64,000 nucleotides of DNA from a phage. The DNA lies in NCBI GenBank assembly GCA_022897995.1, contig GCA_022897995.1_4763.1. The stretch is one strand, 5' to 3'. A program made the position numbers and the translations under genes. The notes below the pieces were generated by a model. That model saw nothing but the letters and a program-made list of their open reading frames with translations, was not told the DNA's origin and searched no databases. Positions within the stretch are counted from its first letter, which is position 1. Each line of letters begins with the position of its first letter. Positions 1 through 64,000 of this stretch are shown piece by piece.

Positions 1-83
1 GAATTATAGAAATTCAGAAGTTTCTCTGTCCTGAATTTGCTAGTAATGATTGAGCGATAGATCACACTATTTTCATTAGCCAT
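1..83 (-). CDS. 8: baseplate wedge protein gp8, N-terminal fragment (gene runs off window start)
   Basis: Reverse complement of 1-83 translates MANENSVIYRSIITSKFRTEKLLNFYN, matching the conserved gp8 N-terminus as I recall it; lies downstream of gp7 as in T4. Confidence 0.65.
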   Translation of the reverse strand, partial: MANENSVIYRSIITSKFRTEKLLNFYN

Positions 84-3000
84 TAATTTTCCTCTGTGTC
101 GGATTCTTCGGATCTCGTGGATTTCCTATATTATCCTTCAACCGTTTATCCACGAGTTCACGGAACATAGAGAACGTTACCGCTGATTGGTCAAACAATG
201 GACTCATATCAAACCGACGTTCGCTTGCTTTCAGACCGTGGAATAGTTCGCTATTTTCCTGATCGTAATCAGGCGGTACAGGGAACTCTTCGCCAATTGT
301 CGGTGACGTTAAGTATAATGGTTTCCCTGTTAGCGGGTCAATCTTAATATTTCCATCAACATCAAGGTCAGCAACACGATCAGGATACACTCTAGGTAAT
401 CCGCTGTCAAACTTATAGTTTTTAAGAGTTCTGATTATAGTTTCTACGTGTCTCATACTTAACCCGCTATTAATAAACATTGTAAGAAGAGTAACACCTA
501 TGAAACCAAAACCTACAGGATGAACAAATCTCATAACGTCATTTGCATATCTGGAAGTAGGTAAAGCACTCTTAATCTTCATGGTGTATTGGCTGCGTGA
601 GCGGTTGATATAGTCGATTGAACTACTTAACAACTCTTTACCACGTACACCAACAAGGATCATCCCCTCGAATGCAGTTTTCTCTGACTTGATCAATTGA
701 CCTTCTTCGAACCTTCCGATCAGGTTATGAATGGTTATTCGCCAGCGTAGGCGACCTCCTTCATATTCCCTTTCAAGATACGTCACGTTAGCCCGTCCGG
801 TTGGAGTATAGATCGTGCGTCCTACGATATCCTCATCAATATTCGTTGAACTAACTACAATATCATACTCTAGTCCGGCTTGTGATTCAACCTCAATTTC
901 TACATCTTCGTTATACAGTAACTTAAACAGGAACTTATAAGAAGCCTCCACACCCTTAGTGGAATAAAAATCTGATTTACGGGATTCAAAGAATCTTATT
1001 ACCGCATCTCGCTTGTTTTTGTCTGCATAGATATTTCGTTTGTTCATCTCTGACCAAAGATACTCATATGCATCTTGTTCTCGTGGATATTTGTTTTTAA
1101 TCAGATTTTTTAGTTTGTTATAGTATGTTCCTGAACCATCACTTAAGAATTGCAGATAATATTCAGAAAATTTTCTGAAATTTTCATTCTCCAGCAAGAA
1201 ACTGTCTGGTGTCATCTTATTCAATAAAGGCCGTAAATCTGGATCTTGTTCTCTGTCATAGTGAACTGGAACCCAGGGCACTTCACGAACCTGATTCTGT
1301 AATTCTGCAACAAGTGCTACATTTGTAGGCTTCCAATATACACCGACCTGATCGCGAACACGATAATTAAATTGATAAAATCCTATGATCTCCCCTGTGT
1401 TTTTATGGAACATCACACCAGATGCATATTGTTTGAATCCTTCAAATTTAACGTTGTTCAGATAACAGGTTACGGTCCCTTTATCATATACTTCACGGTT
1501 AATTCTGTTTTTATCAAGAATGCCGGAAGTATCAACTTCCTGAGTATAGACAACTTCTGGATAAACAACCAACGGGCGATTATCGTTTGTGATCCATACA
1601 CGAACACCGTTTCGACGCATCCATGTATAATCAGCCTCATTATAATACGCTTGCGATCCTAATTCCCAAATACGCAAATCATCATAACTTGCTCTGAAAG
1701 TAGTTTGATGTATTTTCTTATCAGTTAGATAAGTTGGCTCCTGAGAATATTTTACAGCTTCGCTTAATTCATATTTCGCGGCAGTTTCTGGATCAGGTAA
1801 AATGCTTTCGAAATGATGATTATAATGGCTTATGAATGCCTCATCACCATTGGTTGACATATTACTGAACCCATGCTGAATATATTCCCTTTCCTGCGGA
1901 GTGTTGCCAAATACTCGCTGAAAAGATAATCCATCGCTTTCAATCAAGTATACCCCCGCATCTTCTGACGGGACAACGTTTCCAGGTTTAGTCGGATCTT
2001 GATAACGCTGTTTAACTTCACCCGTAACAAATACAAGTAATTTTCCGTCAACAACATCCATTTTCTGAATAACAGCTTTGTCATTTCCTGTTACTCGGAT
2101 AATGTCAGGGTCAAATATCTTTTCCCCAAATGTAGGCGAACCCTGAACGGTATCAACCGGAGTATTCTTAAGGCGAATCCGGCGAATAACATCCTTAGCA
2201 CCAACCCACAAATAGTCATCACTACACGCCATAGCTTCGGCGTATTTTGTAGTGTCTCCTGTCAGTCTAGCAAGTACACCAAATACTTCAACATCAAACC
2301 CTAAATCGTTTTCGTCACCAACTTTTGCGAATGTGATAGTATCATCACTAAAGCGAACATCGTCCGCGCTCCATCGGGTATCGCTGGCTTGTCGTCCGTA
2401 AAAGATACGGTCATATCCTAAAACGTAAGTAGTAGTCTTAGACTGATAAACGCATGTACGGGAAACCGGATTGCCTACACGGTCGTTAAACGCTTTATAT
2501 GCTTTCCATGATTGACCTTTATCGTTAGACACCTTCACAATTGGCTGGAATCGCTCAAAAAGATATAGCACACCGTTCATTTCCGCTAACATGGTGCGGT
2601 TTATGTCAGTACAGACTTTTTCTATATGATCTTGGATCTCGTGAAAGTTTTCATCAACAATAATTTTGTTAGAAATATTTGTGATGTTTGCATATTCAGG
2701 ACTGAAAACAAAATCTTCCTGCATCAATGATGCTTGAATTAAATCAGTATTGAATTTAATATAATCACGATTATCATATGTAAACTTTTGCTTAACAAAT
2801 TCATTCGCCAGATTAAATTCTCGCATCGTTGAGAAGTTATAAGCATTGGTCTTGAATGTCTGAAACTCTTCGGTCTCAATCCATTTACTTTGTTCAAACC
2901 CTTCTGCGGCTACTGCTACACGAAATTTGTAATAATATTCTGGAAAAAGGTTTTTGTCCTCAAACCAGTTTTGGTCGGCAGTATATCCCAGGTTTACCCA

Positions 3001-3162
3001 GCTTAACTCATCGACGGGGATGATCTCCCCGTCTCGTGTTCTGGTTTCGGCTAACTCCACAAAATAAAAGAAGTTTTCGCCTACGTCATCCCATGTGATA
3101 TACGCCTGATTAGCAGACAATTTTTCTATTGTCAAGCTAGTTACACTAGGCGCTTTAATCAT
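76..3162 (-). CDS. 7: baseplate wedge protein gp7
   Basis: 1028-aa ORF (T4 gp7 is about 1032 aa) in the conserved 5-5.1-5.4-6-7-8 order. Confidence 0.85.
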   Translation of the reverse strand: MIKAPSVTSLTIEKLSANQAYITWDDVGENFFYFVELAETRTRDGEIIPVDELSWVNLGYTADQNWFEDKNLFPEYYYKFRVAVAAEGFEQSKWIETEEFQTFKTNAYNFSTMREFNLANEFVKQKFTYDNRDYIKFNTDLIQASLMQEDFVFSPEYANITNISNKIIVDENFHEIQDHIEKVCTDINRTMLAEMNGVLYLFERFQPIVKVSNDKGQSWKAYKAFNDRVGNPVSRTCVYQSKTTTYVLGYDRIFYGRQASDTRWSADDVRFSDDTITFAKVGDENDLGFDVEVFGVLARLTGDTTKYAEAMACSDDYLWVGAKDVIRRIRLKNTPVDTVQGSPTFGEKIFDPDIIRVTGNDKAVIQKMDVVDGKLLVFVTGEVKQRYQDPTKPGNVVPSEDAGVYLIESDGLSFQRVFGNTPQEREYIQHGFSNMSTNGDEAFISHYNHHFESILPDPETAAKYELSEAVKYSQEPTYLTDKKIHQTTFRASYDDLRIWELGSQAYYNEADYTWMRRNGVRVWITNDNRPLVVYPEVVYTQEVDTSGILDKNRINREVYDKGTVTCYLNNVKFEGFKQYASGVMFHKNTGEIIGFYQFNYRVRDQVGVYWKPTNVALVAELQNQVREVPWVPVHYDREQDPDLRPLLNKMTPDSFLLENENFRKFSEYYLQFLSDGSGTYYNKLKNLIKNKYPREQDAYEYLWSEMNKRNIYADKNKRDAVIRFFESRKSDFYSTKGVEASYKFLFKLLYNEDVEIEVESQAGLEYDIVVSSTNIDEDIVGRTIYTPTGRANVTYLEREYEGGRLRWRITIHNLIGRFEEGQLIKSEKTAFEGMILVGVRGKELLSSSIDYINRSRSQYTMKIKSALPTSRYANDVMRFVHPVGFGFIGVTLLTMFINSGLSMRHVETIIRTLKNYKFDSGLPRVYPDRVADLDVDGNIKIDPLTGKPLYLTSPTIGEEFPVPPDYDQENSELFHGLKASERRFDMSPLFDQSAVTFSMFRELVDKRLKDNIGNPRDPKNPTQRKING

Positions 3163-5063
3163 TGAGCAATTGCCTCCAGACTAATAGTTGTGTACTGAGG
3201 ACGGAGATCGTTTTCAAACACGATCAAAGAACCGTCTTTAGTAAAAATGTTATCAGCAATCGGTTTAGCTGTCAACTCAATATATGAACCAGTAAAGCGA
3301 TCGCTATTGATATTCAGTTTACCCAGATCCCATGAAATAAGGTCTTCATAATGCTGAACCTCTCCAACCTCAAAGTATAGGTCCGCACCGTCGATAACCT
3401 CTTTATCAAAATCAGTACCGGAATAATGCGGTAAAGCGATTGTAGAACCAACGGGGAAAGGTCCAACCAGCAATTTAGCTAAACCGGATTCTTTGTTCAT
3501 TTCTGTACTTACATAATGGATCGGGTATTGTTTACCGTCCTTTTCGAAGTTGAACGAACTAGACTTGATTCCGCTCTTATACTGGTTTAAAAACTTGATT
3601 CCAGCCATCGGTGCTTTATAGAAGTTGTCGATCTCTCGCACCATCTCGATTTCTGCACTAGAACCTATCACAGACACGTCAGCTTTGTCAATACGCGCAA
3701 GCATTTTAGACTTACTAAAGGTCTGGTTAAAAATTTCCACTTCGTCGGTATAATATGCATCAATCTGATCAATAACCGCACCGCGCAGCCACTGCTCTGA
3801 TTCTGATAAGTCATTGATTGAATAGGAAACTTTAATATTCTGTTTAATATACAGATAGTTAGGGTCAATGATGCTCGGTGTGATAGGGGCAAGATTATAT
3901 TTTGCCAGATAATCCCGCATATCTTCTTTTTGAACAGTTGTCAAGCGCAAGCCAGATTTAGGCTTAACAGCAACAAAAGCATAACCTGGTTTTTCTCGAT
4001 CGGTGAAACATTGTACCGCCTGAACAATACTACCAAATCGGCTGGAAACAAAAGCCTCATAGTCGGAAGCAGTTACACAACGACGCTGAGATTCACGCAT
4101 TACCGGAGCAAGTTCACGAATACGTTCGATTGATTCAGGATCACCGCCACCATCTGCGCCGACATAATCACGATCATTTGTCGGATTCTCAATAATTTTA
4201 ACAATAGAGATAGATGCAAGGGTATCCGCGTATGTGAAATTGACAGATCCGTTAGCTTCCGCGCCTTTAGTGCTGATATATTCGATAACAATATTTGCGC
4301 CCGTTGATGGTTTAAGACCACCAATATAATTTGCTTCCAGTGCACCGCCAGCAGCCGATAAAGTTGATTCACCTTCGCCAAAGAAAATTTCTGTATGTCC
4401 GTCTACGGTTTCGCGCATATAGAAAATATTACTAGCGCCAGTTGCATTAACAATACTTTCTCGTGTCCAGTCTTTCCATTCAGCACCATCTACCCACAAC
4501 TTAACCTGAGCGCGGTCAATATCTGGATCGCGGATCAGAATTTGTTTCTTCGGATCAAATAACATTTCTGTACGAACAATACGACCTTGTGCGACTTTAA
4601 GCATAGGCGTATATAAACCATTTGAACCTAAAACGCTCACAACGTCTTCTGTAGTGACAAATGGGTAAGAAGTCTGGCGATCCACACTTGCAATAAATTT
4701 AGTTCCTCGTGGGATTCGAATACTTGCCGGATTTCGTGGATGTGATACATGCAACATAATTGTAGTCGATGCACTAGTTTTACTTGCTGGCAAATATCCT
4801 AAATCTTGCGCGGCTTGAACAACTGAACTACGCTTAATTGCCGTTCTGATAAAAGATTCATATAGCGCGGCGTTAGCGAATTGCTGAATATAAAGGGTAT
4901 TATATGCGAGCAAGTCCATCAATACGTTAATACCAGCACCATTAAAATCAAAATCTTTAAATTCTTCCTGGTTTCTCATCCAGTCTGTTAATGCGCTTTT
5001 AATTTCATCGAATGTAGCAGCATTAAAAATATCAGGAATTTGTGTAATCTTTTGCTTTGTCAT
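3159..5063 (-). CDS. 6: baseplate wedge protein gp6
   Basis: 634-aa ORF between gp5.4 and gp7; start/stop overlaps typical of a late operon. Confidence 0.85.
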
Positions 5064-5353
5064 TTTATGAATACCTTCGGTGATGCCATAGCGACGGTAT
5101 CGCCACAGCTAATACGATCTGCCATTTGAATTGCTTTCTTTCCGGTAACAAATACTTTCGGGGTACTGGCGACCGTAGTTCCCCCGTGTGTATCATAAGG
5201 CTTTGTTGTTTTTGTGTGTGGTGTAATTGGGTCTCCTTCGACTAATACAGGGATACCCTCAACAAATACCTTAGATTGAGTTGCATTAATTACCGTAGGT
5301 GGGTAGTTTCCGTGCCCTGTAGTTTTAGCTTTATCGTAGGATAATCCAGCCAT
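5060..5353 (-). CDS. 5.4: PAAR-repeat spike tip protein gp5.4
   Basis: 97 aa, the same length as T4 gp5.4; PAAR-like repeats ([13 protein letters not shown]); directly downstream of gp5/gp5.1. Confidence 0.8.
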
Positions 5354-5919
5354 TAAACACCCCTATGTACATAATCTCTTAGTTGCTGCGCCCACACATC
5401 CCAATTTCCAAAAACGGTTTGAGTATAAACTTTCTCTATTGTGTGTTCGGTTACTACCGGAGGCGGATTAGTTTCACCAGCACCCTCTCGGCTATTGGAA
5501 CCACCACTATTTCCTTCACCGGAACCACCAGAAGACTCTGAAACAGATTGGATATAGGTTAGGGTTACTTTATAAGTATAAACCTCCTGTAGACGTGTAG
5601 GAGCGTTAAAATAATATAGATCTGCGGTAGTTGGATCTGGTAAATCATCAAAACTTCCGGCAGATTTTTTAATTCTATCTTTCGTTATATATTTAAGAGA
5701 ATCCGCGCCAAGCGAAAAACTATCCCGATACTCACCAGATATTTTAGTTTCTTCAACGGTAACGCCCTTATTAGGGCGATACTCGCTGATCTTAAACTCT
5801 TTAATCGTGTATGTGATGTTTGCATCAGGTGGCGTTGCTTTATAAGAGAACACCACCTCAAAGAGTTCTCGCTCGCTGATATCCTCCAATTTTGAACTCA
5901 TCGGAAGAATTTCAACCAT
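5353..5919 (-). CDS. 5.1: gp5.1-like conserved protein
   Basis: 188-aa ORF at the T4 gene 5.1 position; assignment by synteny only. Confidence 0.5.
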
Positions 5920-5927
5920 TAGTTACC

Positions 5928-7727
5928 TCACCCAAGATCAATACGGCTACCATCAATTTTAACTGTACCCGATGCGATATCTTTAACGCTTGCGCCACAA
6001 TTACGGGACCAGTCACCATTAACCTGATCTGATTTAGTGCCATTGACGGTCATATTAAAATTACCCTCAACGGTTAAATCATAGTTACCTTTAATTGTCT
6101 CGGTAGTGTTACCCTCGATCATTAATTCAGCATTACCCTTGACGTTAGCCGTCAAATTAGCGTCAAGCTGTGCGATAACATCACCGACAACATGCATATT
6201 TGCAGTACCCTCAACGGTCTGATTAACATTACCACGAACAAATTCAGTAACGTTTCCATCAACGGTTTGCATTACATTACCCATATAATAAACTTGCGCG
6301 TCACCTTCAACAACAACTTGCAGATTTCCTTTAACGTTGACTTTGCGGCCTTGCTTAACGATCAAATAGTCATCACCTTCAATCTTTTCTACCCTCGTTC
6401 CGTCCGGTCTGGTTTCTTCAAATGTACCAGAAGGATGTTTGCGGTGATAACGTTCGTGAGAAGGAGTATCATCAATCTCGATAATATGACCGCTCTCTGA
6501 CTCGTACACATGGTTATAAGGATACCTTGCAGAATACGAACTCTTAGGCTCTTTAAACATGATTCGTGTGTCTTGTGGGGTAAATGGTGCTTCTGGGTCT
6601 TCTTCTGCTCTCTGCGTCTTATAGGCAGCAATACGGGCATTTCTCAAACGTGCTCGCGGATCATCAGAAATTGATTCCTCTTTCTTTGGAGCAATTACGC
6701 CATATGATTCTAAGTTACCAGTTAAAATAATTTTAGATACACGGCTTGAACGTCCTGGAGTTTGGTTAGCCCATACCGATTGACGTAATCCATCATAGGC
6801 TTGTTTCCATTCTTCCGCTAACATCGCAGCAAGACTATTCTTAAATTTACCCAATCCACCAACACCCATTTGAAACGCCATATTTTCTAATGCCATACGA
6901 CGAGAAGCATTACACTTATTATAGACAGGTGCAATTCGTGGATGTTTGCGCATATCACGACGAGTCTTTTCTATATCGTCAGCAAATACTTTACTAACTT
7001 CTTCGGCTGTAAGTCTTCCGTTTGTAACTTCACGCCCTACCAGCTTAGAAAGTTCATTATTGATAATACCCAGATCACTGGTTTTCTTATAAATGATCAA
7101 ATGCCCGATGCCTATTGTCGGATATCCTTCTGAATCAAGATACCATTTCTCGCGATATCCCTCATCGCCCCGCAGCATTTTTTCTATTGTGTATTCTGGG
7201 TTATCGTCAACCGGAATTTGGTCTAATGGCTCGTCGTCTGGATTTACTGCAAATCCAGTGTTTTCATCTCGAATATAGACACTATCAGGTTTTGTTGTTT
7301 GTCCGGTTTCTGGGTTAATACCGCCACGAGCAAGAATATTAACATCATTACCAATATAACGAGGATATGCACCAGAAGGGTCGCAAAAACCTTCTGTAGT
7401 GAGTGGTTTCTCTGTATATTGTCCGGCAATAGTACCCAGAATAACGCAGTTTAAATAACGTTCATCTAAAGCCAAACCAAATACCATTGAACCTTCAACA
7501 ATACCAGTAGGACTTTGACCTATACCGGAGATCGCCGCGCTTGTAATATCTTGTACTGGCGTAATCCATAATAGATCTTCGGTTGGAAGACCTTGAATGT
7601 CACCGTGTGCGGATAGCGAAGGATGTATACCATGAATCCTAACCTGAACACGCCCCAGCATTAACGGGTCTTCCCTGTTTTCTACAATTCCGGTAAACCA
7701 TTTAACGGAGTTATTAAACATTAGCAT
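5928..7727 (-). CDS. 5: baseplate hub and tail lysozyme gp5
   Basis: 599 aa; T4-lysozyme-like segment (GYPTIGIGHLI); C-terminal VxGxxxxx beta-helix repeats (NVKGNLQVVVEGDAQV...). Confidence 0.9.
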   Translation of the reverse strand: MLMFNNSVKWFTGIVENREDPLMLGRVQVRIHGIHPSLSAHGDIQGLPTEDLLWITPVQDITSAAISGIGQSPTGIVEGSMVFGLALDERYLNCVILGTIAGQYTEKPLTTEGFCDPSGAYPRYIGNDVNILARGGINPETGQTTKPDSVYIRDENTGFAVNPDDEPLDQIPVDDNPEYTIEKMLRGDEGYREKWYLDSEGYPTIGIGHLIIYKKTSDLGIINNELSKLVGREVTNGRLTAEEVSKVFADDIEKTRRDMRKHPRIAPVYNKCNASRRMALENMAFQMGVGGLGKFKNSLAAMLAEEWKQAYDGLRQSVWANQTPGRSSRVSKIILTGNLESYGVIAPKKEESISDDPRARLRNARIAAYKTQRAEEDPEAPFTPQDTRIMFKEPKSSYSARYPYNHVYESESGHIIEIDDTPSHERYHRKHPSGTFEETRPDGTRVEKIEGDDYLIVKQGRKVNVKGNLQVVVEGDAQVYYMGNVMQTVDGNVTEFVRGNVNQTVEGTANMHVVGDVIAQLDANLTANVKGNAELMIEGNTTETIKGNYDLTVEGNFNMTVNGTKSDQVNGDWSRNCGASVKDIASGTVKIDGSRIDLG

Positions 7728-7738
7728 AATTAATCACC

Positions 7739-8293
7739 TTACACATCAGCCTTTTCCATTTCTCGAATGAATGCGTTAATAAATTGTTTAATTTGTGTAG
7801 GATCTATGATCTTGATCTTGCGTCGTTCCTCATTGCGGAGAATCGCATCTTCCAGTGTGTCTACTGCCGATAATGCACCATGAAACTGCAAATGACGATG
7901 ATGAATATCTCCTTTATCATACCAATTGCTTGATCCTTTCGGATATTCGGCAAGATTCCAATACTTGTTTCCGTCAATATCAACGTGGTATAATACTTGA
8001 TTTCCTCCTACATTTGCATATCGCTGTTCGGCTGATTCATATGCTGTCTCTTGATCGGTGATCCAGTCATGGAATGGATCGTATACGTCATTAAGCATCA
8101 GCAAGATCCAGTAAAGTTGTTGGTTTCCGTATACTTCATATGCAACTTGTTCCGGTCGTGGACTACCTTGAATATAATATGTTTGTATGTTATAATCAGA
8201 AATTATTGCGTTGAAATATGCGCGGTAATTGCGCACAATGTCAGTAATCATCTTGCCGTTGTATTCAATGGCAGGGAAGAAAGAAAAGAGCAT
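7739..8293 (-). CDS. 53: baseplate wedge protein gp53 (by position)
   Basis: 184-aa ORF immediately upstream of gene 5 on the same strand; T4 gp53 is about 196 aa. Confidence 0.55.
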   Translation of the reverse strand: MLFSFFPAIEYNGKMITDIVRNYRAYFNAIISDYNIQTYYIQGSPRPEQVAYEVYGNQQLYWILLMLNDVYDPFHDWITDQETAYESAEQRYANVGGNQVLYHVDIDGNKYWNLAEYPKGSSNWYDKGDIHHRHLQFHGALSAVDTLEDAILRNEERRKIKIIDPTQIKQFINAFIREMEKADV

Positions 8294-8325
8294 TTTAGCA
8301 TCCTCGATTGATAAATAGTATTATG

Positions 8326-8333
8326 TATTTATA
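8326..8333 (-). promoter_or_regulatory. T4-type late promoter motif TATAAATA for the 53-5 operon
   Basis: Plus-strand tatttata is TATAAATA on the minus strand, about 33 nt upstream of the gp53 start; divergent region between gp53 and gp4. Confidence 0.45.
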
Positions 8334-8348
8334 ATAAAGGGTGCTAAA

Positions 8349-8822
8349 ATGGGAGGATCTAACACTTATAAGGGCAAATATGTTCCTGAGAATAAGGAAA
8401 AGTATAAAGGGGATATACGGAAAATCACATACCGTTCAAGCTGGGAATTGCATGTTTTTAAATGGTGTGACCGTAATCCTCATGTGGTTAAATGGGGATC
8501 TGAGACCGTTGTAATTCCTTACAATTCATCAACAGACGGTAAGCGTCACAGATATTTTGTTGATGTTTATGTTAAGTTTGATGATGGAAAAGAGCATTTA
8601 TGGGAAATTAAGCCAGCCAAAGAGACTAGACCACCAGAAAAGCCAAAGCGATTAACGACTAAAACAAAGCAGCGTTATATGATGGAGGCTTGGACGTGGA
8701 CGAAAAATACCGAAAAGTGGGCAGCGGCAGTAGCATTGTGTAAAAAACATAATATGGAATTTAAAATCATAACCGAACACACATTAAAAAAGGTGTTCGG
8801 TTTTAAAGGTTTAAATAAGTGA
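8349..8822 (+). CDS. 4: head completion protein gp4
   Basis: 157 aa; divergent from gp53 as in T4; size and position fit gp4. Confidence 0.65.
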   Translation: MGGSNTYKGKYVPENKEKYKGDIRKITYRSSWELHVFKWCDRNPHVVKWGSETVVIPYNSSTDGKRHRYFVDVYVKFDDGKEHLWEIKPAKETRPPEKPKRLTTKTKQRYMMEAWTWTKNTEKWAAAVALCKKHNMEFKIITEHTLKKVFGFKGLNK

Positions 8823-9833
8823 GTTCTTAAAGTCTTTTACTATAGTTTGATAGCATTGGTCGGGATACCCATTCTCGACCGCTATTTTTCTTGTTTTTCT
8901 ATCGCTAGGCATACCATTTTCTTTCCACAGCTTATATATTTCGTCATAATATACCCAGACACCAGAATTTTTTCTGGGATTTAATTTTATTATGTCGTTT
9001 CCATTCTCCTTTATGTACTTATTTTTCATTTCTTTAACGATGTAATCATATGACCTATCTGGGTATCCACGTTTAATGGCCTCGCGCTTGAATACATATT
9101 GACCCGGCATATTCAGATCAATCCATAATGCATATAACTCATCAAATTTTCCCCATGTTTCTTTCGGTTTTTGTGAATCTGAAAGTAGTTTGGCGATTCT
9201 TTGTTTTTCTTCGTCTGACTTTGAGTTTATAGTTTGTAGAAGCCTTTCTCTTCGTAATTTAAGTTTTTCCTCTGATCTATTACTTAACGCCTTTGATATT
9301 TTCTTGCCACGTTCTTTATACTTTCTTTCTCGTTCTTCATCGCTCAAGTTTCTAAAATGTTCTTTAACGGAATCAGTTCTTTTCTTATGGCGACGTTTTA
9401 ATTCTTCTTCATCAAGAGAAGCCATGAAACGTTTTTGTGATTCCGACATTTTCAGTCTAGATTCTTCCGTGTATACATGTTTTCGCTTTGCCTCTTCTGA
9501 TATACCAGCAAGTTTCAACACAATATCTTCTGGCAATTCCTTCATAATATCAATTCGGGTATTAAACATCATAACAACAGACTTCCAAATGGAATTTGTT
9601 GCTTTACTGAAATAGTAGTGTGCCATCATATGACGAACGGTGTTCAAGTGAACAGCATTAAAATCATGAATTTTAAGGTCTTCATATTCCTTCCAAATTG
9701 ATTTTGGTAGAATATGATGCCTCTCTAATTCCCCATCCTTATCTGGGTTTGCACAAATTTCTAGATACTTTTCTAAATACTTGATATCTGCATTCGGAAA
9801 CTGCATCAAAATTTTGTTCTTAATATCTTGCAT
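8811..9833 (-). CDS. free-standing HNH homing endonuclease
   Basis: N-terminal HNH motif (ELERHHILPKS ... HLNTVRHMMAH); Lys/Arg-rich repeated C-terminal modules (WGKFDELYALW... and GVWVYYDEIYKLW...); inserted between genes 4 and 2 on the opposite strand. Confidence 0.8.
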   Translation of the reverse strand: MQDIKNKILMQFPNADIKYLEKYLEICANPDKDGELERHHILPKSIWKEYEDLKIHDFNAVHLNTVRHMMAHYYFSKATNSIWKSVVMMFNTRIDIMKELPEDIVLKLAGISEEAKRKHVYTEESRLKMSESQKRFMASLDEEELKRRHKKRTDSVKEHFRNLSDEERERKYKERGKKISKALSNRSEEKLKLRRERLLQTINSKSDEEKQRIAKLLSDSQKPKETWGKFDELYALWIDLNMPGQYVFKREAIKRGYPDRSYDYIVKEMKNKYIKENGNDIIKLNPRKNSGVWVYYDEIYKLWKENGMPSDRKTRKIAVENGYPDQCYQTIVKDFKNSLI

Positions 9834-9959
9834 CTAAGGTTCCTCCTATGTTATAATGATATTTATCAACAAGTATCGCTGTTTATTTTCGTCTGCATTT
9901 TAGCAATAGCAAAGAGGATTGTCAAGTGTGTAACATACATAAACATAGAGGATAATATT

Positions 9960-10781
9960 ATGAGCGTATTTGAAATAATCACAGAAGACGAAAAGCCGTC
10001 TCCCCAAAAACGAAAGTCTAAACAGTGGGTTGAATTGGGTGTAGAATTTGCAAAAGCAAAAGCCAAAGGCATGACAGCTAAAGCATTTGCAGATTCTAAG
10101 GGAATAGCCTATGCGACTTTCACTAAAAGTATGTCTCGTTATGCCAGCGAAATTAAAACAGCAATAGAAGTTGAAAAACTAAAAGGGAAAGGCGCAAAGG
10201 GTCTCAATAAGCAGCAACGCGCAATGATGATGATTAATGATTTTCGTGCGTCTATGCGTGCTGTATCAAAGAGTCGTCCTAAAGAAAAATCACAGGAGTG
10301 GTTTACTAAAACAATAAAAGCGGGAATAAAGGGACACCAGATCGTAAAACCGCAAGTAGGGCGAATCTATACCTTTATGTATGATGCGAAGTATAAAGAC
10401 ACTTTGCCATATTGGGATGTTTTCCCGCTGATCATTTGTCTGGGTGATTCTAAGACAAAGGCGGGTAATACTGTAATGCTTGGTCTTAACTTACACTATG
10501 TAACGCCTAAAGCCCGTCAGCAGTTTCTGGAAGCACTTTTAAAGCAATATGCATCTACTCCAACATTAAGCAATAAAACACGCTTGAAGATTAAATGGAG
10601 CGATGTAAAAGGTATGCGTGGTAGTGATCACATGATCAAAGCATACTTGCCGGGACACATTAAAACAAAACTTGTTGAGATTAGCCCGAAAGACTGGAGC
10701 AATATTATCTATATGCCTACATATCAGTTTATGTCAAAAGGCAAGAAATACGATGCAAGGAAAGTTTGGAAGGATGCATAA
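9960..10781 (+). CDS. 2: DNA end protector protein gp2
   Basis: ATG at 9960 preceded by GAGGATAATATT; product MSVFEIITEDE...; the track start at 9828 is an upstream alternative start inside the HNH region. Assignment by synteny and size. Confidence 0.7.
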   Translation: MSVFEIITEDEKPSPQKRKSKQWVELGVEFAKAKAKGMTAKAFADSKGIAYATFTKSMSRYASEIKTAIEVEKLKGKGAKGLNKQQRAMMMINDFRASMRAVSKSRPKEKSQEWFTKTIKAGIKGHQIVKPQVGRIYTFMYDAKYKDTLPYWDVFPLIICLGDSKTKAGNTVMLGLNLHYVTPKARQQFLEALLKQYASTPTLSNKTRLKIKWSDVKGMRGSDHMIKAYLPGHIKTKLVEISPKDWSNIIYMPTYQFMSKGKKYDARKVWKDA

Positions 10782-10786
10782 GATTA

Positions 10787-10812
10787 AGCCCGTCATTGAC
10801 GGGCTTTTTTAT
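10787..10812 (+). terminator. rho-independent terminator after gene 2
   Basis: Hairpin agcccgtcattgacgggct followed by a T-run. Confidence 0.6.
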
Positions 10813-11066
10813 TATAGATCGATAGCATGAGCATAACCATGTAAGAAGTCTTTTAATTCTTCCTTATTGGTAACACGCTGTAAAATCTCTAATGCCTTGT
10901 CGCGATCACGTAATGCACCTGAAAGGGATTTTATTTGGTCATCCCTTTCTGCAATCTGCTTAAGCAGATCTGTATTGCATTTAGACAAATAGAGAACTTC
11001 ACCCCGCAATGTTGCCAATTCGTTGTCCAAACGATCATAGAGTTTTAACAAAATGTCTTCTGTCAT
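10812..11066 (-). CDS. hypothetical coiled-coil protein
   Basis: 84-aa minus-strand ORF in the gap between genes 2 and 3; heptad-like sequence; GAGGA 6 nt upstream of the ATG. Confidence 0.3.
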   Translation of the reverse strand: MTEDILLKLYDRLDNELATLRGEVLYLSKCNTDLLKQIAERDDQIKSLSGALRDRDKALEILQRVTNKEELKDFLHGYAHAIDL

Positions 11067-11255
11067 AAGAAGTCCTCGTATAGTACCCGTTTTATTTATT
11101 ACTGTATAAAAATATAGTTATTGGTTAAAACATAACCAAAACGAAGAAAGATCTTTAGAATAATAAAAATTTGTTTCGGTTAAAAAGTAGTCAGTGCCTA
11201 CGGCACGTCGCGAAGCGACAATTGTTAATAAATATTTTCATTTGAGGAATCAGTA

Positions 11256-11846
11256 ATGTCTAATCTCTTTAACTATGCTAACCCTAGCAACTGGCAGATC
11301 AATATTCCAGATGGTCAACTAACAAAAGGCTTTACTTTAAATGCTCAAGGTGTTACACTTCCTGCTATAACCATTCCACCGACTAAGCAAGTTGCTGGTC
11401 AATATGGTTTGGCGGTCGCTGATTATCCGTCTAGTCATGTAGAGTTTGACCCGTTGGTAGTCCGGTTTATTGTCGATGAGCATTTGGAAAGCTATCTAAA
11501 CCTTTACACATGGATGCTTTCTATAGTAGACTACAATAACGGTAACTCCACTGCGTGGAAGGATTCAATGCCGGAAGCCGTTCAAGTTCACATGATGGAC
11601 AATGAACGCCGTAACATTGTATGCACCTTTAACTTTTATGGTTGTTGGTGTTCACAATTGGGGGAACTTGAGTTAACATACACCGATGATATGCATGAAT
11701 CTCTGGTATGTACTGCAATTCTTCCATTTAAAACAATGAGCATTGAACGTGATGGTCAACTGATCGTTCCTCGCCCTGCAATTCAGGCGGCGGAACGTCA
11801 GCGAGTGGAAGGTATTAAAGCTATGCACCCTGCTTTTAGAAAGTAA
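11256..11846 (+). CDS. 3: tail completion/sheath stabilizer gp3 (by position)
   Basis: 196-aa ORF between genes 2 and 1; upstream TAATAAATA is late-promoter-like. Confidence 0.55.
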   Translation: MSNLFNYANPSNWQINIPDGQLTKGFTLNAQGVTLPAITIPPTKQVAGQYGLAVADYPSSHVEFDPLVVRFIVDEHLESYLNLYTWMLSIVDYNNGNSTAWKDSMPEAVQVHMMDNERRNIVCTFNFYGCWCSQLGELELTYTDDMHESLVCTAILPFKTMSIERDGQLIVPRPAIQAAERQRVEGIKAMHPAFRK

Positions 11847-11861
11847 TAAGAGGCTTATATA

Positions 11862-12518
11862 ATGAAATTGATTGCACTTTGTGGTAAAAAGCGAGTAGGA
11901 AAAGACACTGCCGCGTTAATCATTGATGGACATAGTTATCAACTGGCAGCGCCTATCAAAGAAATCTTATGCGAATGTCAACCGGAATTAGGACTGACTT
12001 ATCTTGACTTTGACGGGTTAGGGCGTGACAGAGAAGCCGATCTAGGTATTGATACCTATACCGCGCATAAGTGGTTTATTCAGTGTCTGCTTATGTTAGA
12101 TTCGAAGTATGGCGGTAGTTCCTTTACTTGTGATCGTCTGGCTGAGATTTACAAGGTCGTTAATGAGATCGGCGAAAAACATAATAACGTCTGGTCTATT
12201 CGTCTCATGTTAACCACTCTCGGTACTGATATAATGGTTAACTTGATCAATCCGCTTTATTGGTGTAATCTCTTCGTGAATGAGTTTATGAAGCGCAAAA
12301 ATGAAGAAGGGTATTTTGTAGTGGTTGATGTGCGTCAGCCTATTGAAATTGCTCTCATGCGTTCTATGGGTGCTAAGGTGTTGCATATTCAGCGTGATAC
12401 TGGTATTGTATCGACTCACTCCACCGAAAAAGGAATTGTGCCTATTGACGGTGAAACAATTATCATAAATAATGGTACATTAGAAGAATTTGAAAGCGCG
12501 ATTCTCGCGAACATTTAA
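11862..12518 (+). CDS. 1: deoxynucleoside monophosphate kinase gp1
   Basis: N-terminal P-loop MKLIALCGKKRVGKDT resembles T4 gp1; position upstream of 57A. Confidence 0.85.
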   Translation: MKLIALCGKKRVGKDTAALIIDGHSYQLAAPIKEILCECQPELGLTYLDFDGLGRDREADLGIDTYTAHKWFIQCLLMLDSKYGGSSFTCDRLAEIYKVVNEIGEKHNNVWSIRLMLTTLGTDIMVNLINPLYWCNLFVNEFMKRKNEEGYFVVVDVRQPIEIALMRSMGAKVLHIQRDTGIVSTHSTEKGIVPIDGETIIINNGTLEEFESAILANI

Positions 12519-12550
12519 TAAAAAGTTATCAACAAGTAGGAGATGTGAAT

Positions 12551-12811
12551 ATGTCCAATCAGCATGAACAAATGATTAATGTCCTGAAAGTACGTCTGTT
12601 TGACACTCAAGAAAAGGCCGCATTCTTAGAAGGCCAACTGAAAGATCGTGAGCGTGTATTAATGGAACTGGTACGCATTCTTGGTATTCAGCCAGACGAA
12701 AACGGCACTGTTTCCCTTGATGCTATTGTCGAAGAAGTAAAAGCACTTCTCCCTAAAGACGAAGCAGCGGAAGACGCTAAAGAGGAAGTAGAACTGATCA
12801 CGGAGGCTTGA
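12551..12811 (+). CDS. 57A: tail fiber assembly chaperone gp57A
   Basis: Small coiled-coil protein (KVRLFDTQEKAAFLEGQL) at the T4 57A position. Confidence 0.7.
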   Translation: MSNQHEQMINVLKVRLFDTQEKAAFLEGQLKDRERVLMELVRILGIQPDENGTVSLDAIVEEVKALLPKDEAAEDAKEEVELITEA

Positions 12812-13278
12812 TTATGACCCCGTTTCGAGAATCCGTTAAAGGTACATATGCGGCGGTTAAATTCACTGAGGATACACTAGACCGCATTGAAAAATTGCAG
12901 GAGTTCTACGATCTGCCTAATGCCGTTCCTCGTGATAAACTGCATAGCACTATCTTATATTCTCGTGTTTATGTTCCGTTTATCCCAGAAGAAGGGGAGA
13001 AGTTCTTAGGCTCTCTATGCCATCTGAAAGTGTTTGAAACTCAATCCGGTACTAATGCGCTTGTGTTGGCATTTGAAAGCGACTACATGCAATTCAGACA
13101 CGATATCGGCACTGCTTTAGGTGCGACGTGGGATTATCCTGAATATGTACCGCATATCACGCTTTCTTATGATGTTGGTGCGCGTAAATTTGGCACTGAC
13201 CTAGAGTTCGATTTAGAGATTGTCCGATCTCATGAGTATGTCGAAGATCTAGACCTGGAGTGGACGACCAAACTGTAA
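12808..13278 (+). CDS. 57B: gp57B, 2H phosphoesterase (Acb1-like anti-CBASS nuclease candidate)
   Basis: 156 aa with two H-x-T/S motifs (KLHSTIL and VPHITLS) typical of the 2H phosphoesterase fold; T4 57B position. Confidence 0.7.
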   Translation: MIMTPFRESVKGTYAAVKFTEDTLDRIEKLQEFYDLPNAVPRDKLHSTILYSRVYVPFIPEEGEKFLGSLCHLKVFETQSGTNALVLAFESDYMQFRHDIGTALGATWDYPEYVPHITLSYDVGARKFGTDLEFDLEIVRSHEYVEDLDLEWTTKL

Positions 13279-13285
13279 TTTTATA

Positions 13286-13314
13286 CCCCGAAATTTTTTC
13301 GGGGTTTTTTGTTT
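13286..13314 (+). terminator. rho-independent terminator after 57B
   Basis: ccccgaaattttttcgggg hairpin plus T-run. Confidence 0.6.
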
Positions 13315-13321
13315 TTATGTG

Positions 13322-13350
13322 TTGACAACCATAAACGACTATAGCATAAT
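13322..13350 (+). promoter_or_regulatory. early sigma70-type promoter
   Basis: TTGACA, 17 bp spacer, CATAAT; followed by the conserved leader CATCGAAACGAAACAC and AGGAGAATCAAAATG. Confidence 0.6.
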
Positions 13351-13387
13351 GCACACATCGAAACGAAACACACTTAGGAGAATCAAA

Positions 13388-13765
13388 ATGATGATGATGT
13401 TTAAAGATAAATTCGAATGTCACTACACCCGTAACTTTGACTTAGTATCCCGCTACTACATTCATAAAGAAACTGGCACGCAAGTAGTTCTTGAATCTCA
13501 CAGCGAAGTAGGATTCGATTCAACAAAAGTAGCAATTAGTGCTCGCTTCTGGGATAACGGCAAATTTGCTTATGTTGCTTGGAACGACGACGAAAATGTA
13601 ATTACAGTAGCTTTCGGTGATGACTACTACACTAAAAAGACTTTCGATAGCAAGCCATCAAATGAATACCTGAAAGCGTATGTTCAGCACATGTTCCAAC
13701 GTGTTCTGACCGGAATGGAAATCAATGTCATGAAAGACATTGTAGACGAAGTAAAATATTCTTAA
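13388..13765 (+). CDS. hypothetical early protein
   Basis: ATG after the conserved Shine-Dalgarno; 125 aa. Confidence 0.6.
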   Translation: MMMMFKDKFECHYTRNFDLVSRYYIHKETGTQVVLESHSEVGFDSTKVAISARFWDNGKFAYVAWNDDENVITVAFGDDYYTKKTFDSKPSNEYLKAYVQHMFQRVLTGMEINVMKDIVDEVKYS

Positions 13766-13772
13766 AAAATAG

Positions 13773-13807
13773 TTGACAACATGAAACGGGGGTAGTAAGA
13801 TACCCCC
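13773..13807 (+). promoter_or_regulatory. early promoter with stem-loop (PeSL-type)
   Basis: TTGACA, 17 bp spacer, TAAGAT; inverted repeat gggggtagtaagataccccc encloses the -10. Confidence 0.6.
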
Positions 13808-13832
13808 ACAAACAGACGAAAGGAGAATCAAG

Positions 13833-13991
13833 ATGAAATTTATCGGTAAAACTTTTATGTTCGTAGCTGGTACTCTGTTTACTGCAACTCTGTTAGCTGG
13901 TGGCTTAGATATCTTTACTGCCTTTGAAACTTTCGGGTATACTGTAGCATCGGGTGCTCTCTTCGGATTGGGTTTAGCGATTAGCAAATAA
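13833..13991 (+). CDS. small hydrophobic membrane protein (52 aa)
   Basis: ATG after AGGAGAATCAAG; MKFIGKTFMFVAGTLFTATLLAGG...; below the ORF-track size cutoff. Confidence 0.5.
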   Translation: MKFIGKTFMFVAGTLFTATLLAGGLDIFTAFETFGYTVASGALFGLGLAISK

Positions 13992-14000
13992 GGTGATAAT

Positions 14001-14204
14001 ATGGAATTGGATATGGTTAAAGCAAAATTTATGGGTAAGGATAAGAAAGGTAAAACATTTGTTATTAATAGAACATTGTTTCGATCTGACCTTAAGTGGG
14101 TAACACAACAATTTGCGGAAGTCAACGAGGCGGTAGTGACCTGCTTTGTTGGTGATAAGAAAGTTTTTGAAATTGACCGTCGTGGGGTGTCTAATGATCG
14201 CTAA
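14001..14204 (+). CDS. hypothetical protein
   Basis: 67-aa ORF in the plus-strand early gene series. Confidence 0.45.
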   Translation: MELDMVKAKFMGKDKKGKTFVINRTLFRSDLKWVTQQFAEVNEAVVTCFVGDKKVFEIDRRGVSNDR

Positions 14205-14391
14205 ACTGTTTAGCAATACTTTGTTTCTGATTGCATTTGTTTTCTTTCTGTGTCTGATCATCGGTGTGATTGCAGTCGGTAGTTATTCCGGTATTACAAT
14301 AGATGATTTTTGTATGTTGGTTTTCTTTTCAAGTGTTCCTACACTCCTGATCGCTGTATGTGGTGCTTTTAGATGGATCTGTGATCTATGA
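14194..14391 (+). CDS. small membrane protein
   Basis: Hydrophobic ORF MIAKLFSNTLFLIAFVFFLCLIIGVIAV...; ATGA overlap with the next ORF. Confidence 0.45.
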   Translation: MIAKLFSNTLFLIAFVFFLCLIIGVIAVGSYSGITIDDFCMLVFFSSVPTLLIAVCGAFRWICDL

Positions 14392-14498
14392 CTGAACAGG
14401 AACGAATGATGTTGATAGGTGGACCGGAGTTCACTAAATTTGATGCAATTCTTATTGCGTTGGGGTTTCTTATGATCTGTTGTATGGTGGCGCTATGA
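14388..14498 (+). CDS. small membrane protein (36 aa)
   Basis: MTEQERMMLIGGPEFTKFDAILIALGFLMICCMVAL; translationally coupled. Confidence 0.35.
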   Translation: MTEQERMMLIGGPEFTKFDAILIALGFLMICCMVAL

Positions 14499-14719
14499 GT
14501 AGCATAAAATATTTTGCTTTCTTGTGTTTTATGATGTTCTTTACATTCCTTGCATGTGTTTTCTTTACATGGCTTGCTCATGTTGATAATGCAACCGGAC
14601 CGTTTTACTTCTTCTGTGTATTGTCTGTGTTGACTGGTGCTCTTGTTACGTGGATGATTCGAGATTGTTACGGAATGTATAAGTTTGAAAAGACTCGACC
14701 GAAATGGGGCAAACGATGA
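14495..14719 (+). CDS. small membrane protein
   Basis: Hydrophobic ORF; coupled start. Confidence 0.45.
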   Translation: MSSIKYFAFLCFMMFFTFLACVFFTWLAHVDNATGPFYFFCVLSVLTGALVTWMIRDCYGMYKFEKTRPKWGKR

Positions 14720-14898
14720 AATTATTTGCGTGGCTAATTATTTTAAATGTAATTATTAAGACTGTTCTCGCTGGTTTACTGATGATACATAGCACGGAAC
14801 CAGAAGAAGCATTAACGTATTGTGTTGCTTATGTGTTGGGATTCTTGCTTACTGCGTGGATGTGTGATGAATATCGAAGAATTGAGGTAAAACCATGA
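14716..14898 (+). CDS. small membrane protein
   Basis: Hydrophobic ORF MKLFAWLIILNVIIKTVLAGLLMI. Confidence 0.45.
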   Translation: MKLFAWLIILNVIIKTVLAGLLMIHSTEPEEALTYCVAYVLGFLLTAWMCDEYRRIEVKP

Positions 14899-15113
14899 AA
14901 ATGACCTTTTATATCTTAGCAAGTATCATGCTTGTGATCTCTTCTGCCTTATTTGCATTTCTTACCGTTTGGGGGATCTGCACTGACGCGAAACCGTGGG
15001 ATATAGTAGAAAATACGGTTATGTTTATTATCAGTGTCATGTGTCTTTTTGATGCATTTAACTCTATCAAGGAAGAAGATCAAAAACGTCGCGAGAGAAA
15101 GCGATATAAATAA
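14895..15113 (+). CDS. small membrane protein
   Basis: Hydrophobic N-terminus, basic C-terminus. Confidence 0.45.
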   Translation: MKMTFYILASIMLVISSALFAFLTVWGICTDAKPWDIVENTVMFIISVMCLFDAFNSIKEEDQKRRERKRYK

Positions 15114-15124
15114 TAGTGAACTAA

Positions 15125-15262
15125 AGACAGCGCGGTTAGAATGATTTGGACGTCACCTAGCCGCATTTATTACAGCGTATGGGGTGATCCGGTACGCTAA
15201 AGCATTCACTTGCTAGGCCGCTAGCAGGTTGGAGACAAGGAAGATTCGCTACCTTCCCTATA
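15125..15262 (+). ncRNA. candidate small structured RNA
   Basis: About 140 nt with no ORF, several local inverted repeats (gctaggccgctagc; ggaag...cttcc), ending at a terminator; no tRNA cloverleaf seen. Confidence 0.2.
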
Positions 15263-15292
15263 AGCCACTCTTCGGAGTGGCTTTTTTATTGC
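15263..15292 (+). terminator. rho-independent terminator
   Basis: gccactcttcggagtggc hairpin plus TTTTTTATT. Confidence 0.65.
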
Positions 15293-15313
15293 CTAAATTT
15301 TTTAAAAAAGTTG

Positions 15314-15342
15314 TTGACACCAGATCACGCCTATAGCATAAT
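15314..15342 (+). promoter_or_regulatory. early sigma70-type promoter
   Basis: TTGACA, 17 bp spacer, CATAAT; conserved leader CCATCGAAACGAAACAC. Confidence 0.6.
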
Positions 15343-15388
15343 ACACCCATCGAAACGAAACACACTTTCTAACTAGGAGAATCAAATT

Positions 15389-15574
15389 ATGGCACGTCGC
15401 ATCACTAAAGCACTGAAAGCAGTAAGCAAAGAAAACGTAGTAGCTATTCTGGTCATCTGGGGTTATAACGAAGAATCCGCTAAACAGAAAGTTGAAGCAG
15501 GGTTTGAACTGGCAGTAAAAGCAATGCCGAATGATGACTCTGTAGGACTGGCAAACTATATTGCATATTTCTGA
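15389..15574 (+). CDS. hypothetical early protein
   Basis: 61-aa ORF after AGGAGAATCAAATT. Confidence 0.5.
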   Translation: MARRITKALKAVSKENVVAILVIWGYNEESAKQKVEAGFELAVKAMPNDDSVGLANYIAYF

Positions 15575-15582
15575 TAAAAGTG

Positions 15583-15611
15583 TTGACAGGGGAGGATAAC
15601 TCCCCTACAAT
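15583..15611 (+). promoter_or_regulatory. early promoter with stem-loop (PeSL-type)
   Basis: TTGACA, spacer inverted repeat ggggaggataactcccc, TACAAT. Confidence 0.6.
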
Positions 15612-15640
15612 ATAACCATCAACGAAACGGGAGGACCAAA

Positions 15641-15862
15641 ATGATTAACTTTAAAGACGCAGCAAAAGAAATTATCGACTTTGAGCGTGAACTGTTTGAG
15701 ATGGAACCAAATATGAGTAAACTGGAATTGGCTAACCAGATCTGGTGCTCTAAGATGAATCCATCCGACCGCTTAGAAGTTATGAACATCGTCGGAGAAG
15801 TGAAAGGTAGTGCATTAATGAAACTCCGCGCTTGTCACGCTTACATCGCTGATCAACTATAA
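15641..15862 (+). CDS. hypothetical early protein
   Basis: 73-aa ORF after GGGAGGACCAAA. Confidence 0.5.
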   Translation: MINFKDAAKEIIDFERELFEMEPNMSKLELANQIWCSKMNPSDRLEVMNIVGEVKGSALMKLRACHAYIADQL

Positions 15863-15871
15863 GGGGGTAAT

Positions 15872-16066
15872 ATGGGGGATAAACCATTAGTACAACTAAG
15901 AGTACGCTATAACCAGATTTTAGCATTACTTAAAGCTGAGGGTGTAGATCCATCGGACCGCGAGGCTGTAAAAGCGTGTCTATCTGATACGGTACAACCA
16001 AAACAGAACTATGCTTGCTATATGTACTTTTACAATAGGTTTAATAGACCGTTTGAGTTTGAATAA
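15872..16066 (+). CDS. hypothetical protein
   Basis: 64-aa ORF with Shine-Dalgarno GGGGG upstream. Confidence 0.4.
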   Translation: MGDKPLVQLRVRYNQILALLKAEGVDPSDREAVKACLSDTVQPKQNYACYMYFYNRFNRPFEFE

Positions 16067-16088
16067 CGTTAAATGCTGAGGTGAGAAC

Positions 16089-16289
16089 ATGGATATTAAA
16101 GAGCAACTTGTATTAGTTCGAGAGTCTGCGAAAGAGCATGGCATGAGCGAAGAATTTGTTGAATGGTTTATCGATAACAAATTTAATCCAAGCCCAAATT
16201 CGACTTTTAACTATTTGGCTATGTCGATCATGTGGGAAGGTTGGAAAGGCGCGGTAGAAACTGTCCTAGAAATTATGAAAAAAGATTAA
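16089..16289 (+). CDS. hypothetical protein
   Basis: 66-aa ORF with Shine-Dalgarno GAGGTGAG upstream. Confidence 0.4.
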   Translation: MDIKEQLVLVRESAKEHGMSEEFVEWFIDNKFNPSPNSTFNYLAMSIMWEGWKGAVETVLEIMKKD

Positions 16290-16297
16290 AAAAGTTG

Positions 16298-16326
16298 TTG
16301 ACACACGAGAGGGTGTATAGCATAAT
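16298..16326 (+). promoter_or_regulatory. early sigma70-type promoter
   Basis: TTGACA, 17 bp spacer, CATAAT; leader CCATCGAAACGAG. Confidence 0.6.
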
Positions 16327-16360
16327 GCACCCATCGAAACGAGAAGATATGGGAGTCAAA

Positions 16361-16504
16361 ATGCCAATTTTTAAATTACAAGCAATGGGTTGTATTGTTG
16401 GTTTGTTCAAAACAAGAGAGAAGCTAAACAATGCCATTGATAAAATCCTTAAAGATAACCCAGATGCAAAGTCTTCTATACAGGTTTGGATTGTCTGGGA
16501 TTGA
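16361..16504 (+). CDS. small hypothetical protein (47 aa)
   Basis: ATG after GGGAGTCAAA; the track ORF 16232-16504 is an upstream extension through the promoter. Confidence 0.4.
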   Translation: MPIFKLQAMGCIVGLFKTREKLNNAIDKILKDNPDAKSSIQVWIVWD

Positions 16505-16606
16505 TACATTAAACTAGAAAATAGCACTTTTTGTTAAAACTTAATGAGGTGGCTAGAGTATAGTTACCTCATCGAAACGAAACACGAACTACTAAGGAGT
16601 ATCAAA

Positions 16607-16933
16607 ATGAAACCAGTATCTGTTAAAGTTATCTTCTCTGAATCTTCTGTATTCGCTAACGCAAACGAAGTATTCCACTTCGAAGACTTCGAGCGTAAAG
16701 CACAGGACGCGGCAGCAAAAGCCTATGAAAGCGAATATGACAAAACTCAAATCGAGGTTACTTTCGAAAACGGCACTACTTACGCTTGCCGCCTTGACTT
16801 GGGTGATCGTCTGTCTGGCTTCCGTCACCATGTAGAGAAGACAATCGCTTTCTCTAAAACCGAAAAAGGAAAACACTACTTTTCTGTATTCGGTACTGAA
16901 AATCTGGATTTCTTGAAAACGGTTTCTTTCTAA
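16607..16933 (+). CDS. hypothetical early protein
   Basis: ATG after AAGGAGTATCAAA; leader contains CATCGAAACGAAACAC. Confidence 0.5.
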   Translation: MKPVSVKVIFSESSVFANANEVFHFEDFERKAQDAAAKAYESEYDKTQIEVTFENGTTYACRLDLGDRLSGFRHHVEKTIAFSKTEKGKHYFSVFGTENLDFLKTVSF

Positions 16934-16941
16934 GGTATATT

Positions 16942-17124
16942 ATGAAAAAGATTAATTGGTTAGCGAACATAGGCGCGGTATGCGCCTTTAACATCCTCGG
17001 ATGGATAATGTTACATTTTGATGAGCGAGTTTCAAAATGTGACGGTGTATTGATTCTCGGATCGGCTAGCATATTCATTATGCTGTATGCAATTGCTGTT
17101 GACTTAAGCCGCGAGGATTGTTAA
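16942..17124 (+). CDS. small membrane protein
   Basis: Hydrophobic 60-aa ORF. Confidence 0.4.
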   Translation: MKKINWLANIGAVCAFNILGWIMLHFDERVSKCDGVLILGSASIFIMLYAIAVDLSREDC

Positions 17125-17125
17125 T

Positions 17126-17323
17126 ATGACGCTCAAGAGTATGTTTTTCAACTTCATAGGTGCTTCCATTCTTTCAATGCTATATCTTGTGACTGTATGG
17201 ATGGGCGACTATGAATTAACTAACGATGAAAATCTGACCGTGTTTACTGTCTTGACGATGATCATTTACACTGTCTTTCTTGTCTTGGATTTTATTGTGT
17301 TTCTTTACAAAACGGTGACTTGA
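17126..17323 (+). CDS. small membrane protein
   Basis: Hydrophobic 65-aa ORF. Confidence 0.4.
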   Translation: MTLKSMFFNFIGASILSMLYLVTVWMGDYELTNDENLTVFTVLTMIIYTVFLVLDFIVFLYKTVT

Positions 17324-17520
17324 TGACGATTAGGAAAAATGATATTGGTTTTGTTGCGGGTATCGCTAGCGTCTTTACTGTTGTTATTTTGCTAATGCTT
17401 TTACCCGGTGTATTCTCTGACCAGATTGAATTGTATGTAGCTTTTATCTGTTGCATTTATACTTGGCTTGCAATGTTTGTGATTAGTCTAATTATGCAAT
17501 TCGTCGTTAACAAATTTTAG
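17323..17520 (+). CDS. small membrane protein
   Basis: Hydrophobic ORF; coupled start. Confidence 0.4.
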   Translation: MTIRKNDIGFVAGIASVFTVVILLMLLPGVFSDQIELYVAFICCIYTWLAMFVISLIMQFVVNKF

Positions 17521-17541
17521 ATTTAATGTGAGGATTATATT

Positions 17542-17862
17542 ATGAGCAAACTGTTTGAAACTCCGCGTGAAATTCTGATTGATAAGCTGAAAGAACGTGG
17601 TTTTAAAATTAAAGATGCAACCAAATACAGCCGAATTGATGAAATTAAGTTGCATTCTCTTGATGAACTAGTAGAATATGTTGCGGCAGTGGCTGATCCG
17701 CAGTTTGATGTGATTGTAGGTGACGTTGAATATCTCGATAATGTATATTCATTCTTCACTTATGGTAAAATTGTGTCTGTGAAAATTTCATTCTGTGAAA
17801 ATGTGGAGGTGCTTGCTAGTGAACCAGAAAAACCAACTGACAACGGTCCTACGGCAGCGTAA
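17542..17862 (+). CDS. hypothetical protein
   Basis: 106-aa ORF after GAGGATTATATT. Confidence 0.5.
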   Translation: MSKLFETPREILIDKLKERGFKIKDATKYSRIDEIKLHSLDELVEYVAAVADPQFDVIVGDVEYLDNVYSFFTYGKIVSVKISFCENVEVLASEPEKPTDNGPTAA

Positions 17863-18133
17863 CAAGGAAGACCGTCTGATTTATGCGCTGGCGGTTATCC
17901 TTGAAAAAGAATTACCGGATCTTGAGGTAGTTTTTACTGACAGACCAGTAGGCCAACGTTACGGAGGATATGATAGCCTAGTTTATCCATCCTATAGCCT
18001 TGAAATGTGGGTAGAAGATTTTAAAAACTTGGCTGATGCATCTAAACCGCTTTATTTGTGGGATGTTGAGTATAATTGCGATCCCACTTGGCCTGGTATT
18101 AATGTTTATGCGTCTATGACTTTAAAGGTGTGA
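17795..18133 (+). CDS. hypothetical protein (start uncertain)
   Basis: ORF overlaps the preceding gene by about 68 nt; true start probably internal. Confidence 0.3.
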   Translation: MKMWRCLLVNQKNQLTTVLRQRNKEDRLIYALAVILEKELPDLEVVFTDRPVGQRYGGYDSLVYPSYSLEMWVEDFKNLADASKPLYLWDVEYNCDPTWPGINVYASMTLKV

Positions 18134-18135
18134 TA

Positions 18136-18294
18136 ATGGTTGAACAAATGTTAACTTCACTGGTAATGGCTTTCTGTATGGTTGTTGTTATGATTGCTGT
18201 GATCCCTAAAGAGAGAATGAATCTGCTTGTCGCTGTCTGTGTGGGCGTTGTTTGTGGATGGTTTGGGATCGCGCTAGAACAAGCTCTGCGTTGA
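18136..18294 (+). CDS. small membrane protein (52 aa)
   Basis: MVEQMLTSLVMAFCMVVVMIAVIPKE...; below the track cutoff. Confidence 0.35.
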   Translation: MVEQMLTSLVMAFCMVVVMIAVIPKERMNLLVAVCVGVVCGWFGIALEQALR

Positions 18295-18356
18295 TTAACA
18301 AAGCGGGTAGGGGTAATTTACTACCCGCATTAAATTAGCTCACTGGAGGGCTTTCT

Positions 18357-18545
18357 GTGGCGTTTTATCTATGGTTGCTTATAGTATGCTTTGTAATGGG
18401 GTTATGCTTCTATACTGGCGTATTCTGTTTGATCGACTGGATAAACGGTGGATTCTCTAATATCATTTTGCTAGCCGGATCAATCGCCTCGTTTCTGTTG
18501 ATATGGCTTTTTTCTTATTTGTTTGGTGAATGGGGTTTATTATGA
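18357..18545 (+). CDS. small membrane protein
   Basis: Hydrophobic ORF, first of four tandem small TM proteins upstream of the endolysin. Confidence 0.4.
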   Translation: MAFYLWLLIVCFVMGLCFYTGVFCLIDWINGGFSNIILLAGSIASFLLIWLFSYLFGEWGLL

Positions 18546-18721
18546 ACAAATATATGTTTTGGGCGACCCTTGCCTATGTTGTGATTGCGGTAGTCTGGGG
18601 ATTCTGTGTTATTGTCGCTTCCCTGATCTGGTGGGAATCGCTTGGCGCGGGTTGTCTGATTAGCGGTGCATCCTCTCTTATCATGGGTGTGATTGTTGGT
18701 TTTCTTATTTGGGAGGATTGA
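18542..18721 (+). CDS. small membrane protein
   Basis: Hydrophobic ORF; coupled start. Confidence 0.4.
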   Translation: MNKYMFWATLAYVVIAVVWGFCVIVASLIWWESLGAGCLISGASSLIMGVIVGFLIWED

Positions 18722-18723
18722 CA

Positions 18724-18939
18724 ATGGTTTTCTTCGGTCTTATTATAATGGTGCTTAATGTCATTTGTGGTGTTGCTATGTTAGCTATGGCCTTTACTGT
18801 TCCTATGTCTGTTGACAGCGCCGCATCCGTAGGTGTGTTGGGAATTGTAAACCTGTTTACTGCCATAGCATGTTGGATCACCGGACGCGATGAGGTAATG
18901 TATTACTTTTATAAACGTAAACAGAGAAAAGGAAAATAA
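18724..18939 (+). CDS. small membrane protein
   Basis: Hydrophobic ORF. Confidence 0.4.
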   Translation: MVFFGLIIMVLNVICGVAMLAMAFTVPMSVDSAASVGVLGIVNLFTAIACWITGRDEVMYYFYKRKQRKGK

Positions 18940-18940
18940 T

Positions 18941-19132
18941 ATGAGATTTGCATTTGGTTTTACCGTGATGTTGATTATTGCTCTGAGTATGTGTACCGGA
19001 ATGCTTGTATTTGGTCTTGCAAACGGGTTTAGCATTTATAATAATCAGTGGGTTGATTGGGGAATGGTTGCTGTTAATGCGATCCTGATTGGTGCTAATA
19101 CAAGAACTCTATGCAGGATCACAGGAATCTAA
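18941..19132 (+). CDS. small membrane protein
   Basis: Hydrophobic ORF. Confidence 0.4.
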   Translation: MRFAFGFTVMLIIALSMCTGMLVFGLANGFSIYNNQWVDWGMVAVNAILIGANTRTLCRITGI

Positions 19133-19160
19133 ATATTATCACTCACAAAGGGGGTGAATA

Positions 19161-19550
19161 ATGTTTAAATTATCTCAAAGAAGCAAAGATCGGCTTGTTG
19201 GTGTACATCCAGACCTGGTAAAAGTCGTTCATCGTGCATTAGAACTGACTCCGGTCGATTTTGGTATTACGGAAGGTGTGCGTAGTCTCGCAACGCAAAA
19301 GAAATATGTTGCGGAAGGTAAATCTAAGACTATGAAATCTCGTCATCTTCATGGTTTCGCGGTTGACGTTGTAGCGTATCCGAAAGATAAGGATACATGG
19401 AACATGAAATATTACCGCATGATCGCTGATGCATTTAAACAAGCTGGTCGAGAATTGGGTGTTCCTGTTGAATGGGGCGGGGATTGGACCAGTTTCAAAG
19501 ATGGTCCTCATCTACAATTGCCTCACAGCAAATACCCAGATCCACAATAA
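19161..19550 (+). CDS. endolysin, L-alanyl-D-glutamate peptidase (M15 / T5-endolysin-like)
   Basis: Motifs SRHLHGFAVDV and EWGGDW...GPHLQL match the zinc peptidase M15 signature; sits where T4 has gene e. Confidence 0.75.
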   Translation: MFKLSQRSKDRLVGVHPDLVKVVHRALELTPVDFGITEGVRSLATQKKYVAEGKSKTMKSRHLHGFAVDVVAYPKDKDTWNMKYYRMIADAFKQAGRELGVPVEWGGDWTSFKDGPHLQLPHSKYPDPQ

Positions 19551-19611
19551 TTATTAACCATCAACGGGGAGACAATCTAAGGATCTCTCCCCGTTCACTG
19601 GAGACTTGACA

Positions 19612-20097
19612 ATGAATATTGATGTAAAATTAGAAAGTAAAGATTTGATTTATGCTGCGTGTGTTTCTGCCGTAGATGGCATCATAGAACGCCGTAAGCG
19701 ACGCAATTTTGCTGATGACCTAGATTCCATCGTCTCAATCAATTTAGGCCGTCAGACAGGGCATACAGACGCTACAATCAAGTTATATGACCATTATACG
19801 CGAAAAGGCTATAGTGTCTTTATCGTCTCAACGACGCGGGAACATGTCAAAACGATCCGAGATCGCGGTCGCGGTGAAAATGTAAATATTTCAAATGTAG
19901 ATTGCACGTCGATCCGAACTTTCCTGAATCCGATCACATGGCGAGGTCGTAGTCTTGACAGAACAATTTTTATCCTAGATACTACCATGCGCGGATTTAC
20001 TGACAGCGTATTGCAGTTTTTAGAGTTAAATCGACGTAGTGTTGGGGTGGGTAATGTAGAAGACCAACCTATTTTCATTGGCTTAGGTATCAACTAA
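19612..20097 (+). CDS. hypothetical protein
   Basis: 163-aa ORF; no recognisable motif. Confidence 0.45.
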   Translation: MNIDVKLESKDLIYAACVSAVDGIIERRKRRNFADDLDSIVSINLGRQTGHTDATIKLYDHYTRKGYSVFIVSTTREHVKTIRDRGRGENVNISNVDCTSIRTFLNPITWRGRSLDRTIFILDTTMRGFTDSVLQFLELNRRSVGVGNVEDQPIFIGLGIN

Positions 20098-20222
20098 TGA
20101 AAAATAAAGATAGCGTAGCTCGTCGATTTCGTGCTACAATTAAAAAGAATCGTAAAGTCCAACCTGATAAACTCTATGGTGTTTTGGTTGGAAAAGTTAA
20201 TGACGAACGTCCTGATCTATAA
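20097..20222 (+). CDS. small basic hypothetical protein (41 aa)
   Basis: MKNKDSVARRFRATIKKNRK...; coupled ATGA start. Confidence 0.25.
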   Translation: MKNKDSVARRFRATIKKNRKVQPDKLYGVLVGKVNDERPDL

Positions 20223-20232
20223 GAGGTGAATT

Positions 20233-20649
20233 ATGGAATTTAAAGCAATTCAAATCATGAAAGGTGAGCATAAAGGTACTATTATCGGTGGATATTTCGC
20301 CCCTATGATTCTGGTATCCGAACCTAAAGCACTGATCGGCGCTAAAGTAATTGTTAGTAAAACTTTCGCAGAAGACCATGTGATCACCGCAGAAGACGTC
20401 GATTCGCTGGCACTGCACACAACTAGCTTCCGTCCTGTTATTGTAGATAATGGTGCTCCTGTTGTCGAGGGAGGCCAGCATTTGAATGTTAACGTATTGT
20501 TACGAGAAATGTTGCTGGACGCGGTTGAACATCCTGAGAAGTACCCGCAGCTTACAATTCGCGTTTCTGGTTACGCAGTGCGCTTCAATAGTCTGACTCC
20601 AGACCAGCAGCGTGACGTTATCGCGCGTACCTTTACCGAATCTCTCTAA
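20233..20649 (+). CDS. grcA: autonomous glycyl radical cofactor (GrcA/YfiD-like)
   Basis: C-terminal [25 protein letters not shown] is the glycyl-radical signature; size (138 aa) matches GrcA. Confidence 0.8.
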
Positions 20650-20657
20650 TTTTTCAT

Positions 20658-20692
20658 CAAGCCAATCCGAAAAGGGTTGGCTTTTTCGTTTT
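20658..20692 (+). terminator. rho-independent terminator
   Basis: agccaatccgaaaagggttggct hairpin plus T-run. Confidence 0.55.
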
Positions 20693-20735
20693 ATGATGAT
20701 ATGATGCAATCTCTTAATCAACTGAGGGTTTAATT

Positions 20736-21434
20736 ATGCATACAATGGTTAAAATGGTCTTCGGATCTCACTTATACGGCCTTGATACTGAAAATTCCGA
20801 TAAAGATTATCGAGGTATCTTTGTTCCGACTGCGAAAGAAATTATTTTAGGATCGATGAAAGAACACTATGACCAAAGCACTAGCGGTCAAGGTATCAAG
20901 AACACCAAAGACGATATTGATGTTAATATGTTCAGTCTAAAAAGGTTTATCAATCTGGCATGTAAAGGTGATATTGGCGCTATTGACATGGTGCACGCGC
21001 CTAGTAACATGTTGATTGAATCCTCCAGAGAATGGGAATACATCCGAACACATCGCGATAAATTCTATCATGTTGGTATGTGGGGTTGTTCTGGCTATCT
21101 CAAAAAGCAGGTAGCCAAATCTGAAAAGTATTTCAGTAACTGGAAAGATCTTTCTCATGCTCTGCGTGTTGGTTATCAGCTACTTGAAATCTATCAGACA
21201 GGTGATCTACAATTCCCGCTCGCGCGACGTTCTTCTATTTTAGCGTGTAAGTTAGGAGAAAGAACCTTTGATAATGTGCGGGAAGAATTGAAAGATCTCT
21301 ACGAGCGTGTTAAACTCGCGCGTGAAGAGGCAAAGAAAAACGGTATGCCGGAAGAACCAGATGTTGACTTTTGGAAAGATTTATTAGAATATATTCATCT
21401 GACCGTTGTTCTGGAACACTATACCCGTGGTTAG
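20736..21434 (+). CDS. Pol-beta superfamily nucleotidyltransferase-like protein
   Basis: N-terminal FGSHLYGLDTENSDKDYRGIFV fits the hG[GS]x9-13 D-x-D NTase motif; 232 aa with helical C-terminus. Confidence 0.55.
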   Translation: MHTMVKMVFGSHLYGLDTENSDKDYRGIFVPTAKEIILGSMKEHYDQSTSGQGIKNTKDDIDVNMFSLKRFINLACKGDIGAIDMVHAPSNMLIESSREWEYIRTHRDKFYHVGMWGCSGYLKKQVAKSEKYFSNWKDLSHALRVGYQLLEIYQTGDLQFPLARRSSILACKLGERTFDNVREELKDLYERVKLAREEAKKNGMPEEPDVDFWKDLLEYIHLTVVLEHYTRG

Positions 21435-21455
21435 TTAATATAGGAGATTAAGAAA

Positions 21456-21650
21456 ATGCAAGTTTATACCAATAGCAATAAAGGCAATGATATCACACCG
21501 GGAAAGATGTATGATTTTACCCCGGCACGAGACGACGAACATCCACCGACTATCGGGTATATTGAAGATGATGCGGGGTTTCGTATTACGATCCTTCTTG
21601 ATGGTGGATGTTCTCATCTTCGCGGTGATCGTTGGGAGTTAGTACCATGA
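21456..21650 (+). CDS. small paralog family member A
   Basis: 64 aa; shares the C[SA]HL[RD]G/Y-x-W-x-[LI]V C-terminal motif with the next two ORFs. Confidence 0.5.
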   Translation: MQVYTNSNKGNDITPGKMYDFTPARDDEHPPTIGYIEDDAGFRITILLDGGCSHLRGDRWELVP

Positions 21651-21892
21651 TGTATGTGATGACACCTTATAGTAACCGCAAGTATATTACACCAAATGCA
21701 CTGTATGAATATACACCACATGAAAGATTTGCGAATAGTGGTTATATCCGTGATGATAAGGGACACCAGATTTTTATTTGTCTTAAAAATTGTGCACACT
21801 TAGACGGTCGAACATGGACACTGGTCGAAGAACCAAAACAACCTGAGAATAAAGGTCTTTGGAATGTGCTAAAAAAATTCTTGAAAAAGTAG
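21647..21892 (+). CDS. small paralog family member B
   Basis: Paralog of 21456 and 21950 (NCAHLDGRTWTLV). Confidence 0.5.
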   Translation: MMYVMTPYSNRKYITPNALYEYTPHERFANSGYIRDDKGHQIFICLKNCAHLDGRTWTLVEEPKQPENKGLWNVLKKFLKK

Positions 21893-21921
21893 TTGACAGC
21901 ATGAAACGGGGGTAGTAATAT
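21893..21921 (+). promoter_or_regulatory. early promoter with stem-loop (PeSL-type)
   Basis: TTGACA, inverted repeat gggggtagtaatataccccc, TAATAT; near-identical to the element at 13773. Confidence 0.6.
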
Positions 21922-21949
21922 ACCCCCATCGAAACAAAGGAGTATTAAA

Positions 21950-22288
21950 ATGAGTGTTAAAGAAGTATTTGTTTATACTGACTATGACAGGTGCGCCTAT
22001 CTCACTGCTGGAAAACTTTACCGTTGTGAGATTATTCATGGTACGCTAGGTCGAATTATGTGCGATCCGATTACAAAATTGTGGAAAAACAATCCTAGTG
22101 AGCGAGAAACTATTATTAACCTAGATTCAGACGGTTGTTCACATTTGGACTATAGAAAATGGCATATCGTGACACATGATGCTTATGGTATTCATCTTGC
22201 TACTAAAGAATTGACTATTGACAAGTTCAAGTTTAAAGAAATCCCGTTTGTATACTGGCTTCGCAATTTGTTTAAGAAAGGAGAATAA
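21950..22288 (+). CDS. small paralog family member C
   Basis: Paralog (DGCSHLDYRKWHIV). Confidence 0.5.
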   Translation: MSVKEVFVYTDYDRCAYLTAGKLYRCEIIHGTLGRIMCDPITKLWKNNPSERETIINLDSDGCSHLDYRKWHIVTHDAYGIHLATKELTIDKFKFKEIPFVYWLRNLFKKGE

Positions 22289-22289
22289 A

Positions 22290-22712
22290 ATGGAAACAAT
22301 TAATGTACACGTTCGCCGTAGCAAGCTGCGCAGATTCTTCGAAGCTGAAATGCGTAAGACTAACGCACAAATCAAAGAAAAGTGCTTGAATAATGGTTAC
22401 GGTGAGTATATTTTCATTCGCTTTAGTCCGCATATGATCGACCGTCTAACCGACCGCCATATCGATGAACATAAGACAATGGAACTATTCAATAAGGTAG
22501 AAACTCGTTTGCCGGAGATATTCGACTTCCTGAAAATGGAAGACCGACCTAATCGATTAGAAATTACTGACGGTAACATGTGGATCGGGATGACAGTAGA
22601 TCTAATCGAAGACGGTAAACCGTATCACGGTCTATGCTGCCGAATGATTATAGAGAATCCAAAACGACTGGCGGGTAAAATGTCGGCTGTTGTTTTGAAA
22701 GTGGACCAATAA
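22290..22712 (+). CDS. regB: RegB sequence-specific endoribonuclease
   Basis: METINVHVRRSKLRRFFEAEM ... RPNRLEITDGNMWIGMTV ... CRMIIENPKRLAGK matches T4 RegB as I recall it; located between e and tk as in T4. Confidence 0.75.
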   Translation: METINVHVRRSKLRRFFEAEMRKTNAQIKEKCLNNGYGEYIFIRFSPHMIDRLTDRHIDEHKTMELFNKVETRLPEIFDFLKMEDRPNRLEITDGNMWIGMTVDLIEDGKPYHGLCCRMIIENPKRLAGKMSAVVLKVDQ

Positions 22713-22734
22713 TGGAGATTGGTTAAAATAATGC

Positions 22735-22763
22735 TTGACTTTCTGGTGATAGGGCTATATTAT
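22735..22763 (+). promoter_or_regulatory. candidate sigma70-type promoter
   Basis: TTGACT, 17 bp spacer, TATTAT upstream of 22798. Confidence 0.35.
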
Positions 22764-22797
22764 GGAATCAGAAAGTTAAGCCAAACAGGAGAAATTA

Positions 22798-23388
22798 ATG
22801 TTAAAAGTTCTAAAAGCGATAGTATTGAGTCTGTCACTAGCCGTTGGTGCTACACACGCATCGACTAGCGCACCGATCAAAAAAGCGCCGATAGACAACT
22901 TTACAGCACACCAACTAGATAATTTACATTTCGCCTATCAATACGGCGAGCAATTCGAGAAAAGCGGTAAGTTGAAAAAGGACCATCCGAATATTCGCTA
23001 TAACGGAAAGGGTTTAGGTCACATCCTGGCGGGTATCGCATGGCAAGAATCAAGCGCGGGTGCAAACTTAGCACCAAAGAAAAATCATCATGCTTATGGA
23101 TTATTTCAAAATTACCTTAAAACGGTGAAAGCGAAAAATGCAAAGCGCGGTGTTAAAATGAGTGATCGCCAGACTATCAACTTTATCATGAATCGCGAGG
23201 TTTCTGCATTCTACGCGATGGATGAGTTAGCATACTGGCTGGATGTTCGAAACGGTAATATCCGACTCGCGCTGGCTTCTTACAATGCTGGATGGAACTA
23301 TAAAGCCGGTTTAGGTTATGCTGATGACGTATTAAAAAAAGCTAACCATCTAAAGAGTAAAGGCATTCTTAAAACTAAACGCTATTGA
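22798..23388 (+). CDS. secreted soluble lytic transglycosylase (SLT domain) protein
   Basis: Signal peptide (MLKVLKAIVLSLSLAVGATHAS); SLT motifs WQESS, GLFQ, SYNAGW. Confidence 0.65.
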   Translation: MLKVLKAIVLSLSLAVGATHASTSAPIKKAPIDNFTAHQLDNLHFAYQYGEQFEKSGKLKKDHPNIRYNGKGLGHILAGIAWQESSAGANLAPKKNHHAYGLFQNYLKTVKAKNAKRGVKMSDRQTINFIMNREVSAFYAMDELAYWLDVRNGNIRLALASYNAGWNYKAGLGYADDVLKKANHLKSKGILKTKRY

Positions 23389-23395
23389 GGAATAT

Positions 23396-23755
23396 ATGAA
23401 AAAGTTGACAATAATTGCTATGATTGCTATGATGTTCTCTGCTGGTGCGCTTGCTAGTAATGAGCGCCCTTATCCAAAGTTCGAATACAAAGGATTTGAG
23501 ATCAACAAAAAGATCATTAAAACCTTCTGTGATGATGATAACATGTGTAGCGATTTTATCGCACTTGAACTCGACGAAGCCTATAAACAAGGCCGAGATG
23601 AAAAACGAAAAAATCGAGCATGGGATCTGAGTATTGCCAGCTTTGCTAAAACAAAACGCAACCTGTGTGATACTGCCCCTGATAAGCAATTATGCTTTGC
23701 TTATCGCGACACACTGTTAAGCCGTTTTATGGCTGGGTTGTCTTCCCGTGACTAA
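23396..23755 (+). CDS. secreted/periplasmic hypothetical protein
   Basis: Signal peptide MKKLTIIAMIAMMFSAGALAS; several Cys. Confidence 0.5.
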   Translation: MKKLTIIAMIAMMFSAGALASNERPYPKFEYKGFEINKKIIKTFCDDDNMCSDFIALELDEAYKQGRDEKRKNRAWDLSIASFAKTKRNLCDTAPDKQLCFAYRDTLLSRFMAGLSSRD

Positions 23756-23770
23756 TGAGAGGTTTATATT

Positions 23771-24226
23771 ATGATTATTGATACTGTAAAGGGCGATCTC
23801 ATCGCCCTGTTTAAACAAGGAAACGGTCATTTAATTCATGGTTGTAATTGTTTTCATACTATGGGCGCTGGTATTGCTGCGAAGATCGCGAAAGAGTTCC
23901 CGCAAGCATTGGCTACTGACAAAAAGACACCGAGAGGAACGGCTAGTAAGCTAGGCGAGTTCAATGTTTGGCATCATACCGTTAATGGTTATAACTGGAT
24001 GGGTATTAATCTTTATACGCAATTCCGCCCAGGACCAAATGCTGAATATTCCGCTATCATCCGTGGATTCGAACAACTTAACTTCGCATTTGAAGGTACT
24101 GTTAAGCCGTTCTATATTCCTAAAATTGGTTGTGGGATTGGTGGCCTAGAATGGGAATGCGTAGAAGAAATCATTAATGATTTTACGCCGGATATCAATA
24201 TTGTGGTGGTGGAATATGACAAATAA
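23771..24226 (+). CDS. macrodomain protein (TARG1/DarG-like ADP-ribose binding/hydrolase fold)
   Basis: VKGDLIALF..HGCNC..MGAGIA...PKIGCGIGGLEWECV aligns with human TARG1 (ITYVKGDLFA..HCISEDCRMGAGIA...PRIGCGLDRLQWENV) as I recall it. Confidence 0.75.
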   Translation: MIIDTVKGDLIALFKQGNGHLIHGCNCFHTMGAGIAAKIAKEFPQALATDKKTPRGTASKLGEFNVWHHTVNGYNWMGINLYTQFRPGPNAEYSAIIRGFEQLNFAFEGTVKPFYIPKIGCGIGGLEWECVEEIINDFTPDINIVVVEYDK

Positions 24227-24410
24227 AAATGATCTCTATTCCGGTGATTGGGTGAAACGTCAATCTGTAGAAAACGTAACTTGTTTTCGTTGTTTCACTG
24301 AATACAATATAAAAACCGCTCCTGTTAGTGTTCCAAAGACAGACGGGTATTATATTAAAGAACCGCATTGCCCTAAATGTAAATGTCGATTATATTGGAG
24401 TCATCTATGA
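24216..24410 (+). CDS. small Cys-rich protein (zinc-ribbon-like)
   Basis: CFRCF...CPKCKC pattern. Confidence 0.4.
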   Translation: MTNKNDLYSGDWVKRQSVENVTCFRCFTEYNIKTAPVSVPKTDGYYIKEPHCPKCKCRLYWSHL

Positions 24411-24625
24411 AGAAGCCTAATACCGCTCACATGAAAGAAAACTGCCGATGTGTTAGATGTGGTTGGCCTATTATCTTCACTTGCTGTAACGACGACATGC
24501 AGCGTTTACCGTGGGGAATGTGGGATTGGTGGATGTATTGTAGCAATAAAGGATGCATCCACCACGAAGGCGAAGGAGTATTTCAGGAAACGCCTGATTG
24601 GGTGGAGGTGATAGAAAATGCTTGA
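24407..24625 (+). CDS. small Cys/Trp-rich protein
   Basis: CRCVRCGW...CCND...YCSNKGCIHHEGEG. Confidence 0.4.
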   Translation: MKKPNTAHMKENCRCVRCGWPIIFTCCNDDMQRLPWGMWDWWMYCSNKGCIHHEGEGVFQETPDWVEVIENA

Positions 24626-24911
24626 GACTATCATTAACCTTGTTATGTGGACTTTTAATTTCGTTATTGTTATTGTGGCGGGTATTGAGATTGTCAAGCA
24701 ATATCTGATACAATCCAGAAATAAACATGTTGTAATTGATATGGACTCTCAAGGAAATAAGCTGATCCTGCTAGAAGACGGTCGGGAATATTGGGTAGGT
24801 TATCCAAAGACACTACGCGGATTTATCTTTGCTATGGGTGTTTGCTTCTTTTTCCTTTGTATCTGGGTTTATGTTGGTTTAGGTCTTGCTGGATTTTTGG
24901 AGATTAATTAA
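24618..24911 (+). CDS. small membrane protein
   Basis: Two hydrophobic segments; ATGA coupling into tk. Confidence 0.45.
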   Translation: MLETIINLVMWTFNFVIVIVAGIEIVKQYLIQSRNKHVVIDMDSQGNKLILLEDGREYWVGYPKTLRGFIFAMGVCFFFLCIWVYVGLGLAGFLEIN

Positions 24912-25507
24912 TGGCACAACTATACTTCTACTATGCATCTATGAACGCTGGTAAGTCTACTTCCTTATTACAAAGTGCTTATAACTATACAGAACGTGAT
25001 ATGCGAGTATTAATTCTTAAACCAGCGATTGACAATCGAGATTCAGAAAGTGAAGTTGTTTCCCGAATTGGTCTAAGTGCTCCAGCGATCACATTCACTA
25101 AATCGGATGATCTTTTCGATTTGGTTTATCGTGAATCACTAGGTAAGCGTAGACCGGATCGCTGGCGTCCAGATGCTGTATTTGTAGATGAAGCCCAATT
25201 TATGACTAAAGAGCATGTTTTAGGCTTGTGTGCGCTTGTTGATGATGCAAATATCCCTGTACTGTGCTATGGCCTTCGCACCGACTTTCAGGGCAATCTA
25301 TTTGAAGGATCTGCGGCATTAATGGCATTTGCTGATAAACTGGTCGAAATGAAGGGTATTTGTCATTGTGGCAAGAAAGCGACTATGGTCCTTCGCGTAG
25401 ATAAAGATGGTAATGTTATTCGCGATGGTGCTCAAATAGAAGTTGGTGCAGAGGATAAATATGTTTCTGTGTGCCGTAAACATTTTATTGACGGTACTAC
25501 CAACTAA
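24911..25507 (+). CDS. tk: thymidine kinase
   Basis: ASMNAGKSTSLL P-loop, FVDEAQF, YGLRTDF, CHCGKKA match T4 Tk. Confidence 0.9.
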   Translation: MAQLYFYYASMNAGKSTSLLQSAYNYTERDMRVLILKPAIDNRDSESEVVSRIGLSAPAITFTKSDDLFDLVYRESLGKRRPDRWRPDAVFVDEAQFMTKEHVLGLCALVDDANIPVLCYGLRTDFQGNLFEGSAALMAFADKLVEMKGICHCGKKATMVLRVDKDGNVIRDGAQIEVGAEDKYVSVCRKHFIDGTTN

Positions 25508-25525
25508 GAGTTAATCATAAATAAA

Positions 25526-25567
25526 GCCCCAGATTATAAATATAACTGAATATTTTCAATCTGGGGG
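25526..25567 (+). promoter_or_regulatory. hairpin enclosing a T4 late promoter motif (TATAAATA at 25535-25542)
   Basis: Inverted repeat gccccagatt / aatctggggg flanks TATAAATA about 35 nt upstream of the 25576 ATG. Confidence 0.45.
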
Positions 25568-25575
25568 AATGACTT

Positions 25576-25878
25576 ATGTCATTTATTCGTAAAACTCTAA
25601 CAGCGGCAATATGCTTGACTGCGGTCGGAAGCGTCAGTGCTGATCAATATGATCCAACTGGTGACTTTACTGATTATTTCGACGGTGCAATGATAGTATA
25701 TGTAAACAAAATATCTCCTTCCATTGAAACCAGCCAGAAATTTCATGCCCATATTATGAAGATGTATGCTCGTAGTAAATGTATGGATTCTAAGCAGTGT
25801 TTTATTATGGGGGAATATGCCGCACAACAATTTGTTATGTTGCATAATGTGGAGAATCGAGAACATGAAATTCAGTGA
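25576..25878 (+). CDS. secreted hypothetical protein
   Basis: Signal peptide MSFIRKTLTAAICLTAVGSVSA. Confidence 0.5.
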   Translation: MSFIRKTLTAAICLTAVGSVSADQYDPTGDFTDYFDGAMIVYVNKISPSIETSQKFHAHIMKMYARSKCMDSKQCFIMGEYAAQQFVMLHNVENREHEIQ

Positions 25879-26263
25879 TTTTCGAAAGACTTCCGAAGAG
25901 GGAAAAGCTAATAAAGTTGACCGCTTTATCGGTGAATGTCTGATGAGTGTTACTTATATGCATTCTGCGCATTTTGGGGTAACTGGTCCTGGATCTTATG
26001 CAAAACATAAGGCTCTAGAAGAGTTCTATCTTGAAATGCAAGAATTGGTTGATAATTTCACTGAAACCAATATTGGGATCACTGGTCGTTATCAGCCAAC
26101 GTTGGTCGTCCGCAAGGAGATTAGCGAAATTGCCTATTTGCAAGAGTTAACGCAAATGGCTAGTGAGATTTATAATGATGTTGATAGCTCGTTACAGAGC
26201 GTTTTAGACGATATCAAAGTTCTATGCTTTAAAACCATTTATAAACTCACTCGACTGGCTTAA
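25865..26263 (+). CDS. hypothetical protein
   Basis: ATG after GGAGAATCGAGAAC; 132 aa. Confidence 0.45.
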   Translation: MKFSDFRKTSEEGKANKVDRFIGECLMSVTYMHSAHFGVTGPGSYAKHKALEEFYLEMQELVDNFTETNIGITGRYQPTLVVRKEISEIAYLQELTQMASEIYNDVDSSLQSVLDDIKVLCFKTIYKLTRLA

Positions 26264-26284
26264 TGCCAGTCACAAGGGGGATAC

Positions 26285-28429
26285 ATGCCAGAAGTAAAAG
26301 AAACTAGCATTAACACAACCATTTGGCTTCCTCATACTTTCGCGTGTTCAATTACTGCCGAATCGGAAGACCCATCTAAGACGAGGAAGGGTTATCATTG
26401 GAAAAAGGATGGTAAATTGGTCACTATGACCGATGCTCCGTCTTTTCCATTGAAGACAGTAAAGGAAGAGGACAAAACAGGCTGGTCTGTTAATGTTCGT
26501 GGGTATGCTCAAGATGACAATGAGTTTACTGGTGATTCTGTTGATATCGGTACGGAAAATTTCACCTTTGAATTGTTTGATAATCCATATGTAGAACATG
26601 TATACCCGCCACGGTCATTTATTGTTGGTGATGAAATAAAGGCAAAGATTGTTTTTCGTAGTCATATCCAGAATAATATTTCTGTAGACCTTTATTACAA
26701 CGATGGTTTGGTTGATTCCATTGATGGTGATCTAGGTTTAGACCATCGTGAATTTAAAATTGCAAAATTTGCGTGGCCTGAATTTTCCGGCACATATCGA
26801 ATGGAATTGAGCGATGAACATGATGATGTAAAATTTGTATATCCTTTCTTTGCTAGTATTGTCGAAAGTAAGGAAGTGTTTAACGTTCAAAAATACGCAC
26901 CTGCTTATTTTACCGTAGAAGATGATGCGCCGAATCAGGCCGAATATACTATTGTCCGCTACCGATTAGAGCGTGGTGATGGTACTTTGGTATATGAATC
27001 TAAAGATAAGACCTTGTATGTAACAAAACATGCTCAAGAGTCTGACGCCGGAGAATATGTTGCTTTTGTGCGTGCATATAAAGTTGTTAATGGTCCTGGG
27101 TCTGGTGAGCAATTCATCGATGGCGATAAACATCGCTTTACGGTAAATGTTAAGGAAAATGAGTTTTTCAGCCATGATTTTAGTGCTGTTGATTTTCGTT
27201 ATCCTTCTGGATCTACTGTAAACCTTGATATGCCAGTGATGCAAGCCGATAGCTCGTGGAACCGCCATTACGGTATGCTTAGTAACAACGTTTACTTTAC
27301 GTGGATGCTTGGCGGTAAGAAACTTCAAAGTAAAAAATATGGTGATGAAGGATACGACCGAATCACCCTATCTGGATTGCAATATGATAACAGCGTTGCG
27401 CTTCAATTGTTGGTTGCTCCTGCCAATCCAGCGGGTGAGCAGGTGATTCCTAACGGTCGTCCACTGTTTTATGACCGTCGTATGCTTGAGATTTATGATA
27501 AAGAGTATGATTATCGTAATATTGAAGTGGGTGAACCGATTGTTCTCAAGATCGTAGATCCTGAACCGCCAGCTAGTGATGATCCTGAACAAACACGAAC
27601 TTTGGTTATCACCAAAAACGACGTTAAAGTAACGGAACTACCGCTAGGCACTAAGGAATATAAGATCACTGACTCCGCTGACCGAGACCATAACGGAATC
27701 TGGGCGCATGAGTATCGTGATAGTCCGAGTAAAGATCCATTTAGTGCACATACCGATTTTGATATTGCTGGTCGCGCAACTTATCATGTTGAAGTTGTGC
27801 CAAATATGGAATTTGATGGTCCTCATCCGGTACAGGTGACGGAAGGGGATACGTTGACTATTGAAGCAACCATGCTTAAACCGCCAGCCTCATATGTTCC
27901 GACTTATGAGTTTAGCAAGAGTGGAGTTAAATTGCCAATTGCTGATGCAAGGACGCCGATTTATCGTAAGGCAAATGTTACCTTAGATGATGCTGGTGTT
28001 TATCGATTTGTTGCATTTGCTGATAAAAACAACAACGAAACTCTAGACCCAGGTGAGATCATCGGCTATACAAAATATGTTCAAGTTGTGGTTAATAAAC
28101 GTCCTGTTCGACCAGATGAACCTAAACCGGAAGTTAAAATTGTTACTCTGTTTAATGATTTTAGTAAAGGCCGATTTAGTCCGTGTCCGTATTGGGTAAT
28201 TGATGAACTTGTCGAACTGATGGAAGATCCGCATGGCTGGATGGGTAAACTTGAAGATGCTGTCTACTATGACTGGCAGATCACTATCTTTAATGAGTTC
28301 TTAAAAGGTAAAGATCTGTATCTTCAAGACTCCTGTAATGGTTATTGGGCTATTGTTCGTCAGAAAGACATGACAATCGAAACTGGTTACGGTCGATTTA
28401 AACACTATCACACAAATGGATTAGAGTAA
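26285..28429 (+). CDS. large multi-Ig-like-domain protein
   Basis: 714 aa with repeated Ig/I-set-like signatures (YHWKKDGK...EEDKTGWSVNV; ESDAGEYVAFV; TLDDAGVYRFVAF); distinct C-terminal domain. Confidence 0.6.
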   Translation: MPEVKETSINTTIWLPHTFACSITAESEDPSKTRKGYHWKKDGKLVTMTDAPSFPLKTVKEEDKTGWSVNVRGYAQDDNEFTGDSVDIGTENFTFELFDNPYVEHVYPPRSFIVGDEIKAKIVFRSHIQNNISVDLYYNDGLVDSIDGDLGLDHREFKIAKFAWPEFSGTYRMELSDEHDDVKFVYPFFASIVESKEVFNVQKYAPAYFTVEDDAPNQAEYTIVRYRLERGDGTLVYESKDKTLYVTKHAQESDAGEYVAFVRAYKVVNGPGSGEQFIDGDKHRFTVNVKENEFFSHDFSAVDFRYPSGSTVNLDMPVMQADSSWNRHYGMLSNNVYFTWMLGGKKLQSKKYGDEGYDRITLSGLQYDNSVALQLLVAPANPAGEQVIPNGRPLFYDRRMLEIYDKEYDYRNIEVGEPIVLKIVDPEPPASDDPEQTRTLVITKNDVKVTELPLGTKEYKITDSADRDHNGIWAHEYRDSPSKDPFSAHTDFDIAGRATYHVEVVPNMEFDGPHPVQVTEGDTLTIEATMLKPPASYVPTYEFSKSGVKLPIADARTPIYRKANVTLDDAGVYRFVAFADKNNNETLDPGEIIGYTKYVQVVVNKRPVRPDEPKPEVKIVTLFNDFSKGRFSPCPYWVIDELVELMEDPHGWMGKLEDAVYYDWQITIFNEFLKGKDLYLQDSCNGYWAIVRQKDMTIETGYGRFKHYHTNGLE

Positions 28430-28440
28430 AATGTAGTCAA

Positions 28441-28471
28441 AGCCATCCGAAAGGGTGGCTTTTTTATTTTT
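28441..28471 (+). terminator. rho-independent terminator
   Basis: agccatccgaaagggtggct hairpin plus TTTTTTATTTTT. Confidence 0.65.
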
Positions 28472-28476
28472 AGGTG

Positions 28477-28505
28477 TTGACAACCGGACCGTGGTATAGC
28501 ATAAT
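28477..28505 (+). promoter_or_regulatory. early sigma70-type promoter
   Basis: TTGACA, 17 bp spacer, CATAAT; leader CACATCGACAAC. Confidence 0.6.
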
Positions 28506-28534
28506 GCACACATCGACAACAAAGGAGAACCAAA

Positions 28535-28744
28535 ATGATTAATCCAGTAGCCGCAGCACTTGCTTCCGAAGAAACTTTGAAGTATATGGTAGAACATGCA
28601 GCAAAGAAAGGAGAAATTGTTACTGCCGATGAGATCGTAGAAACCATGCTCCGCGATCCGAAGGGTAACACGGCAAAGTTTTTCGGTGATCATCTTAAGC
28701 TGGCTTACAAAACAATTATGGAGACTGTAAAGAATGCAAAATGA
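28535..28744 (+). CDS. hypothetical early protein
   Basis: 69-aa ORF after AGGAGAACCAAA. Confidence 0.5.
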   Translation: MINPVAAALASEETLKYMVEHAAKKGEIVTADEIVETMLRDPKGNTAKFFGDHLKLAYKTIMETVKNAK

Positions 28745-29072
28745 TGTGATTGAAGTTATTATGAATCAATACCGAAACCGGATTTGGTCTGGACGTATCA
28801 AAGAAGAAAAGGCAAAACGGATCATCGAAAAATATGCTGAAAAGACTAAGCAAGCGCCAACGGCTAACAGAGTTATGATTCTTAAATGTCTGGTGCTTTC
28901 CGGTGACGATATGCCGATTGATGCAGAGACAGCCACCGATTTTCATAAGACCTATCGCCAGTGTGATGTAATTTTTACTTCTGGCTTCGGTAGTTATGAC
29001 TCTATTATGTGGAATTTAATGCACCTTGACGAAACGATCTGGGATGTACTTTCAGAGGAGGGCTACAATTGA
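28734..29072 (+). CDS. hypothetical protein
   Basis: 112-aa ORF, coupled. Confidence 0.45.
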   Translation: MQNDVIEVIMNQYRNRIWSGRIKEEKAKRIIEKYAEKTKQAPTANRVMILKCLVLSGDDMPIDAETATDFHKTYRQCDVIFTSGFGSYDSIMWNLMHLDETIWDVLSEEGYN

Positions 29073-29419
29073 ACATTGATATTCAGCGATTAATTGATCA
29101 TCTTCACGCTGGAATACCTTATCATGGCGACGTTACCCGCGATATTCTTGATGTGTTGGAATATACCCAGCAAGTGATCAACGAAAAGCAAGCATTAGAA
29201 TCACGGATCGACGAGGCAATAGGAAACATTGCAACCGAGGATGAATTAGATAATCACTTTGGACCTGTTCTCGATGCTCTTATGGCTGCGCGTGATACTA
29301 AGCTAAAACAGGATAAACAAGAATTTATCCTTGATGGTTTAGCTCGTTATCACAATGCAATTGATATTATGAATAACCAGCATGATTATGCTATTAGTGT
29401 TTTAAGGGGTATGGCATGA
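29069..29419 (+). CDS. hypothetical protein
   Basis: 116-aa ORF, coupled. Confidence 0.45.
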   Translation: MNIDIQRLIDHLHAGIPYHGDVTRDILDVLEYTQQVINEKQALESRIDEAIGNIATEDELDNHFGPVLDALMAARDTKLKQDKQEFILDGLARYHNAIDIMNNQHDYAISVLRGMA

Positions 29420-29700
29420 AAGACACAAACGAATTTAACGGCATTCAAGTAAGCCCAAATTTTATTGTTCCATCACTGGTGACTAAATTGAATGGTCATA
29501 TGGTCGCTTTGTCTTCCACACCGCCAGAATCAGGAAAGTTTATTACTATCGTAGTTTATGCGGGGCAAATTTTCTCTCATGATTGCTGCATGAAAAACGG
29601 TGAACTGATGGTTGCAAATTATGACTACGGCGACCTTGAGTGGGAAGTTTTAGGACTGGCTAAAGGTGCTGAAATTCTGGGCTATATTCGATTAATTTAA
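29416..29700 (+). CDS. hypothetical protein
   Basis: 94-aa ORF, coupled. Confidence 0.45.
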   Translation: MKDTNEFNGIQVSPNFIVPSLVTKLNGHMVALSSTPPESGKFITIVVYAGQIFSHDCCMKNGELMVANYDYGDLEWEVLGLAKGAEILGYIRLI

Positions 29701-29718
29701 AATTTTTCTTAGAAAGTG

Positions 29719-29747
29719 TTGACAGCGATCCGGTGTTATTGCATAAT
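29719..29747 (+). promoter_or_regulatory. early sigma70-type promoter
   Basis: TTGACA, 17 bp spacer, CATAAT; leader CCATCGAAACGAG. Confidence 0.6.
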
Positions 29748-29787
29748 ACACCCATCGAAACGAGATGCACTTTCTAGGAGAATCAAA

Positions 29788-30009
29788 ATGGCAACTGTTA
29801 AAATTATCAAATCTTCCGCTGGCTTCGGTTTCATGCGTGGCGCTAAGTACCCGATGATTATTGAAAACGTTGCCATCGAAGATGGTATGGCTAAAGTGAC
29901 CAGCCGTCAATTGTTCGAAGCTGGTGTTAAAACTGCCGAATCATGGGCGCTTCGCTATCCTAACAAAACTTGGTCCTTCTTCCTGAATGGTGAGGCTGAG
30001 ATCATTTAA
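29788..30009 (+). CDS. hypothetical early protein
   Basis: ATG after AGGAGAATCAAA; 73 aa. Confidence 0.5.
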   Translation: MATVKIIKSSAGFGFMRGAKYPMIIENVAIEDGMAKVTSRQLFEAGVKTAESWALRYPNKTWSFFLNGEAEII

Positions 30010-30012
30010 TTG

Positions 30013-30040
30013 TTGACACGGGGAGAGATCCCCGTATAAT
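30013..30040 (+). promoter_or_regulatory. early promoter with stem-loop (PeSL-type)
   Basis: TTGACA, inverted repeat cggggagagatccccg, TATAAT. Confidence 0.6.
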
Positions 30041-30070
30041 GATAGCCATACCAACTAAGGAGAATCAAAG

Positions 30071-30361
30071 ATGATCACTGAACAATTAATCAAGCATATC
30101 AGAAACATCATCTGGGATCTGTCTGGCGATAAAGAGGAACAAGCTGAACGCATTTTAGCTAAACTCTATAAACGCCGTGACCGTGGAGTATCAGCAAAGA
30201 AAGTAGAAACTTTCAAAGAATTGTCTTTCATCGAAGCTAAAAAGGATGGATTAATTTATCAGTTGACAGATGGTTACTGGTGCTATGATAATACTCGCTA
30301 TGACACCGCGACTGATGCATTAAAAGCATGTAATGACCATCTTCGCAAAACTACCATTTGA
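30071..30361 (+). CDS. hypothetical early protein
   Basis: 96-aa ORF after AGGAGAATCAAAG. Confidence 0.5.
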   Translation: MITEQLIKHIRNIIWDLSGDKEEQAERILAKLYKRRDRGVSAKKVETFKELSFIEAKKDGLIYQLTDGYWCYDNTRYDTATDALKACNDHLRKTTI

Positions 30362-30371
30362 GGATTATATT

Positions 30372-30569
30372 ATGAAGGTTAAAACATTAGCTGATATGGA
30401 TGAGATTGAGACTCAAGTACATGCGGCGTTAGTCGGTTATGAGTTTGGTCGATTCCTTAATAAGTTCCATGACTATAAATGCTTAAATTGTGGTGCTCAT
30501 AACGTAATTGGTGCTTGTTGTCTTAATCCTGTTATAGTACCATATAAAAGAAATGAAACAGAAGAGTGA
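30372..30569 (+). CDS. small Cys-containing protein
   Basis: ATG after GAGGATTATATT; CLNCGAH...GACC. Confidence 0.4.
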   Translation: MKVKTLADMDEIETQVHAALVGYEFGRFLNKFHDYKCLNCGAHNVIGACCLNPVIVPYKRNETEE

Positions 30570-30579
30570 GGAATATAGA

Positions 30580-30798
30580 ATGAAGGCCAACGAATCAGTA
30601 ATACCGCCACCTTTCGGTCGCATTCCTATAGTTATCACAAAGTCAAATACTTCTTTCGTGAAAGTTGGAGAGAAAACGCATATTTCAACCATGCAAGACG
30701 GTACACAATACCTATGGTCTGATTTCTGCCAGCGTTATGAGCGTTTATCATGGGCTACCCGCTTATGGTGTGTTGAGTATAAGGAGATCACAAAATGA
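30580..30798 (+). CDS. hypothetical protein
   Basis: ORF after GAGGAATATAGA. Confidence 0.4.
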   Translation: MKANESVIPPPFGRIPIVITKSNTSFVKVGEKTHISTMQDGTQYLWSDFCQRYERLSWATRLWCVEYKEITK

Positions 30799-31049
30799 TC
30801 ATCGGATACATCCCATATTCAACAACAAAACATATTGTCGGATTCGAAGACATAGAAAAGTCTTGCTTTCCTCTCAAGGTTGAAGTAGACTTTATTACAG
30901 CGAACGGATGGGCTTACGTCACTGTTTCAGAAATGAAGCGCGTAGGCTGGGAAAATTGCATACACCTACCGCATCTTATCCTAGATGTTCGCGCTGGTGA
31001 AATTGATATTGATGGAAAGATCTATGGAGACAATGTAAATGAAAATTGA
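30795..31049 (+). CDS. hypothetical protein
   Basis: 84-aa ORF, coupled. Confidence 0.4.
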   Translation: MIIGYIPYSTTKHIVGFEDIEKSCFPLKVEVDFITANGWAYVTVSEMKRVGWENCIHLPHLILDVRAGEIDIDGKIYGDNVNEN

Positions 31050-31296
31050 AATTATTGACCGTGCTGGGTATACTTTCATGGAAAAAGTTAAACTTCCTAT
31101 CATTGTTGAAGGTCGCCCCTTATGTCAAGGATTCATGATAACGACCAGAGAACTACGAAATGCTGGTGTTCCCGTTGAACCATGTTTCGGTGATGATTAT
31201 GAATGGTGTTTCAGTGGTTTTCGTGCACATAAAGCAAAAGAAGCACGAAAAGCATCATGGTTTGCTCGCTTTAATAACTGGTTGAGGAAACTGTGA
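31039..31296 (+). CDS. hypothetical protein
   Basis: 85-aa ORF. Confidence 0.4.
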   Translation: MKIEIIDRAGYTFMEKVKLPIIVEGRPLCQGFMITTRELRNAGVPVEPCFGDDYEWCFSGFRAHKAKEARKASWFARFNNWLRKL

Positions 31297-31634
31297 TGTG
31301 TGAAATGAAAATGTATATGATTCTAAGTGATTCAGGATACACCTTCTTACAAGGTATTGATAGTGACTCGCGTCCTATTGTTTATGGCAAGGAACATCCG
31401 ACCATTCCTGGGATCATTCTTGTTACGACAACATCACTTCGTAGAGTGTCAGAAAGTCCATACCTACAAAACGTAAAGCAAGACCGAGAATGGGCTTTCG
31501 AGTTAGGTAAAGACCTTGTTGAGTGGGTAAACTGTGAAGACAAGAACCAACGAAATCATGAAAAGAAGATTGCACGACTTGAACATAGAAGAAAACTTGA
31601 TGAAATCAAAAACAGGATTCTACAATCAATGTAA
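31296..31634 (+). CDS. hypothetical protein
   Basis: 112-aa ORF. Confidence 0.4.
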   Translation: MCEMKMYMILSDSGYTFLQGIDSDSRPIVYGKEHPTIPGIILVTTTSLRRVSESPYLQNVKQDREWAFELGKDLVEWVNCEDKNQRNHEKKIARLEHRRKLDEIKNRILQSM

Positions 31635-31863
31635 CAGGGTATTCATTGTCCTGATGGATTCAGAAAACTATCCCGAACTCGCTAAAACGCGTTTTCCGTG
31701 CGTTGTTGAAGCATATAAGGCAAATGCACCGGATAAACGGTTTATCGTGTTAGCGAGCGAAATAGAGCGATTAGGGGCTATTCCTAAACATGATGAATAT
31801 GTGTTTCGTAAGGTGTACTCTGTACATAATTTTGATGTAGTAGTTAATTCACTAAAATCATAA
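31534..31863 (+). CDS. hypothetical protein (start uncertain)
   Basis: ORF overlaps the previous by about 100 nt; the real start may be the internal ATG near 31654. Confidence 0.3.
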   Translation: MKTRTNEIMKRRLHDLNIEENLMKSKTGFYNQCNRVFIVLMDSENYPELAKTRFPCVVEAYKANAPDKRFIVLASEIERLGAIPKHDEYVFRKVYSVHNFDVVVNSLKS

Positions 31864-31871
31864 AAAAGTTG

Positions 31872-31900
31872 TTGACAGGGGATCAGTGATCCCCTATACT
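31872..31900 (+). promoter_or_regulatory. early promoter with stem-loop (PeSL-type)
   Basis: TTGACA, inverted repeat ggggatcagtgatcccc, TATACT; leader CACATCAAAACGAAACAC. Confidence 0.6.
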
Positions 31901-31942
31901 ACACACATCAAAACGAAACACACTTTCTTAAGGAGAATCAAA

Positions 31943-32221
31943 ATGAGCAACCTGTCTTTCGCTAAAGTAGAAATTTCTAAAACTCGCGGTGGCTTTAAAA
32001 TCAAAACTTCCAATATCACTTCCTGCCGTGGTTGCGTCCGGTTTGCGTTCGACTTAGCAGCGAAGCTGGGTATTAAAACCTTTACCGTTGAGAGCGGATC
32101 TAACTGGACCACTCTGATTGTTACTGCCGCTTGGATCAATGGCGAGTATGTAGAAAAAGCATACTTTGACATTTTCTATGACTACGAAGAAAAATGCTTT
32201 TATGCACTGCAAGACATGTAA
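31943..32221 (+). CDS. hypothetical early protein
   Basis: 92-aa ORF after AGGAGAATCAAA. Confidence 0.5.
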   Translation: MSNLSFAKVEISKTRGGFKIKTSNITSCRGCVRFAFDLAAKLGIKTFTVESGSNWTTLIVTAAWINGEYVEKAYFDIFYDYEEKCFYALQDM

Positions 32222-32231
32222 GGAGGATAAC

Positions 32232-32540
32232 GTGACAACACAAGATATTGTTAATGTTCTTTATATCTGGCCTACTGGTGCAATGATCACCTATCTTATA
32301 ATTTGCTTGTATGCCAGATTCGATAAGGACACCAAAGAGGTCGATACTGGAGCATATACCATTTGTTCTATTGTATGGCCTTTAACGTGGGTAGTTGTGA
32401 TCATCGCTTACTCATACAAACTTCTTAAATGGCTTGGACTATCGATCTCGGGGAAACCGGAAGCTAAACCGCGCACACATACCGGATTCAGTCCAAAACA
32501 GGAAGACGACGGTCGATATAAACCGGAAGAAGATTTTTAA
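32232..32540 (+). CDS. membrane protein (GTG start)
   Basis: AAGGAGGATAAC then GTG; two hydrophobic segments. Confidence 0.4.
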   Translation: MTTQDIVNVLYIWPTGAMITYLIICLYARFDKDTKEVDTGAYTICSIVWPLTWVVVIIAYSYKLLKWLGLSISGKPEAKPRTHTGFSPKQEDDGRYKPEEDF

Positions 32541-32545
32541 AAACA

Positions 32546-32575
32546 GTTGACATGAAAATGCGGTTATCCTATAAT
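32546..32575 (+). promoter_or_regulatory. early promoter with stem-loop (PeSL-type)
   Basis: TTGACA, inverted repeat gcggttatcctataataaccgc containing TATAAT. Confidence 0.55.
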
Positions 32576-32609
32576 AACCGCATCAAATGAACGATGTGAG
32601 GATTATATT

Positions 32610-32918
32610 ATGTTTATCTCTTCTGCTACTCCAGTTAAAGTTTACGGCGAAACTGTGTATCTTCCGGCTGGCTATTGCTATGTTATCGTTGACCGTCACG
32701 GTGTAGTGTATGCTTTTAAAGGACGTCCGGTTGAGATTGATTCTGAATATGGTACATGGGGATATAAAGCCGCATACATGGATATTCCTGATTTTGGAGT
32801 ACGTTTAGGAAGATTTGATAACTATGTTAAACCATGCTTGATTAAGTATGCATCCTATGGTAAAACTGTTAAACCAAATAGCGTCGGCTGGATTGATGAC
32901 GGCGTTAACGTGAAATAA
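32610..32918 (+). CDS. hypothetical protein
   Basis: 102-aa ORF after GAGGATTATATT. Confidence 0.5.
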   Translation: MFISSATPVKVYGETVYLPAGYCYVIVDRHGVVYAFKGRPVEIDSEYGTWGYKAAYMDIPDFGVRLGRFDNYVKPCLIKYASYGKTVKPNSVGWIDDGVNVK

Positions 32919-32932
32919 TGTGAGGTGAATTT

Positions 32933-33226
32933 ATGCTGTCTACTCGTAAAATGGTTGTTGGTGTCGCTGAAAATGCTTTAGAAATTGCTGATGAGGCTTT
33001 GACCGTCGCTTATGTTCGACGTGAAGAACTGCTACTGAAATACGCGGATCTATTGGTTGAACTGAAAGAGATTGCGAAAGCTGGTAAAAGCACGCTAGCA
33101 ACTGCCATTAAACTTTCTGATATTGGAGATGAGATCGTGGAGATCCACACTAAGATTAAAGAAGTAGAAAAATACTCTGAAATGCTGCGACATAATCTTG
33201 ATGAATTTGGGGTAAATCATGGCTAA
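32933..33226 (+). CDS. hypothetical protein
   Basis: 97-aa ORF. Confidence 0.45.
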   Translation: MLSTRKMVVGVAENALEIADEALTVAYVRREELLLKYADLLVELKEIAKAGKSTLATAIKLSDIGDEIVEIHTKIKEVEKYSEMLRHNLDEFGVNHG

Positions 33227-33440
33227 GGGACGATCTGGACGAGTTTTAACGCTGGCTGAACTGAGAGAAAAAGGATTAGATCCCGATTCTGTCGGTATCA
33301 GACCTGTTAATTACATTCTGTTTCTAGAGTGTACACTCTTTACTAATGCTCATCCAGCATTAAATGCACCACACTTTTATAAGTGCAATGACTTTAGCGG
33401 GTATATCGTTCCAGAATATTTCTTAGAATTTGATGATTAG
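33219..33440 (+). CDS. hypothetical protein
   Basis: 73-aa ORF. Confidence 0.4.
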   Translation: MAKGRSGRVLTLAELREKGLDPDSVGIRPVNYILFLECTLFTNAHPALNAPHFYKCNDFSGYIVPEYFLEFDD

Positions 33441-33726
33441 TATAAAACACTCACCGACCGGAAAGGGGTCGGTGATCTTTAATGATGATAAACCGTTAAT
33501 CTTGATTCGTAATGGTGACTGGACATTACACGATACCCGTGTTACTATCCATTCACCGCCTAAAGAGATTCAACGGGAATTGGTTAGGATTGCCCTAACC
33601 GACAAGCATAAAGAGGCGGTAGGCTATTCTCTTCTGAAATTGGGTGTTGACTTTCCTTTCGAGTATACGCTAACATTCAGAGAGCAGTCGGTGAAGCTAA
33701 CAGAGATTCTATTCTCTGAGATATGA
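33430..33726 (+). CDS. hypothetical protein
   Basis: 98-aa ORF. Confidence 0.4.
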   Translation: MMISIKHSPTGKGSVIFNDDKPLILIRNGDWTLHDTRVTIHSPPKEIQRELVRIALTDKHKEAVGYSLLKLGVDFPFEYTLTFREQSVKLTEILFSEI

Positions 33727-33736
33727 GGATTATATA

Positions 33737-34168
33737 ATGGTTTATCCAACTCCTAGTAAGATTTACATTGATGATACCCATTTTATGGTTGATATGATGG
33801 GTATAAAGTTTAGTGGTAATGTTAAAATTGTAGAATGGGAATTACACGGTCAACCTGTAACCGATTATGACCATTATATCCCTTTCGGTGGTGATGATAA
33901 CTTTGTTTCGTTTGACCATGAAGGTTACATGAACTTTGAGCAAGACGATGTACCTTTATATCTGGCAATGATGGATATTCCGACTAAAACAGAATATACA
34001 GAGGGTGATTGCGATTGTTGCGGATACTACAGCGTAACAGATATTAAGCTGCCATCCGGTAAAGAACTTTACAAAGAGGACCATTTCGGAAACTGCAATT
34101 TTCCTTGCGGTTGGCAAGAATTTTTCGAACTGGTAGAGATTGAGCGAACTTATTTGAGGAAGGGATAA
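33737..34168 (+). CDS. hypothetical Cys-rich protein
   Basis: 143 aa; CDCCGYY...CNFPCGW. Confidence 0.45.
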   Translation: MVYPTPSKIYIDDTHFMVDMMGIKFSGNVKIVEWELHGQPVTDYDHYIPFGGDDNFVSFDHEGYMNFEQDDVPLYLAMMDIPTKTEYTEGDCDCCGYYSVTDIKLPSGKELYKEDHFGNCNFPCGWQEFFELVEIERTYLRKG

Positions 34169-34980
34169 TGAAGAAAGCATTAGGTTTAATTCCCTATACG
34201 GGCAATAAGGAAAAGTTATTGCCTGGTGTTAGTAAGTATTTCCCTAAGCAATATAACCGCTTTGTCGATGCCTTTTGTGGTGGCTTGAGCGTGTCTCTGT
34301 ACGTAGAAGGGGATGTGCTGGCTAATGACTATGATCACCGCTTAATTGATGCTTACAAAGCGATTGACGAGTGTCCTGATCCGGTTTCTACGATCAAGCG
34401 TATTATTGCCGAGAATGGTTTGTCTCGCGAAGATAAAGACGCTTACATGACATTCCGTAAGAAGTATAACGAGAATCCAGATCCGCTATCGCTGTTTGTG
34501 TTGATTCAGCATAGTTTTAGCAACATTAACCGACATAACCGGAAGGGCGAATTTAATGCTAATTTTGGTCGCCGGACTTTTAACGAAAACGCGGTAGAGC
34601 GTGTCCTGAATTTTAAAGAAGAAAACAAAGACGGTCGAATCAATTTTACGTCTGGTCGTTATGACGAGATCGAGATCTTGCCTGGTGATTTCGTTTATTT
34701 GGACCCGCCGTACCTTATCACTTCTGCTGAATATAATAAGTTCTGGAGTGACGAGGAAGAGATTAAATTCTACCAGTGGGTAGAATCTATTATGGCGCGT
34801 GGTTTTCAGTTTGGTATCAGTAATGTCACACATCATAAGGGAAAGGTAAATGATCATCTTCTTGACTTTATCAAGCGGAATGATTTAAACTGCGTCCTGT
34901 TGAATAAGACCTATTGTCTAGATCGTTCAGGTGGCAAGTCTTCTGATACGCAAGAAGTTTATGTAACTAACGTAGATTGA
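34168..34980 (+). CDS. dam: DNA adenine methyltransferase (Dam)
   Basis: FVDAFCGGLSV (SAM-binding F-x-G-x-G) and DPPY catalytic motif; 270 aa. Confidence 0.85.
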   Translation: MKKALGLIPYTGNKEKLLPGVSKYFPKQYNRFVDAFCGGLSVSLYVEGDVLANDYDHRLIDAYKAIDECPDPVSTIKRIIAENGLSREDKDAYMTFRKKYNENPDPLSLFVLIQHSFSNINRHNRKGEFNANFGRRTFNENAVERVLNFKEENKDGRINFTSGRYDEIEILPGDFVYLDPPYLITSAEYNKFWSDEEEIKFYQWVESIMARGFQFGISNVTHHKGKVNDHLLDFIKRNDLNCVLLNKTYCLDRSGGKSSDTQEVYVTNVD

Positions 34981-34988
34981 GGTATAAC

Positions 34989-35270
34989 ATGGTAGAAATT
35001 TTTGGTTTTGAAGGTTACAACTGTAAGTATTGCCAGAATGCAAAGCGCCTTTGTGAATCGCGTAAGATCCCTTACATCTACATTCCGGTTAATGATGGTG
35101 TTGACGAAAACGGTCGCCCTGTAAAGATTGATTCTATCATTGCCGATATTCAGGATCGCGCAGGGGTAGAAGTTATTGCCACCATGCCGCAGATTTTCTA
35201 TAATGGTGATTATATTGGTGGCTTTGATGAGTTCCGATCCTTTGTAGTCAAAAACAAGATTAATGGTTAA
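34989..35270 (+). CDS. nrdC: glutaredoxin/thioredoxin (NrdC-like)
   Basis: CKYC active site; about 94 aa; adjacent to gene 49 as in T4. Confidence 0.7.
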   Translation: MVEIFGFEGYNCKYCQNAKRLCESRKIPYIYIPVNDGVDENGRPVKIDSIIADIQDRAGVEVIATMPQIFYNGDYIGGFDEFRSFVVKNKING

Positions 35271-35294
35271 ATACCTTCTTTGGAGGGTGAATTT

Positions 35295-35768
35295 ATGTTA
35301 CTGACTGCTAAGAGTGCTAAAGAGTACAAACAAGAACTATTCGAAAAACAGGGGGGCATTTGCCCCCTTTGTCAATTGCCACTTTTTGAGGATATGAGCA
35401 AAAACCATCTTGACCACGACCACGATCTAGATGGGAAAGGGCAAGGCCGCGTAAGGGGATTGCTTCATTCGTGTTGCAACCGCCTAGAAGGATCGTTGAC
35501 CGGAGACTTTAAGCGGTTTGGTGTTGGTGCTTTAGGTGCTGATTTCGTTGTTTGGGCTACAAACTATGTTAATTACATCAAAGGAGACTACACCAACAAT
35601 CATTTACACCCTCAATATGCTGTTGATAAAATAAAACGATTTTCACGCTTGACACGCGCGGAAATGGTCGCTATTATGGACGCAGAAGGTTTCGATTACT
35701 GCGACGCTGATACAAGAGAAGAGATCACGAAGAAGTATAAGAAACAATTTATACAAAGATTAAGATAG
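35295..35768 (+). CDS. 49: recombination endonuclease VII (gp49)
   Basis: MLLTAKSAKEYKQ...CPLCQ...HLDHDHDL...RGLLHSCCN...YTNNHLHP matches T4 endo VII. Confidence 0.85.
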   Translation: MLLTAKSAKEYKQELFEKQGGICPLCQLPLFEDMSKNHLDHDHDLDGKGQGRVRGLLHSCCNRLEGSLTGDFKRFGVGALGADFVVWATNYVNYIKGDYTNNHLHPQYAVDKIKRFSRLTRAEMVAIMDAEGFDYCDADTREEITKKYKKQFIQRLR

Positions 35769-35771
35769 TAA

Positions 35772-35800
35772 TTGACAATAAGAAATGGGAGTAGTAAAAT
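35772..35800 (+). promoter_or_regulatory. early promoter with stem-loop (PeSL-type)
   Basis: TTGACA, inverted repeat gggagtagtaaaatactccc, TAAAAT. Confidence 0.6.
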
Positions 35801-35831
35801 ACTCCCATCTAATCAAGAAGGAGAATCAACA

Positions 35832-36104
35832 ATGCGTAAGATGTTTAAAGCTGGTGTTGCCTATGTTTTTAACTCTGAGCAAGCACGTAAAGACTTCTTA
35901 GAGGATGACTACGAAGGATTGAAAGATACCTACGAAGTCATCAAGAATGGATTTACTGTTCTTAAAGTGTCACCTATTGGTTATGTAAGTGAAATCTCGG
36001 TTGATGGGAAAACATATACCGCTAAAGACTTTGATCCGCGTTGGGAATTTATGCTGCTTCCGTGTGACCGCATTCTGTTTCGTGCTGTTCAATTAGTGAA
36101 ATGA
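35832..36104 (+). CDS. paralog family protein (single N-domain)
   Basis: Shares the NGF[KT]VL...[IV]DG..Y motif with 36119, 36743 and the 42291-44332 genes. Confidence 0.5.
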   Translation: MRKMFKAGVAYVFNSEQARKDFLEDDYEGLKDTYEVIKNGFTVLKVSPIGYVSEISVDGKTYTAKDFDPRWEFMLLPCDRILFRAVQLVK

Positions 36105-36118
36105 TAGAGGATTATATT

Positions 36119-36679
36119 ATGGTACAGAAAACGTATAAATTGTATCCGGCTAAGTCTTCAAATGATGCTGTTTTTGAACGAGGTCGTTATTACACTTTCC
36201 GTAATGCTGAGTCCGCAGAGGAATTTGTTAAACGCTATCCACAACATAACAAGTTCCTGTATGGTGTGCTTCACAAGGGCTTTAAAGTTCTGACGGTTAA
36301 TGTTATGGGTAAAGTGTATTTGGTAGAAACTCATGATTATGAGGGCGCGTCAATCATGATTGATGCAAGCGAGCGCAAATACTTTAAACGCATCACTAAA
36401 AAGCAGTTTGAAGAAATGAAACCAGTTAAGAAAGAAGAATCTCTGGAAGATCTGATTAACTTGTTTGGTAAAGTTCGCTCTATCTCCTTTGCGATTGAAG
36501 ATGACATTACCGACAATAAAATCTTTATCAAGAACGCGGAAGACCTGAAAGAGTTCCTTATTGAAAATAGATCTCGGCTGGAAACCTTTCTTGAAAGTGA
36601 AATTATTCGACATGATACCTACGCTAAATTCAGCGCCGAGAAAGTGGAAGAACTGAAAGAGATTAAAAAGTCACTTTAA
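36119..36679 (+). CDS. paralog family protein (two-domain)
   Basis: KGFKVLTV...ERKYFKRI followed by helical C-domain; GAGGATTATATT translation start. Confidence 0.55.
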   Translation: MVQKTYKLYPAKSSNDAVFERGRYYTFRNAESAEEFVKRYPQHNKFLYGVLHKGFKVLTVNVMGKVYLVETHDYEGASIMIDASERKYFKRITKKQFEEMKPVKKEESLEDLINLFGKVRSISFAIEDDITDNKIFIKNAEDLKEFLIENRSRLETFLESEIIRHDTYAKFSAEKVEELKEIKKSL

Positions 36680-36682
36680 CGC

Positions 36683-36711
36683 TTGACATGATGAAACGGG
36701 AGTAGTAAGAT
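36683..36711 (+). promoter_or_regulatory. early promoter with stem-loop (PeSL-type)
   Basis: TTGACA, inverted repeat gggagtagtaagatactccc, TAAGAT. Confidence 0.6.
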
Positions 36712-36742
36712 ACTCCCATCTAAACAACGAGAGGATTATATT

Positions 36743-37921
36743 ATGGCTAAATTCTTTGAAGGGCATTACTATGCATTCCGTGAAGGCGGTAAAGATGAGT
36801 TTCTAGACTTTTCTCGCTATTCAATTATTCTGACCGATGCTTCGCGCCGTGGTCATATTCGGGTTGCAGAAATTGTCAAAAACGGTTTTAAAGTATTAGA
36901 AAAAGATGACCACGGTCATGTTATTACTATTGAAGCTGGAGATGTAGTTTATTCCGCTAATGATATTGTGGATTATTGGGCTACTATGATTATGCACAAT
37001 GAGCGCAAATACTTTAAACGTATCTCAAAAGAGGCATACGAAGCGATGAACAAGAAAGAGGATGCAATGCCGACTTACTTTGAAAAAGGTAAATGTTATT
37101 CGTTTACCCCGGAAGGTTTGCAAGAATTTAAGCGATTCTGGGGAGATCATGATCCAGAGCACAAAGAAGCCATGAAACTTGTTGATTTTGTCGAATATGG
37201 CTTTTTAGTTGAAGAAGAATTTCACGGATCGGCTACCATGATCACCGCGAAAGGTGAAACTGTTAAGGCGGATCGTTTTTGTGAACAGTGGAATTGCTTG
37301 TTTGACGGTAGCGAATTTGAATACTTCGCAGAAATCACGAATCATCAATTTCGTTCTATGCAAGCAGATGGTCAGCGATTTAAAGTAGGCGAACGCTACA
37401 AGCCAAATCAGCATAATTTGCCTTATTGGTTTAACACTGAAACCGTATCCAGTCATGTTATTGAAATTGTTCAAAAGCTGGAACAGGGATTTAAGGTAAC
37501 TAAAGTAGATTCTTTCGGAAGTGTTGACGCGGTTGAAATTGATGGTGTAGAATATACACCGAAATCTTTCGGGCTTTGCTGGTATCACTTGATCAGCAAT
37601 GATGAACGTTATAACTTTGTTGAACTGCCATCTGAACCGGAAGAAGCACTAGAAGATCATGATCATCTGTCTGAACTGGTTAAACTGTTTGGCGATCTGC
37701 CGGATGGTGTAGGGGTGGCGGTAATGGGTGAAGGTGCTGTTATCCGAAACCTGAAAGACTTTAAAAAGTTCTTGATCGACATGCTGCCTAAACTCGATGA
37801 GAATCTAGATACAGATATTCAGAATCGCAAAGAAATTGTTAAAGAGACTGAAAAAGAGATCGAAGAGATTCGAGCAATTCGCCAGAAGGTGAAAGCAGTA
37901 AAGAAAAAAGTTAGTGCTTGA
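36743..37921 (+). CDS. paralog family protein (triplicated N-domain plus C-domain)
   Basis: 392 aa with three internal repeats (NGFKVLEK...ERKYFKRI; GFLVEE...; QGFKVTKV...IDGVEY...ERYNFV). Confidence 0.55.
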   Translation: MAKFFEGHYYAFREGGKDEFLDFSRYSIILTDASRRGHIRVAEIVKNGFKVLEKDDHGHVITIEAGDVVYSANDIVDYWATMIMHNERKYFKRISKEAYEAMNKKEDAMPTYFEKGKCYSFTPEGLQEFKRFWGDHDPEHKEAMKLVDFVEYGFLVEEEFHGSATMITAKGETVKADRFCEQWNCLFDGSEFEYFAEITNHQFRSMQADGQRFKVGERYKPNQHNLPYWFNTETVSSHVIEIVQKLEQGFKVTKVDSFGSVDAVEIDGVEYTPKSFGLCWYHLISNDERYNFVELPSEPEEALEDHDHLSELVKLFGDLPDGVGVAVMGEGAVIRNLKDFKKFLIDMLPKLDENLDTDIQNRKEIVKETEKEIEEIRAIRQKVKAVKKKVSA

Positions 37922-37945
37922 CATGCGAAGGGAGTATGCTATAAT
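37918..37945 (+). promoter_or_regulatory. early promoter with stem-loop (PeSL-type)
   Basis: TTGACA, inverted repeat gggagtatgctataatactccc containing TATAAT; -35 overlaps the stop of 36743. Confidence 0.6.
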
Positions 37946-37975
37946 ACTCCCACTTAACAACGAGAGGATTATATT

Positions 37976-38470
37976 ATGTGGGTACAAGATGTTTGGTATA
38001 CTGTAACTAAAGAAAACCTTGACGCATTCAGCGACCAATCTTGCGCTAATAGCTCAATTGCTGATATTCTTGAAGATGTTTTTGGCGGTGTAGATAAAAT
38101 TCGTTTTAAAGTTGTTGTTAATTCTATGGGGTGTGTAAAAGACCTATATACCGATGATAAAGACCTTGATCTTAAACTTCATCTTCGTATTGAGAATGCA
38201 AGTCTAGGTTATTGGTTTGAAGATAACGAATATGAATACTTCACCCCAGCAATTAAAGTTTTTGCAACTAAACTGGAAGCTGTACTGAATCTACGACCAA
38301 TTAATGTTGACGGTTACATTATCAAAAATATTCAGGAGTGGGATTCATATCTAGATCAGATTATCCGAAATAGTAAGCAGGAAGCCGCTAATAAGAAGCG
38401 ACAAGAGATCAAACAACTGAAAGCTGAACTGGAAGCGGCGGAAAAAGAATTAGCAGAACTGGTAAAATAA
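37976..38470 (+). CDS. hypothetical protein with C-terminal coiled coil
   Basis: 164 aa; C-terminus KKRQEIKQLKAELEAAEKELAEL. Confidence 0.5.
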   Translation: MWVQDVWYTVTKENLDAFSDQSCANSSIADILEDVFGGVDKIRFKVVVNSMGCVKDLYTDDKDLDLKLHLRIENASLGYWFEDNEYEYFTPAIKVFATKLEAVLNLRPINVDGYIIKNIQEWDSYLDQIIRNSKQEAANKKRQEIKQLKAELEAAEKELAELVK

Positions 38471-38475
38471 CTATC

Positions 38476-38507
38476 AACGAGCGGGAGAAATCCCGCTTTT
38501 TCATAGG
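38476..38507 (+). terminator. rho-independent terminator
   Basis: agcgggagaaatcccgct hairpin plus TTTTTC. Confidence 0.5.
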
Positions 38508-38514
38508 TGATACA

Positions 38515-40377
38515 ATGGAAAAACTAATCAAAGACATTACAGAGATCGCAACGGGTAAAGAAAACGAAGTAAGCAAAGAGAACGCGAACAAAGACGCGCG
38601 AACATTCCCGACACGTCGAGATCTGATTGCTGGTGCTGTGTCTAAACAGATTGCTAAAACCGTGTTACCTGAGCACATCTATAAAGCGCATGTAGACGGT
38701 GACATTCATTATCATGATATGGATTATGCACCCGCTATGCCGTTTACTAACTGCTGTCTTGTTAATCTCAAAGACATGTTAGAGAATGGTTTTAAATTGG
38801 GTAGTGCACAAATCGAAAGTCCGAAATCAATCGGCGTTGCTTGTGCTGTAACCGCTCAAATTATCGCACAGGTGGCAAGTCATCAATATGGCGGGACCAC
38901 AATTGCAAACATCGATCAGGTGTTAGCACCGTATGTTGAGAAAACATATCATAAACACCTTGCCGATGCCGAAACCTACGGAATCAAAGCTGATACTCTC
39001 TATGCACAAGAGAAGACAGAAAAAGAAACGCTAGACGGATATCAGGCGTTGGAATATGAGATCAACACTTTGTTCTCTACCAATGGTCAAACGCCTTTTG
39101 TGACTTTAACATTTGGTATGGGTACTAGCTGGGAAGAAAAACTGATTCAGAAAGCGATCCTGAACGTTCGAACTAAAGGTTTAGGTAAAGATGGTATCAC
39201 TCCGGTGTTTCCTAAGCTGGTGATGTTCTTAGAAGAAGGATTAAACCTTAAACCGGAAGATCCGAACTACGACATTAAGCAACTTGCATTGGAATGTTCT
39301 AGTAAGCGTCTTTACCCTGATTATATCTCTGCGAAGAATAACCGTAGTATCACTGGATCTAGTGTTCCGGTTAGCCCGATGGGTTGTCGTAGCTTCCTGG
39401 GTGTGTGGCATAATGAGAAAGGCGAAGAAGTATTAGACGGACGTAATAACTTGGGTGTTGTGACTCTGAATCTTCCGCGTATTGCTCTTATTGCCGCGCG
39501 TCGTGCTGGTAAAGCGTCTGTAATGCGCAGAATTGAGCTATTCGAACAAGAGCTAGCTAATCGTATGCCTATTTGTTTTGATGCTCTCATGAGTCGCGTA
39601 GACGCTTTAAAAGGAGCTAAAGCCAATGTTGCTCCTGTACTGTATACCGAAGGTGCATTTTTCCGTATTCATCAAAACGATGAAATTTTGGAAGTGCTGA
39701 AAGATGGTCGCGCTAGTATCTCTCTTGGTTATATTGGTTTACATGAGGTATTGAGCGTCCTGTTTGGTGTTCATCCGTTTGATTCGGAAGATGCGCAGCG
39801 ATACGGTAAACATATTCTTAAGATCTTGCGTCATTATACTGAAAAATGGAAGGACGAAACCGGACTTGGGTTTAGTCTTTACGGTACGCCAGCCGAGAGC
39901 CTTTGCTATCGATTTAATCGACTGGACCGAGAGCAATTTGGTATTGTTAAGGGTGCTACCGATAAAGACTGGTACACCAACTCATTTCACCTTGACGTAG
40001 ACCGGAAGGTTACACCGTTTGAGAAAATCGACTTTGAGAAAGATTATCACTGGCTGGCGTCCGGTGGCATGATCTCTTATGTTGAGTTCCCGGACATGAA
40101 AAACAACCTGAAAGGTCTTGAAACTGTAGTAGACTATGCAATGGATAAATTGCACTACTTCGGTGTTAATACCCCTTCTGATGTGTGTCATGTATGCGGA
40201 TCTACTAAGGAAATGAGAGCGACCGAGTTTGGTTTTGTTTGTCCTGATTGCGGCAATGATAATCTGGAAAAAATGAATGTTATCCGTCGCGTTAGTGGAT
40301 ATCTTGGATCTGTTGATCTGCGTCCATTCAACCACGGGAAACATTCCGAGATGGTAAACCGCGTTAAGCACATGTAA
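38515..40377 (+). CDS. nrdD: anaerobic ribonucleoside-triphosphate reductase NrdD
   Basis: 620 aa; C-terminal glycyl radical motif RRVSGYLGS; Cys pairs CHVCG...CPDCG. Confidence 0.9.
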   Translation: MEKLIKDITEIATGKENEVSKENANKDARTFPTRRDLIAGAVSKQIAKTVLPEHIYKAHVDGDIHYHDMDYAPAMPFTNCCLVNLKDMLENGFKLGSAQIESPKSIGVACAVTAQIIAQVASHQYGGTTIANIDQVLAPYVEKTYHKHLADAETYGIKADTLYAQEKTEKETLDGYQALEYEINTLFSTNGQTPFVTLTFGMGTSWEEKLIQKAILNVRTKGLGKDGITPVFPKLVMFLEEGLNLKPEDPNYDIKQLALECSSKRLYPDYISAKNNRSITGSSVPVSPMGCRSFLGVWHNEKGEEVLDGRNNLGVVTLNLPRIALIAARRAGKASVMRRIELFEQELANRMPICFDALMSRVDALKGAKANVAPVLYTEGAFFRIHQNDEILEVLKDGRASISLGYIGLHEVLSVLFGVHPFDSEDAQRYGKHILKILRHYTEKWKDETGLGFSLYGTPAESLCYRFNRLDREQFGIVKGATDKDWYTNSFHLDVDRKVTPFEKIDFEKDYHWLASGGMISYVEFPDMKNNLKGLETVVDYAMDKLHYFGVNTPSDVCHVCGSTKEMRATEFGFVCPDCGNDNLEKMNVIRRVSGYLGSVDLRPFNHGKHSEMVNRVKHM

Positions 40378-40381
40378 TTTT

Positions 40382-40415
40382 CAGCCGATCCGAAAGGGTC
40401 GGCTTTTTCGTTTTT
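40382..40415 (+). terminator. rho-independent terminator
   Basis: cagccgatccgaaagggtcggctg-type hairpin plus TTTTTCGTTTTT. Confidence 0.65.
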
Positions 40416-40420
40416 AGGTG

Positions 40421-40448
40421 TTGACAACCTGATTAGCTCATGTATAAT
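40421..40448 (+). promoter_or_regulatory. early sigma70-type promoter
   Basis: TTGACA, 16 bp spacer, TATAAT. Confidence 0.6.
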
Positions 40449-40479
40449 GCTCACATTGAAACAACGAGAGGATAACATT

Positions 40480-41016
40480 ATGTTTTGTGTATTGAATAAA
40501 GAAATTAAAATTCGTAAACTGGAAATTGGTGATGGTGTCGTTGTTAAAATGCACGCCAGCACACTGGCTAGCTTTGGTACAAAAGAAAGTTTCTTTATTA
40601 TGGGAACGGTTGTTAATATCTGCTGGAGTAAAGGCGAAGGCACACAAATCCGTAGCTTTTGTGTCGTTGACGAAGATAATAACCTGTATGTGATTCGCTA
40701 TCAGAATCAATCTGTGTTGGTTTATACCGACAATTCACGAGAACTGTATACGCTGGACTTTGCTAAACTGTGTGATTGTGATAAAAAGATTCAGGCGTAC
40801 CACACAGAAGGCTGTTTTGGTGTTGGCGTCGAAGAGGAAGAGTACATCCCATTGGAAGTTGGGACAGAAATTAAACATAGTGCCACGGATCGTATTTTTA
40901 CGGTTGTCGCTGTTAATGCAACTCAATTTGTAGCACAAGCGCATAATACGGGATTCGTTATCTATGACATTGGTAATGCAAGTTCTCATTTTGATGGCGT
41001 ACAATTTCGTTTATAA
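40480..41016 (+). CDS. hypothetical protein
   Basis: ATG after GAGAGGATAACATT; 178 aa. Confidence 0.5.
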   Translation: MFCVLNKEIKIRKLEIGDGVVVKMHASTLASFGTKESFFIMGTVVNICWSKGEGTQIRSFCVVDEDNNLYVIRYQNQSVLVYTDNSRELYTLDFAKLCDCDKKIQAYHTEGCFGVGVEEEEYIPLEVGTEIKHSATDRIFTVVAVNATQFVAQAHNTGFVIYDIGNASSHFDGVQFRL

Positions 41017-41028
41017 TGTGAGGTGATT

Positions 41029-41559
41029 ATGTCTAAGTTATTGAATCGTAAGCGTAAAGCACAACGACACAAAGAACGATCTAAAAAGATTGCTATTGAA
41101 CTGGTTGAGCGTGAGGATAGCTATTTGTCTACTGGTCGTTTGTATACATTCCATGCATTAATTGATGACAAGCCAGTATTGCATAATCATGATTGCTTGG
41201 CACTGTTTCACGAGATCGAACCAATCCATCGTGAATGGGATGACAACAAAGCAAAAGGCCAATATTTCCTTACTTGTTCGTGTGGCCATGCTGGATGTGC
41301 TGGATATTGGGAACCTGTTACTATCCGTGAGAAAAATGATACTATTCAATGGGTCGCCCGTGCCCGCGATGGTTATGATAAAGGGGTTGATGGTACTGGT
41401 GATAACGTAGTTTACTTTAATCGTGATTGGTATTATATGGCGCGATGTATGATCCTGTTTTATCTTGACTCGATGCCGTATGAATATTTCAGTTTCCAGA
41501 ATGGGACCGAACTTACTGGCAGAGAATGGTCTGAATACATTCGAAAAAATTTAAAATAA
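41029..41559 (+). CDS. hypothetical protein
   Basis: 176 aa; basic N-terminus; CSCGHAGCAGY. Confidence 0.5.
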   Translation: MSKLLNRKRKAQRHKERSKKIAIELVEREDSYLSTGRLYTFHALIDDKPVLHNHDCLALFHEIEPIHREWDDNKAKGQYFLTCSCGHAGCAGYWEPVTIREKNDTIQWVARARDGYDKGVDGTGDNVVYFNRDWYYMARCMILFYLDSMPYEYFSFQNGTELTGREWSEYIRKNLK

Positions 41560-41563
41560 ACGC

Positions 41564-41592
41564 TTGACGGGGATCGCGAGATCCCCTATACT
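41564..41592 (+). promoter_or_regulatory. early promoter with stem-loop (PeSL-type)
   Basis: TTGACG, inverted repeat ggggatcgcgagatcccc, TATACT. Confidence 0.55.
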
Positions 41593-41634
41593 ATATTCAT
41601 CAAGACGAGATACAACTTTACAGGAGAATCAAAT

Positions 41635-41787
41635 ATGTGGACTTTACTGATTTGGGAAACTGAAAACGCACAAGTAGAAATCCGTGAATACGAATACCTA
41701 AGCCCAGCTTATCTATTGGCATCTCGCGGTGGTTACTATAAAGCGCAGATTGTAAACGAGTTTGGGGTAATTGAATATGAGTTCTGA
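41635..41787 (+). CDS. small hypothetical protein (50 aa)
   Basis: ATG after AGGAGAATCAAAT; overlaps the nrdG start. Confidence 0.35.
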   Translation: MWTLLIWETENAQVEIREYEYLSPAYLLASRGGYYKAQIVNEFGVIEYEF

Positions 41788-42280
41788 TACATACGGCAAA
41801 CTACGCTATGCCGATATTAAAGATTGTGATATGGTTAACGGTGAGGGAGTGAGAGTCTCCCTTTACGTCACCGGATGTTCACACGCATGTGATGGTTGCT
41901 TTAATTCCAGTCTACTCAATCCTAAGAACGGGGAAACATTCACCGATGATACAATGGGATTGATTCTGGATCTGCTTAGACCTGATTTTATTCAGGGGCT
42001 AACATTCTTAGGTGGCGATCCACTGTATAAACGCAATTTAAAGGGTGTACAACGGATCATCGATGAAGTAAAATCATGGATGCCAAATAAAGATATTTGG
42101 CTATGGTCTGGTTATACCCTTGACCAATTGAATGATGAGCAAAGAAAAATTGTAGAATCAGTTGACATGTTCATCGATGGGCGTTATATTAAAGATATGC
42201 CAACGAAGAAGCCGTGGCGGGGGTCTGACAATCAAGTACAATACAAGATTGTTAATAGTATTCCAGTGAAAATTATTTGA
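41777..42280 (+). CDS. nrdG: anaerobic ribonucleotide reductase activating protein NrdG (radical SAM)
   Basis: GCSHACDGCFN Cys cluster near the N-terminus; about 167 aa. Confidence 0.8.
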   Translation: MSSDTYGKLRYADIKDCDMVNGEGVRVSLYVTGCSHACDGCFNSSLLNPKNGETFTDDTMGLILDLLRPDFIQGLTFLGGDPLYKRNLKGVQRIIDEVKSWMPNKDIWLWSGYTLDQLNDEQRKIVESVDMFIDGRYIKDMPTKKPWRGSDNQVQYKIVNSIPVKII

Positions 42281-42290
42281 GGTGATTATT

Positions 42291-42818
42291 ATGGAATGGG
42301 AAGTAGGTAAAATCTACAATATTAAATGCGAAGTGTCGAAAGCTGAACTGACTAAGTTTTCACCATCCATTAACAATGCGATTCTTGATTTGATTGGTGA
42401 TCGTTCGTTTAAGGTAGAAGCACTTGATGCTGATGGTGATGTTAGTAAAATTACCATTATTGGCGAAGAGACCGAGCCGATGACGTTACGAGAATCCCCT
42501 ATTAATTTTCATGGTGTTTGGTTTTGGTCGGGTGAGCGTCGTTTCTTTACCGAAGTTACTATTGAACCTAAGATTCCAGAATCGGAAGAAAAAGAAGAAG
42601 ACCTAACTTTAGAGCGTCTGGGTCTGCTTATGGAAGCCTACGACATTCAGTTGATCGATAAGATGGGGTTACATAATAGCATTGCCAAAATTACTACCCT
42701 AGAAGGTATTAAGAGCGTACTGGATGGTATGCCTAGCCGGATCGGTGCTATCCGCGAATACAAGCAAACTCGCGACCGTATGATCCAATTAGAATCACGT
42801 ATCAAAAATGAGAGATAA
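42291..42818 (+). CDS. paralog family protein (two-domain)
   Basis: MEWEVGKIYNIK...GDRSFKVEALD...; first of four tandem paralogs. Confidence 0.55.
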   Translation: MEWEVGKIYNIKCEVSKAELTKFSPSINNAILDLIGDRSFKVEALDADGDVSKITIIGEETEPMTLRESPINFHGVWFWSGERRFFTEVTIEPKIPESEEKEEDLTLERLGLLMEAYDIQLIDKMGLHNSIAKITTLEGIKSVLDGMPSRIGAIREYKQTRDRMIQLESRIKNER

Positions 42819-42822
42819 TATT

Positions 42823-43287
42823 ATGAAATGGGAAGCTGGTAAGACCTATGCGTGGAAAGATGTAAAAGATGCAAACCAATTTTTTAAATGGTATGATGTT
42901 GATTATTTGAAATATCTGAGATTACCGTTTAAAGTTGCGTCGGTTGATGCGAAAAAAGGATACGTGCGGTCTGTATATCTTCATGATGGAACTTATATGA
43001 GTTCAACCGATGTAGGTCTATCTTGTTGGTTTCTGGATCATGACCGTAGCAGATTTGAAGAAATTATTATTCCAGAAGAATCTAAACTGATGGACCTTCT
43101 CAAGTTGGCGATGGATAATTATAAAATTCGCTTTGAATGCAAATCACATGCGGCTATCGGTGCTAACGCCTTGCGTCATATCTCCAGTTTTGAAGAGTTG
43201 AAAGATTTTCTTGACAAAATGCCGGAAAGGGTGCAAGCTATACAGGAAGCAGAGAAAGCATTAAACGAACTTGATAAAATCGGTTAA
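42823..43287 (+). CDS. paralog family protein (two-domain)
   Basis: MKWEAGKTYAWKD... Confidence 0.55.
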   Translation: MKWEAGKTYAWKDVKDANQFFKWYDVDYLKYLRLPFKVASVDAKKGYVRSVYLHDGTYMSSTDVGLSCWFLDHDRSRFEEIIIPEESKLMDLLKLAMDNYKIRFECKSHAAIGANALRHISSFEELKDFLDKMPERVQAIQEAEKALNELDKIG

Positions 43288-43299
43288 GGGGAATATATT

Positions 43300-43848
43300 A
43301 TGAAATGGGAAATTGGTAAAACTTACACTTGGAAAGATGAAAACGCTAAAACTGAGTTTATTACTAACGTAGCAGGTGATCTTTCTCCACTTAACAGCGA
43401 TATTAGTGCAGCTATTGGTGACAAGCCATTTACCATCATCGAGATCGAGGGTAATGGTTGGATTGATGCAATAGAGCTAGACGGTGTTTATCATACGGCG
43501 AAAACGGCTACAGGAAAAGACATTTGGACGTCAACATATTTGTTTAGTCCATTTGATAGAAAATATTTTCGTGAAGTTGAAACAGTGAAAGAACCAGAAG
43601 AAAAGGTGAACGATGATTCTAAGATCGTTGGACAGTTGAAACGTCTGTTTAGTAGTCGTTATGGCCTGACGATGGTTAAATTTGGCGAAGCAAATGAAGG
43701 TAAAACCTTTGAACGTTTCGATGATTTTATTGCAGCACTTGACAAGATGGACGAAATCATGCAAGATCGCCAGAAGATTAAAGATCTTCAAAAAGACATT
43801 AAACGTCGTGAAGTTGAATTTTTGATCGGTAAAGAGCGAGGTTGGTAA
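43300..43848 (+). CDS. paralog family protein (two-domain)
   Basis: MKWEIGKTYTWKD...IGDKPFTIIEIEG...IELDGVYH...DRKYFREV. Confidence 0.55.
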   Translation: MKWEIGKTYTWKDENAKTEFITNVAGDLSPLNSDISAAIGDKPFTIIEIEGNGWIDAIELDGVYHTAKTATGKDIWTSTYLFSPFDRKYFREVETVKEPEEKVNDDSKIVGQLKRLFSSRYGLTMVKFGEANEGKTFERFDDFIAALDKMDEIMQDRQKIKDLQKDIKRREVEFLIGKERGW

Positions 43849-43849
43849 T

Positions 43850-44332
43850 ATGTTTGTTGTTGGTATGACCTATCAGTGGAAAGATTATAAAACAAGAGAA
43901 GATTTTGCAAACTCTAGCGTTGCAAATGATGCAATAGCAGAGTTTATCGGCGACCGTCCATTTAAAGTTATTGCGTTTGATCACCATGAACCAGATATCG
44001 ATTATGTTTCTGTGATTGAAATTGATGGCACGGTATACCCCTGTCGCAATGTTGATGATGTACGGGAATACGCGCACAACTGGTTTTTGCAATCAGAAGA
44101 ACGTTATTTTAAAGTGGTATCGGCAGAACTGACTACTGATGCAATGTTGGAACAATTTTTCAACAACTACGAAGTTTCTGTACGTCGATATGGTGAAGAG
44201 GAAGTATTTAAAATTGATGACTATAATCAGTTTAAACGAGTATTCGCCACTAAGATCCAACGTGATATTGAACGCGAGAAGCGCATCAAGGAACTGGAAG
44301 AAGAACTTGAAAGATTAAAGGCCGAGAAATGA
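43850..44332 (+). CDS. paralog family protein (two-domain)
   Basis: MFVVGMTYQWKD...IGDRPFKVIAFD...IEIDGTVY...ERYFKVV; C-terminal coiled coil. Confidence 0.55.
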   Translation: MFVVGMTYQWKDYKTREDFANSSVANDAIAEFIGDRPFKVIAFDHHEPDIDYVSVIEIDGTVYPCRNVDDVREYAHNWFLQSEERYFKVVSAELTTDAMLEQFFNNYEVSVRRYGEEEVFKIDDYNQFKRVFATKIQRDIEREKRIKELEEELERLKAEK

Positions 44333-44598
44333 TCGAGATATACGGCATACCGAAAGAGGCGTATCATTGTTATGGTTGTATTGGTGCAATGAAGCTACTG
44401 GATGATCTGGGTATTCCGTATACACTTAAACCAGTATTCAAGCAGGTCGGGGTTGACATTATTCCCGACCGTGATATGATTGAAGAACTGGCGGGGAGGC
44501 TGAACTCAAAGAGCCTCCGATTTGTATACCCCCAGATATTCATTGACAACGAGCACATTGGAGGCTATAAAGAACTGAGGGCTATTTATGATTATTGA
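44329..44598 (+). CDS. nrdH: glutaredoxin-like protein (NrdH-like)
   Basis: CYGC motif, about 89 aa, downstream of nrdG. Confidence 0.65.
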   Translation: MIEIYGIPKEAYHCYGCIGAMKLLDDLGIPYTLKPVFKQVGVDIIPDRDMIEELAGRLNSKSLRFVYPQIFIDNEHIGGYKELRAIYDY

Positions 44599-44745
44599 GA
44601 ATTTAGTTTCGGTGTTCATTATTGCTTTATTTGCTATAATGGCTTTACCGTTGAAGACGTGTAAACACTGTAACGGAACAGGATTGCGCGGTGATGGGTG
44701 TTGCGCTCATTGTCACGGATCTGGTAAAGTAAGTATCATTAAGTA
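44587..44745 (+). CDS. small membrane-anchored protein with two DnaJ-type CxxCxGxG zinc-finger repeats
   Basis: MIIENLVSVFIIALFAIMALP then CKHCNGTG and CAHCHGSG; 52 aa, below the track cutoff. Confidence 0.4.
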
Positions 44746-44767
44746 ATTCTTGAGTGAGGAATATATT

Positions 44768-45055
44768 ATGTTAGTACACAATGCAATCGCACACATGGTT
44801 TACTCTCGATTTGGGTGCATGGAAGAAATCAATATTACCGACGCGGATTTAGATCTGATGCAAGTCGAAGGCCAGACATATCTGAAAAATAACGGCGTGA
44901 ATATCGGTAAAGCGCGTGTGCGTGAATTGTTGGTTGAATATATTCTCTCTGAATTTGGCATTAGTGCTTTCGGTGTGAAAGAGATTGCACCGAAGCGCGA
45001 AATTTCTGATAAAATGATCAAGAAATGCCAGAAAGCACGACGTAAGGGTTTCTAA
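44768..45055 (+). CDS. hypothetical protein
   Basis: ATG after GAGGAATATATT; 95 aa. Confidence 0.45.
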   Translation: MLVHNAIAHMVYSRFGCMEEINITDADLDLMQVEGQTYLKNNGVNIGKARVRELLVEYILSEFGISAFGVKEIAPKREISDKMIKKCQKARRKGF

Positions 45056-46524
45056 TGAAGATTGAAACATTAATCGCATTGCCAGCGGCGGGGAAAACTG
45101 ATGCTATACTTTCCCACGTCCTAGAGACAAAAGAAAAAGCGGTTATTGCTTCGCCATCTCGTGTTTTAAGTGAACAATCTTACAATAAGTTTAAAAGAAT
45201 GGGCGGTCGTGCTGTCTTGATTGATAGTACCAGACTAAGAAGCCTTAAGACAGTGCAAGCGTCGATAATGCAATCAGTTAAAGATGGTGCTGATGTGATA
45301 TTCATTACACATACAGCGTTATCTAATATGGAACGTTCAAAAATGTTTGGTGAATATGCTCTTTACATTGATGAAGTTCCTCAACTGGTTGAATTTAATG
45401 AGTATCCGTTTAAGTCTAATCTTGAACTTATCACGAAGCATTGCGAACCAATCGCCGACGAATCGGAATGCCTACAGAACCTAGTTCTAAAAGACTCTGA
45501 GAAGGCCGCTATCAAAGAAAAGATAGAAAGTGCAAAGGATGGTACTGATATGATCGATTCTTCTCTTAGAGGGCTTTATGAGGCGTTATTAGAGAAGAAA
45601 ATCAACGTTATGGTAAAACATAACGAAGGACACCGGAAGAATGGGTCTAAAATTGTTTTCTTGAACGATAACAAACACGGTACGTGGGGAGACTTTAAAA
45701 AGGTTACGATAGCATGTGCAAATCTCTTTGATACATATAGCGGGAAGTATCTACGATACTATGCAAATTGCGATTTTGTTCCGAGTGCGCTAGAATCCAG
45801 ACTATATTTCAAAGAGTATAAAAATACAGATAGAGTTAATATCATCCTTATGACGGACTCTGAACGATGGTCGCGTCACCAGTCAGAAACAAACAATACC
45901 TTTGAACGTCTTGTTGATATGGTTAAAAATGAATGTGGTGATGATTTCATTTATACCGTGAATCGGGACCGTGAAGCGTGCACAAATGGTATTGGTGAGC
46001 GGATACCTTACGGATCTTATGGTCTTAACTCTTACATTCATCATAAAAATGTTGCTGTGATGTTCAGCTTTAACCCTCAACGATGGGAGATTGATATTTT
46101 AAAAGGTCTTGCTAATAGTTGCGATCTCCCAACAAACGAGTTTTTGAAAGCGCGTCATGTGTCTGATTATCTGGAACCAGCATTTCAATTATGTTTGCGT
46201 TGTAACCTGAGAGACAACGAGAGCAAGGAGAATGTTAATCTATATGTTCCTGATTGGGCGTTGGTGGATTATCTAAAAAAGTTTCTGCCTAATGCCAATG
46301 TAATAACAGACCGAATGATTCCGCTAGAATGTGGTGAGCGTAAAGGGCGAAAATCATTTAAAAAGATGTTCGACTTTAACGAGCAAGAGAATGCAAGATT
46401 TAACGGATTTAAGTACCGCATGAAGAAAAAAGGAAAAACTCTTGATCCGTCTGACGGTGAATCTGTAGAGATGGTTAGAGTGTGGATAACTAAGCAAAGA
46501 AAGTATAATGGCAATGGGGAATAG
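45055..46524 (+). CDS. P-loop NTPase, SF2-helicase-like N-terminal domain
   Basis: ALPAAGKT (Walker A), ASPSRVLSEQ (motif Ia-like), YIDEVP (DExx Walker B); 489 aa. Confidence 0.55.
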   Translation: MKIETLIALPAAGKTDAILSHVLETKEKAVIASPSRVLSEQSYNKFKRMGGRAVLIDSTRLRSLKTVQASIMQSVKDGADVIFITHTALSNMERSKMFGEYALYIDEVPQLVEFNEYPFKSNLELITKHCEPIADESECLQNLVLKDSEKAAIKEKIESAKDGTDMIDSSLRGLYEALLEKKINVMVKHNEGHRKNGSKIVFLNDNKHGTWGDFKKVTIACANLFDTYSGKYLRYYANCDFVPSALESRLYFKEYKNTDRVNIILMTDSERWSRHQSETNNTFERLVDMVKNECGDDFIYTVNRDREACTNGIGERIPYGSYGLNSYIHHKNVAVMFSFNPQRWEIDILKGLANSCDLPTNEFLKARHVSDYLEPAFQLCLRCNLRDNESKENVNLYVPDWALVDYLKKFLPNANVITDRMIPLECGERKGRKSFKKMFDFNEQENARFNGFKYRMKKKGKTLDPSDGESVEMVRVWITKQRKYNGNGE

Positions 46525-46564
46525 CCCGAAAGGGTTATTTCCTAAATAATAGCGAGGGTGCGAA

Positions 46565-47098
46565 GTGTCTGATTATGTAAACAATAAAGAGCTTTACGAA
46601 GAAATTTGCCGTTGGAAACAACGAATTGCAGCCGAAGGTCGACAAGTGCCAATGAGCAACCAAATCGGCCTAGCAATTATGCAAATCTCTAAAAATCTAT
46701 CACGGCGTTTTAACTTTTCTGGCTATAGTCAAACATGGCGCGAAGAAATGATCGACGATGGAATCGAAGCGGCGGTCAAGGGTTTGATTAATTTTGACGA
46801 GACAAAGTATAAAAATCCTCATGCTTACATCACGCAAGCGTGCTTTAATGCTTTTGTGCAGCGCATTAAAAAAGAAAGAACAGCGACAGCCGCAAAATAC
46901 AAATATTTTGTGCATCATGTATATGACGAACGCGACGCTGATATGTGCCAGATTGCGGATGAGGCATTCATACAGGACATTTACGATAAAATCAACAACT
47001 ACGAGGAATCGGTCAATAAACCGAAAGCGCCAAAGGTTGAAGATGTATTGACCGAGGAATTGCCTAGCCTGGACCAATTTTATGAGATTGAAAATTAA
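46565..47098 (+). CDS. 55: late transcription sigma factor gp55
   Basis: YVNNKEL...FNFSGY...[33 protein letters not shown] closely matches T4 gp55; GTG start. Confidence 0.9.
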
Positions 47099-47315
47099 CA
47101 TTTCCCGTTTGCTGGAAGAAGCAGAGTTTGAAACTGACCTTGTGCCGTATTTCGCCAAATTATTTTTGAGAGATTGCGGCGTTCCGGTGATTATCGATCC
47201 GTGCAATATCAAATCACCGGATCTTGAGGTCTTGACGGGTACAATCTCACATAGCTATAATGTTTCGGAAGATGAATTTTCTTTAATCATCGACTATATC
47301 CCAGAAGGAAAATAA
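47082..47315 (+). CDS. hypothetical protein
   Basis: 77-aa ORF. Confidence 0.4.
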
Positions 47316-47316
47316 T

Positions 47317-47604
47317 ATGACTTACGATGAACAACATGACCAGATTGCAGTGAATGAAGTAGACAAAGTACAAGCAGAACTAGAGGCGAAAGCCGCTAAG
47401 AAAGCGGAAAAGATCTTGCGTAAGAACTCGCGAGAGATTGCACGCCTTAAGCGGTGGGCTGAACAAGCTATCATCGATGATAACCGTGATGCGTATATCT
47501 ACGCTATCGGAAAGTTACGTGATATCTACAAACAGCCACACACGCCAGAACTGCTTTCTGCTATGTGGATTAGTACACGGCAAACGGTATTAAGTATGCT
47601 GTAA
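47317..47604 (+). CDS. hypothetical protein
   Basis: 95-aa ORF. Confidence 0.45.
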   Translation: MTYDEQHDQIAVNEVDKVQAELEAKAAKKAEKILRKNSREIARLKRWAEQAIIDDNRDAYIYAIGKLRDIYKQPHTPELLSAMWISTRQTVLSML

Positions 47605-47616
47605 TGGCTTTATAAG

Positions 47617-47650
47617 GGAGACTCCGAAAGGGGTTTCCCTTTTTATTTTT
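47617..47650 (+). terminator. rho-independent terminator
   Basis: gggagactccgaaaggggtttccc hairpin (GAAA loop) plus TTTTTATTTTT. Confidence 0.55.
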
Positions 47651-47694
47651 CTATGATATAGTGAGAACATCTAAAACGAAGAGAGGAAGAGACT

Positions 47695-48720
47695 ATGAAA
47701 ATTTTGCTTTTGGGTGATCTGCATACTGGTATCGGTGGCGATGATCCGTGGGTGCATGAGTATATTCTTGATACCATCAAGAAAGCGGTTGAATACTCCA
47801 AAGAGCATAATATTAAGACATGGATTCAAACAGGGGATTGGTTTGATTGCCGCAAGGCGATAACTCATGAAACCATGAAATTTAACCGTACTAAGGTCAT
47901 CCCATTACTGGAAGAGGCTGGTATTACTTGTTATATCACGGTCGGGAATCATGATATGTTTAAACGAAACAAGATCCAGCCTAACGCGCCGCGTGAAGTG
48001 TTAAGCCAGTATGATTGCATTAAGGTTATTGATAAACCGGAAACAGTTACCTTTGATGGTGTATCATTTGATCTGTTCCCGTGGTTTTGTGATGACAATA
48101 AATCAGAGATTTTAGAGTTTATTCAAAACTCATTCAGCGAATATTGTGTAGGCCATTGGGAATTGTCCGGTTACTATTTCTATAAAGGGCTAAAATCCGA
48201 AGGTTATAGCGCGGACTTCCTCAAGAAATACCGTGAAGTGATTTCCGGTCACTTTCATACTATTAGTGATGGGGGTAACGTAACGTATATTGGCACACCA
48301 TACACACTAACGGCGGGTGACGAAAACGACCCGCGTGGGTTTTGGGTATTCGATACCGACACACACAAAAAAGAGTTTATCCAGAATGATAAAACTTATC
48401 ATGTGCGTATCACTTACCCGTCAGATGATAAAATCGACGTAGAACGCTATAAGGGGCTGAGTGTGCGTCTTATTGCAACGGTCGCTGATAATGGGTTGAC
48501 TAAGTTAGAAAGCGCGTTAGAGACCGTTGTACACAAGCTAAAAGTGGTCCATAAGCTGGAGAGTAGCGCATCACAGGAAACAGGTGTTATTGAAGTTAAA
48601 AGCACTATTCAGATGGTCTATGAATATCTGGAAGAACAAAACCTAGAACCGGAAGAACTTGCGGCGGTCAAGCGTATTTCTGATGAACTTTTAGCCGAAG
48701 TAAATAGCGCAAAAAGTTAG
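47695..48720 (+). CDS. 47: recombination endonuclease subunit gp47 (Mre11-like)
   Basis: MKILLLGDLH...TWIQTGDWFD...VGNHD...GHWEL...SGHFH...GTPYTLTAGDENDPRGFW matches T4 gp47. Confidence 0.9.
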   Translation: MKILLLGDLHTGIGGDDPWVHEYILDTIKKAVEYSKEHNIKTWIQTGDWFDCRKAITHETMKFNRTKVIPLLEEAGITCYITVGNHDMFKRNKIQPNAPREVLSQYDCIKVIDKPETVTFDGVSFDLFPWFCDDNKSEILEFIQNSFSEYCVGHWELSGYYFYKGLKSEGYSADFLKKYREVISGHFHTISDGGNVTYIGTPYTLTAGDENDPRGFWVFDTDTHKKEFIQNDKTYHVRITYPSDDKIDVERYKGLSVRLIATVADNGLTKLESALETVVHKLKVVHKLESSASQETGVIEVKSTIQMVYEYLEEQNLEPEELAAVKRISDELLAEVNSAKS

Positions 48721-48749
48721 TTGACGCGGGGAGAAATCCCCGTTATACT
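48721..48749 (+). promoter_or_regulatory. early promoter with stem-loop (PeSL-type)
   Basis: TTGACG, inverted repeat cggggagaaatccccg, TATACT. Confidence 0.55.
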
Positions 48750-48774
48750 CTCTAAAAATTGATTGGAGGTTGTT

Positions 48775-49026
48775 ATGATTGCTAATGCACTGAAAGAAAT
48801 CAACGAAGGTTTATCGAAATTCACTAAGATCCATGTATTTGAGGTTGTGCGAGATGGTCAGTATATGCTATCATTTCGGTCTAACTATGGTTTATGGACT
48901 CATGACGAAATACCATTTGATCGTGAACATATCACCAAAGAGGAGCTAACAAACATCGTATCCCGTAAGGTTGCTGATATTACCCAGAATGTAATTGCCC
49001 GTGGATCTATGGAGTCTGTACGATGA
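48775..49026 (+). CDS. hypothetical protein
   Basis: ATG after GGAGGTTGTT. Confidence 0.45.
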   Translation: MIANALKEINEGLSKFTKIHVFEVVRDGQYMLSFRSNYGLWTHDEIPFDREHITKEELTNIVSRKVADITQNVIARGSMESVR

Positions 49027-49340
49027 AAACACTTGCACAAAAAGTAATGGAATTTAATGCAGCGTTGCCTATGTTCGCTCGCCGTAAGGGAATCTCCGTT
49101 GATGTATGGTATTCCAAAGAGCATGAAGAAGTTCGGATGATGGTCGAAAAGCGACTCACCGATACTACTGTTAAGTGTAAGTTTCGCTCTATTCCTCGCG
49201 CGGAAATAGAATTTGATGAAAGCTATTACTTTACGCTGCGGCATGTGCTGAAACAAGCAGTGGATGAACTTTTAGAAGACCTGAAACAATATGAAATTGA
49301 ACGAGGAACATATTATGAATACGACTATGGTCGCGGCTGA
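49023..49340 (+). CDS. hypothetical protein
   Basis: 105-aa ORF. Confidence 0.45.
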   Translation: MKTLAQKVMEFNAALPMFARRKGISVDVWYSKEHEEVRMMVEKRLTDTTVKCKFRSIPRAEIEFDESYYFTLRHVLKQAVDELLEDLKQYEIERGTYYEYDYGRG

Positions 49341-49887
49341 TCCTGATTCGATAGCAATGGAATATTTTATTGAATTGGTGCACGCATACACACTAAAACA
49401 ATCATATTACAAGAATCCGATCTATGGTTATCTGAAAGCGCGTATTGCTAAAATGTGGGGTCAGCCAGTGGTTAAGTTGTGGTATGATGACGGCTACCGT
49501 CGTTACCTTAAAGTGATTCACCCACAAGAATTGATGGTGACTATGGGTATTGGCGACTTTGTAAAAGACAAAGTAGAATCCATTATTAAGAGTGTGGTTG
49601 GTGAATATAATCCGATTGTATATGGTGCTTTCGTCCAGTGGAAACAATCCAGCAAATATTATTTTCCGAATACTCCATTGACGCTAACAGGTTGGATCTC
49701 TGTCATGCATAGTGGGGTATTCCTGGAAGCGTCAGAGACAATGTATAAAGGGTATATTCTCCCACATCGACTGGTGAAGTGTGATTACCGCTTGACTGTA
49801 GGTGAATTTCGTGATATTCTGGAACAACAAGCGGAAGACCTGCAAGGTGAAATTGAAGAATTTTTAGAGGAACATAAACTAAAATGA
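49315..49887 (+). CDS. hypothetical protein
   Basis: ATG after GAGGAACATATT; about 190 aa. Confidence 0.45.
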   Translation: MNTTMVAADPDSIAMEYFIELVHAYTLKQSYYKNPIYGYLKARIAKMWGQPVVKLWYDDGYRRYLKVIHPQELMVTMGIGDFVKDKVESIIKSVVGEYNPIVYGAFVQWKQSSKYYFPNTPLTLTGWISVMHSGVFLEASETMYKGYILPHRLVKCDYRLTVGEFRDILEQQAEDLQGEIEEFLEEHKLK

Positions 49888-50147
49888 TTCTATCGATGAC
49901 CTACCTTAGACACAGGGTTATAGAAGGTCTTCGCGAATATCTGGCATTGAATAAAGGGATTTATGTTGATCCCTTTATGACATATGATCCTGCGACACTG
50001 GATTATGTGATCATGTTGCCAGATCGCAGAGACACACTAGTTAAAGTGAAGGCGGCAAGTGTTTACAACATTGATGAAGATGTGTTAGCATTTAATATTA
50101 TGGAATGTGTGATTGCGGAGTGGATTAATGGCAAAGTTAAATTTTAA
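49884..50147 (+). CDS. hypothetical protein
   Basis: 87-aa ORF. Confidence 0.4.
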   Translation: MILSMTYLRHRVIEGLREYLALNKGIYVDPFMTYDPATLDYVIMLPDRRDTLVKVKAASVYNIDEDVLAFNIMECVIAEWINGKVKF

Positions 50148-51810
50148 AACCTTGCGCTATCAAAATATAATGAGCGTGGGTGCTGAACCTGTTGAGATTC
50201 AGCTAGACGGATTCAAAAAGACACTAATCACTGGTGTTAACGGTGCTGGTAAATCGACCATGATCGAGGCGCTTTGCTTTGTGTTGTTCGGTAAACCGTT
50301 TCGTAGTATCAAGAAAGGCCAATTGATTAACAGCGTCAACAAAAAGAAACTGTTAGTCGAAGTCTGGTTTGAACTGGACGGGAAAGAGTTTTATATCAAA
50401 CGTGGTCAAAAACCGGAAGTATTCGAAGTGCATCGCGACGGTCAAAAGATCGACGAGAGCGCAAGCACCAAAGACTTTCAGGAATATTTTGAAGGTATCA
50501 TAGGCATGAACCTAGCCAGCTTTAAACAGATCGTTGTTTTAGGCACTGCTGGTTATGTTCCGTTTATGAGTCTTCCGGCAGCGGGTCGCCGTAAACTGGT
50601 TGAGGATTTGCTTGATATTGCTACGCTGGGCGAAATGGATAAACTGAATAAAGCGTATGTGCGCGAGATTACCCAGAATATCCAAATGCAGGAAATGAAA
50701 GCTAATCACGTTCAGCAACAAATCAACACTCATAAAAAGTATATAGAAGACGCTAGCAAGGCGAGTGCCGAGAATCTCCAGCGTTTACAGAATATGTATG
50801 ATAAAGAGGTAGAATCGGCTAAAGCATTTAAAGCCGAAGAAACGCGCTTGACCGATGAGCTATTGGCTGTTGTTATGCCGGAAGATCCTAGTGCGGCATT
50901 GGCTAAAATTAATACGGCTATCGCACAGATTGGTGCGCAGATCCAGAACTTTGACCGTGTTATTCATATGCATGAGAAAGGCGGGGTCTGTCCTACGTGC
51001 ACACAACCGATCATTCAAGGTAATGATCAAGCTGTACGCGAACAAAAAGCACAAGCAGAACATAAACTGTCTCTTATTGACGAGAAACGCGTAGAATACG
51101 CAGAGAAAGCCAATTCTTTCCAGACAGCACAAACTAAGGTCTTGGAAATTAAACGCGCTATAGAGTCACAGAGAGCGAATTTAACGGCATCTGTAGGTCG
51201 TGCTAAACAGATCCAGAAAGCAATTCAGGAATTGCAAAAAGAAAGGGTTGACAATTCCGAAGAACTTGCTAAACTGGAACACGAACTGGTAGAGATTACT
51301 AATGAAAAATCAAAGCTAGTTCTTGAAAAATATCATCGTGGATTTGTAACAGAAATGTTGAAGGATTCCGGTGTTAAGGCGTCTATCGTCAAGAAATATA
51401 TTCCATATTTCAATGATCGGATTGCGTATTATCTTGATATCATGGAAGCGGATTATATCTTTACGCTAGATGAAGAGTTTAACGAAACAATCAAATCACG
51501 GGGGCGTGAATCGTTTTCGTATACATCATTCAGTCAAGGCGAAAAGGCACGTATTGACCTTGCGATGCTCTTTACATGGCGTGATGTTGCTGGTAAAGTA
51601 TCTGGTACTAATATTTCTTTGTTGGTACTCGACGAAATTTATGATGGGGCTACGGACGTTCAAGGCGTCAAAGCACTTGATTCCATCATTGACAAGTTAG
51701 ATGATAACGTGTATATTATCAGCCATCGTGACCATAACCCTGATGATTTTAGCCGTCATCTCAAGATGGTTAAACGTGGGCGATTCACTGAAATGAATGT
51801 TAACATTTGA
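50128..51810 (+). CDS. 46: recombination endonuclease subunit gp46 (Rad50/SbcC-like ATPase)
   Basis: LITGVNGAGKSTMIEALCFVLFGKPFR Walker A; CPTC zinc hook; LVLDEIYDG Walker B. Confidence 0.9.
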   Translation: MAKLNFKTLRYQNIMSVGAEPVEIQLDGFKKTLITGVNGAGKSTMIEALCFVLFGKPFRSIKKGQLINSVNKKKLLVEVWFELDGKEFYIKRGQKPEVFEVHRDGQKIDESASTKDFQEYFEGIIGMNLASFKQIVVLGTAGYVPFMSLPAAGRRKLVEDLLDIATLGEMDKLNKAYVREITQNIQMQEMKANHVQQQINTHKKYIEDASKASAENLQRLQNMYDKEVESAKAFKAEETRLTDELLAVVMPEDPSAALAKINTAIAQIGAQIQNFDRVIHMHEKGGVCPTCTQPIIQGNDQAVREQKAQAEHKLSLIDEKRVEYAEKANSFQTAQTKVLEIKRAIESQRANLTASVGRAKQIQKAIQELQKERVDNSEELAKLEHELVEITNEKSKLVLEKYHRGFVTEMLKDSGVKASIVKKYIPYFNDRIAYYLDIMEADYIFTLDEEFNETIKSRGRESFSYTSFSQGEKARIDLAMLFTWRDVAGKVSGTNISLLVLDEIYDGATDVQGVKALDSIIDKLDDNVYIISHRDHNPDDFSRHLKMVKRGRFTEMNVNI

Positions 51811-52027
51811 CAGAGTAACACAGCCGGAGTTAGAATTGTATACCTTAATCAATCTATATTCCGGTGAAGAATATGTAGTTAGTATGGGGGATATGAAAAA
51901 CAGCATATACAGCGATGCAGACATAACAAAAATGTTGTCTTGTCGTCATCATGAGTTTATGCTGGTCCCCAACTTTGATAAACTTGATTACCCTGATGCT
52001 GGGGTTGCAACAAACTTTAGAACGTGA
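51797..52027 (+). CDS. hypothetical protein
   Basis: 76-aa ORF between genes 46 and 45. Confidence 0.35.
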   Translation: MLTFDRVTQPELELYTLINLYSGEEYVVSMGDMKNSIYSDADITKMLSCRHHEFMLVPNFDKLDYPDAGVATNFRT

Positions 52028-52057
52028 TATACTGATTTTATTTTGGAGATTAATATT

Positions 52058-52435
52058 ATGACTACTTCCGCAAACCTGGCTAAAATTACTGTAGCAGACA
52101 TTCAGAACAAGAAAACCAGCCTCGAATTTGACCGAGCAATGAACAAGATCCGTAAAGCGTGGGTACTGCAAATGCCGGAAAGCGAGAAAGCTAAAATGAA
52201 GGTTATCCCGCAGCAAGCACGCTTTGAACTGTACGCGCATATTGATGATATGGTGCAAAAAGAATGGATCGCTGCAATGCGCAAGTATTACGATGATTCA
52301 ATTGCTAAAGGCGCTAAAACTATTCGAGGTAAAGATATTCTCGAAAAGGGTTATCAGATTGACACTGATGAACTGCTGATTGAAGCCGCTAGCGTAGTAG
52401 TAACTCGTCTGATCGCAATTGCTGATGGGAAGTGA
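52058..52435 (+). CDS. hypothetical protein (positional equivalent of T4 rpbA/45.2)
   Basis: 125-aa ORF after GGAGATTAATATT; position only. Confidence 0.45.
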   Translation: MTTSANLAKITVADIQNKKTSLEFDRAMNKIRKAWVLQMPESEKAKMKVIPQQARFELYAHIDDMVQKEWIAAMRKYYDDSIAKGAKTIRGKDILEKGYQIDTDELLIEAASVVVTRLIAIADGK

Positions 52436-52439
52436 TAGA

Positions 52440-52817
52440 ATGAAACGTATGAGCTTAAAAGAACAAATGCTATTCATCCTACAAAATAGTAAATTATGTC
52501 ATATTCCGTTTGACTATATCAAAGATAATGATGTAATGAACTACCGTCACGGGATAGAGTGTATTGAGTGGTATTTTGTCCTAGATAAATTTGTTGATGA
52601 TGTGATTCGTCGTAAACTTGCGTTTGATGTTCGTGGTGATCTGGTGTATCTAGACGGCAAGAAGACCGCAAAGAATCCTGTGACTGTCTATGCTCTGCAA
52701 CAATACTTGACAGCTTACATTGGATTGAAGTATACTCACTCATCCGACAAGGAAGCCGAGAAAAAATTTATCGAAAGAATGCTAAAGATTCAAAATGAGC
52801 ACGAAGTAAACCCGTAA
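52440..52817 (+). CDS. hypothetical protein (positional equivalent of T4 rpbA/45.2)
   Basis: About 125-aa ORF; position only. Confidence 0.4.
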   Translation: MKRMSLKEQMLFILQNSKLCHIPFDYIKDNDVMNYRHGIECIEWYFVLDKFVDDVIRRKLAFDVRGDLVYLDGKKTAKNPVTVYALQQYLTAYIGLKYTHSSDKEAEKKFIERMLKIQNEHEVNP

Positions 52818-52847
52818 TTAATTGATTAACATGATAAAGGTGATTTG

Positions 52848-53534
52848 ATGAAACTGACTAAAGAAACCATTGCTACCCTGAAAAACTTTTCCGCTATTAA
52901 CCCAGGTATCATCCTGAAAAAAGGAAACGTCCTGATCACCAAAAACATGACAAACGTTGTATATGGTGAAGCGACTCTGAATCAAGAACTGGAACACGAA
53001 ATCGGGATCTATGATCTTAACTCTTTCCTGGGCATTCTGAATCTGGTAGGCGATGAAGCAGATATTACGGTTGATGACCGCACTGGTAACATTCGTGTGT
53101 CTAACGACCGTCTGAAAATTAATTATCCTGGTGCTAGTGCTGCTGCTATCGTATCACCGAAAGGCCGAGTTACTCCACCTGCAAGCGATGTAGATTACGA
53201 ACTGAGCAACGACGATCTGAAACAGCTTATGAAAATGAGCAATCAGCTTAAAGTGGATCGCCTTGAATTTCTTCCGATTGATGGTCGTCTGATGATCAAA
53301 GGTTGGGAAGAGATTGACAAAAATAATCCTAATGAGATGTTTTGTCTTGATATGGGCGAATATACCGGAACCGCAGACTTCCATTTCTTTATTCGTAAAG
53401 ATAACATGAAACTGGTTGCTACTGACTTCGGCGATTACAAACTTAGCTTCACTCGCCGTAAGGCTGTATGGCTGGCAAGTGAAACCGTATCTTATATGAT
53501 CGCGTGTGACCTTGACTCCAGCTACACCGACTAA
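52848..53534 (+). CDS. 45: sliding clamp gp45
   Basis: MKLTKETIATLKNFSAINPGI...IGIYDLNSFLGILNLV matches T4 gp45. Confidence 0.9.
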   Translation: MKLTKETIATLKNFSAINPGIILKKGNVLITKNMTNVVYGEATLNQELEHEIGIYDLNSFLGILNLVGDEADITVDDRTGNIRVSNDRLKINYPGASAAAIVSPKGRVTPPASDVDYELSNDDLKQLMKMSNQLKVDRLEFLPIDGRLMIKGWEEIDKNNPNEMFCLDMGEYTGTADFHFFIRKDNMKLVATDFGDYKLSFTRRKAVWLASETVSYMIACDLDSSYTD

Positions 53535-53536
53535 TA

Positions 53537-53570
53537 TAATGTTTGTGGGGAGTGTAAATACTCCCCGTTT
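53537..53570 (+). terminator. stem-loop/terminator after gene 45
   Basis: ggggagtgtaaatactcccc hairpin then GTTTTA. Confidence 0.4.
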
Positions 53571-53599
53571 TAATGATGTAATTTGTGAGAGGTGATTAT

Positions 53600-54574
53600 A
53601 TGCTGAGTGTTAATGAAAATGAGTTTCAGTGGGAACAGAAATACCGTCCGAAATCAATTTCTGAATGTATTCTGCCGGAAGCAGATAAAAAGATCTTCGC
53701 GCAGATTGTTAAACAAGGCCGAATCCCTTCTATGATCCTGCATAGCCCATCGCCTGGTACTGGTAAAACAACCGTTGCTAAGGCGCTTTGCGAAGATGTG
53801 GGTGTTGATTATCTGTTTGTTAACGGCGCAGATTGTAAGATTGATTTTATCCGCGATGAGATTACACGCTTTGCGCAGAGTGTATCACTCGATGAAGAAA
53901 AACGAGAAAAAGGCAAAGTTGTTATTATCGATGAGTATGACCGAGCGGGGCTAGCTGATGCTCAAAGACACTTGCGTAGTTTCTCTGAGGCATACTCAAA
54001 CAACGTGACATTCATTATCACAGCAAACGATCTAGAAGGTATTATCCCAGCGTTACGATCTCGATTTGATCCCATCACGTTTGGATCTCCGACCAAAGAT
54101 GATCAGCTTCGCATGATGAAAGAAATGATCGTCCGGTGTAAAGCAATTCTTGATAAAGAAGGTGTGCCAGTAGAAGAAATGCGCGTATTAGCGGAATTGG
54201 TTAAGCAGAACTTCCCAGACTTCCGGCGCGTAATGAAACTTTTGGACCGCTACGCTAAACATGGTAAAATTGATGCTGGCGTATTGAGCATGGTTATCGA
54301 AAGTAGCAATACCGAAGTAACCGATGTGGTGGAAGCACTTAAAACTAAACAGTTTGCTAATGTGCGTAAACTTGCACCGCGATATACCAATACATACGCT
54401 CAATTTGTCAAGAAACTTTATAATGAGTTGTATACTCAAGTTAAGCCAGCTTCTATTATTCGTCTCACTGAGATTATCGGTGAAAATAATCAGATGTTTG
54501 CGCACGCGGCTGATAAAGAGATTCACATTGTCTTTTTGTTAATGCAATTAATGGTTGAATTGGAGTTCGTATAA
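53600..54574 (+). CDS. 44: clamp loader large subunit gp44
   Basis: EQKYRP...ILHSPSPGTGKTTVAKALC...VVIIDEYDR...NFPDFRR matches T4 gp44. Confidence 0.9.
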   Translation: MLSVNENEFQWEQKYRPKSISECILPEADKKIFAQIVKQGRIPSMILHSPSPGTGKTTVAKALCEDVGVDYLFVNGADCKIDFIRDEITRFAQSVSLDEEKREKGKVVIIDEYDRAGLADAQRHLRSFSEAYSNNVTFIITANDLEGIIPALRSRFDPITFGSPTKDDQLRMMKEMIVRCKAILDKEGVPVEEMRVLAELVKQNFPDFRRVMKLLDRYAKHGKIDAGVLSMVIESSNTEVTDVVEALKTKQFANVRKLAPRYTNTYAQFVKKLYNELYTQVKPASIIRLTEIIGENNQMFAHAADKEIHIVFLLMQLMVELEFV

Positions 54575-55152
54575 TGTTAGGTCAATTTTTCGGTGAAGAT
54601 GATACACAATTAAACGAGCATGAAATTGCATGGCGCTCTCGTGATTGGGAAAAGGTGTCTGAATTAGCTGACACATTCACCGAGAAAACCGACAATGCAT
54701 TATTTGCTCTGATGGATCATATCACCTTAGATAAACAGCGCGTTAATGTGGGAAACAATTCTGCATATAACCAGAGATGGATTAACACCGCTCTTTCCCA
54801 GCACGCAGATTGCCTATATAGCGCGTATGTGATGAATTTAATCGGTCATGGCCTCCCAGATCAAATGCATTTTGATTATCTCTTACAGAGTATTTCTAAG
54901 GGGAAACGATACGGTAAATGGGCTAAACTAACAGAAGAATTGGACCAAAAATTGGTTTTAATGGCAGTGGCGAAAGCATATTGTGTAAATATGGATGACG
55001 CCCGGTTTTATCTCGATTTGGCTAATGAAAAGGGATATATGGACAAGTTATTGAAGCACATTAAACCGTATGCGACCGATGAACTTTTGGCGGGTGTTAC
55101 TAAGAATCAGACAGAAAGGAAACGACTTAAAAAGATTATAGAAAGGTGGTAA
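54574..55152 (+). CDS. 62: clamp loader small subunit gp62
   Basis: TQLNEHEIAW...MNLIGHGL...KGKRYGKWAKL matches T4 gp62. Confidence 0.85.
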   Translation: MLGQFFGEDDTQLNEHEIAWRSRDWEKVSELADTFTEKTDNALFALMDHITLDKQRVNVGNNSAYNQRWINTALSQHADCLYSAYVMNLIGHGLPDQMHFDYLLQSISKGKRYGKWAKLTEELDQKLVLMAVAKAYCVNMDDARFYLDLANEKGYMDKLLKHIKPYATDELLAGVTKNQTERKRLKKIIERW

Positions 55153-55153
55153 A

Positions 55154-55516
55154 ATGATTGAAATTAATTTGATTAGTCCTGAAAACTTCCTTAAAATTAA
55201 GGAGACTTTAACCCGCTGCGGCATTGCCAACAATCGAGACAAGACACTGTATCAGTCTTGTCATATTCTCCAGAAGAAGGGGCGCTATTACATCGTTCAT
55301 TTCAAGGAGTTGTTGAAATTAGATGGTCGTAGTGTTAAAATGACGTGGGAAGATGAATTACGCCGTAATAACATTGCAAAACTTCTTGCGCAGTGGAATC
55401 TGTGTACCCTGATTGATAGTGATTTTGAAACTACCGAAGTTAATAATTTCCGTGTACTGTCTTTCAAACAGAAAGAAGAGTGGACGCTGATCGAGAAATA
55501 TCAGATCGGACGCTAA
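55154..55516 (+). CDS. regA: translational repressor RegA
   Basis: MIEINL...KETLTRCGIANN.DKTLYQSCHILQKKG.YYIVHFKE...NNFRVLSFKQKEEW matches T4 RegA. Confidence 0.9.
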   Translation: MIEINLISPENFLKIKETLTRCGIANNRDKTLYQSCHILQKKGRYYIVHFKELLKLDGRSVKMTWEDELRRNNIAKLLAQWNLCTLIDSDFETTEVNNFRVLSFKQKEEWTLIEKYQIGR

Positions 55517-55537
55517 GATACTGATGGGATAGGGGTA

Positions 55538-55566
55538 TTGACAAACTAGGTCGATTCCCCTATAAT
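55538..55566 (+). promoter_or_regulatory. sigma70-type promoter upstream of gene 43
   Basis: TTGACA, 17 bp spacer, TATAAT. Confidence 0.55.
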
Positions 55567-55598
55567 GAGTGTCTTTCGTAAATGAAGGAGTTTATATT

Positions 55599-56800
55599 AT
55601 GTATTTTCTGTCATGTGAGCGAGTGGGTGATAAGATCTACGAGCGTTATATTGATGATGCTGGACAAGAACAAGAGCGTTACGTTGAATATACGCCAACT
55701 TTATTTCATCATGCCGCGCCTGGTATGGTTACGAATTATAAAGATATCTATGGCAAGCCTTGCATTGCTAAAAAATTCCCATCTATGAACGAGGCCAACA
55801 AATGGCGTAAAAAGATGGGAGAAATGGGGCAAGAGGCGCTAGGGATGGATGATTTTATCATCTCCTATCTGTCTGATACGTATAAAGGCGAGATTCGATA
55901 TGACCGAAATAAAATCCGTGTAGCATGGGTTGATATCGAGGTCACTGCCCCAGAATTTCCTAAACCAGAAGAAGCGAAATATCCTATCGATGCAATTACG
56001 CATTATGATTCCGTACATGATCGTTTCTTTGTATTTGACTTGAAAGGAAAAAACGGTGAAATCTGGGAAGTAAGCAAGTCTATTCTTCGACCTGATATTG
56101 TAGAGCGTGTTGTTTATAACGTCTATGACACAGAAGATGAATTGCTGTTAGAATACATCCGATTCTTTGAGGAAAACCGACCCGTTGGTTTCACTGGCTG
56201 GAACACAGAAACATTCGATATTCCATATATCATTAAACGTATCAGTAATAAGTTCGGAAGTAGAACCGCTAACCGTCTAAGCCCGTGCGGTAAGATTAAA
56301 TCCCGAATCTCGCAGGATGATTTTGGCAACGAGCGTGAAGCATTTACGATCATGGGGATCGAAAGCCTTGATTATATTGACCTGTACAAGAAATTTAGCT
56401 TTACGACTCAACCAACATATGCATTAGATTATGTTGCTGAATATGAGACAGGAATCGGTAAGGTTGATTATGATGGTCCGTTAAAGAAATTGCGTGATGA
56501 CAACCATCAACTTTACATCGATTATAACATCGGCGACGTTGATCGTGTGCTGGCGATTGATAAAAAGCGTGGATTTATCGATCTTGTGTATAGTCTATGT
56601 TTCTATGCAAAGATTAAATTTAACCATGTTTATAACCCGATGAAAGTATGGGATGCTATTATCTTCGGATCTCTGAAAGCTGAGGGTAAAGTAGTACCGG
56701 AAAATAAGATACAGCCTAAGCAGACTTATCCGGGCGCATTCGTAAAAGAACCTGTGCCGAATGCTTACCGTTGGATGATGAGCTTTGACCTTACTTCCCT
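55599..56800 (+). CDS. 43: DNA polymerase gp43, exon 1
   Basis: MYFLSCERVGDKIYERYIDD... through ...MMSFDLTSL; reading frame terminates 2 codons after the motif-A DLTSL; exon inferred to end at the T at 56800. Confidence 0.85.
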
Positions 56801-57914
56801 AAACTGATATGGGGCTTTCACTGGTGACAGTGATCGAATAACCTGCTTAATTGCTGGGAAATCTCTAAGGAGACAATCAGCAGCAGTTGCATTTTGAGCT
56901 AACGTGTCTTATAATGTATATAGATATTGATATACATTGGAGGCGCGAGATGAAAGACATTTTAAGAAAGTACGAAATACATAACGAGGAAGCATTAAAC
57001 GACTACATTAAACTGGTGTCTAATCCGTATCAGGGTGAAGAATATTCCGAGGTGCATCATATATGCCCGAAGTCAATGTTCCCGGAATATCGGTTAGATA
57101 AATGGAATCTTGTTAGGCTTAAGTTTGAAGACCACGTCGAGGCACATCGGTTATTGTGCTTAATATTCAATAACGGTGAATGCAAGAGAGCATATGCTTT
57201 CATCTCTAGAGGATCTTATGACGATAAAGTGAAGGCGTTAACCAAAGATGCATTCGCTGGAGACAATAACCCAGCCAAGCGAGAGGAAGTTAGACTGAAA
57301 ATATCCGAAAACAAGACCGGAAAAGCCAGAACCGATATGAGCGGAAAGAAATATTTCGGGGCTGATGAGGACACTATACGAAAAGGTCTTGATTCTATGG
57401 CAGAAAAGCTAAAGAATACTGTTATCGTTAAGGATAAGGAAGGAAATCGGTTTAGAGTTAGTTGTGATGATCCTAGATATGTTTCCGGTGAGTTGGTATC
57501 ATTTAATACTGGCGAGAAACGCGAAAATTCAGCGTCTAAACGACCGGAAGTTATGAGTAAAATAATGTCAAAACGTAATGAAACTTATGCTAAATTTGCA
57601 AGTTTCACATTTGATGAAATGGTGAATTTTCTTGTTGAAGCACACAATTCAGGAAAAGAGATTTTTGGTAAGAAGAAACCTTTTGCTAAGAATTATAGCG
57701 GATACTGTAAGAGAACACCGTTTGATCAAAATGAGCTTAAAGATGCAGTTGTTCAACGACTATCGAAAGGGTAACGAACCGAGTAGAGTAGAATCAAGCG
57801 ATTCGAAATGGCAGGATTCTCTATGAGAATGTGATATAGTCTGATCTACATGGTGACATGTAGCAGTTCGCAAGAGAACGGGCGCGGGAGTAGCGAACCG
57901 CGCTGAACATAATG
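56801..57914 (+). other. group I self-splicing intron (td-like) interrupting gene 43
   Basis: Intervening 1114 nt; 5' exon ends in T and intron starts aaactgatatgggg (G-run can pair with exon CCCT as P1); 3' segment gatatagtctgatctacatggtgacatgtagcag...ctgaacataatg| resembles the T4 td intron 3' end; exons join in frame to give SLYPSIIRQVNISPETI. Confidence 0.75.
56950..57774 (+). CDS. intron-encoded HNH homing endonuclease
   Basis: ATG after GGAGGCGCGAG; HNH motif EVHHICPKS...HVEAH; Lys-rich repeated modules; lies wholly inside the intron. Confidence 0.75.
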   Translation: MKDILRKYEIHNEEALNDYIKLVSNPYQGEEYSEVHHICPKSMFPEYRLDKWNLVRLKFEDHVEAHRLLCLIFNNGECKRAYAFISRGSYDDKVKALTKDAFAGDNNPAKREEVRLKISENKTGKARTDMSGKKYFGADEDTIRKGLDSMAEKLKNTVIVKDKEGNRFRVSCDDPRYVSGELVSFNTGEKRENSASKRPEVMSKIMSKRNETYAKFASFTFDEMVNFLVEAHNSGKEIFGKKKPFAKNYSGYCKRTPFDQNELKDAVVQRLSKG

Positions 57915-59391
57915 GTATCCATCAATCATCCGTCAGGTTAACATTTCGCCGGAAACAATCGCCGGATCTTTTGATGCTGCACCGATGCACGAGTATATCA
58001 ATAAAACTGCACCACGTCCGAGTGATGAGTATTCTTGCTCGCCTAACGGATGGATGTATCGAAAAGATATTCATGGTATCGTACCGATTGAGATTAAAAA
58101 GGTATTCGATCAGCGTAAGCAGTACAAAAACATGATGTTGGCGTGTGATCGCAATGCTGAACTCTGTAAAGCGATTCTACACGATGAAAATCATGTTTAC
58201 GGGGGAACCATTAGCTATAGCGTTGAAGTTCGTCACGACTTCGATGAAGCGTTTAAATCTATGCTTTCGGAATTAAGCAAAGATGCCTTAGAGAAATTGC
58301 TGGAAGAATGTAAAGACGAGTCGATCTTGTGCAATACAAACCAGCTTTCTCGAAAAGTTTTGATCAACTCCCTTTATGGTGCGTTGGGGAATCCTAAATT
58401 CCGTTTTTATGATCTCCGTAACGCTAGTGCGATCACCTTGTTTGGTCAGCTTGCAATTCAGTGGATTGAGCGTAAGATTAACGAATACTTAAACGAGCTT
58501 TGCGGAACAACCGATTTTGCATATGTTCGTTATTGTGATACTGACTCCGTTTATGTGCTGGTTAACAATGTTGTTGATAAGGTTGGCGGGGAAGACCGTT
58601 TCGACGATACCGAAAAACTTGTTGACTTCCTTGATAATTTCGGTAAACATCGAATGGAACCTATTATCGACAAGGGATATCGCGAGTTATGCGAGTACAT
58701 GAACAACTATGAGCACTTGATGTTTATGGACCGCGAGGCAATTGCTGGTCCTCCGTTGAAATCTGCGGGTATCGGTGGATTCTGGACGGGTAAAAAACGC
58801 TATGCTCTTAATGTTTGGGATATGGAAGGAACGCGCTTTGCTGAGCCTAAGCTAAAAATCATGGGCTTGGAAACGCAACGTAGCTCCACCCCTAAAGCAT
58901 GTCAGAAATCACTGAAAGAATGTATTCGCCGTATGTTGCAGGAAGGTGAAGAGTCATTGCAGGAATATTACGGTATTTTTGAGCAAGAGTTTAGAAAACT
59001 TGACTATCTTGAGGTTGCTGCGGTATCATCTGCAAACAACCTACAGAAATACAGCGATTCAAACGGGTATCCGATTAAGGGTTGTCCGTATGCGGTTAAG
59101 AGTGTATTGTGCTATAATCGTAATGCTCGAAAATTCGGACTAGATCCGATTCGTGAGGGCGAGAAGGTTATGATTGTACCGCTTAAAGACCGAAATCCGT
59201 TTGGAGAAATCTGTTTTGGTTGGTTGTCCGGTACTCGTATTCCGCCAGAAATTGAATCAGAGGTGTTAAAGTGGTTGGACTGGCCTTTGTTGTTTAATAA
59301 GACTTTCGTCAAACCACTGGAGAACATTACCACGGCTGCAAAGCTGCAATATGAAAAGGTGGCATCGCTTACGGACCTGTTTGACATTTAA
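57915..59391 (+). CDS. 43: DNA polymerase gp43, exon 2
   Basis: Open frame upstream of the track ATG (57985) encodes YPSIIRQVNISPETIAGSFDAAP then MHEYINKTAPRPSDEYSCSPNGWMY..., continuous with T4 gp43; contains NSLYGALGN and YCDTDS polymerase motifs. Confidence 0.85.
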
Positions 59392-59452
59392 GATAAAGTG
59401 TGTATAATGGCGGGTGTTGGGTGACGATACCCGCCAACGTGAGAAATATACT

Positions 59453-59641
59453 ATGAGAGACATTGAAAAGATTAAACGTGAACGTGAAGAAGGCATAGAG
59501 CATTTCAAGAAAGTTCACGGAAATCACAGCAACGAAGTATTTGTGACGATCGATGTTGGTGCGATGAAAAAGTTAATTCAAGAGCACTACAAAGATCGAA
59601 TAACAATGAAGCAATTAAAGTATTACGGATTAACTGAATAG
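59453..59641 (+). CDS. hypothetical protein
   Basis: 62-aa ORF between gene 43 and uvsX. Confidence 0.4.
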   Translation: MRDIEKIKREREEGIEHFKKVHGNHSNEVFVTIDVGAMKKLIQEHYKDRITMKQLKYYGLTE

Positions 59642-59652
59642 AGGTATTAATA

Positions 59653-60723
59653 ATGTCTGTACTTGAAAAACTGAAAAAGAACTCTACCCTGAAAACTACT
59701 TCGGTACTGTCTAAATCCAGCTTCTTTAACGAAAAAACAAATACTCGCACTAAGATCCCGATGCTGAATATTGCGTTTTCAGGTGATCTTAAAAAAGGAT
59801 TTCAATCTGGTCTGATTTTCTTTGCTGGTCCGTCTAAGCACTTTAAATCAAACATGGGATTAACTTGTGTTAGTGCATACATGAAACAGAATCCTGATGC
59901 GGCGTGTTTGTTCTTTGATTCTGAGTTCGGTATTACACCCGCTTATCTTGAATCTATGGGTGTAGATCCTGATCGCGTGGTGCATGTTCCAATCAAGAAC
60001 ATCGAAGAACTTAAATTTGAAATCATGAACCAGCTTGAGCAAATTACCCGTGAAGATAAAGTGATCATCTTTATTGACTCAATCGGTAACTTAGCAAGTA
60101 AAAAAGAAGTTGAAGACGCGATTAATGAGAAATCCGCACAGGATATGACGCGAGCGAAAGCACTTAAAGGCTTGTTCCGTATGGTTACGCCGTATCTGAC
60201 TATGAATGATATCCCGTGCATCGCTATTAACCACACTTACGAAACGCAAGAAATGTTTAGTAAGACCGTTATGTCCGGCGGTACGGGCGCGATGTATTCA
60301 GCCAATGAAGTTTTCATTATTGGTCGTCGTCAGCAGAAAGAAGGAACCGAAATTACTGGTTATGATTTTATCCTGAATGCGGAAAAATCACGAACCGTTA
60401 AAGAAAAATCGAAGTTCCCGATTAGCGTAACATTTAGCGGTGGCATCGATCCTTATTCCGGCTTGCTGGAATTGGCTGTAGAGTTAGGTTGGGTAGTGAA
60501 ACCGTCAAACGGCTGGTATTCTCGTTCCATCCTGAATACTGAGACCGGAGAGATGGAAACCGAAGAACGCAAGTTCCGTGCTAAAGAAACCAATAGCATT
60601 GAGTTCTGGAAACCACTTCTGACAAACGATAAGTTTAACGAAGCAATCAACGATCATTATAAGCTGGGGCAAGTGATCAGCGACGAAGCAGTTGACAAAG
60701 AAATCGAAGATATGTTAGCATAA
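59653..60723 (+). CDS. uvsX: RecA-like recombinase UvsX
   Basis: FFNEK...RTKIPMLNIAFSG...GLIFFAGPSKHFKSN...FFDSEFGITPAYLESMGVDPDRV...INHTYETQEMFSKTVM matches T4 UvsX. Confidence 0.9.
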   Translation: MSVLEKLKKNSTLKTTSVLSKSSFFNEKTNTRTKIPMLNIAFSGDLKKGFQSGLIFFAGPSKHFKSNMGLTCVSAYMKQNPDAACLFFDSEFGITPAYLESMGVDPDRVVHVPIKNIEELKFEIMNQLEQITREDKVIIFIDSIGNLASKKEVEDAINEKSAQDMTRAKALKGLFRMVTPYLTMNDIPCIAINHTYETQEMFSKTVMSGGTGAMYSANEVFIIGRRQQKEGTEITGYDFILNAEKSRTVKEKSKFPISVTFSGGIDPYSGLLELAVELGWVVKPSNGWYSRSILNTETGEMETEERKFRAKETNSIEFWKPLLTNDKFNEAINDHYKLGQVISDEAVDKEIEDMLA

Positions 60724-60735
60724 CTATGGTAGTAA

Positions 60736-60760
60736 AGGGGCTACGTGCCCCTTTTTCATA
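60736..60760 (+). terminator. rho-independent terminator
   Basis: aggggctacgtgcccct hairpin plus TTTTTC. Confidence 0.5.
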
Positions 60761-60778
60761 TCTAGAGAGGATTATATT

Positions 60779-61096
60779 ATGGATAAGAAACCAACAAGTT
60801 TAGAAGAAGCACACAGCTTGATTCAAGAAGCAATGAAGACAGTTATTCAGGAATTGATAATTGTTGATGAAGAGGGAGAACATCATATTGTCTATATTCA
60901 TAATGTTGAATACGATCCAGACACTAAAGGTATTGTGGTCGACTACTCCACGCCGTCAGATCGTGATGTGGTATATCCACACGTCATTAAGGCGTTAACA
61001 GCGCAGATCAAAGAAGCAGAAGAAAAGTTGAAAAAAGAAACTTTCTGGTATAAACTCAAGACCTTTGTTATGCGTGTAGTTGGGGGCTATGTATGA
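60779..61096 (+). CDS. hypothetical protein (positional equivalent of T4 gene 40)
   Basis: 105-aa ORF between uvsX and gene 41; position only. Confidence 0.4.
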   Translation: MDKKPTSLEEAHSLIQEAMKTVIQELIIVDEEGEHHIVYIHNVEYDPDTKGIVVDYSTPSDRDVVYPHVIKALTAQIKEAEEKLKKETFWYKLKTFVMRVVGGYV

Positions 61097-62505
61097 TTAA
61101 AACTATCTTTTCACAGTTGATTTACAATGGCGCATTCTTTACGAATGTATGGCCTCACCTTAAAGCGGACTACTTCACCGAAGACGAAGAAAAACTGATT
61201 TATAAGCTGATTAAAAAGCACGTAGACGAATATTCCAATATTCCTACGCCAACTGCATTACAGATTGCTTTAGACAAGGAGAGAGGCAATCAGACAACAT
61301 ATGAAGGGGCTAAAACTCTTCTTGATTCGCTTGAGAATACACCGGAAGACCTTGATTGGTTAATGAAGGAAACAGAAAAATTTATCCGTGACCGAGCTAT
61401 GTATAATGCAATGTCACGGGCACTAGAGATTCAGGCGAACGCACAACTACCAAAAGAGAAACAGAATAAGAAATTGCCGAGTGAGGGTGCTATTCCTGAG
61501 ATCATGCAGGAAGCACTATCCATTACGTTTGATTCTGATGTAGGTCATGACTGGTTTAATGACTTTGAAAAACGATTCTTGCTATATCAGACTAAGGCGA
61601 ATAAGATCCCGTTTAAGCTGCCGATGTTGAATAAAATCACGAAAGGAGGGGCGGAAAGAAAAACGCTAAATGTGTTGCTTGCTGGTGTAAACGTTGGTAA
61701 ATCGCTTGGACTGTGTTCTCTTGCTGCGGATTATATGGAATGTGGTTATGATGTATTGTATATCTCAATGGAGATGGCAGAGCATGTAGTAGCAAAACGT
61801 ATCGACGCAAACTTGCTTGACATTACATTAGATGAATTGGATAATGGTAATGTTTCTTTTGCGGAATATTCCGCACGCATGAAGCGTGTTAAGAATAAGA
61901 AGATCGGAGATCGTCCGGTTGGAAAATTGATGATCAAGCAGTATCCGACTGGTGGCGCGAACTCCAATCACTTTGAGGCGTTAATGAATGAATTGCGACT
62001 CAAGAAACAGTTTAAACCTGATGTTGTGATTGTTGACTATCTGGGGATTTGCGCATCGTCTCGCTTGCGTGTATACTCTGAAAATAGTTACACACTAGTT
62101 AAGGCGATTGCGGAAGAACTGCGAGGATTTTTTGTTAAGTGGGATGTTGTTGGTTGGACTGCGGCACAGACTACCCGCGCGGGTTGGGATGCTTCCGACC
62201 TTAACATGAGTGATACCGCTGAATCAGCAGGTCTTCCGGCTACTGCCGACTTTATGTTGGGTGTTATCGAAACCGAAGACCTGGCTAAAATGGGCGTCCA
62301 ACTCATGAAGCAGATCAAGTCTCGTTACGGTGATAAGAACTATTATTCACGGTTTAACGTTGGTGTGAAGAAAGGCAATCAGCGTTGGTATGAAGTACCA
62401 AACCAGATCGCAGATCAGGAGAATGCACAAGTTAAACCACAAAGCGCACAGCAAGCCGAGAAACGAGAAAAACTCGACGAGCTAGCAAATAACATGACTT
62501 TCTAA
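61093..62505 (+). CDS. 41: replicative DNA helicase gp41 (DnaB-like)
   Basis: 470 aa; Walker A LLAGVNVGKSLGL; Walker B VVIVDYLG; position after uvsX. Confidence 0.85.
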   Translation: MIKTIFSQLIYNGAFFTNVWPHLKADYFTEDEEKLIYKLIKKHVDEYSNIPTPTALQIALDKERGNQTTYEGAKTLLDSLENTPEDLDWLMKETEKFIRDRAMYNAMSRALEIQANAQLPKEKQNKKLPSEGAIPEIMQEALSITFDSDVGHDWFNDFEKRFLLYQTKANKIPFKLPMLNKITKGGAERKTLNVLLAGVNVGKSLGLCSLAADYMECGYDVLYISMEMAEHVVAKRIDANLLDITLDELDNGNVSFAEYSARMKRVKNKKIGDRPVGKLMIKQYPTGGANSNHFEALMNELRLKKQFKPDVVIVDYLGICASSRLRVYSENSYTLVKAIAEELRGFFVKWDVVGWTAAQTTRAGWDASDLNMSDTAESAGLPATADFMLGVIETEDLAKMGVQLMKQIKSRYGDKNYYSRFNVGVKKGNQRWYEVPNQIADQENAQVKPQSAQQAEKREKLDELANNMTF

Positions 62506-62555
62506 TAAAATGCGCCCTGCGGGGCGCTGGTGAATGATTTGATAGGAGATATAAC

Positions 62556-63191
62556 ATGATCGCTAATGCTTTACCGCCAAAATGGATCGTAAGTCGCTTT
62601 TATACTCTCAAGGAAGGTAACGCACCTGATGGTCGTCCGATCCGAGATCTGTTTCTGGAGATGACTACAGCCGAAGCACAGTTTTATAATGATCTGACAG
62701 ACGATAAGCCATTTCTCGTAAATTCGGTGGACCTCGATGGCAATGTCACATCAATCATCACACATGGTGGGGGAGTGAAAAATATTACTTCTCTGCGTGA
62801 TCACGGTTGGGAAATTGCTTGTGTATTTCCTGCGGATGTACGCGGATTCTTTGATGAGGTATCTGATATTAAAGTAAATGCACTAGAACCATATAACGAG
62901 AACCCACCCCTGAAAGAAGAAAAAGAGTTGACACCGGAAGATGTAGGTAGTACACTACACCCAGACCTATTTAAGAAGATTAGCGGTTTATGGACTGTTA
63001 CCCTGTATCCAACCGCATTAGGTCTAGAATTGGGTATGCCAACTTATTCTGATATTGATAACTGGAATAAGAGCATTGATAAAGATGTTGAAAAACAGCG
63101 AAATAATGCTAAAATGCAACTTAAAGAGAAACGCAAAGATCTTGAACGACAACTGAAAGAAACAAAACATTTGCTTTCTACATTCGCTTGA
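62556..63191 (+). CDS. hypothetical protein
   Basis: 211-aa ORF downstream of gene 41. Confidence 0.45.
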   Translation: MIANALPPKWIVSRFYTLKEGNAPDGRPIRDLFLEMTTAEAQFYNDLTDDKPFLVNSVDLDGNVTSIITHGGGVKNITSLRDHGWEIACVFPADVRGFFDEVSDIKVNALEPYNENPPLKEEKELTPEDVGSTLHPDLFKKISGLWTVTLYPTALGLELGMPTYSDIDNWNKSIDKDVEKQRNNAKMQLKEKRKDLERQLKETKHLLSTFA

Positions 63192-63221
63192 TCTATAATG
63201 AAACTCTAAGGAGACTATATT

Positions 63222-63599
63222 ATGAAAAATATGATTACGCCGGAAGATGTAGCATTCAAAACCGCATTCAACGGAGATATTCTTATTTTTATCGACGGTA
63301 AACACGCCGGAATGATTGAACCGGAAGGTCGCTGGGGTGTTGCTGAACTATATAACGTGGCGGGTGTAGAAGGTCATAAAACAGCACTTGTTTTCTTGTC
63401 GGATAAAGATCAAATGCGTCGAAAAATTGCTGCGCTCTATAATGAAGCAGTATATTTCTACGAACCGTTTCATCGTATTAAAACGATCTCCCGCGTGACT
63501 CGAAAAGATGTTAATGCTTGTGTTATCAAGATTGTAGAGAATCAGGATAAACTGACGAAAGACCAGATTGTTGACTTACTGAAAGAGATTATTCTATGA
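63222..63599 (+). CDS. hypothetical protein
   Basis: 125-aa ORF after GGAGACTATATT. Confidence 0.45.
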   Translation: MKNMITPEDVAFKTAFNGDILIFIDGKHAGMIEPEGRWGVAELYNVAGVEGHKTALVFLSDKDQMRRKIAALYNEAVYFYEPFHRIKTISRVTRKDVNACVIKIVENQDKLTKDQIVDLLKEIIL

Positions 63600-63772
63600 T
63601 TGGCTTTAAACAGTTTGTTGAAGAAAATAAACTCAAAGAAGATATGACCGCTGGCGATGCTGGCGGCAATCCTGAGAAGATCGCAGCAGGGGAAACGAGC
63701 GGATCTATTACCAATCGTGGACCTAGTGTAGCGGGTAAAGAAAAACGCAAAAAGGAGAAAGACGGTGCTTAG
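63596..63772 (+). CDS. small hypothetical protein (58 aa)
   Basis: Coupled ATG; Gly/Lys-rich; below the track cutoff. Confidence 0.3.
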   Translation: MIGFKQFVEENKLKEDMTAGDAGGNPEKIAAGETSGSITNRGPSVAGKEKRKKEKDGA

Positions 63773-63923
63773 TATCATCATGTTTATCGTTGGCTTGCTG
63801 TCCGCTATTATCGGTGTTGTTGTTTTCGGATTATCTGGACACAAAACAAAAACAGAAAAGTTATCCGAGATCACAATGTATGTTGGTGTAGTTCTCATTC
63901 TGTTGTCGGTGGCGCTTAAATGA
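63765..63923 (+). CDS. small membrane protein (GTG start)
   Basis: AAGGAGAAAGAC then GTG; two hydrophobic stretches. Confidence 0.3.
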   Translation: MLSIIMFIVGLLSAIIGVVVFGLSGHKTKTEKLSEITMYVGVVLILLSVALK

Positions 63924-64000
63924 TTACGATGAAATGTCTTAAAAGCACATATGCACTTTTTGAAGCCGGAAAAGAATATGAATTTACAGAAATTGATTCG
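63920..64000 (+). CDS. hypothetical protein, N-terminal fragment (continues past window end)
   Basis: ATG overlapping the previous stop (ATGA); open to the window end. Confidence 0.3.
   Translation, partial: MITMKCLKSTYALFEAGKEYEFTEIDS

Follow-up and report, generated by a model that had tools for sequence, protein, structure and literature searches.

We identified the region behind the thymidine kinase gene tk in a 64,000-nt stretch of phage DNA (the window) as the operon for lysis inhibition (rI) in a Krischvirus, an RB49-like phage of the T4 type; at its 3' end the operon is extended by a gene of the Hoc family. With moderate confidence, we explain the whole as an rI operon with a hairpin-gated late promoter, whose last gene encodes a 714-aa Hoc-like protein that would dock on the capsid, is dispensable and is often deleted. 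The rI operon, its T4 late promoter, the leader design that masks a Shine-Dalgarno (SD) sequence and the Hoc family were already known, and the addition made here is an unannotated, diverged Hoc relative with six Ig domains located in the rI operon.

All the features that an earlier note had described could be confirmed, none of them more than 1-2 nt from its stated place (Table 1). These include a signal-peptide ORF expected about 35 nt downstream of the promoter box, whose ATG (25576) lies 33 nt past the end of the box and whose product has a signal-like N-terminus, the ORFs of 132 and 714 aa, and a strong terminator after the last gene. The terminator stem-loop occupies 28439-28462, contains 5 G-C among its 10 pairs and is followed by the tail TTTATTTTTA. 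It persists behind the remnants of the 714-aa gene in JSE and Phi1 and is an annotated terminator in G2248. The terminator scan found no terminator-like site from tk to 28439, and read-through transcripts from the tk side would enter the operon. Rfam returned two chance-level matches on 24800-28700, both under their gathering scores.

Table 1. Features of the rI operon and its immediate neighbours in the window
Feature	Position	Strand	Basis
tk, thymidine kinase, upstream neighbour	24911-25507	+	Pfam TK, 1e-51
Hairpin 5' arm, holding the late-promoter box	25527-25543	+	Fold and repeat search
T4-type late promoter box TATAAATA	25535-25542	+	Exact match, intergenic
Hairpin 3' arm, over the rI Shine-Dalgarno	25550-25566	+	Fold and repeat search
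Second small hairpin around the rI start codon, GAAUGAC-UUAU-GUCAUUU	25567-25584	+	Present in early and late RNA forms
rI, antiholin, 100 aa	25576-25878	+	PF24205, phrog_1246, annotated rI in JSE, Phi1, RB49
rI.-1, 132 aa	25865-26263	+	PF19174 DUF5856, phrog_858, annotated rI.-1 in JSE, Phi1
7-bp hairpin spanning the rI.-1 stop codon, GACUGGC-UUAAU-GCCAGUC, without T run	26253-26271	+	Fold of 26220-26340
714-aa gene	26285-28429	+	ORF call
714-aa gene, residues 1-604, six tandem Ig-like domains	26285-28096	+	AlphaFold2, Foldseek
714-aa gene, residues 605-633, Pro-rich basic linker	28097-28183	+	pLDDT <50 for 609-633; pI 10.0
714-aa gene, residues 634-714 and stop, C-terminal Hoc-type domain	28184-28429	+	Profile homology
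Intrinsic terminator closing the operon	28439-28472	+	10-pair stem and T run
Sigma-70-type early promoter TTGACA-17-CATAAT of the next transcription unit, outside the operon	28477-28505	+	11/12 match

The first two genes were previously regarded as accessory cargo, a secreted protein and an ORF, and that reading fails: they are rI and rI.-1, core genes of the T4 family that occupy this position in T4 and in many genera. By its profile matches, RI is the antiholin that regulates lysis inhibition. It scores 83.4 bits against PF24205, the T4-like virus antiholin (cut-off 27, E = 1e-23, residues 4-97 of 100), and 2.5e-26 against phrog_1246 'lysis inhibition', while its N-terminus MSFIRKTLTAAICLTAVGSVSA reads as a signal-like or membrane segment ahead of a putative periplasmic domain. 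A search for RI-related loci in viral contigs returned one near-identical locus only. The rI.-1 product matches PF19174 DUF5856 (2.4e-20) and phrog_858 (3.5e-43), and 14 nt at the end of rI are shared with the start of rI.-1, an arrangement suggestive of translational coupling.

Downstream of tk is the canonical place of both genes, with the same synteny in T4, JSE and Phi1. In T4, two promoters serve the operon rI.1-rI-rI.-1: a late one between tk and rI.1, and an early one lying 3.3 kb upstream (PMC2962797). The present locus resembles it in the position after tk, in the overlapping ends of rI and rI.-1, in having TATAAATA directly upstream, and in the possibility of early read-through from upstream. 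It differs in that rI.1 is missing and the promoter abuts rI, in that the promoter lies inside an SD-masking hairpin that is not obvious in T4, and in the 2.1-kb Hoc-like gene added ahead of the terminator.

The proposal that Ig-like domains in a row make up the 714-aa protein, and that it is Hoc-like in character, is borne out by the structure model and by profile homology. Of the domain and structure predictions that the earlier note had called for, Pfam gave Ig_3 only (E = 0.008, below the cut-off), whereas AlphaFold2 and Foldseek give six Ig-like domains with approximate limits at residues 1-98, 99-195, 196-290, 291-404, 405-505 and 506-604. The model has a mean pLDDT of 82, mostly 80-94 in the Ig domains, and is all-beta through residue 604. 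Foldseek against PDB matches it to Ig1-6 of contactin and sidekick with E down to 3e-18; this full-model search is dominated by generic Ig arrays and is uninformative on the C-terminal domain. For the sixth Ig domain, the matches are Hoc-like PHROGs and phage decoration proteins. With a pI of 4.9 the protein is acidic; it has no signal peptide and would be cytoplasmic. Its gene has its own SD, 21 nt after rI.-1, and we found nothing that blocks its translation from read-through RNA, so that the case for 'late' timing is weaker than for rI. The Krischvirus papers searched hold no description of this family, and no proteomic or structural virion data were found for its carriers.

On profile evidence, the C-terminal domain is homologous to the capsid-binding domain of Hoc. 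Aligned with hhalign to Hoc C-terminal domains, it reaches a probability of 96.5 % (E = 7e-10, 62 columns), and its profile has a sole match in PDB, T4 Hoc (5vf3_Z residues 305-362, E = 2.6e-4). The PHROG family phrog_1149 'Hoc-like head decoration' is matched at 2.4e-9 by the whole protein and at 4.5e-6 by the domain alone. The profile of the 714-aa family, searched against 1.8 billion representatives, reaches bona fide Hoc proteins (P0042, P0054, P0068). The homology to the Hoc profile begins inside the linker, at about residue 627. Conservation within the family rises toward this domain, which is the most conserved part of the protein with a mean pairwise identity of 86 % compared to 59-74 % for the Ig domains. 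Its predicted structure shows three helices and three strands that line up with the elements of T4 Hoc (PMC10385173), at a pLDDT of 67 (55-69 in the full-length model); the Hoc fold itself has a four-stranded sheet below a three-helix bundle. The model of the domain leaves its first ~30 residues unmodelled, where the first two strands should lie.

Pairwise methods see little of this relationship, the similarity of the 714-aa protein to Hoc being near noise. BLASTP of the 714-aa protein against SSG23 Hoc is not significant (E = 0.21), though it picks the same C-terminal segment, and a word-indexed homolog search with the protein yielded only 16 close relatives and no Hoc. The conserved contact and loop residues of Hoc are, in T4 numbering, Y293, H295, R300, W309/W310, D313 and E355-S-R-N-G359 (PMC10385173). 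In the 714-aa protein W310, D313, S356, N358 and G359 are kept as W637, D640, S683, N685 and G686, and W309 and E355 are changed conservatively to Y636 and D682. Y293, H295, R300 and R357 are replaced by V620, L622, S627 and C684 (K in P0016), which leaves four differences among the nine T4 residues compared for contact or structural roles.

The overall design is that of the Hoc proteins of T4 and RB49 (PDB 5VF3 chain Z, 3SHS), an Ig-like string followed by the homologous C-terminal domain, and the 714-aa protein shares with them the acidic character, the non-essential nature, the conserved C-terminal domain and the variable Ig part (PMC10385173). It has six Ig domains instead of three. Several Hoc proteins in one genome, and as many as 10 Ig domains in one Hoc, have been described before (PMC10385173). 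The phages Muldoon and PG7 have second Hoc proteins, and Muldoon has a 1174-aa Hoc with 10 Ig domains (Fokine et al. 2023). As in Muldoon and PG7, where a genome holds more than one Hoc-family gene and a variable number of Ig domains sits on one capsid-binding module, the relative SSG23 has, besides the 714-aa gene, a hoc of 408 aa and a Hoc paralog of 846 aa. The 714-aa protein would thus be a third Hoc-like decoration, beside the canonical Hoc and the 846-aa paralog encoded elsewhere. The Muldoon and PG7 Hocs were found by BLAST with the T4 C-terminal domain; the 714-aa family is more diverged.

Most likely, the C-terminal domain docks on the centre of the major-capsid-protein hexamers and the long Ig fibre projects from the head. 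Alternatively, the protein may descend from Hoc and act away from the capsid hexamer, either anchored at the vertex, neck or tail or released at lysis as a free Ig-like adhesin. We regard this as unlikely, though several observations speak for it. The four replaced residues are kept in the canonical Krischvirus Hoc and in the 846-aa paralog (YVHPIPWR...ESRNG). Foldseek with a separate model of the domain against PDB and BFVD does not retrieve Hoc, matching only its own family and the Phi1 remnant. The family also has an extra conserved C-terminal strand and a motif, ETGYGRFKHY, both missing from Hoc, and unlike hoc its gene lies in the rI operon, ~50 kb from the inh-hoc locus. Against this, the central loop DS(C)NG, the start of the WV.DE helix and the order of secondary-structure elements are all kept, and the domain is under the strongest constraint in the protein. 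Furthermore, JSE has internal deletions in both large Hoc paralogs, and this joint loss suggests overlapping roles. Docking on the hexamer is the reading that we prefer.

The leader of the operon contains the second element of interest. The earlier note had described an inverted repeat enclosing the late promoter. The repeat is real and has a core of 9 perfect pairs, CCCCAGATT at 25527-25535 with AATCTGGGG at 25558-25566, while the outer g/g named there is unpaired and TATAAATA lies inside the 5' arm, not in the loop. The full arms are 17 nt each, 88 % complementary and separated by a 6-nt loop. The fold has an energy of -28.2 kcal/mol (z = -6.1), and none of 200 shuffled sequences was as stable. 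What had been overlooked is the likely role of the hairpin, whose 3' arm lies over the rI ribosome-binding site: four of the five G's of the rI SD (GGGGG, 25563-25567) are inside that arm. The late box of T4 occupies positions -13 to -6 (PMC1524935), and the predicted late transcript starts at ~25548, about 6 nt past the box and within the hairpin loop. The probability that the SD is unpaired is 0.02 in read-through RNA compared to 0.24 in RNA starting at 25548.

We propose that the hairpin probably blocks rI translation from early transcripts. In read-through RNA, the promoter-bearing 5' arm would pair with the rI SD and rI would be poorly translated, as probably would rI.-1 because it overlaps the end of rI. 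Late RNA, beginning in the loop, would lack the 5' arm and leave the ribosome-binding site free, and synthesis of the antiholin would then coincide with that of the late holin. For T4 gene e and I-TevI, a late promoter in the 5' strand of a hairpin that sequesters the SD has been proven (PMC3014915). The rI leader resembles these in having the promoter in the 5' arm, the ribosome-binding site under the 3' arm and the late start inside the structure, and, as for gene e, the gated gene concerns lysis timing. It differs in gating an antiholin instead of an endolysin or a homing endonuclease, and in being known from sequence and predicted folds, with a partial opening of the SD (0.24), where the T4 cases are experimentally proven. 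The opening in late RNA is moderate only, and the small hairpin around the start codon persists there; the 3' arm of this small hairpin is coding sequence, so its conservation is uninformative.

The conservation of the leader hairpin points to selection on the structure and speaks for a gate. Its arms are invariant in Krischvirus including JK32, while bases of the loop, the upstream sequence and the flank differ. Divergent contigs show two compensatory pairs, C-G to U-A and G-C to A-U. Across 7 sequences, 86.6 % of the cells are paired, compared to 54.5 % and 63.2 % when the structure is slid by one column, and the covariation score is above all 500 shuffles in this small sample of 7 sequences and 2 compensatory pairs. 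An explanation without a gate is that the hairpin is an mRNA-end element, namely a site where the 3' ends of tk transcripts are stabilised or processed, or a weak terminator between tk and rI. This is suggested by VP8 and myPSH1140, which have a GC-rich hairpin and TTT immediately upstream of TATAAATA, clear of the SD of the first gene, so that in this family a hairpin after tk could serve at transcript ends. We consider it improbable, given that no T run follows the 3' arm, that the terminator scan makes no call and that all six Krischvirus-like lineages have their SD under the 3' arm. One of them (L016) pairs in a different register, with an 18-bp hairpin that continues to link the sequence ahead of the promoter with the SD and covers SD and spacer; a pure 3'-end element would not need this coverage to be kept. 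As a tk terminator in particular, the hairpin was rejected on the missing T run and the terminator scan. If the rI leader is a gate, the device in which an SD-masking hairpin holds a late promoter would extend from the endolysin gene to that of the antiholin, with natural covariation and in a readily testable form.

The claim of an exact T4-type late promoter ahead of the three-gene unit holds. The earlier note had found late timing odd in an early neighbourhood, but a late promoter at this place is established T4 biology (PMC2962797). By analogy with T4, we infer that early promoters ahead of tk supply the operon with read-through transcripts and that late in infection additional transcription would start from the gp55-type promoter TATAAATA. 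Could the box be a chance match, with the unit expressed by early read-through only? The 8-mer is no commoner than expected in the window (3 observed, 5.7 expected in 64 kb), and it is given weight by where it lies and by its conservation, and not by its frequency. It is invariant in all Krischvirus-like loci examined (six lineages, seven sequences) although the neighbouring bases vary. The equivalent site is a documented late promoter in T4, and the same box stands ahead of the rI operon in three other genera, in Muldoonvirus VP8, Karamvirus myPSH1140 and Gualtarvirus MP1; it is absent from the orthologous position in Aeromonas phage phiAS4. Conservation of this kind makes a chance match very improbable. 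A separate late promoter for the 714-aa gene was also looked for and rejected, as there is no (A/T)ATAAATA from 25543 to 28429.

The variable state of the 714-aa gene reflects loss, not gain. The gene is dispensable, and deletions have removed it from most sequenced isolates and relatives. That promoter, secreted protein, ORF and Ig protein were acquired horizontally as one accessory unit, as had been suggested, is hardly credible: the presence of the 714-aa gene in only 6 of the 59 matching phage records looks insertion-like at first sight, but the idea is refuted for rI and rI.-1 by their core status, the order tk-rI-rI.-1-714-aa gene is kept in relatives whose 714-aa proteins are 72, 59, 58 and 44 % identical, and Phi1 and JSE retain different internal-deletion remnants, with 5' and 3' parts, distinct junctions and a mutated start codon, a junction structure that argues against secondary acquisition. 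Synteny down to 44 % identity together with the independent remnants indicates that the 714-aa gene was not acquired with the operon.

These findings do not overturn the current understanding. They allow the 714-aa ORF, a 'hypothetical protein' in every record, to be assigned to the Hoc family, and there may be as many as three Hoc-type Ig fibres on natural RB49-like phages. Classical laboratory strains, among them those of the Hoc structural work, keep only one. As Hoc is implicated in mucus adherence, immunogenicity and virion dispersal (PMC10385173), a different behaviour in vivo is possible for the phages that have kept the long paralogs (SSG23, Brandy, UPWr_E1, JK32). More speculatively, and rather doubtfully, wild Krischviruses might have three Hoc-family proteins of 408, 846 and 714 aa, with different Ig fibres, all competing for the hexamer-centre site, each virion being an adhesive mosaic that depends on expression. 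The 714-aa copy would be wired to the antiholin late promoter instead of the head-gene cluster, and the two long paralogs would have been lost repeatedly by microhomology deletion during propagation on laboratory hosts; or else V620, L622, S627 and C684 might mark a new docking site on the virion. The small ORFs of Phi1 and JSE at the rI locus, including Phi1 ORF084.1, can now be recognized as deletion remnants of the 714-aa gene.

The region is best explained as the rI operon of the T4 family, with a predicted translational gate of the T4 gene e type on the antiholin gene and a Hoc-family gene at its end. The promoter box, inverted repeat, three open reading frames and terminator described in the earlier note are all found in the sequence. 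Its interpretation holds for the late-promoter-like box and the Ig-rich, Hoc-like protein but not for accessory cargo acquired as a unit. The phage is a Krischvirus, an RB49-like member of the T4 family. Over 25400-28500 the window matches Enterobacteria phage Brandy, Escherichia phage UPWr_E1 and Shigella phages SSG23 and SFHK24 at full length (90-91 %), and more than 50 further Krischvirus records match at 95-99 % in the first third only.

Positions of the operon and its neighbours in the window
Feature	Position	Evidence or sequence	Remark
tk	24911-25507	Pfam TK, 1e-51	precedes operon
rI ORF	25576-25878		
rI.-1 ORF	25865-26263		
714-aa ORF	26285-28429		
Operon terminator	28439-28462		
Strong sigma-70-type promoter	28477-28505	TTGACA-17-CATAAT	start of next transcription unit

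The 100-aa "secreted protein" can be identified as the antiholin RI by its family matches, 83 bits to PF24205 (cut-off 27, E = 1e-23) and a further match to phrog_1246 'lysis inhibition'. Likewise, matches to DUF5856 and phrog_858 identify the 132-aa ORF as rI.-1. Both genes are annotated in the same order after tk in JSE, Phi1 and RB49, and the T4 order is tk, rI.1, rI, rI.-1; the two genes are thus not the novel cargo they had been taken for. The end of rI overlaps the start of rI.-1 by 14 nt and rI.-1 is probably translationally coupled to rI. The SSG23 record PQ351811 (locus L001, 3198-3864) lacks an rI annotation, calling a 51-aa reading frame on the other strand instead, and starts rI.-1 at an upstream ATG to give a 165-aa version; the same frame appears in the ORF list of the window at 25766-26263. 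Across the rI.-1 stop codon lies a 7-bp hairpin, GACUGGC-UUAAU-GCCAGUC (26253-26271), with no T run after it; its 3' arm is GTTAGTC in Phi1 and JSE, where G-U keeps the pairing.

The box TATAAATA at 25535-25542 is an exact match to the T4 late promoter motif. The motif shows no enrichment in the window (3 observed, 5.7 expected), so that the weight must rest on position and conservation. The T4 rI genes form an operon served by two promoters, a late one lying between tk and rI.1 and an early one 3.3 kb upstream (PMC2962797), and TATAAATA is found in T4 25 nt upstream of rI.1. An equivalent box precedes the rI operon in Cronobacter phage VP8 (Muldoonvirus), Enterobacter phage myPSH1140 (Karamvirus) and Morganella phage MP1 (Gualtarvirus), while none was found before that of Aeromonas phage phiAS4. 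A late promoter in this 'early' region is therefore an inherited and already known family feature, and late timing there is not anomalous. From the sequence we infer that the promoter at 25535-25542 is used. Other exact TATAAATA boxes and relaxed AATAAATA boxes lie at 15105-15112 (+), 8326-8333 (-), 11227 (+) and 11100 (-), the one at 15105 overlapping the end of an ORF (14895-15113) for a small membrane protein.

The perfect core of the inverted repeat pairs CCCCAGATT (25527-25535) with AATCTGGGG (25558-25566). A repeat search extends the arms to 17 nt each (25527-25543 and 25550-25566, 88 % complementary, 6-nt loop), which places the box within the 5' arm; the RNA fold has -28.2 kcal/mol (z = -6.1 against shuffles). 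The Shine-Dalgarno sequence (SD) of rI, GGGGG at 25563-25567, ends 8 nt upstream of the ATG and has four of its five G's in the 3' arm. In read-through RNA, entering from upstream of tk, the 5' arm would pair with the 3' arm over this SD and rI translation would be held back. Since the T4 late box spans -13 to -6 (PMC1524935), the late start is predicted at about 25548, in the loop; late RNA would lack the 5' arm and the SD would be freed. By partition-function folding, the SD is unpaired with a mean probability of 0.02 in read-through RNA and 0.24 in RNA starting at 25546-25550.

The hairpin is unlikely to be a terminator, as the stem lacks a following T run and a terminator scan did not pick it up. 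Selection for the SD-masking structure is suggested by the comparison with relatives. JK32 differs from the window in the flank and loop, including a 6-nt deletion, with both arms and the box unchanged, and each lineage among four metagenomic relatives keeps a hairpin that connects the SD with sequence spanning the box or immediately upstream of it. An alignment of seven sequences shows two compensatory pairs (11-44, C-G to U-A; 13-42, G-C to A-U), 86.6 % paired cells against 54.5 % and 63.2 % with the partner slid by one column, and a covariation score above all 500 shuffles. The most distant contig (L016) reaches the same outcome in a different register, through an 18-bp helix of GCCATTCCTTTATAA with TTATAGGGGGATGGC. 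From folding and this small sample of seven sequences, we infer that the hairpin most likely gates rI translation. The same arrangement is proven for the I-TevI intron endonuclease and for T4 gene e, whose early transcripts yield about 100-fold less lysozyme on account of the structure (PMC3014915); these systems share with the predicted rI leader the design of a late promoter inside an SD-sequestering structure. The hairpin in VP8 and myPSH1140 is wholly upstream of the box and terminator-like; the SD-masking form thus seems confined to the Krischvirus lineage, in which there is no rI.1 and the promoter directly adjoins rI. The first three codons of rI, start codon included, lie in a second small hairpin (25567-25584). 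It occurs in all lineages, though with a coding 3' arm, and would still be there in late RNA.

A separate SD, AAGGGGGA, precedes the 714-aa gene, which lies 21 nt past rI.-1, and nothing was found that would silence this gene on read-through RNA. Late expression is therefore less certain for it than for rI.

The only Pfam match of the 714-aa protein, to Ig_3, is sub-threshold. With 17 homologs as input, AlphaFold2 gives a model (mean pLDDT 82) of six all-beta domains to residue 604, a disordered, proline-rich and basic linker (605-633) and a small alpha/beta C-terminal domain, and Foldseek against the PDB retrieves six-Ig arrays (contactins, sidekick, Dscam) with E down to 3e-18. The protein has no signal peptide and would therefore stay in the cytoplasm, the site of head assembly; its pI of 4.9 is acidic, as are Hoc proteins (PMC10385173).

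The link to Hoc lies in the C-domain. The last 175 positions of phrog_1149 'Hoc-like head decoration' match residues 511-698 (E = 2.4e-9), and the isolated C-domain matches at 4.5e-6. Against all PDB chains the family C-domain profile has a single match, T4 Hoc residues 305-362 (E = 2.6e-4); profile-profile comparison with the Hoc C-domains of T4, both SSG23 Hoc-family proteins and three metagenomic Hocs gives 96.5 % probability (E = 7e-10, 62 columns). Searched against 1.8 billion representatives, the full-length family profile reaches three unambiguous Hocs (P0042, P0054 and P0068; phrog_1149 scores 1e-49 to 1e-64) over the last Ig domain and C-domain. Mean pairwise identity rises from 59 % in the N-terminal Ig domain to 86 % in the C-domain, which keeps 76 % even in a homolog 44 % identical overall, as would be expected if a variable fibre stood on a conserved anchor.

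Compared with the conserved contact residues of Hoc (Fokine et al., PMC10385173), the C-domain keeps W310, D313, S356, N358 and G359 and has Y in place of W309 and D in place of E355, both conservative changes. Four contacts are replaced (Y293 by V620, H295 by L622, R300 by S627, R357 by C684), which would argue against full Hoc membership; the canonical Krischvirus Hoc and an 846-aa paralog keep all these residues. A separate C-domain model (pLDDT 67, first ~30 residues unmodelled) has three helices and strands in register with the Hoc alignment, but Foldseek with it retrieved no Hoc from the PDB or BFVD. Homology to the Hoc capsid-binding domain is therefore shown at the profile level, and the protein may bind the capsid. 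The earlier proposal of an Ig-domain Hoc-like protein is supported by the six predicted Ig-like domains and the C-domain profile; an unannotated, diverged Hoc-family decoration gene appears the best explanation.

Beside inh, and in addition to an intact 714-aa gene, SSG23 has a 408-aa Hoc (phrog_1149, 2e-78) and the 846-aa protein, which combines many Ig-like domains with a Hoc C-domain (phrog_1149, 9e-50). The latter, unannotated between inh and hoc (SSG23 locus L013, 10121-12661), is internally deleted in JSE, which lacks L013 10153-12549; this 2.4-kb deletion leaves the ends alone (JSE locus L019, 5798-6064). Two families of 'unknown function', phrog_19377 and phrog_32100, match its first 34 and last 37 residues and may have been built from such remnants. 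Two Hoc-like proteins in one genome, and Hocs of up to ten Ig domains, have been described (PMC10385173), so the concept is already known. SSG23 would have three Hoc-family genes; the literature searched holds no description of the 714-aa family, its rI-operon location or the three-paralog set.

The whole 714-aa gene is present in 6 of 59 matching phage records, and a collection of 5.8 billion proteins holds only 16 clusters, all of 706-718 aa and 44-91 % identical. In Phi1 the first ~90 nt of the gene, its start codon now ATA, run straight into the last ~200 nt, window 26374-28221 being absent, and Phi1 ORF084.1 is what is left of the C-domain. JSE has two distinct deletions (26429-28137 and 28177-28390, window numbering), and among the matches listed all 19 partial ones end at the JSE-type junction, window 26428. 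At the Phi1 and JSE junctions the two aligned segments have 8-14 nt in common, which indicates microhomology. The order tk, rI, rI.-1, 714-aa gene is kept in contigs whose proteins are 72, 59, 58 and 44 % identical. Rather than a module acquired as a unit, remnants and synteny point to an old gene being lost, one that is, on this comparative evidence, ancestral to the lineage, dispensable and frequently deleted.

In a divergent metagenomic relative whose 714-aa protein is 59 % identical (L014), a cytosine DNA methylase gene (PF00145, 6246-7214) directly follows the Hoc-like gene and a Dmd antitoxin homolog (PF17587, 7843-8040) lies further downstream; the window has neither at the equivalent place. 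At 30009-30047 the window has a 37-nt gap where SSG23, JSE and Phi1 hold a ~780-bp gp38-like tail-fibre adhesin/assembly gene (compare L001 7617-8526). A tblastn search of the whole 64 kb found nothing gp38-like; this phage may therefore have a different receptor-recognition arrangement. Just past the terminator stands a dense series of near-consensus sigma-70 promoters on the plus strand (28477, 29719, 30013 and 30263; TTGACA, 16-18 nt spacer, (T/C/G)ATAAT; 11-12 of 12 positions matching), each preceding a successive small ORF, as is typical of T4-type early promoters.

Follow-up and report, generated by a model that had tools for sequence, protein, structure and literature searches.

A probable mobile group IA2 intron with a putative Mob-like HNH endonuclease gene in motif A of DNA polymerase gene 43 of an RB49-like Krischvirus

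Gene 43 of this RB49-like Krischvirus, a coliphage related to T4, very probably hosts a mobile group IA2 intron, inserted after the second base of a leucine codon in motif A of the DNA polymerase. This reading comes from sequence comparisons of the window, by which we mean the whole stretch of phage DNA analysed (64,000 nucleotides of assembly GCA_022897995.1, contig GCA_022897995.1_4763.1). The element is of an ordinary, already reported kind of phage mobile intron, and the current understanding of group I introns is unchanged by it. Its practical value lies in annotation: in all public carrier genomes gene 43 is listed as two coding sequences (two separate 'DNA polymerase' entries in every GenBank record with the insert, the second starting from an internal ATG), and in no public genome carrying this insert did we find an intron annotation or an exon join. 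The main features are the following.

55599-56800, plus strand: exon 1 of gp43, a PolB DNA polymerase (ORF list; Pfam DNA_pol_B_exo1, E=2.5e-16; colinear with RB49 gp43)
56801-57914, plus strand: predicted group IA2 intron with an ORF in the P6 loop (absent from five intron-less alleles; Rfam Intron_gpI; covariation)
56950-57774, plus strand: putative Mob-like HNH homing-endonuclease gene, 274 aa (motif and homology)
57915-59391, plus strand: exon 2 of gp43 (Pfam DNA_pol_B, E=5.6e-17; colinear with RB49 gp43)

Exon 1 ends in CT, the first two bases of the Leu401 codon of motif A (FDLTSL, followed after the insert by YPS), and its last base is T56800. The first-pass annotation had the gp43 frame stopping right after SFDLTSL and resuming about 1.1 kb downstream, and direct checking of the coordinates showed this to be exact. 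Read without splicing, the frame runs on as ...SFDLTSLN and stops at the TGA at 56805-56807; an in-frame TAA (57910-57912) lies just 5' of the resumed gp43 frame. Exon 2 opens with G57915, which completes the CTG leucine codon, and the frame downstream of it reads YPSIIRQVNISPETI. The insert between the exons measures 1114 nt (56801-57914). When the exons are joined, they encode a protein of 892 aa that aligns without gaps to the intron-less gp43 of RB49 (99.9% identity, one substitution), in line with the earlier claim that the two halves rejoin within the DxxSLYPS motif. On this alignment, the colinearity of the exons with RB49 gp43 cannot be due to chance. Moreover, five intron-less Krischvirus alleles (RB49, Skers, TB34, Sf20 and G2248) read uninterruptedly through the insertion site, so that the intron boundaries are independently fixed; the comparison with such alleles, which had been suggested as a check, gave exact boundaries. 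Across the site the RB49 gene reads TTAACAAGTCTGTATCCATC. The predicted ligated-exon sequence is ...ACTTCCCTG joined directly to TATCCATCA..., and the predicted tryptic peptide across the exon junction of spliced gp43 is WMMSFDLTSLYPSIIR.

The insert had been interpreted as a group I intron, and a search with the Rfam model Intron_gpI (RF00028) had been proposed as a way to examine this. That search proved a poor arbiter. At the gathering score (50 bits for Intron_gpI) Rfam gave no match in the whole window, and this intron scored 33.9 bits (E=1.3e-6). A score below gathering is uninformative, however, because the proven T4 nrdB intron also fails (35.7 bits) and the T4 td intron was missed entirely; among the other controls, the ORF-less introns of phages 25 and Aes120 scored 64 and 77 bits, respectively. 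ORF-bearing phage introns score poorly with Intron_gpI, and its threshold has no diagnostic value for them. An E-value Rfam scan of the whole window found this intron and no further ones. The shortened copy of the intron in Escherichia phage JSE, also a Krischvirus, scored 42.9 bits (E=1.4e-9), matching the model over its whole length (1-253) with P1-P9 correctly laid out, and we adopted the alignment based on it, which places P1-P6 at 56791-56884. The Rfam alignment made on the window itself was rejected; in it, the 5' half of the model was forced into the ORF, from 57603.

Covariation was assessed on 11 ORF-trimmed homologous introns, including those of T4 td, T4 nrdB and Aeromonas phage 25. 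In this alignment, which we built from the trimmed sequences with the structure taken from the window row, and which somewhat favours the unslid register for that reason, 83.6% of the cells were paired, as compared with 34-44% when the partners were slid. Pairs with changes on both sides numbered 39, against 13-23 in the slid controls, and the covariation score was 0.415, against 0.08-0.15; the observed values were reached by none of 500 shuffles. Covariation in the alignment thus supports a conserved group I core, with the P3-P8 and P4-P6 domains and the P3/P7 pseudoknot, and the group I interpretation gains from this, from the P1-P9 layout and from P7. The predicted RNA elements are:

56797-56814, plus strand: P1 (read from the sequence; Rfam alignment on the JSE copy; kept in same-site introns)
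56818-56833, plus strand: P2 hairpin of 6 bp with a GUGA loop (5/5 contiguous P2 pairs change on both sides in the alignment)
56842-56847, plus strand: P3 5' strand, partner 57810-57815 (93.9% of cells paired; 4/6 pairs with compensatory changes)
56852-56882, plus strand: P4 (56852-57/56877-82) around P5 (56862-65/56870-73), with a UAAG loop (Rfam alignment on the JSE copy; covariation)
56883-56895, plus strand: P6 5' strand, partner 57740-57752 (read from the sequence; compensatory differences relative to POP12)
57758-57762, plus strand: P7 5' strand GACUA, partner UAGUC at 57837-57841 (invariant in 11/11 aligned introns)
57769-57804, plus strand: P7.1 (57769-70/57779-80) and P7.2 (57791-95/57800-04), both 100% paired
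57810-57841, plus strand: P3 3' strand (57810-15), P8 (57816-21/57825-30), J8/7 and P7 3' strand (57837-41) (covariation)
57846-57914, plus strand: P9 (57846-63, GUGA loop), P9.1 (57866-79), P9.2 (57881-57904), tail GAACAUAAUG and ωG57914 (covariation, folding)

In P1, the exon bases CCCU (56797-56800) pair with GGGG (56811-56814) of the intron guide 5'-GAUAUGGGG-3', including a U56800·G56811 wobble; the exon-terminal T and the G-run that had been proposed to form P1 are accordingly both in place, and the CCCU/GGGG pairing is present in all the same-site introns compared. A candidate P10 is formed by GAUAU (56806-56810), adjacent to the P1 guide on its 5' side, with GUAUC of the 3' exon (57915-57919). 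Just 36% of the cells are paired in the P10 register across the 11-intron alignment, a weak conservation that is expected because the host genes differ. P7, the guanosine-binding helix, is pseudoknotted with P3 and identical to the P7 of T4 td and nrdB. P7.1 and P7.2 are the additional helices by which subgroup IA is defined. In P7.2, 3/5 pairs show compensatory changes, and P7.1 occurs in the variants GG/CC, GC/GC and GA/UC. P8 is paired in 89% of cells, with compensatory changes in 5/6 pairs, and the corresponding pairing of P9.1 and P9.2 is 89% and 84%. With P7.1/P7.2 predicted between P7 and the P3 3' strand, and with the P9.1/P9.2 extensions, the insert has the architecture of subgroup IA2. 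The intron ends in ...CTGAACATAATG, of which G57914 (ωG) is the last base, and G57915 follows; a CATGGTGACATG hairpin lies at 57849-57860, within the P9 stem (57846-57863). The first-pass annotation had likened both elements to the T4 td intron, accurately, as the 12-mer and the hairpin are indeed present there. Unconstrained minimum free energy folding of the ORF-trimmed intron, which we take as supportive only, recovered P1, P2, P5, P7, P9, P9.1 and P9.2 (z -3.0), but not the pseudoknotted P3/P8.

The HNH ORF that had been noted inside the insert was confirmed at 56950-57774 and encodes 274 aa. It is preceded by GGAGG (56941-56945), 4 nt 5' of its ATG, and its product carries the motif EVHHICPKS...NLVRL...H..AH, in which the HH...N...H...H residues are invariant among homologs down to 23% identity. 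The ORF matched phrog_12434 (E=1e-130) and T4 MobE (E=1e-7); Pfam, NCBIfam, and PDB sequence and profile searches gave no significant match. By motif and homology, the product is a putative Mob-like HNH endonuclease. Orthology with I-TevIII, considered on account of the nrdB-like core, was rejected, as the T4 I-TevIII relic, compared by eye, showed no visible similarity. The final 10 codons of the ORF (57745-57774) overlap the 3' strand of P6, J6/7, a strand of P7 and the start of P7.1. Upstream of the ORF lies one further element:

56903-56947, plus strand: predicted hairpin that pairs the endonuclease Shine-Dalgarno sequence GGAGG (ΔG -19.3 kcal/mol, z -4.1, 0/200 shuffles as stable)

The 5' arm of this hairpin contains a late-promoter-like TATAATGT/TATAGATA. 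Searches of the insert for sigma-70 promoters and terminators returned nothing beyond the shuffle expectation.

The intron is patchily distributed within a genus whose members are 97% identical, and its carriers are plaque-forming isolates from several countries. An intact endonuclease ORF is found in 11 distinct phage isolates (12 database records). Relative to JK32, the ribozyme parts of the intron differ at 1/319 nt and the exons together with the ORF at 89/3474 nt; the ORF accounts for 24 nucleotide differences, mostly synonymous, which result in 3 amino acid differences. JSE carries the same intron at the same site, and Petrov et al. (2010, Virol J 7:292, PMC2993671) have already described that element as a putative group I intron whose endonuclease gene is truncated. 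Positions 56801-56950 are identical in JSE, and a single base difference, at 57900, was seen in the remaining ribozyme core. Unlike the window phage, with its intact 274-aa ORF, JSE has a 650-nt deletion in the endonuclease ORF (window positions 57039-57688) that leaves a frameshifted relic and a 464-nt intron, which fits the decay stage of a homing cycle. Only this decayed form has been described in the literature, and the window supplies the form with an intact endonuclease. Three stages of the homing cycle, intron-less (RB49), intact (this phage) and decayed (JSE), are therefore found side by side in a single genus of about 97% identity, which makes a convenient natural system for the study of homing, co-conversion tracts and endonuclease decay.

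The exon sequence next to the insertion site differs between the two kinds of allele. The 5' flank reads CTT ACT TCC CT in 4/4 intron-containing alleles and (T/C)TA ACA AGT CT in 5/5 intron-less ones, and the recoding of AGT to TCC strengthens the P1 pairing. This pattern fits co-conversion of the flank together with P1 pairing. An intron-less allele with the recoded flank, as would be left by intron loss or be found in a donor-type exon, had no exact match in IMG/VR. The RB49-type junction was likewise missing from IMG/VR, where one Krischvirus genome was found; the database thus simply has few Krischvirus genomes.

Taken together, these observations suggest the following sequence of events. 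Gene 43 would be transcribed as a single pre-mRNA in which the intron adopts a ribozyme core made up of the P3-P8 and P4-P6 domains, and the guide would pair first with CCCU at the end of exon 1 and, at a later step, with GUAUC at the beginning of exon 2 (P10). Exogenous guanosine in P7 would attack after U56800; the 3'-OH of exon 1, once freed, would attack after ωG57914, and the ligated mRNA would yield one full-length 892-aa polymerase. In mixed infections, gene 43 alleles that lack the intron would be cleaved by the Mob-like HNH enzyme close to the motif A codons, and recombinational repair would then transfer the intron to the recipient together with flanking exon bases. The hairpin over the ribosome-binding site probably delays translation of the endonuclease, as the analogy with T4 I-TevI and mobE suggests. 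It also seems possible, although we offer this tentatively and consider it rather doubtful, that the ribozyme and the ORF are functionally interlocked as a temporal switch, and that the unit moved between Straboviridae and Ackermannviridae through homing into the conserved motif A codons. A ribosome that reached the end of the endonuclease ORF would disrupt the fold of the catalytic core, so that late translation of the endonuclease and splicing of the early polymerase mRNA would be mutually exclusive for each transcript, and the switch would protect the supply of polymerase.

The intron might splice and yet carry an endonuclease that is not a working homing enzyme, being inactive, a nickase or a repressor only, with the intron maintained by vertical descent or mobilised in trans. 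The JSE intron has persisted despite the loss of its ORF, trans-mobilisation of endonuclease-less introns is documented in T4 relatives (PMC2993671), and the protein is recognised by no curated HNH model. Against this, the ORF is intact in all 11 isolates mentioned above, its divergence from JK32 is mostly synonymous, the catalytic residues are invariant in distant homologs, and the patchy occurrence of the intron is linked to the recoded flank. We regard such an endonuclease as improbable, and a functional homing enzyme as the likelier product of the ORF.

Much less probable is that the insert stays in the RNA and that gp43 is made as two polypeptides which assemble into an active enzyme: an N-terminal piece of 402 aa ending in ...SFDLTSLN and a C-terminal piece of 468 aa starting at the ATG at 57985, with the ORF as a free-standing endonuclease gene between them. 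Every GenBank record with the insert does annotate two 'DNA polymerase' coding sequences, and split PolB enzymes are known among T4 relatives (PMC2988022), with gp43A/gp43B of Aeromonas phages 44RR and 25 and the mobE-split NrdA of Aeh1 as parallels. However, the ATG in question, the first in frame in exon 2, lies 24 codons past the junction and has no Shine-Dalgarno sequence, and starting there would forfeit YPSIIRQVNISPETIAGSFDAAP, including the Y-P-S of motif A. Joining the exons, moreover, restores the frame without adding or dropping a residue, bases of the 5' exon are recoded to match the intron guide, and the non-coding or overlapping RNA (319 nt) shows both stronger conservation than the coding sequence and the covariation of a group I ribozyme. 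Two polypeptides, which the first-pass annotation had named as the alternative, are thus very unlikely, and splicing of a group IA2 intron is the reading we retain. That the insert is a chance likeness or a degenerate, non-splicing relic that has left a polymerase pseudogene has a negligible probability: the Rfam scores do fall under gathering, but covariation and ribozyme conservation argue against decay, gp43 is an essential core replication gene, and the carriers are plaque-forming isolates that come from several countries.

The first-pass annotation had considered an intron at the polymerase active site to be unusual, a view that is not supported, given precedents in JSE (PMC2993671), in Aeromonas phage 25 and in LIMEstone, whose polymerase intron I-LimII is documented (Adriaenssens et al. 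2012, PMC3296691). I-LimII is tabulated there as GIY-YIG; its sequence shows an HNH motif. The same motif A codon holds homologous intron-endonuclease units in POP12, vB_VmeM-32, LIMEstone1, Kuttervirus and nACB2, that is, in phages of Pectobacterium, Vibrio, Dickeya, Salmonella and Acinetobacter, and the same-site units span two phage families and six host genera. In I-LimII of LIMEstone1, in Kuttervirus/Aglimvirinae and in POP12, vB_VmeM-32 and nACB2, the insertion likewise follows base 2 of the leucine codon in D-x-x-S/A-L-Y-P-S/H; the introns of POP12, vB_VmeM-32 and nACB2 are unannotated. This group has in common with the window intron a homologous IA2 core, the CCCU/GGGG P1 and a homologous HNH ORF that lies in the P6 loop and ends in ..VQRLSK, but it belongs to other phage families and hosts, its endonucleases are 35-57% identical, and its P2, P7.1, P8 and P9.1 differ in length. 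In the Ackermannviridae, the polymerase gene contains another intron, I-LimIII, farther downstream. The codon shared across these phages clearly illustrates how homing endonucleases target invariant catalytic codons. SPO1-like Bacillus phages have polymerase introns as well.

The T4 nrdB and td introns are classical self-splicing IA2 introns. The introns of T4 nrdB (I-TevIII) and td (I-TevI) have the same IA2 architecture as the window intron, with P7.1/P7.2, an ORF in the P6 loop, P9.1/P9.2 and an identical P7; they reside in different host genes, and I-TevI, a GIY-YIG enzyme, is unrelated to the window endonuclease. The window intron has the 3' tail CUGAACAUAAUG and the GUGA hairpin of P9 in common with td, whereas in the P9.1-P9.2 region it is closest to nrdB. 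The earlier description as td-like holds for the subgroup, IA2, but not for the core, which is 54% identical to that of td, as compared with 63% for T4 nrdB and 71-73% for the same-site introns of POP12, Limestonevirus and Kuttervirus. T4 I-TevI also has an RBS-occluding hairpin and a late-promoter-like element 5' of its ORF, as in the window (PMC2988022). Finally, among T4 relatives, Aeromonas phage 25/Aes120 also has a group IA2 intron in its gene 43 (25.g43B), with a core that is about 60% identical. This intron lies at another site, in motif B (after NSLYGAL), has no internal ORF and is found in a host gene split into 43A and 43B; as related in PMC2993671, its self-splicing was shown experimentally, and its mobilisation is attributed to a neighbouring free-standing endonuclease (Petrov et al. 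2010, J Mol Biol).

The gene for the PolB DNA polymerase, gp43, is interrupted by a precisely bounded insert. The gp43 frame ends ...MSFDLTSLN followed by TGA (56805-56807), and an open frame reading YPSIIRQVNISPETI... is found from 57915-57916, immediately 3' of an in-frame TAA (57910-57912). Alignment with the intron-less allele of RB49, a comparison suggested by the first-pass annotation, gave an exact insertion of 1114 nt at 56801-57914, with T56800 closing exon 1 and G57915 opening exon 2. When 55599-56800 and 57915-59391 are joined, the 892-residue product aligns gap-free with the 892-residue RB49 gp43 at 99.9% identity, V158S being the sole substitution. The first-pass annotation had described a frame that stops after SFDLTSL and resumes downstream, an exon ending in T, a G-run, a 3' end followed by G, a hairpin and an internal ORF, and its observation is confirmed in all details: the GGGG run lies at 56811-14, the insert ends ...CTGAACATAATG, the CATGGTGACATG hairpin is present, and an ORF of 274 codons occupies 56950-57774, with GGAGG 4 nt 5' of its ATG. 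The likeness to the T4 td intron also held, as both the 3' end and the hairpin were located in the extracted td sequence.

With the Rfam Intron_gpI model, no match was found on the window at the curated threshold (gathering score 50 bits); by E-value, the window scored 33.9 bits (E=1.3e-6), with the 5' half of the model forced into the ORF. The insert of Escherichia phage JSE, a 464-nt version with a 650-nt deletion within the ORF (window 57039-57688), aligned end-to-end (model positions 1-253, 42.9 bits, E=1.4e-9), also below the gathering score. The P1-P9 layout for which the first-pass annotation proposed a check was recovered on the JSE copy; the curated score was reached by neither sequence. 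In the JSE alignment the 5' segment accounts for P1-P6 and the 3' segment for P7, P3', P8, P7' and P9, with a 216-nt insertion in the P6 loop. The threshold was calibrated on six related phage introns, with and without an internal ORF. Those without one scored 77.4 bits (Aes120) and 64.2 bits (Aeromonas phage 25, for which self-splicing has been demonstrated experimentally; PMC2993671). The classical self-splicing T4 nrdB intron, which carries a truncated I-TevIII relic, scored 35.7 bits and the ORF-bearing LIMEstone1 intron 29.2 bits; the T4 td and POP12 introns, both with an internal ORF, were not detected. A sub-threshold score is thus normal for ORF-bearing phage introns, and the failure of the window to reach the threshold is no evidence against its intron. 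The helices were derived from the JSE Rfam alignment and the sequence.

Elements of the intron, in window coordinates
P1: 56797-800 with 56811-14; U56800·G56811 at the splice site
P2: 56818-23 with 56828-33; GUGA loop
P3: 56842-47 with 57810-15
P4: 56852-57 with 56877-82
P5: 56862-65 with 56870-73
P6: 56883-95 with 57740-52; loop holds the ORF
P7: 57758-62 with 57837-41
P7.1: 57769-70 with 57779-80
P7.2: 57791-95 with 57800-04
P8: 57816-21 with 57825-30
P9: 57846-52 with 57857-63; GUGA loop
P9.1: 57866-69 with 57876-79
P9.2: 57881-87 with 57898-904
3' tail: GAACAUAAUG and ωG; final base G57914
P10: 57915-19 with 56806-10; immediately 5' of the P1 guide

Because P7.1 and P7.2 lie between P7 and P3', the intron belongs to subgroup IA2, as do the T4 introns. 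Covariation was assessed in an alignment of 11 introns with the ORF loops cut out (window, POP12, LIMEstone1, KE30, RPN242, XF4, T4 nrdB, T4 td, Aeromonas phage 25, Aes120 and A7_1). Standard pairs filled 83.6% of cells, against 34-44% when partners were slid by 1-3 columns, pairs changed on both sides numbered 39/75 against 13-23, and the covariation score was 0.415 against 0.08-0.15; the structure was taken from one alignment row, which somewhat favours the true register, but the margin is large all the same. None of 500 shuffles attained any observed measure. Several compensatory pairs were found in each of P3, P7.1, P7.2, P8, P9, P9.1 and P9.2; P7 did not vary and matches the P7 of td and nrdB exactly. 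Free-energy folding of the ORF-trimmed intron recovered the non-pseudoknotted helices (z -3.0). Relative to JK32, the ribozyme parts differ at 1/319 positions, and the exons plus ORF at 89/3474.

The ORF had no match in Pfam or NCBIfam (NUMOD3, E=0.27). In PHROGs it matched phrog_12434 'HNH endonuclease' (E=1e-130) and phrog_655 'homing endonuclease' (E=3e-19), and BLASTP aligned it with T4 MobE, an H-N-H family homing endonuclease, across EYSEVHHICPKSM...NLVRLKFEDHVEAHRLL (E=1e-7). Among 43 homologs, aligned down to 23% identity, E34, H36, H37, P40, H62 and H66 were invariant and N53 nearly so. On motif and homology, we accept the product as a putative Mob-like HNH endonuclease. The T4 I-TevIII relic, considered as a relative, showed no visible similarity. 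The ORF is under purifying selection, with 24 nucleotide but 3 amino-acid differences from JK32. We conclude that the insert is real and that its reading as a group I intron with an HNH ORF, predicted to splice, is correct.

Were gene 43 left unspliced and the polymerase made as two polypeptides, the N-terminal fragment would stop within motif A. In exon 2 an in-frame ATG first occurs 24 codons in, at 57985, which database annotators use as the start; it lacks a Shine-Dalgarno sequence, and the C-terminal fragment would be devoid of YPSIIRQVNISPETIAGSFDAAP. Together with the exact in-frame rejoining of the exons and a ribozyme under selection, these losses make the two-polypeptide reading very unlikely. 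The GenBank records inspected held neither an intron annotation nor joined gene 43 exons. Those with the intron (MK962753, OR167180, EU863408 and others) carry two independent 'DNA polymerase' CDS each, the second beginning at the internal ATG and dropping 23 conserved residues. In intron-less Escherichia phage vB_Eco_TB34 (1-986 of the record stretch), a 'DNA Primase' CDS overlaps the 'DNA Polymerase' CDS within gene 43, which probably reflects a frameshift or faulty annotation.

Two further features concern the ORF ends. Its final ten codons (57745-57774, ..AVVQRLSKG*) double as the P6 3' strand, J6/7, the P7 5' strand and the start of P7.1, and the VVQRLSK peptide is kept in homologs down to 42% identity, so that RNA and protein both constrain this segment. 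Upstream, the GGAGG Shine-Dalgarno sequence of the endonuclease is paired with bases 5' of it in a stable hairpin at 56903-56947 (ΔG -19.3 kcal/mol, z -4.1), whose 5' arm and loop contain TATAATGT/TATAGATA, resembling a T4-type late promoter. An exact TATAAATA occurs at the equivalent place in JK32 and POP12. The arrangement looks like the I-TevI/mobE-style delay, in which endonuclease translation would await late transcripts starting within the hairpin.

The stretch 56300-58400 matches Krischvirus genomes (RB49-like T4 relatives), most closely vB_EcoM_G2494 (99.1% identity), and the order gp62, regA, gene 43, small ORF, uvsX is the same in RB49. The whole stretch is present in 12 of 73 matching phage records (phage ECD7 counted twice); JSE covers 69% of the query, and RB49 and most other records cover both flanks only (47%). 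The JSE deletion (2239-2240 of the JSE stretch) is clean and leaves the ribozyme core intact; one genus thus harbours the intron-less, the intact and the decayed stage of the homing cycle together.

The exon flank differs with intron presence. CTT ACT TCC CT precedes the intron in all four intron-containing alleles examined (window, JSE, JK32, MIZ4) and (T/C)TA ACA AGT CT stands there in all five intron-less ones (RB49, Skers, TB34, Sf20, G2248), a perfect linkage across nine alleles that amounts to 5 or 6 synonymous differences in the 12 nt, or four codons, of 56789-56800, against a background of ~97% identity. Synonymous differences also occur in exon 2, at about +10 to +22, in 4/5 intron-less alleles. 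The CCCU paired with the GGGG guide comes from the TCC Ser codon; the GUCU of RB49 would be expected to pair more weakly. AGT cannot become TCC through single synonymous steps. Co-conversion, in which exon sequence arrived together with the intron, is the best reading of this change, which would also set intron-containing alleles apart from the presumed cleavage target.

In the literature searched, no paper combined 'Krischvirus' with 'intron'. The JSE intron was reported as putative by Petrov et al. (PMC2993671); the window carries it with an intact ORF. In the polymerase gene of LIMEstone1, two putative introns were named I-LimII and I-LimIII by Adriaenssens et al. (2012; PMC3296691). Introns at the same position occur in LIMEstone1 (I-LimII; Dickeya), Kuttervirus and Aglimvirinae phages (Salmonella, E. 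coli), Pectobacterium POP12, Vibrio vB_VmeM-32 and Acinetobacter nACB2, all inserted after base 2 of the Leu codon in D-x-x-S/A-L-Y-P-S/H; CCCU abutting the intron, with GGGG, is also found in POP12, vB_VmeM-32, Limestonevirus, Kuttervirus and nACB2. I-LimII is listed as GIY-YIG in Table 1 of PMC3296691, but its sequence contains ERHHILPQ...NIVNL...H..AH, an HNH motif, and aligns with the HNH ORF of the window. The polymerase genes of vB_VmeM-32 and the Ackermannviridae compared are annotated in at least three pieces each and have insertions beyond the motif A intron, for example an opposite-strand I-LimIII in both Limestonevirus and Kuttervirus; vB_VmeM-32 shows extra breaks as well. A related IA2 intron, whose P9.1-P9.2 closely resembles that of the window, lies at about 2430-3175 in Escherichia phage A7_1 (Vequintavirinae), flanked by a hypothetical CDS and one annotated 'DNA primase/helicase'. 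The endonuclease ORF on its plus strand has no annotation, and an opposite-strand CDS is called over the ribozyme core.

Catalytic-site codons of essential phage genes are characteristic homing endonuclease targets (PMC2988022). The first-pass annotation had thought an intron in the polymerase active site unusual; a documented lineage of mobile IA2 introns targets PolB motif A, and the insert, which belongs to it as a further member in intact form, is not an unusual novelty. The cores of the POP12 and Ackermannviridae introns, for which this was measured, are 71-73% identical to the window's, and the ORFs of the same-site introns are homologous to its ORF at 35-57% identity. In contrast, the experimentally studied intron of Aeromonas phage 25 sits in motif B, and identity is lower for the classical T4 introns (63% for nrdB, 54% for td).
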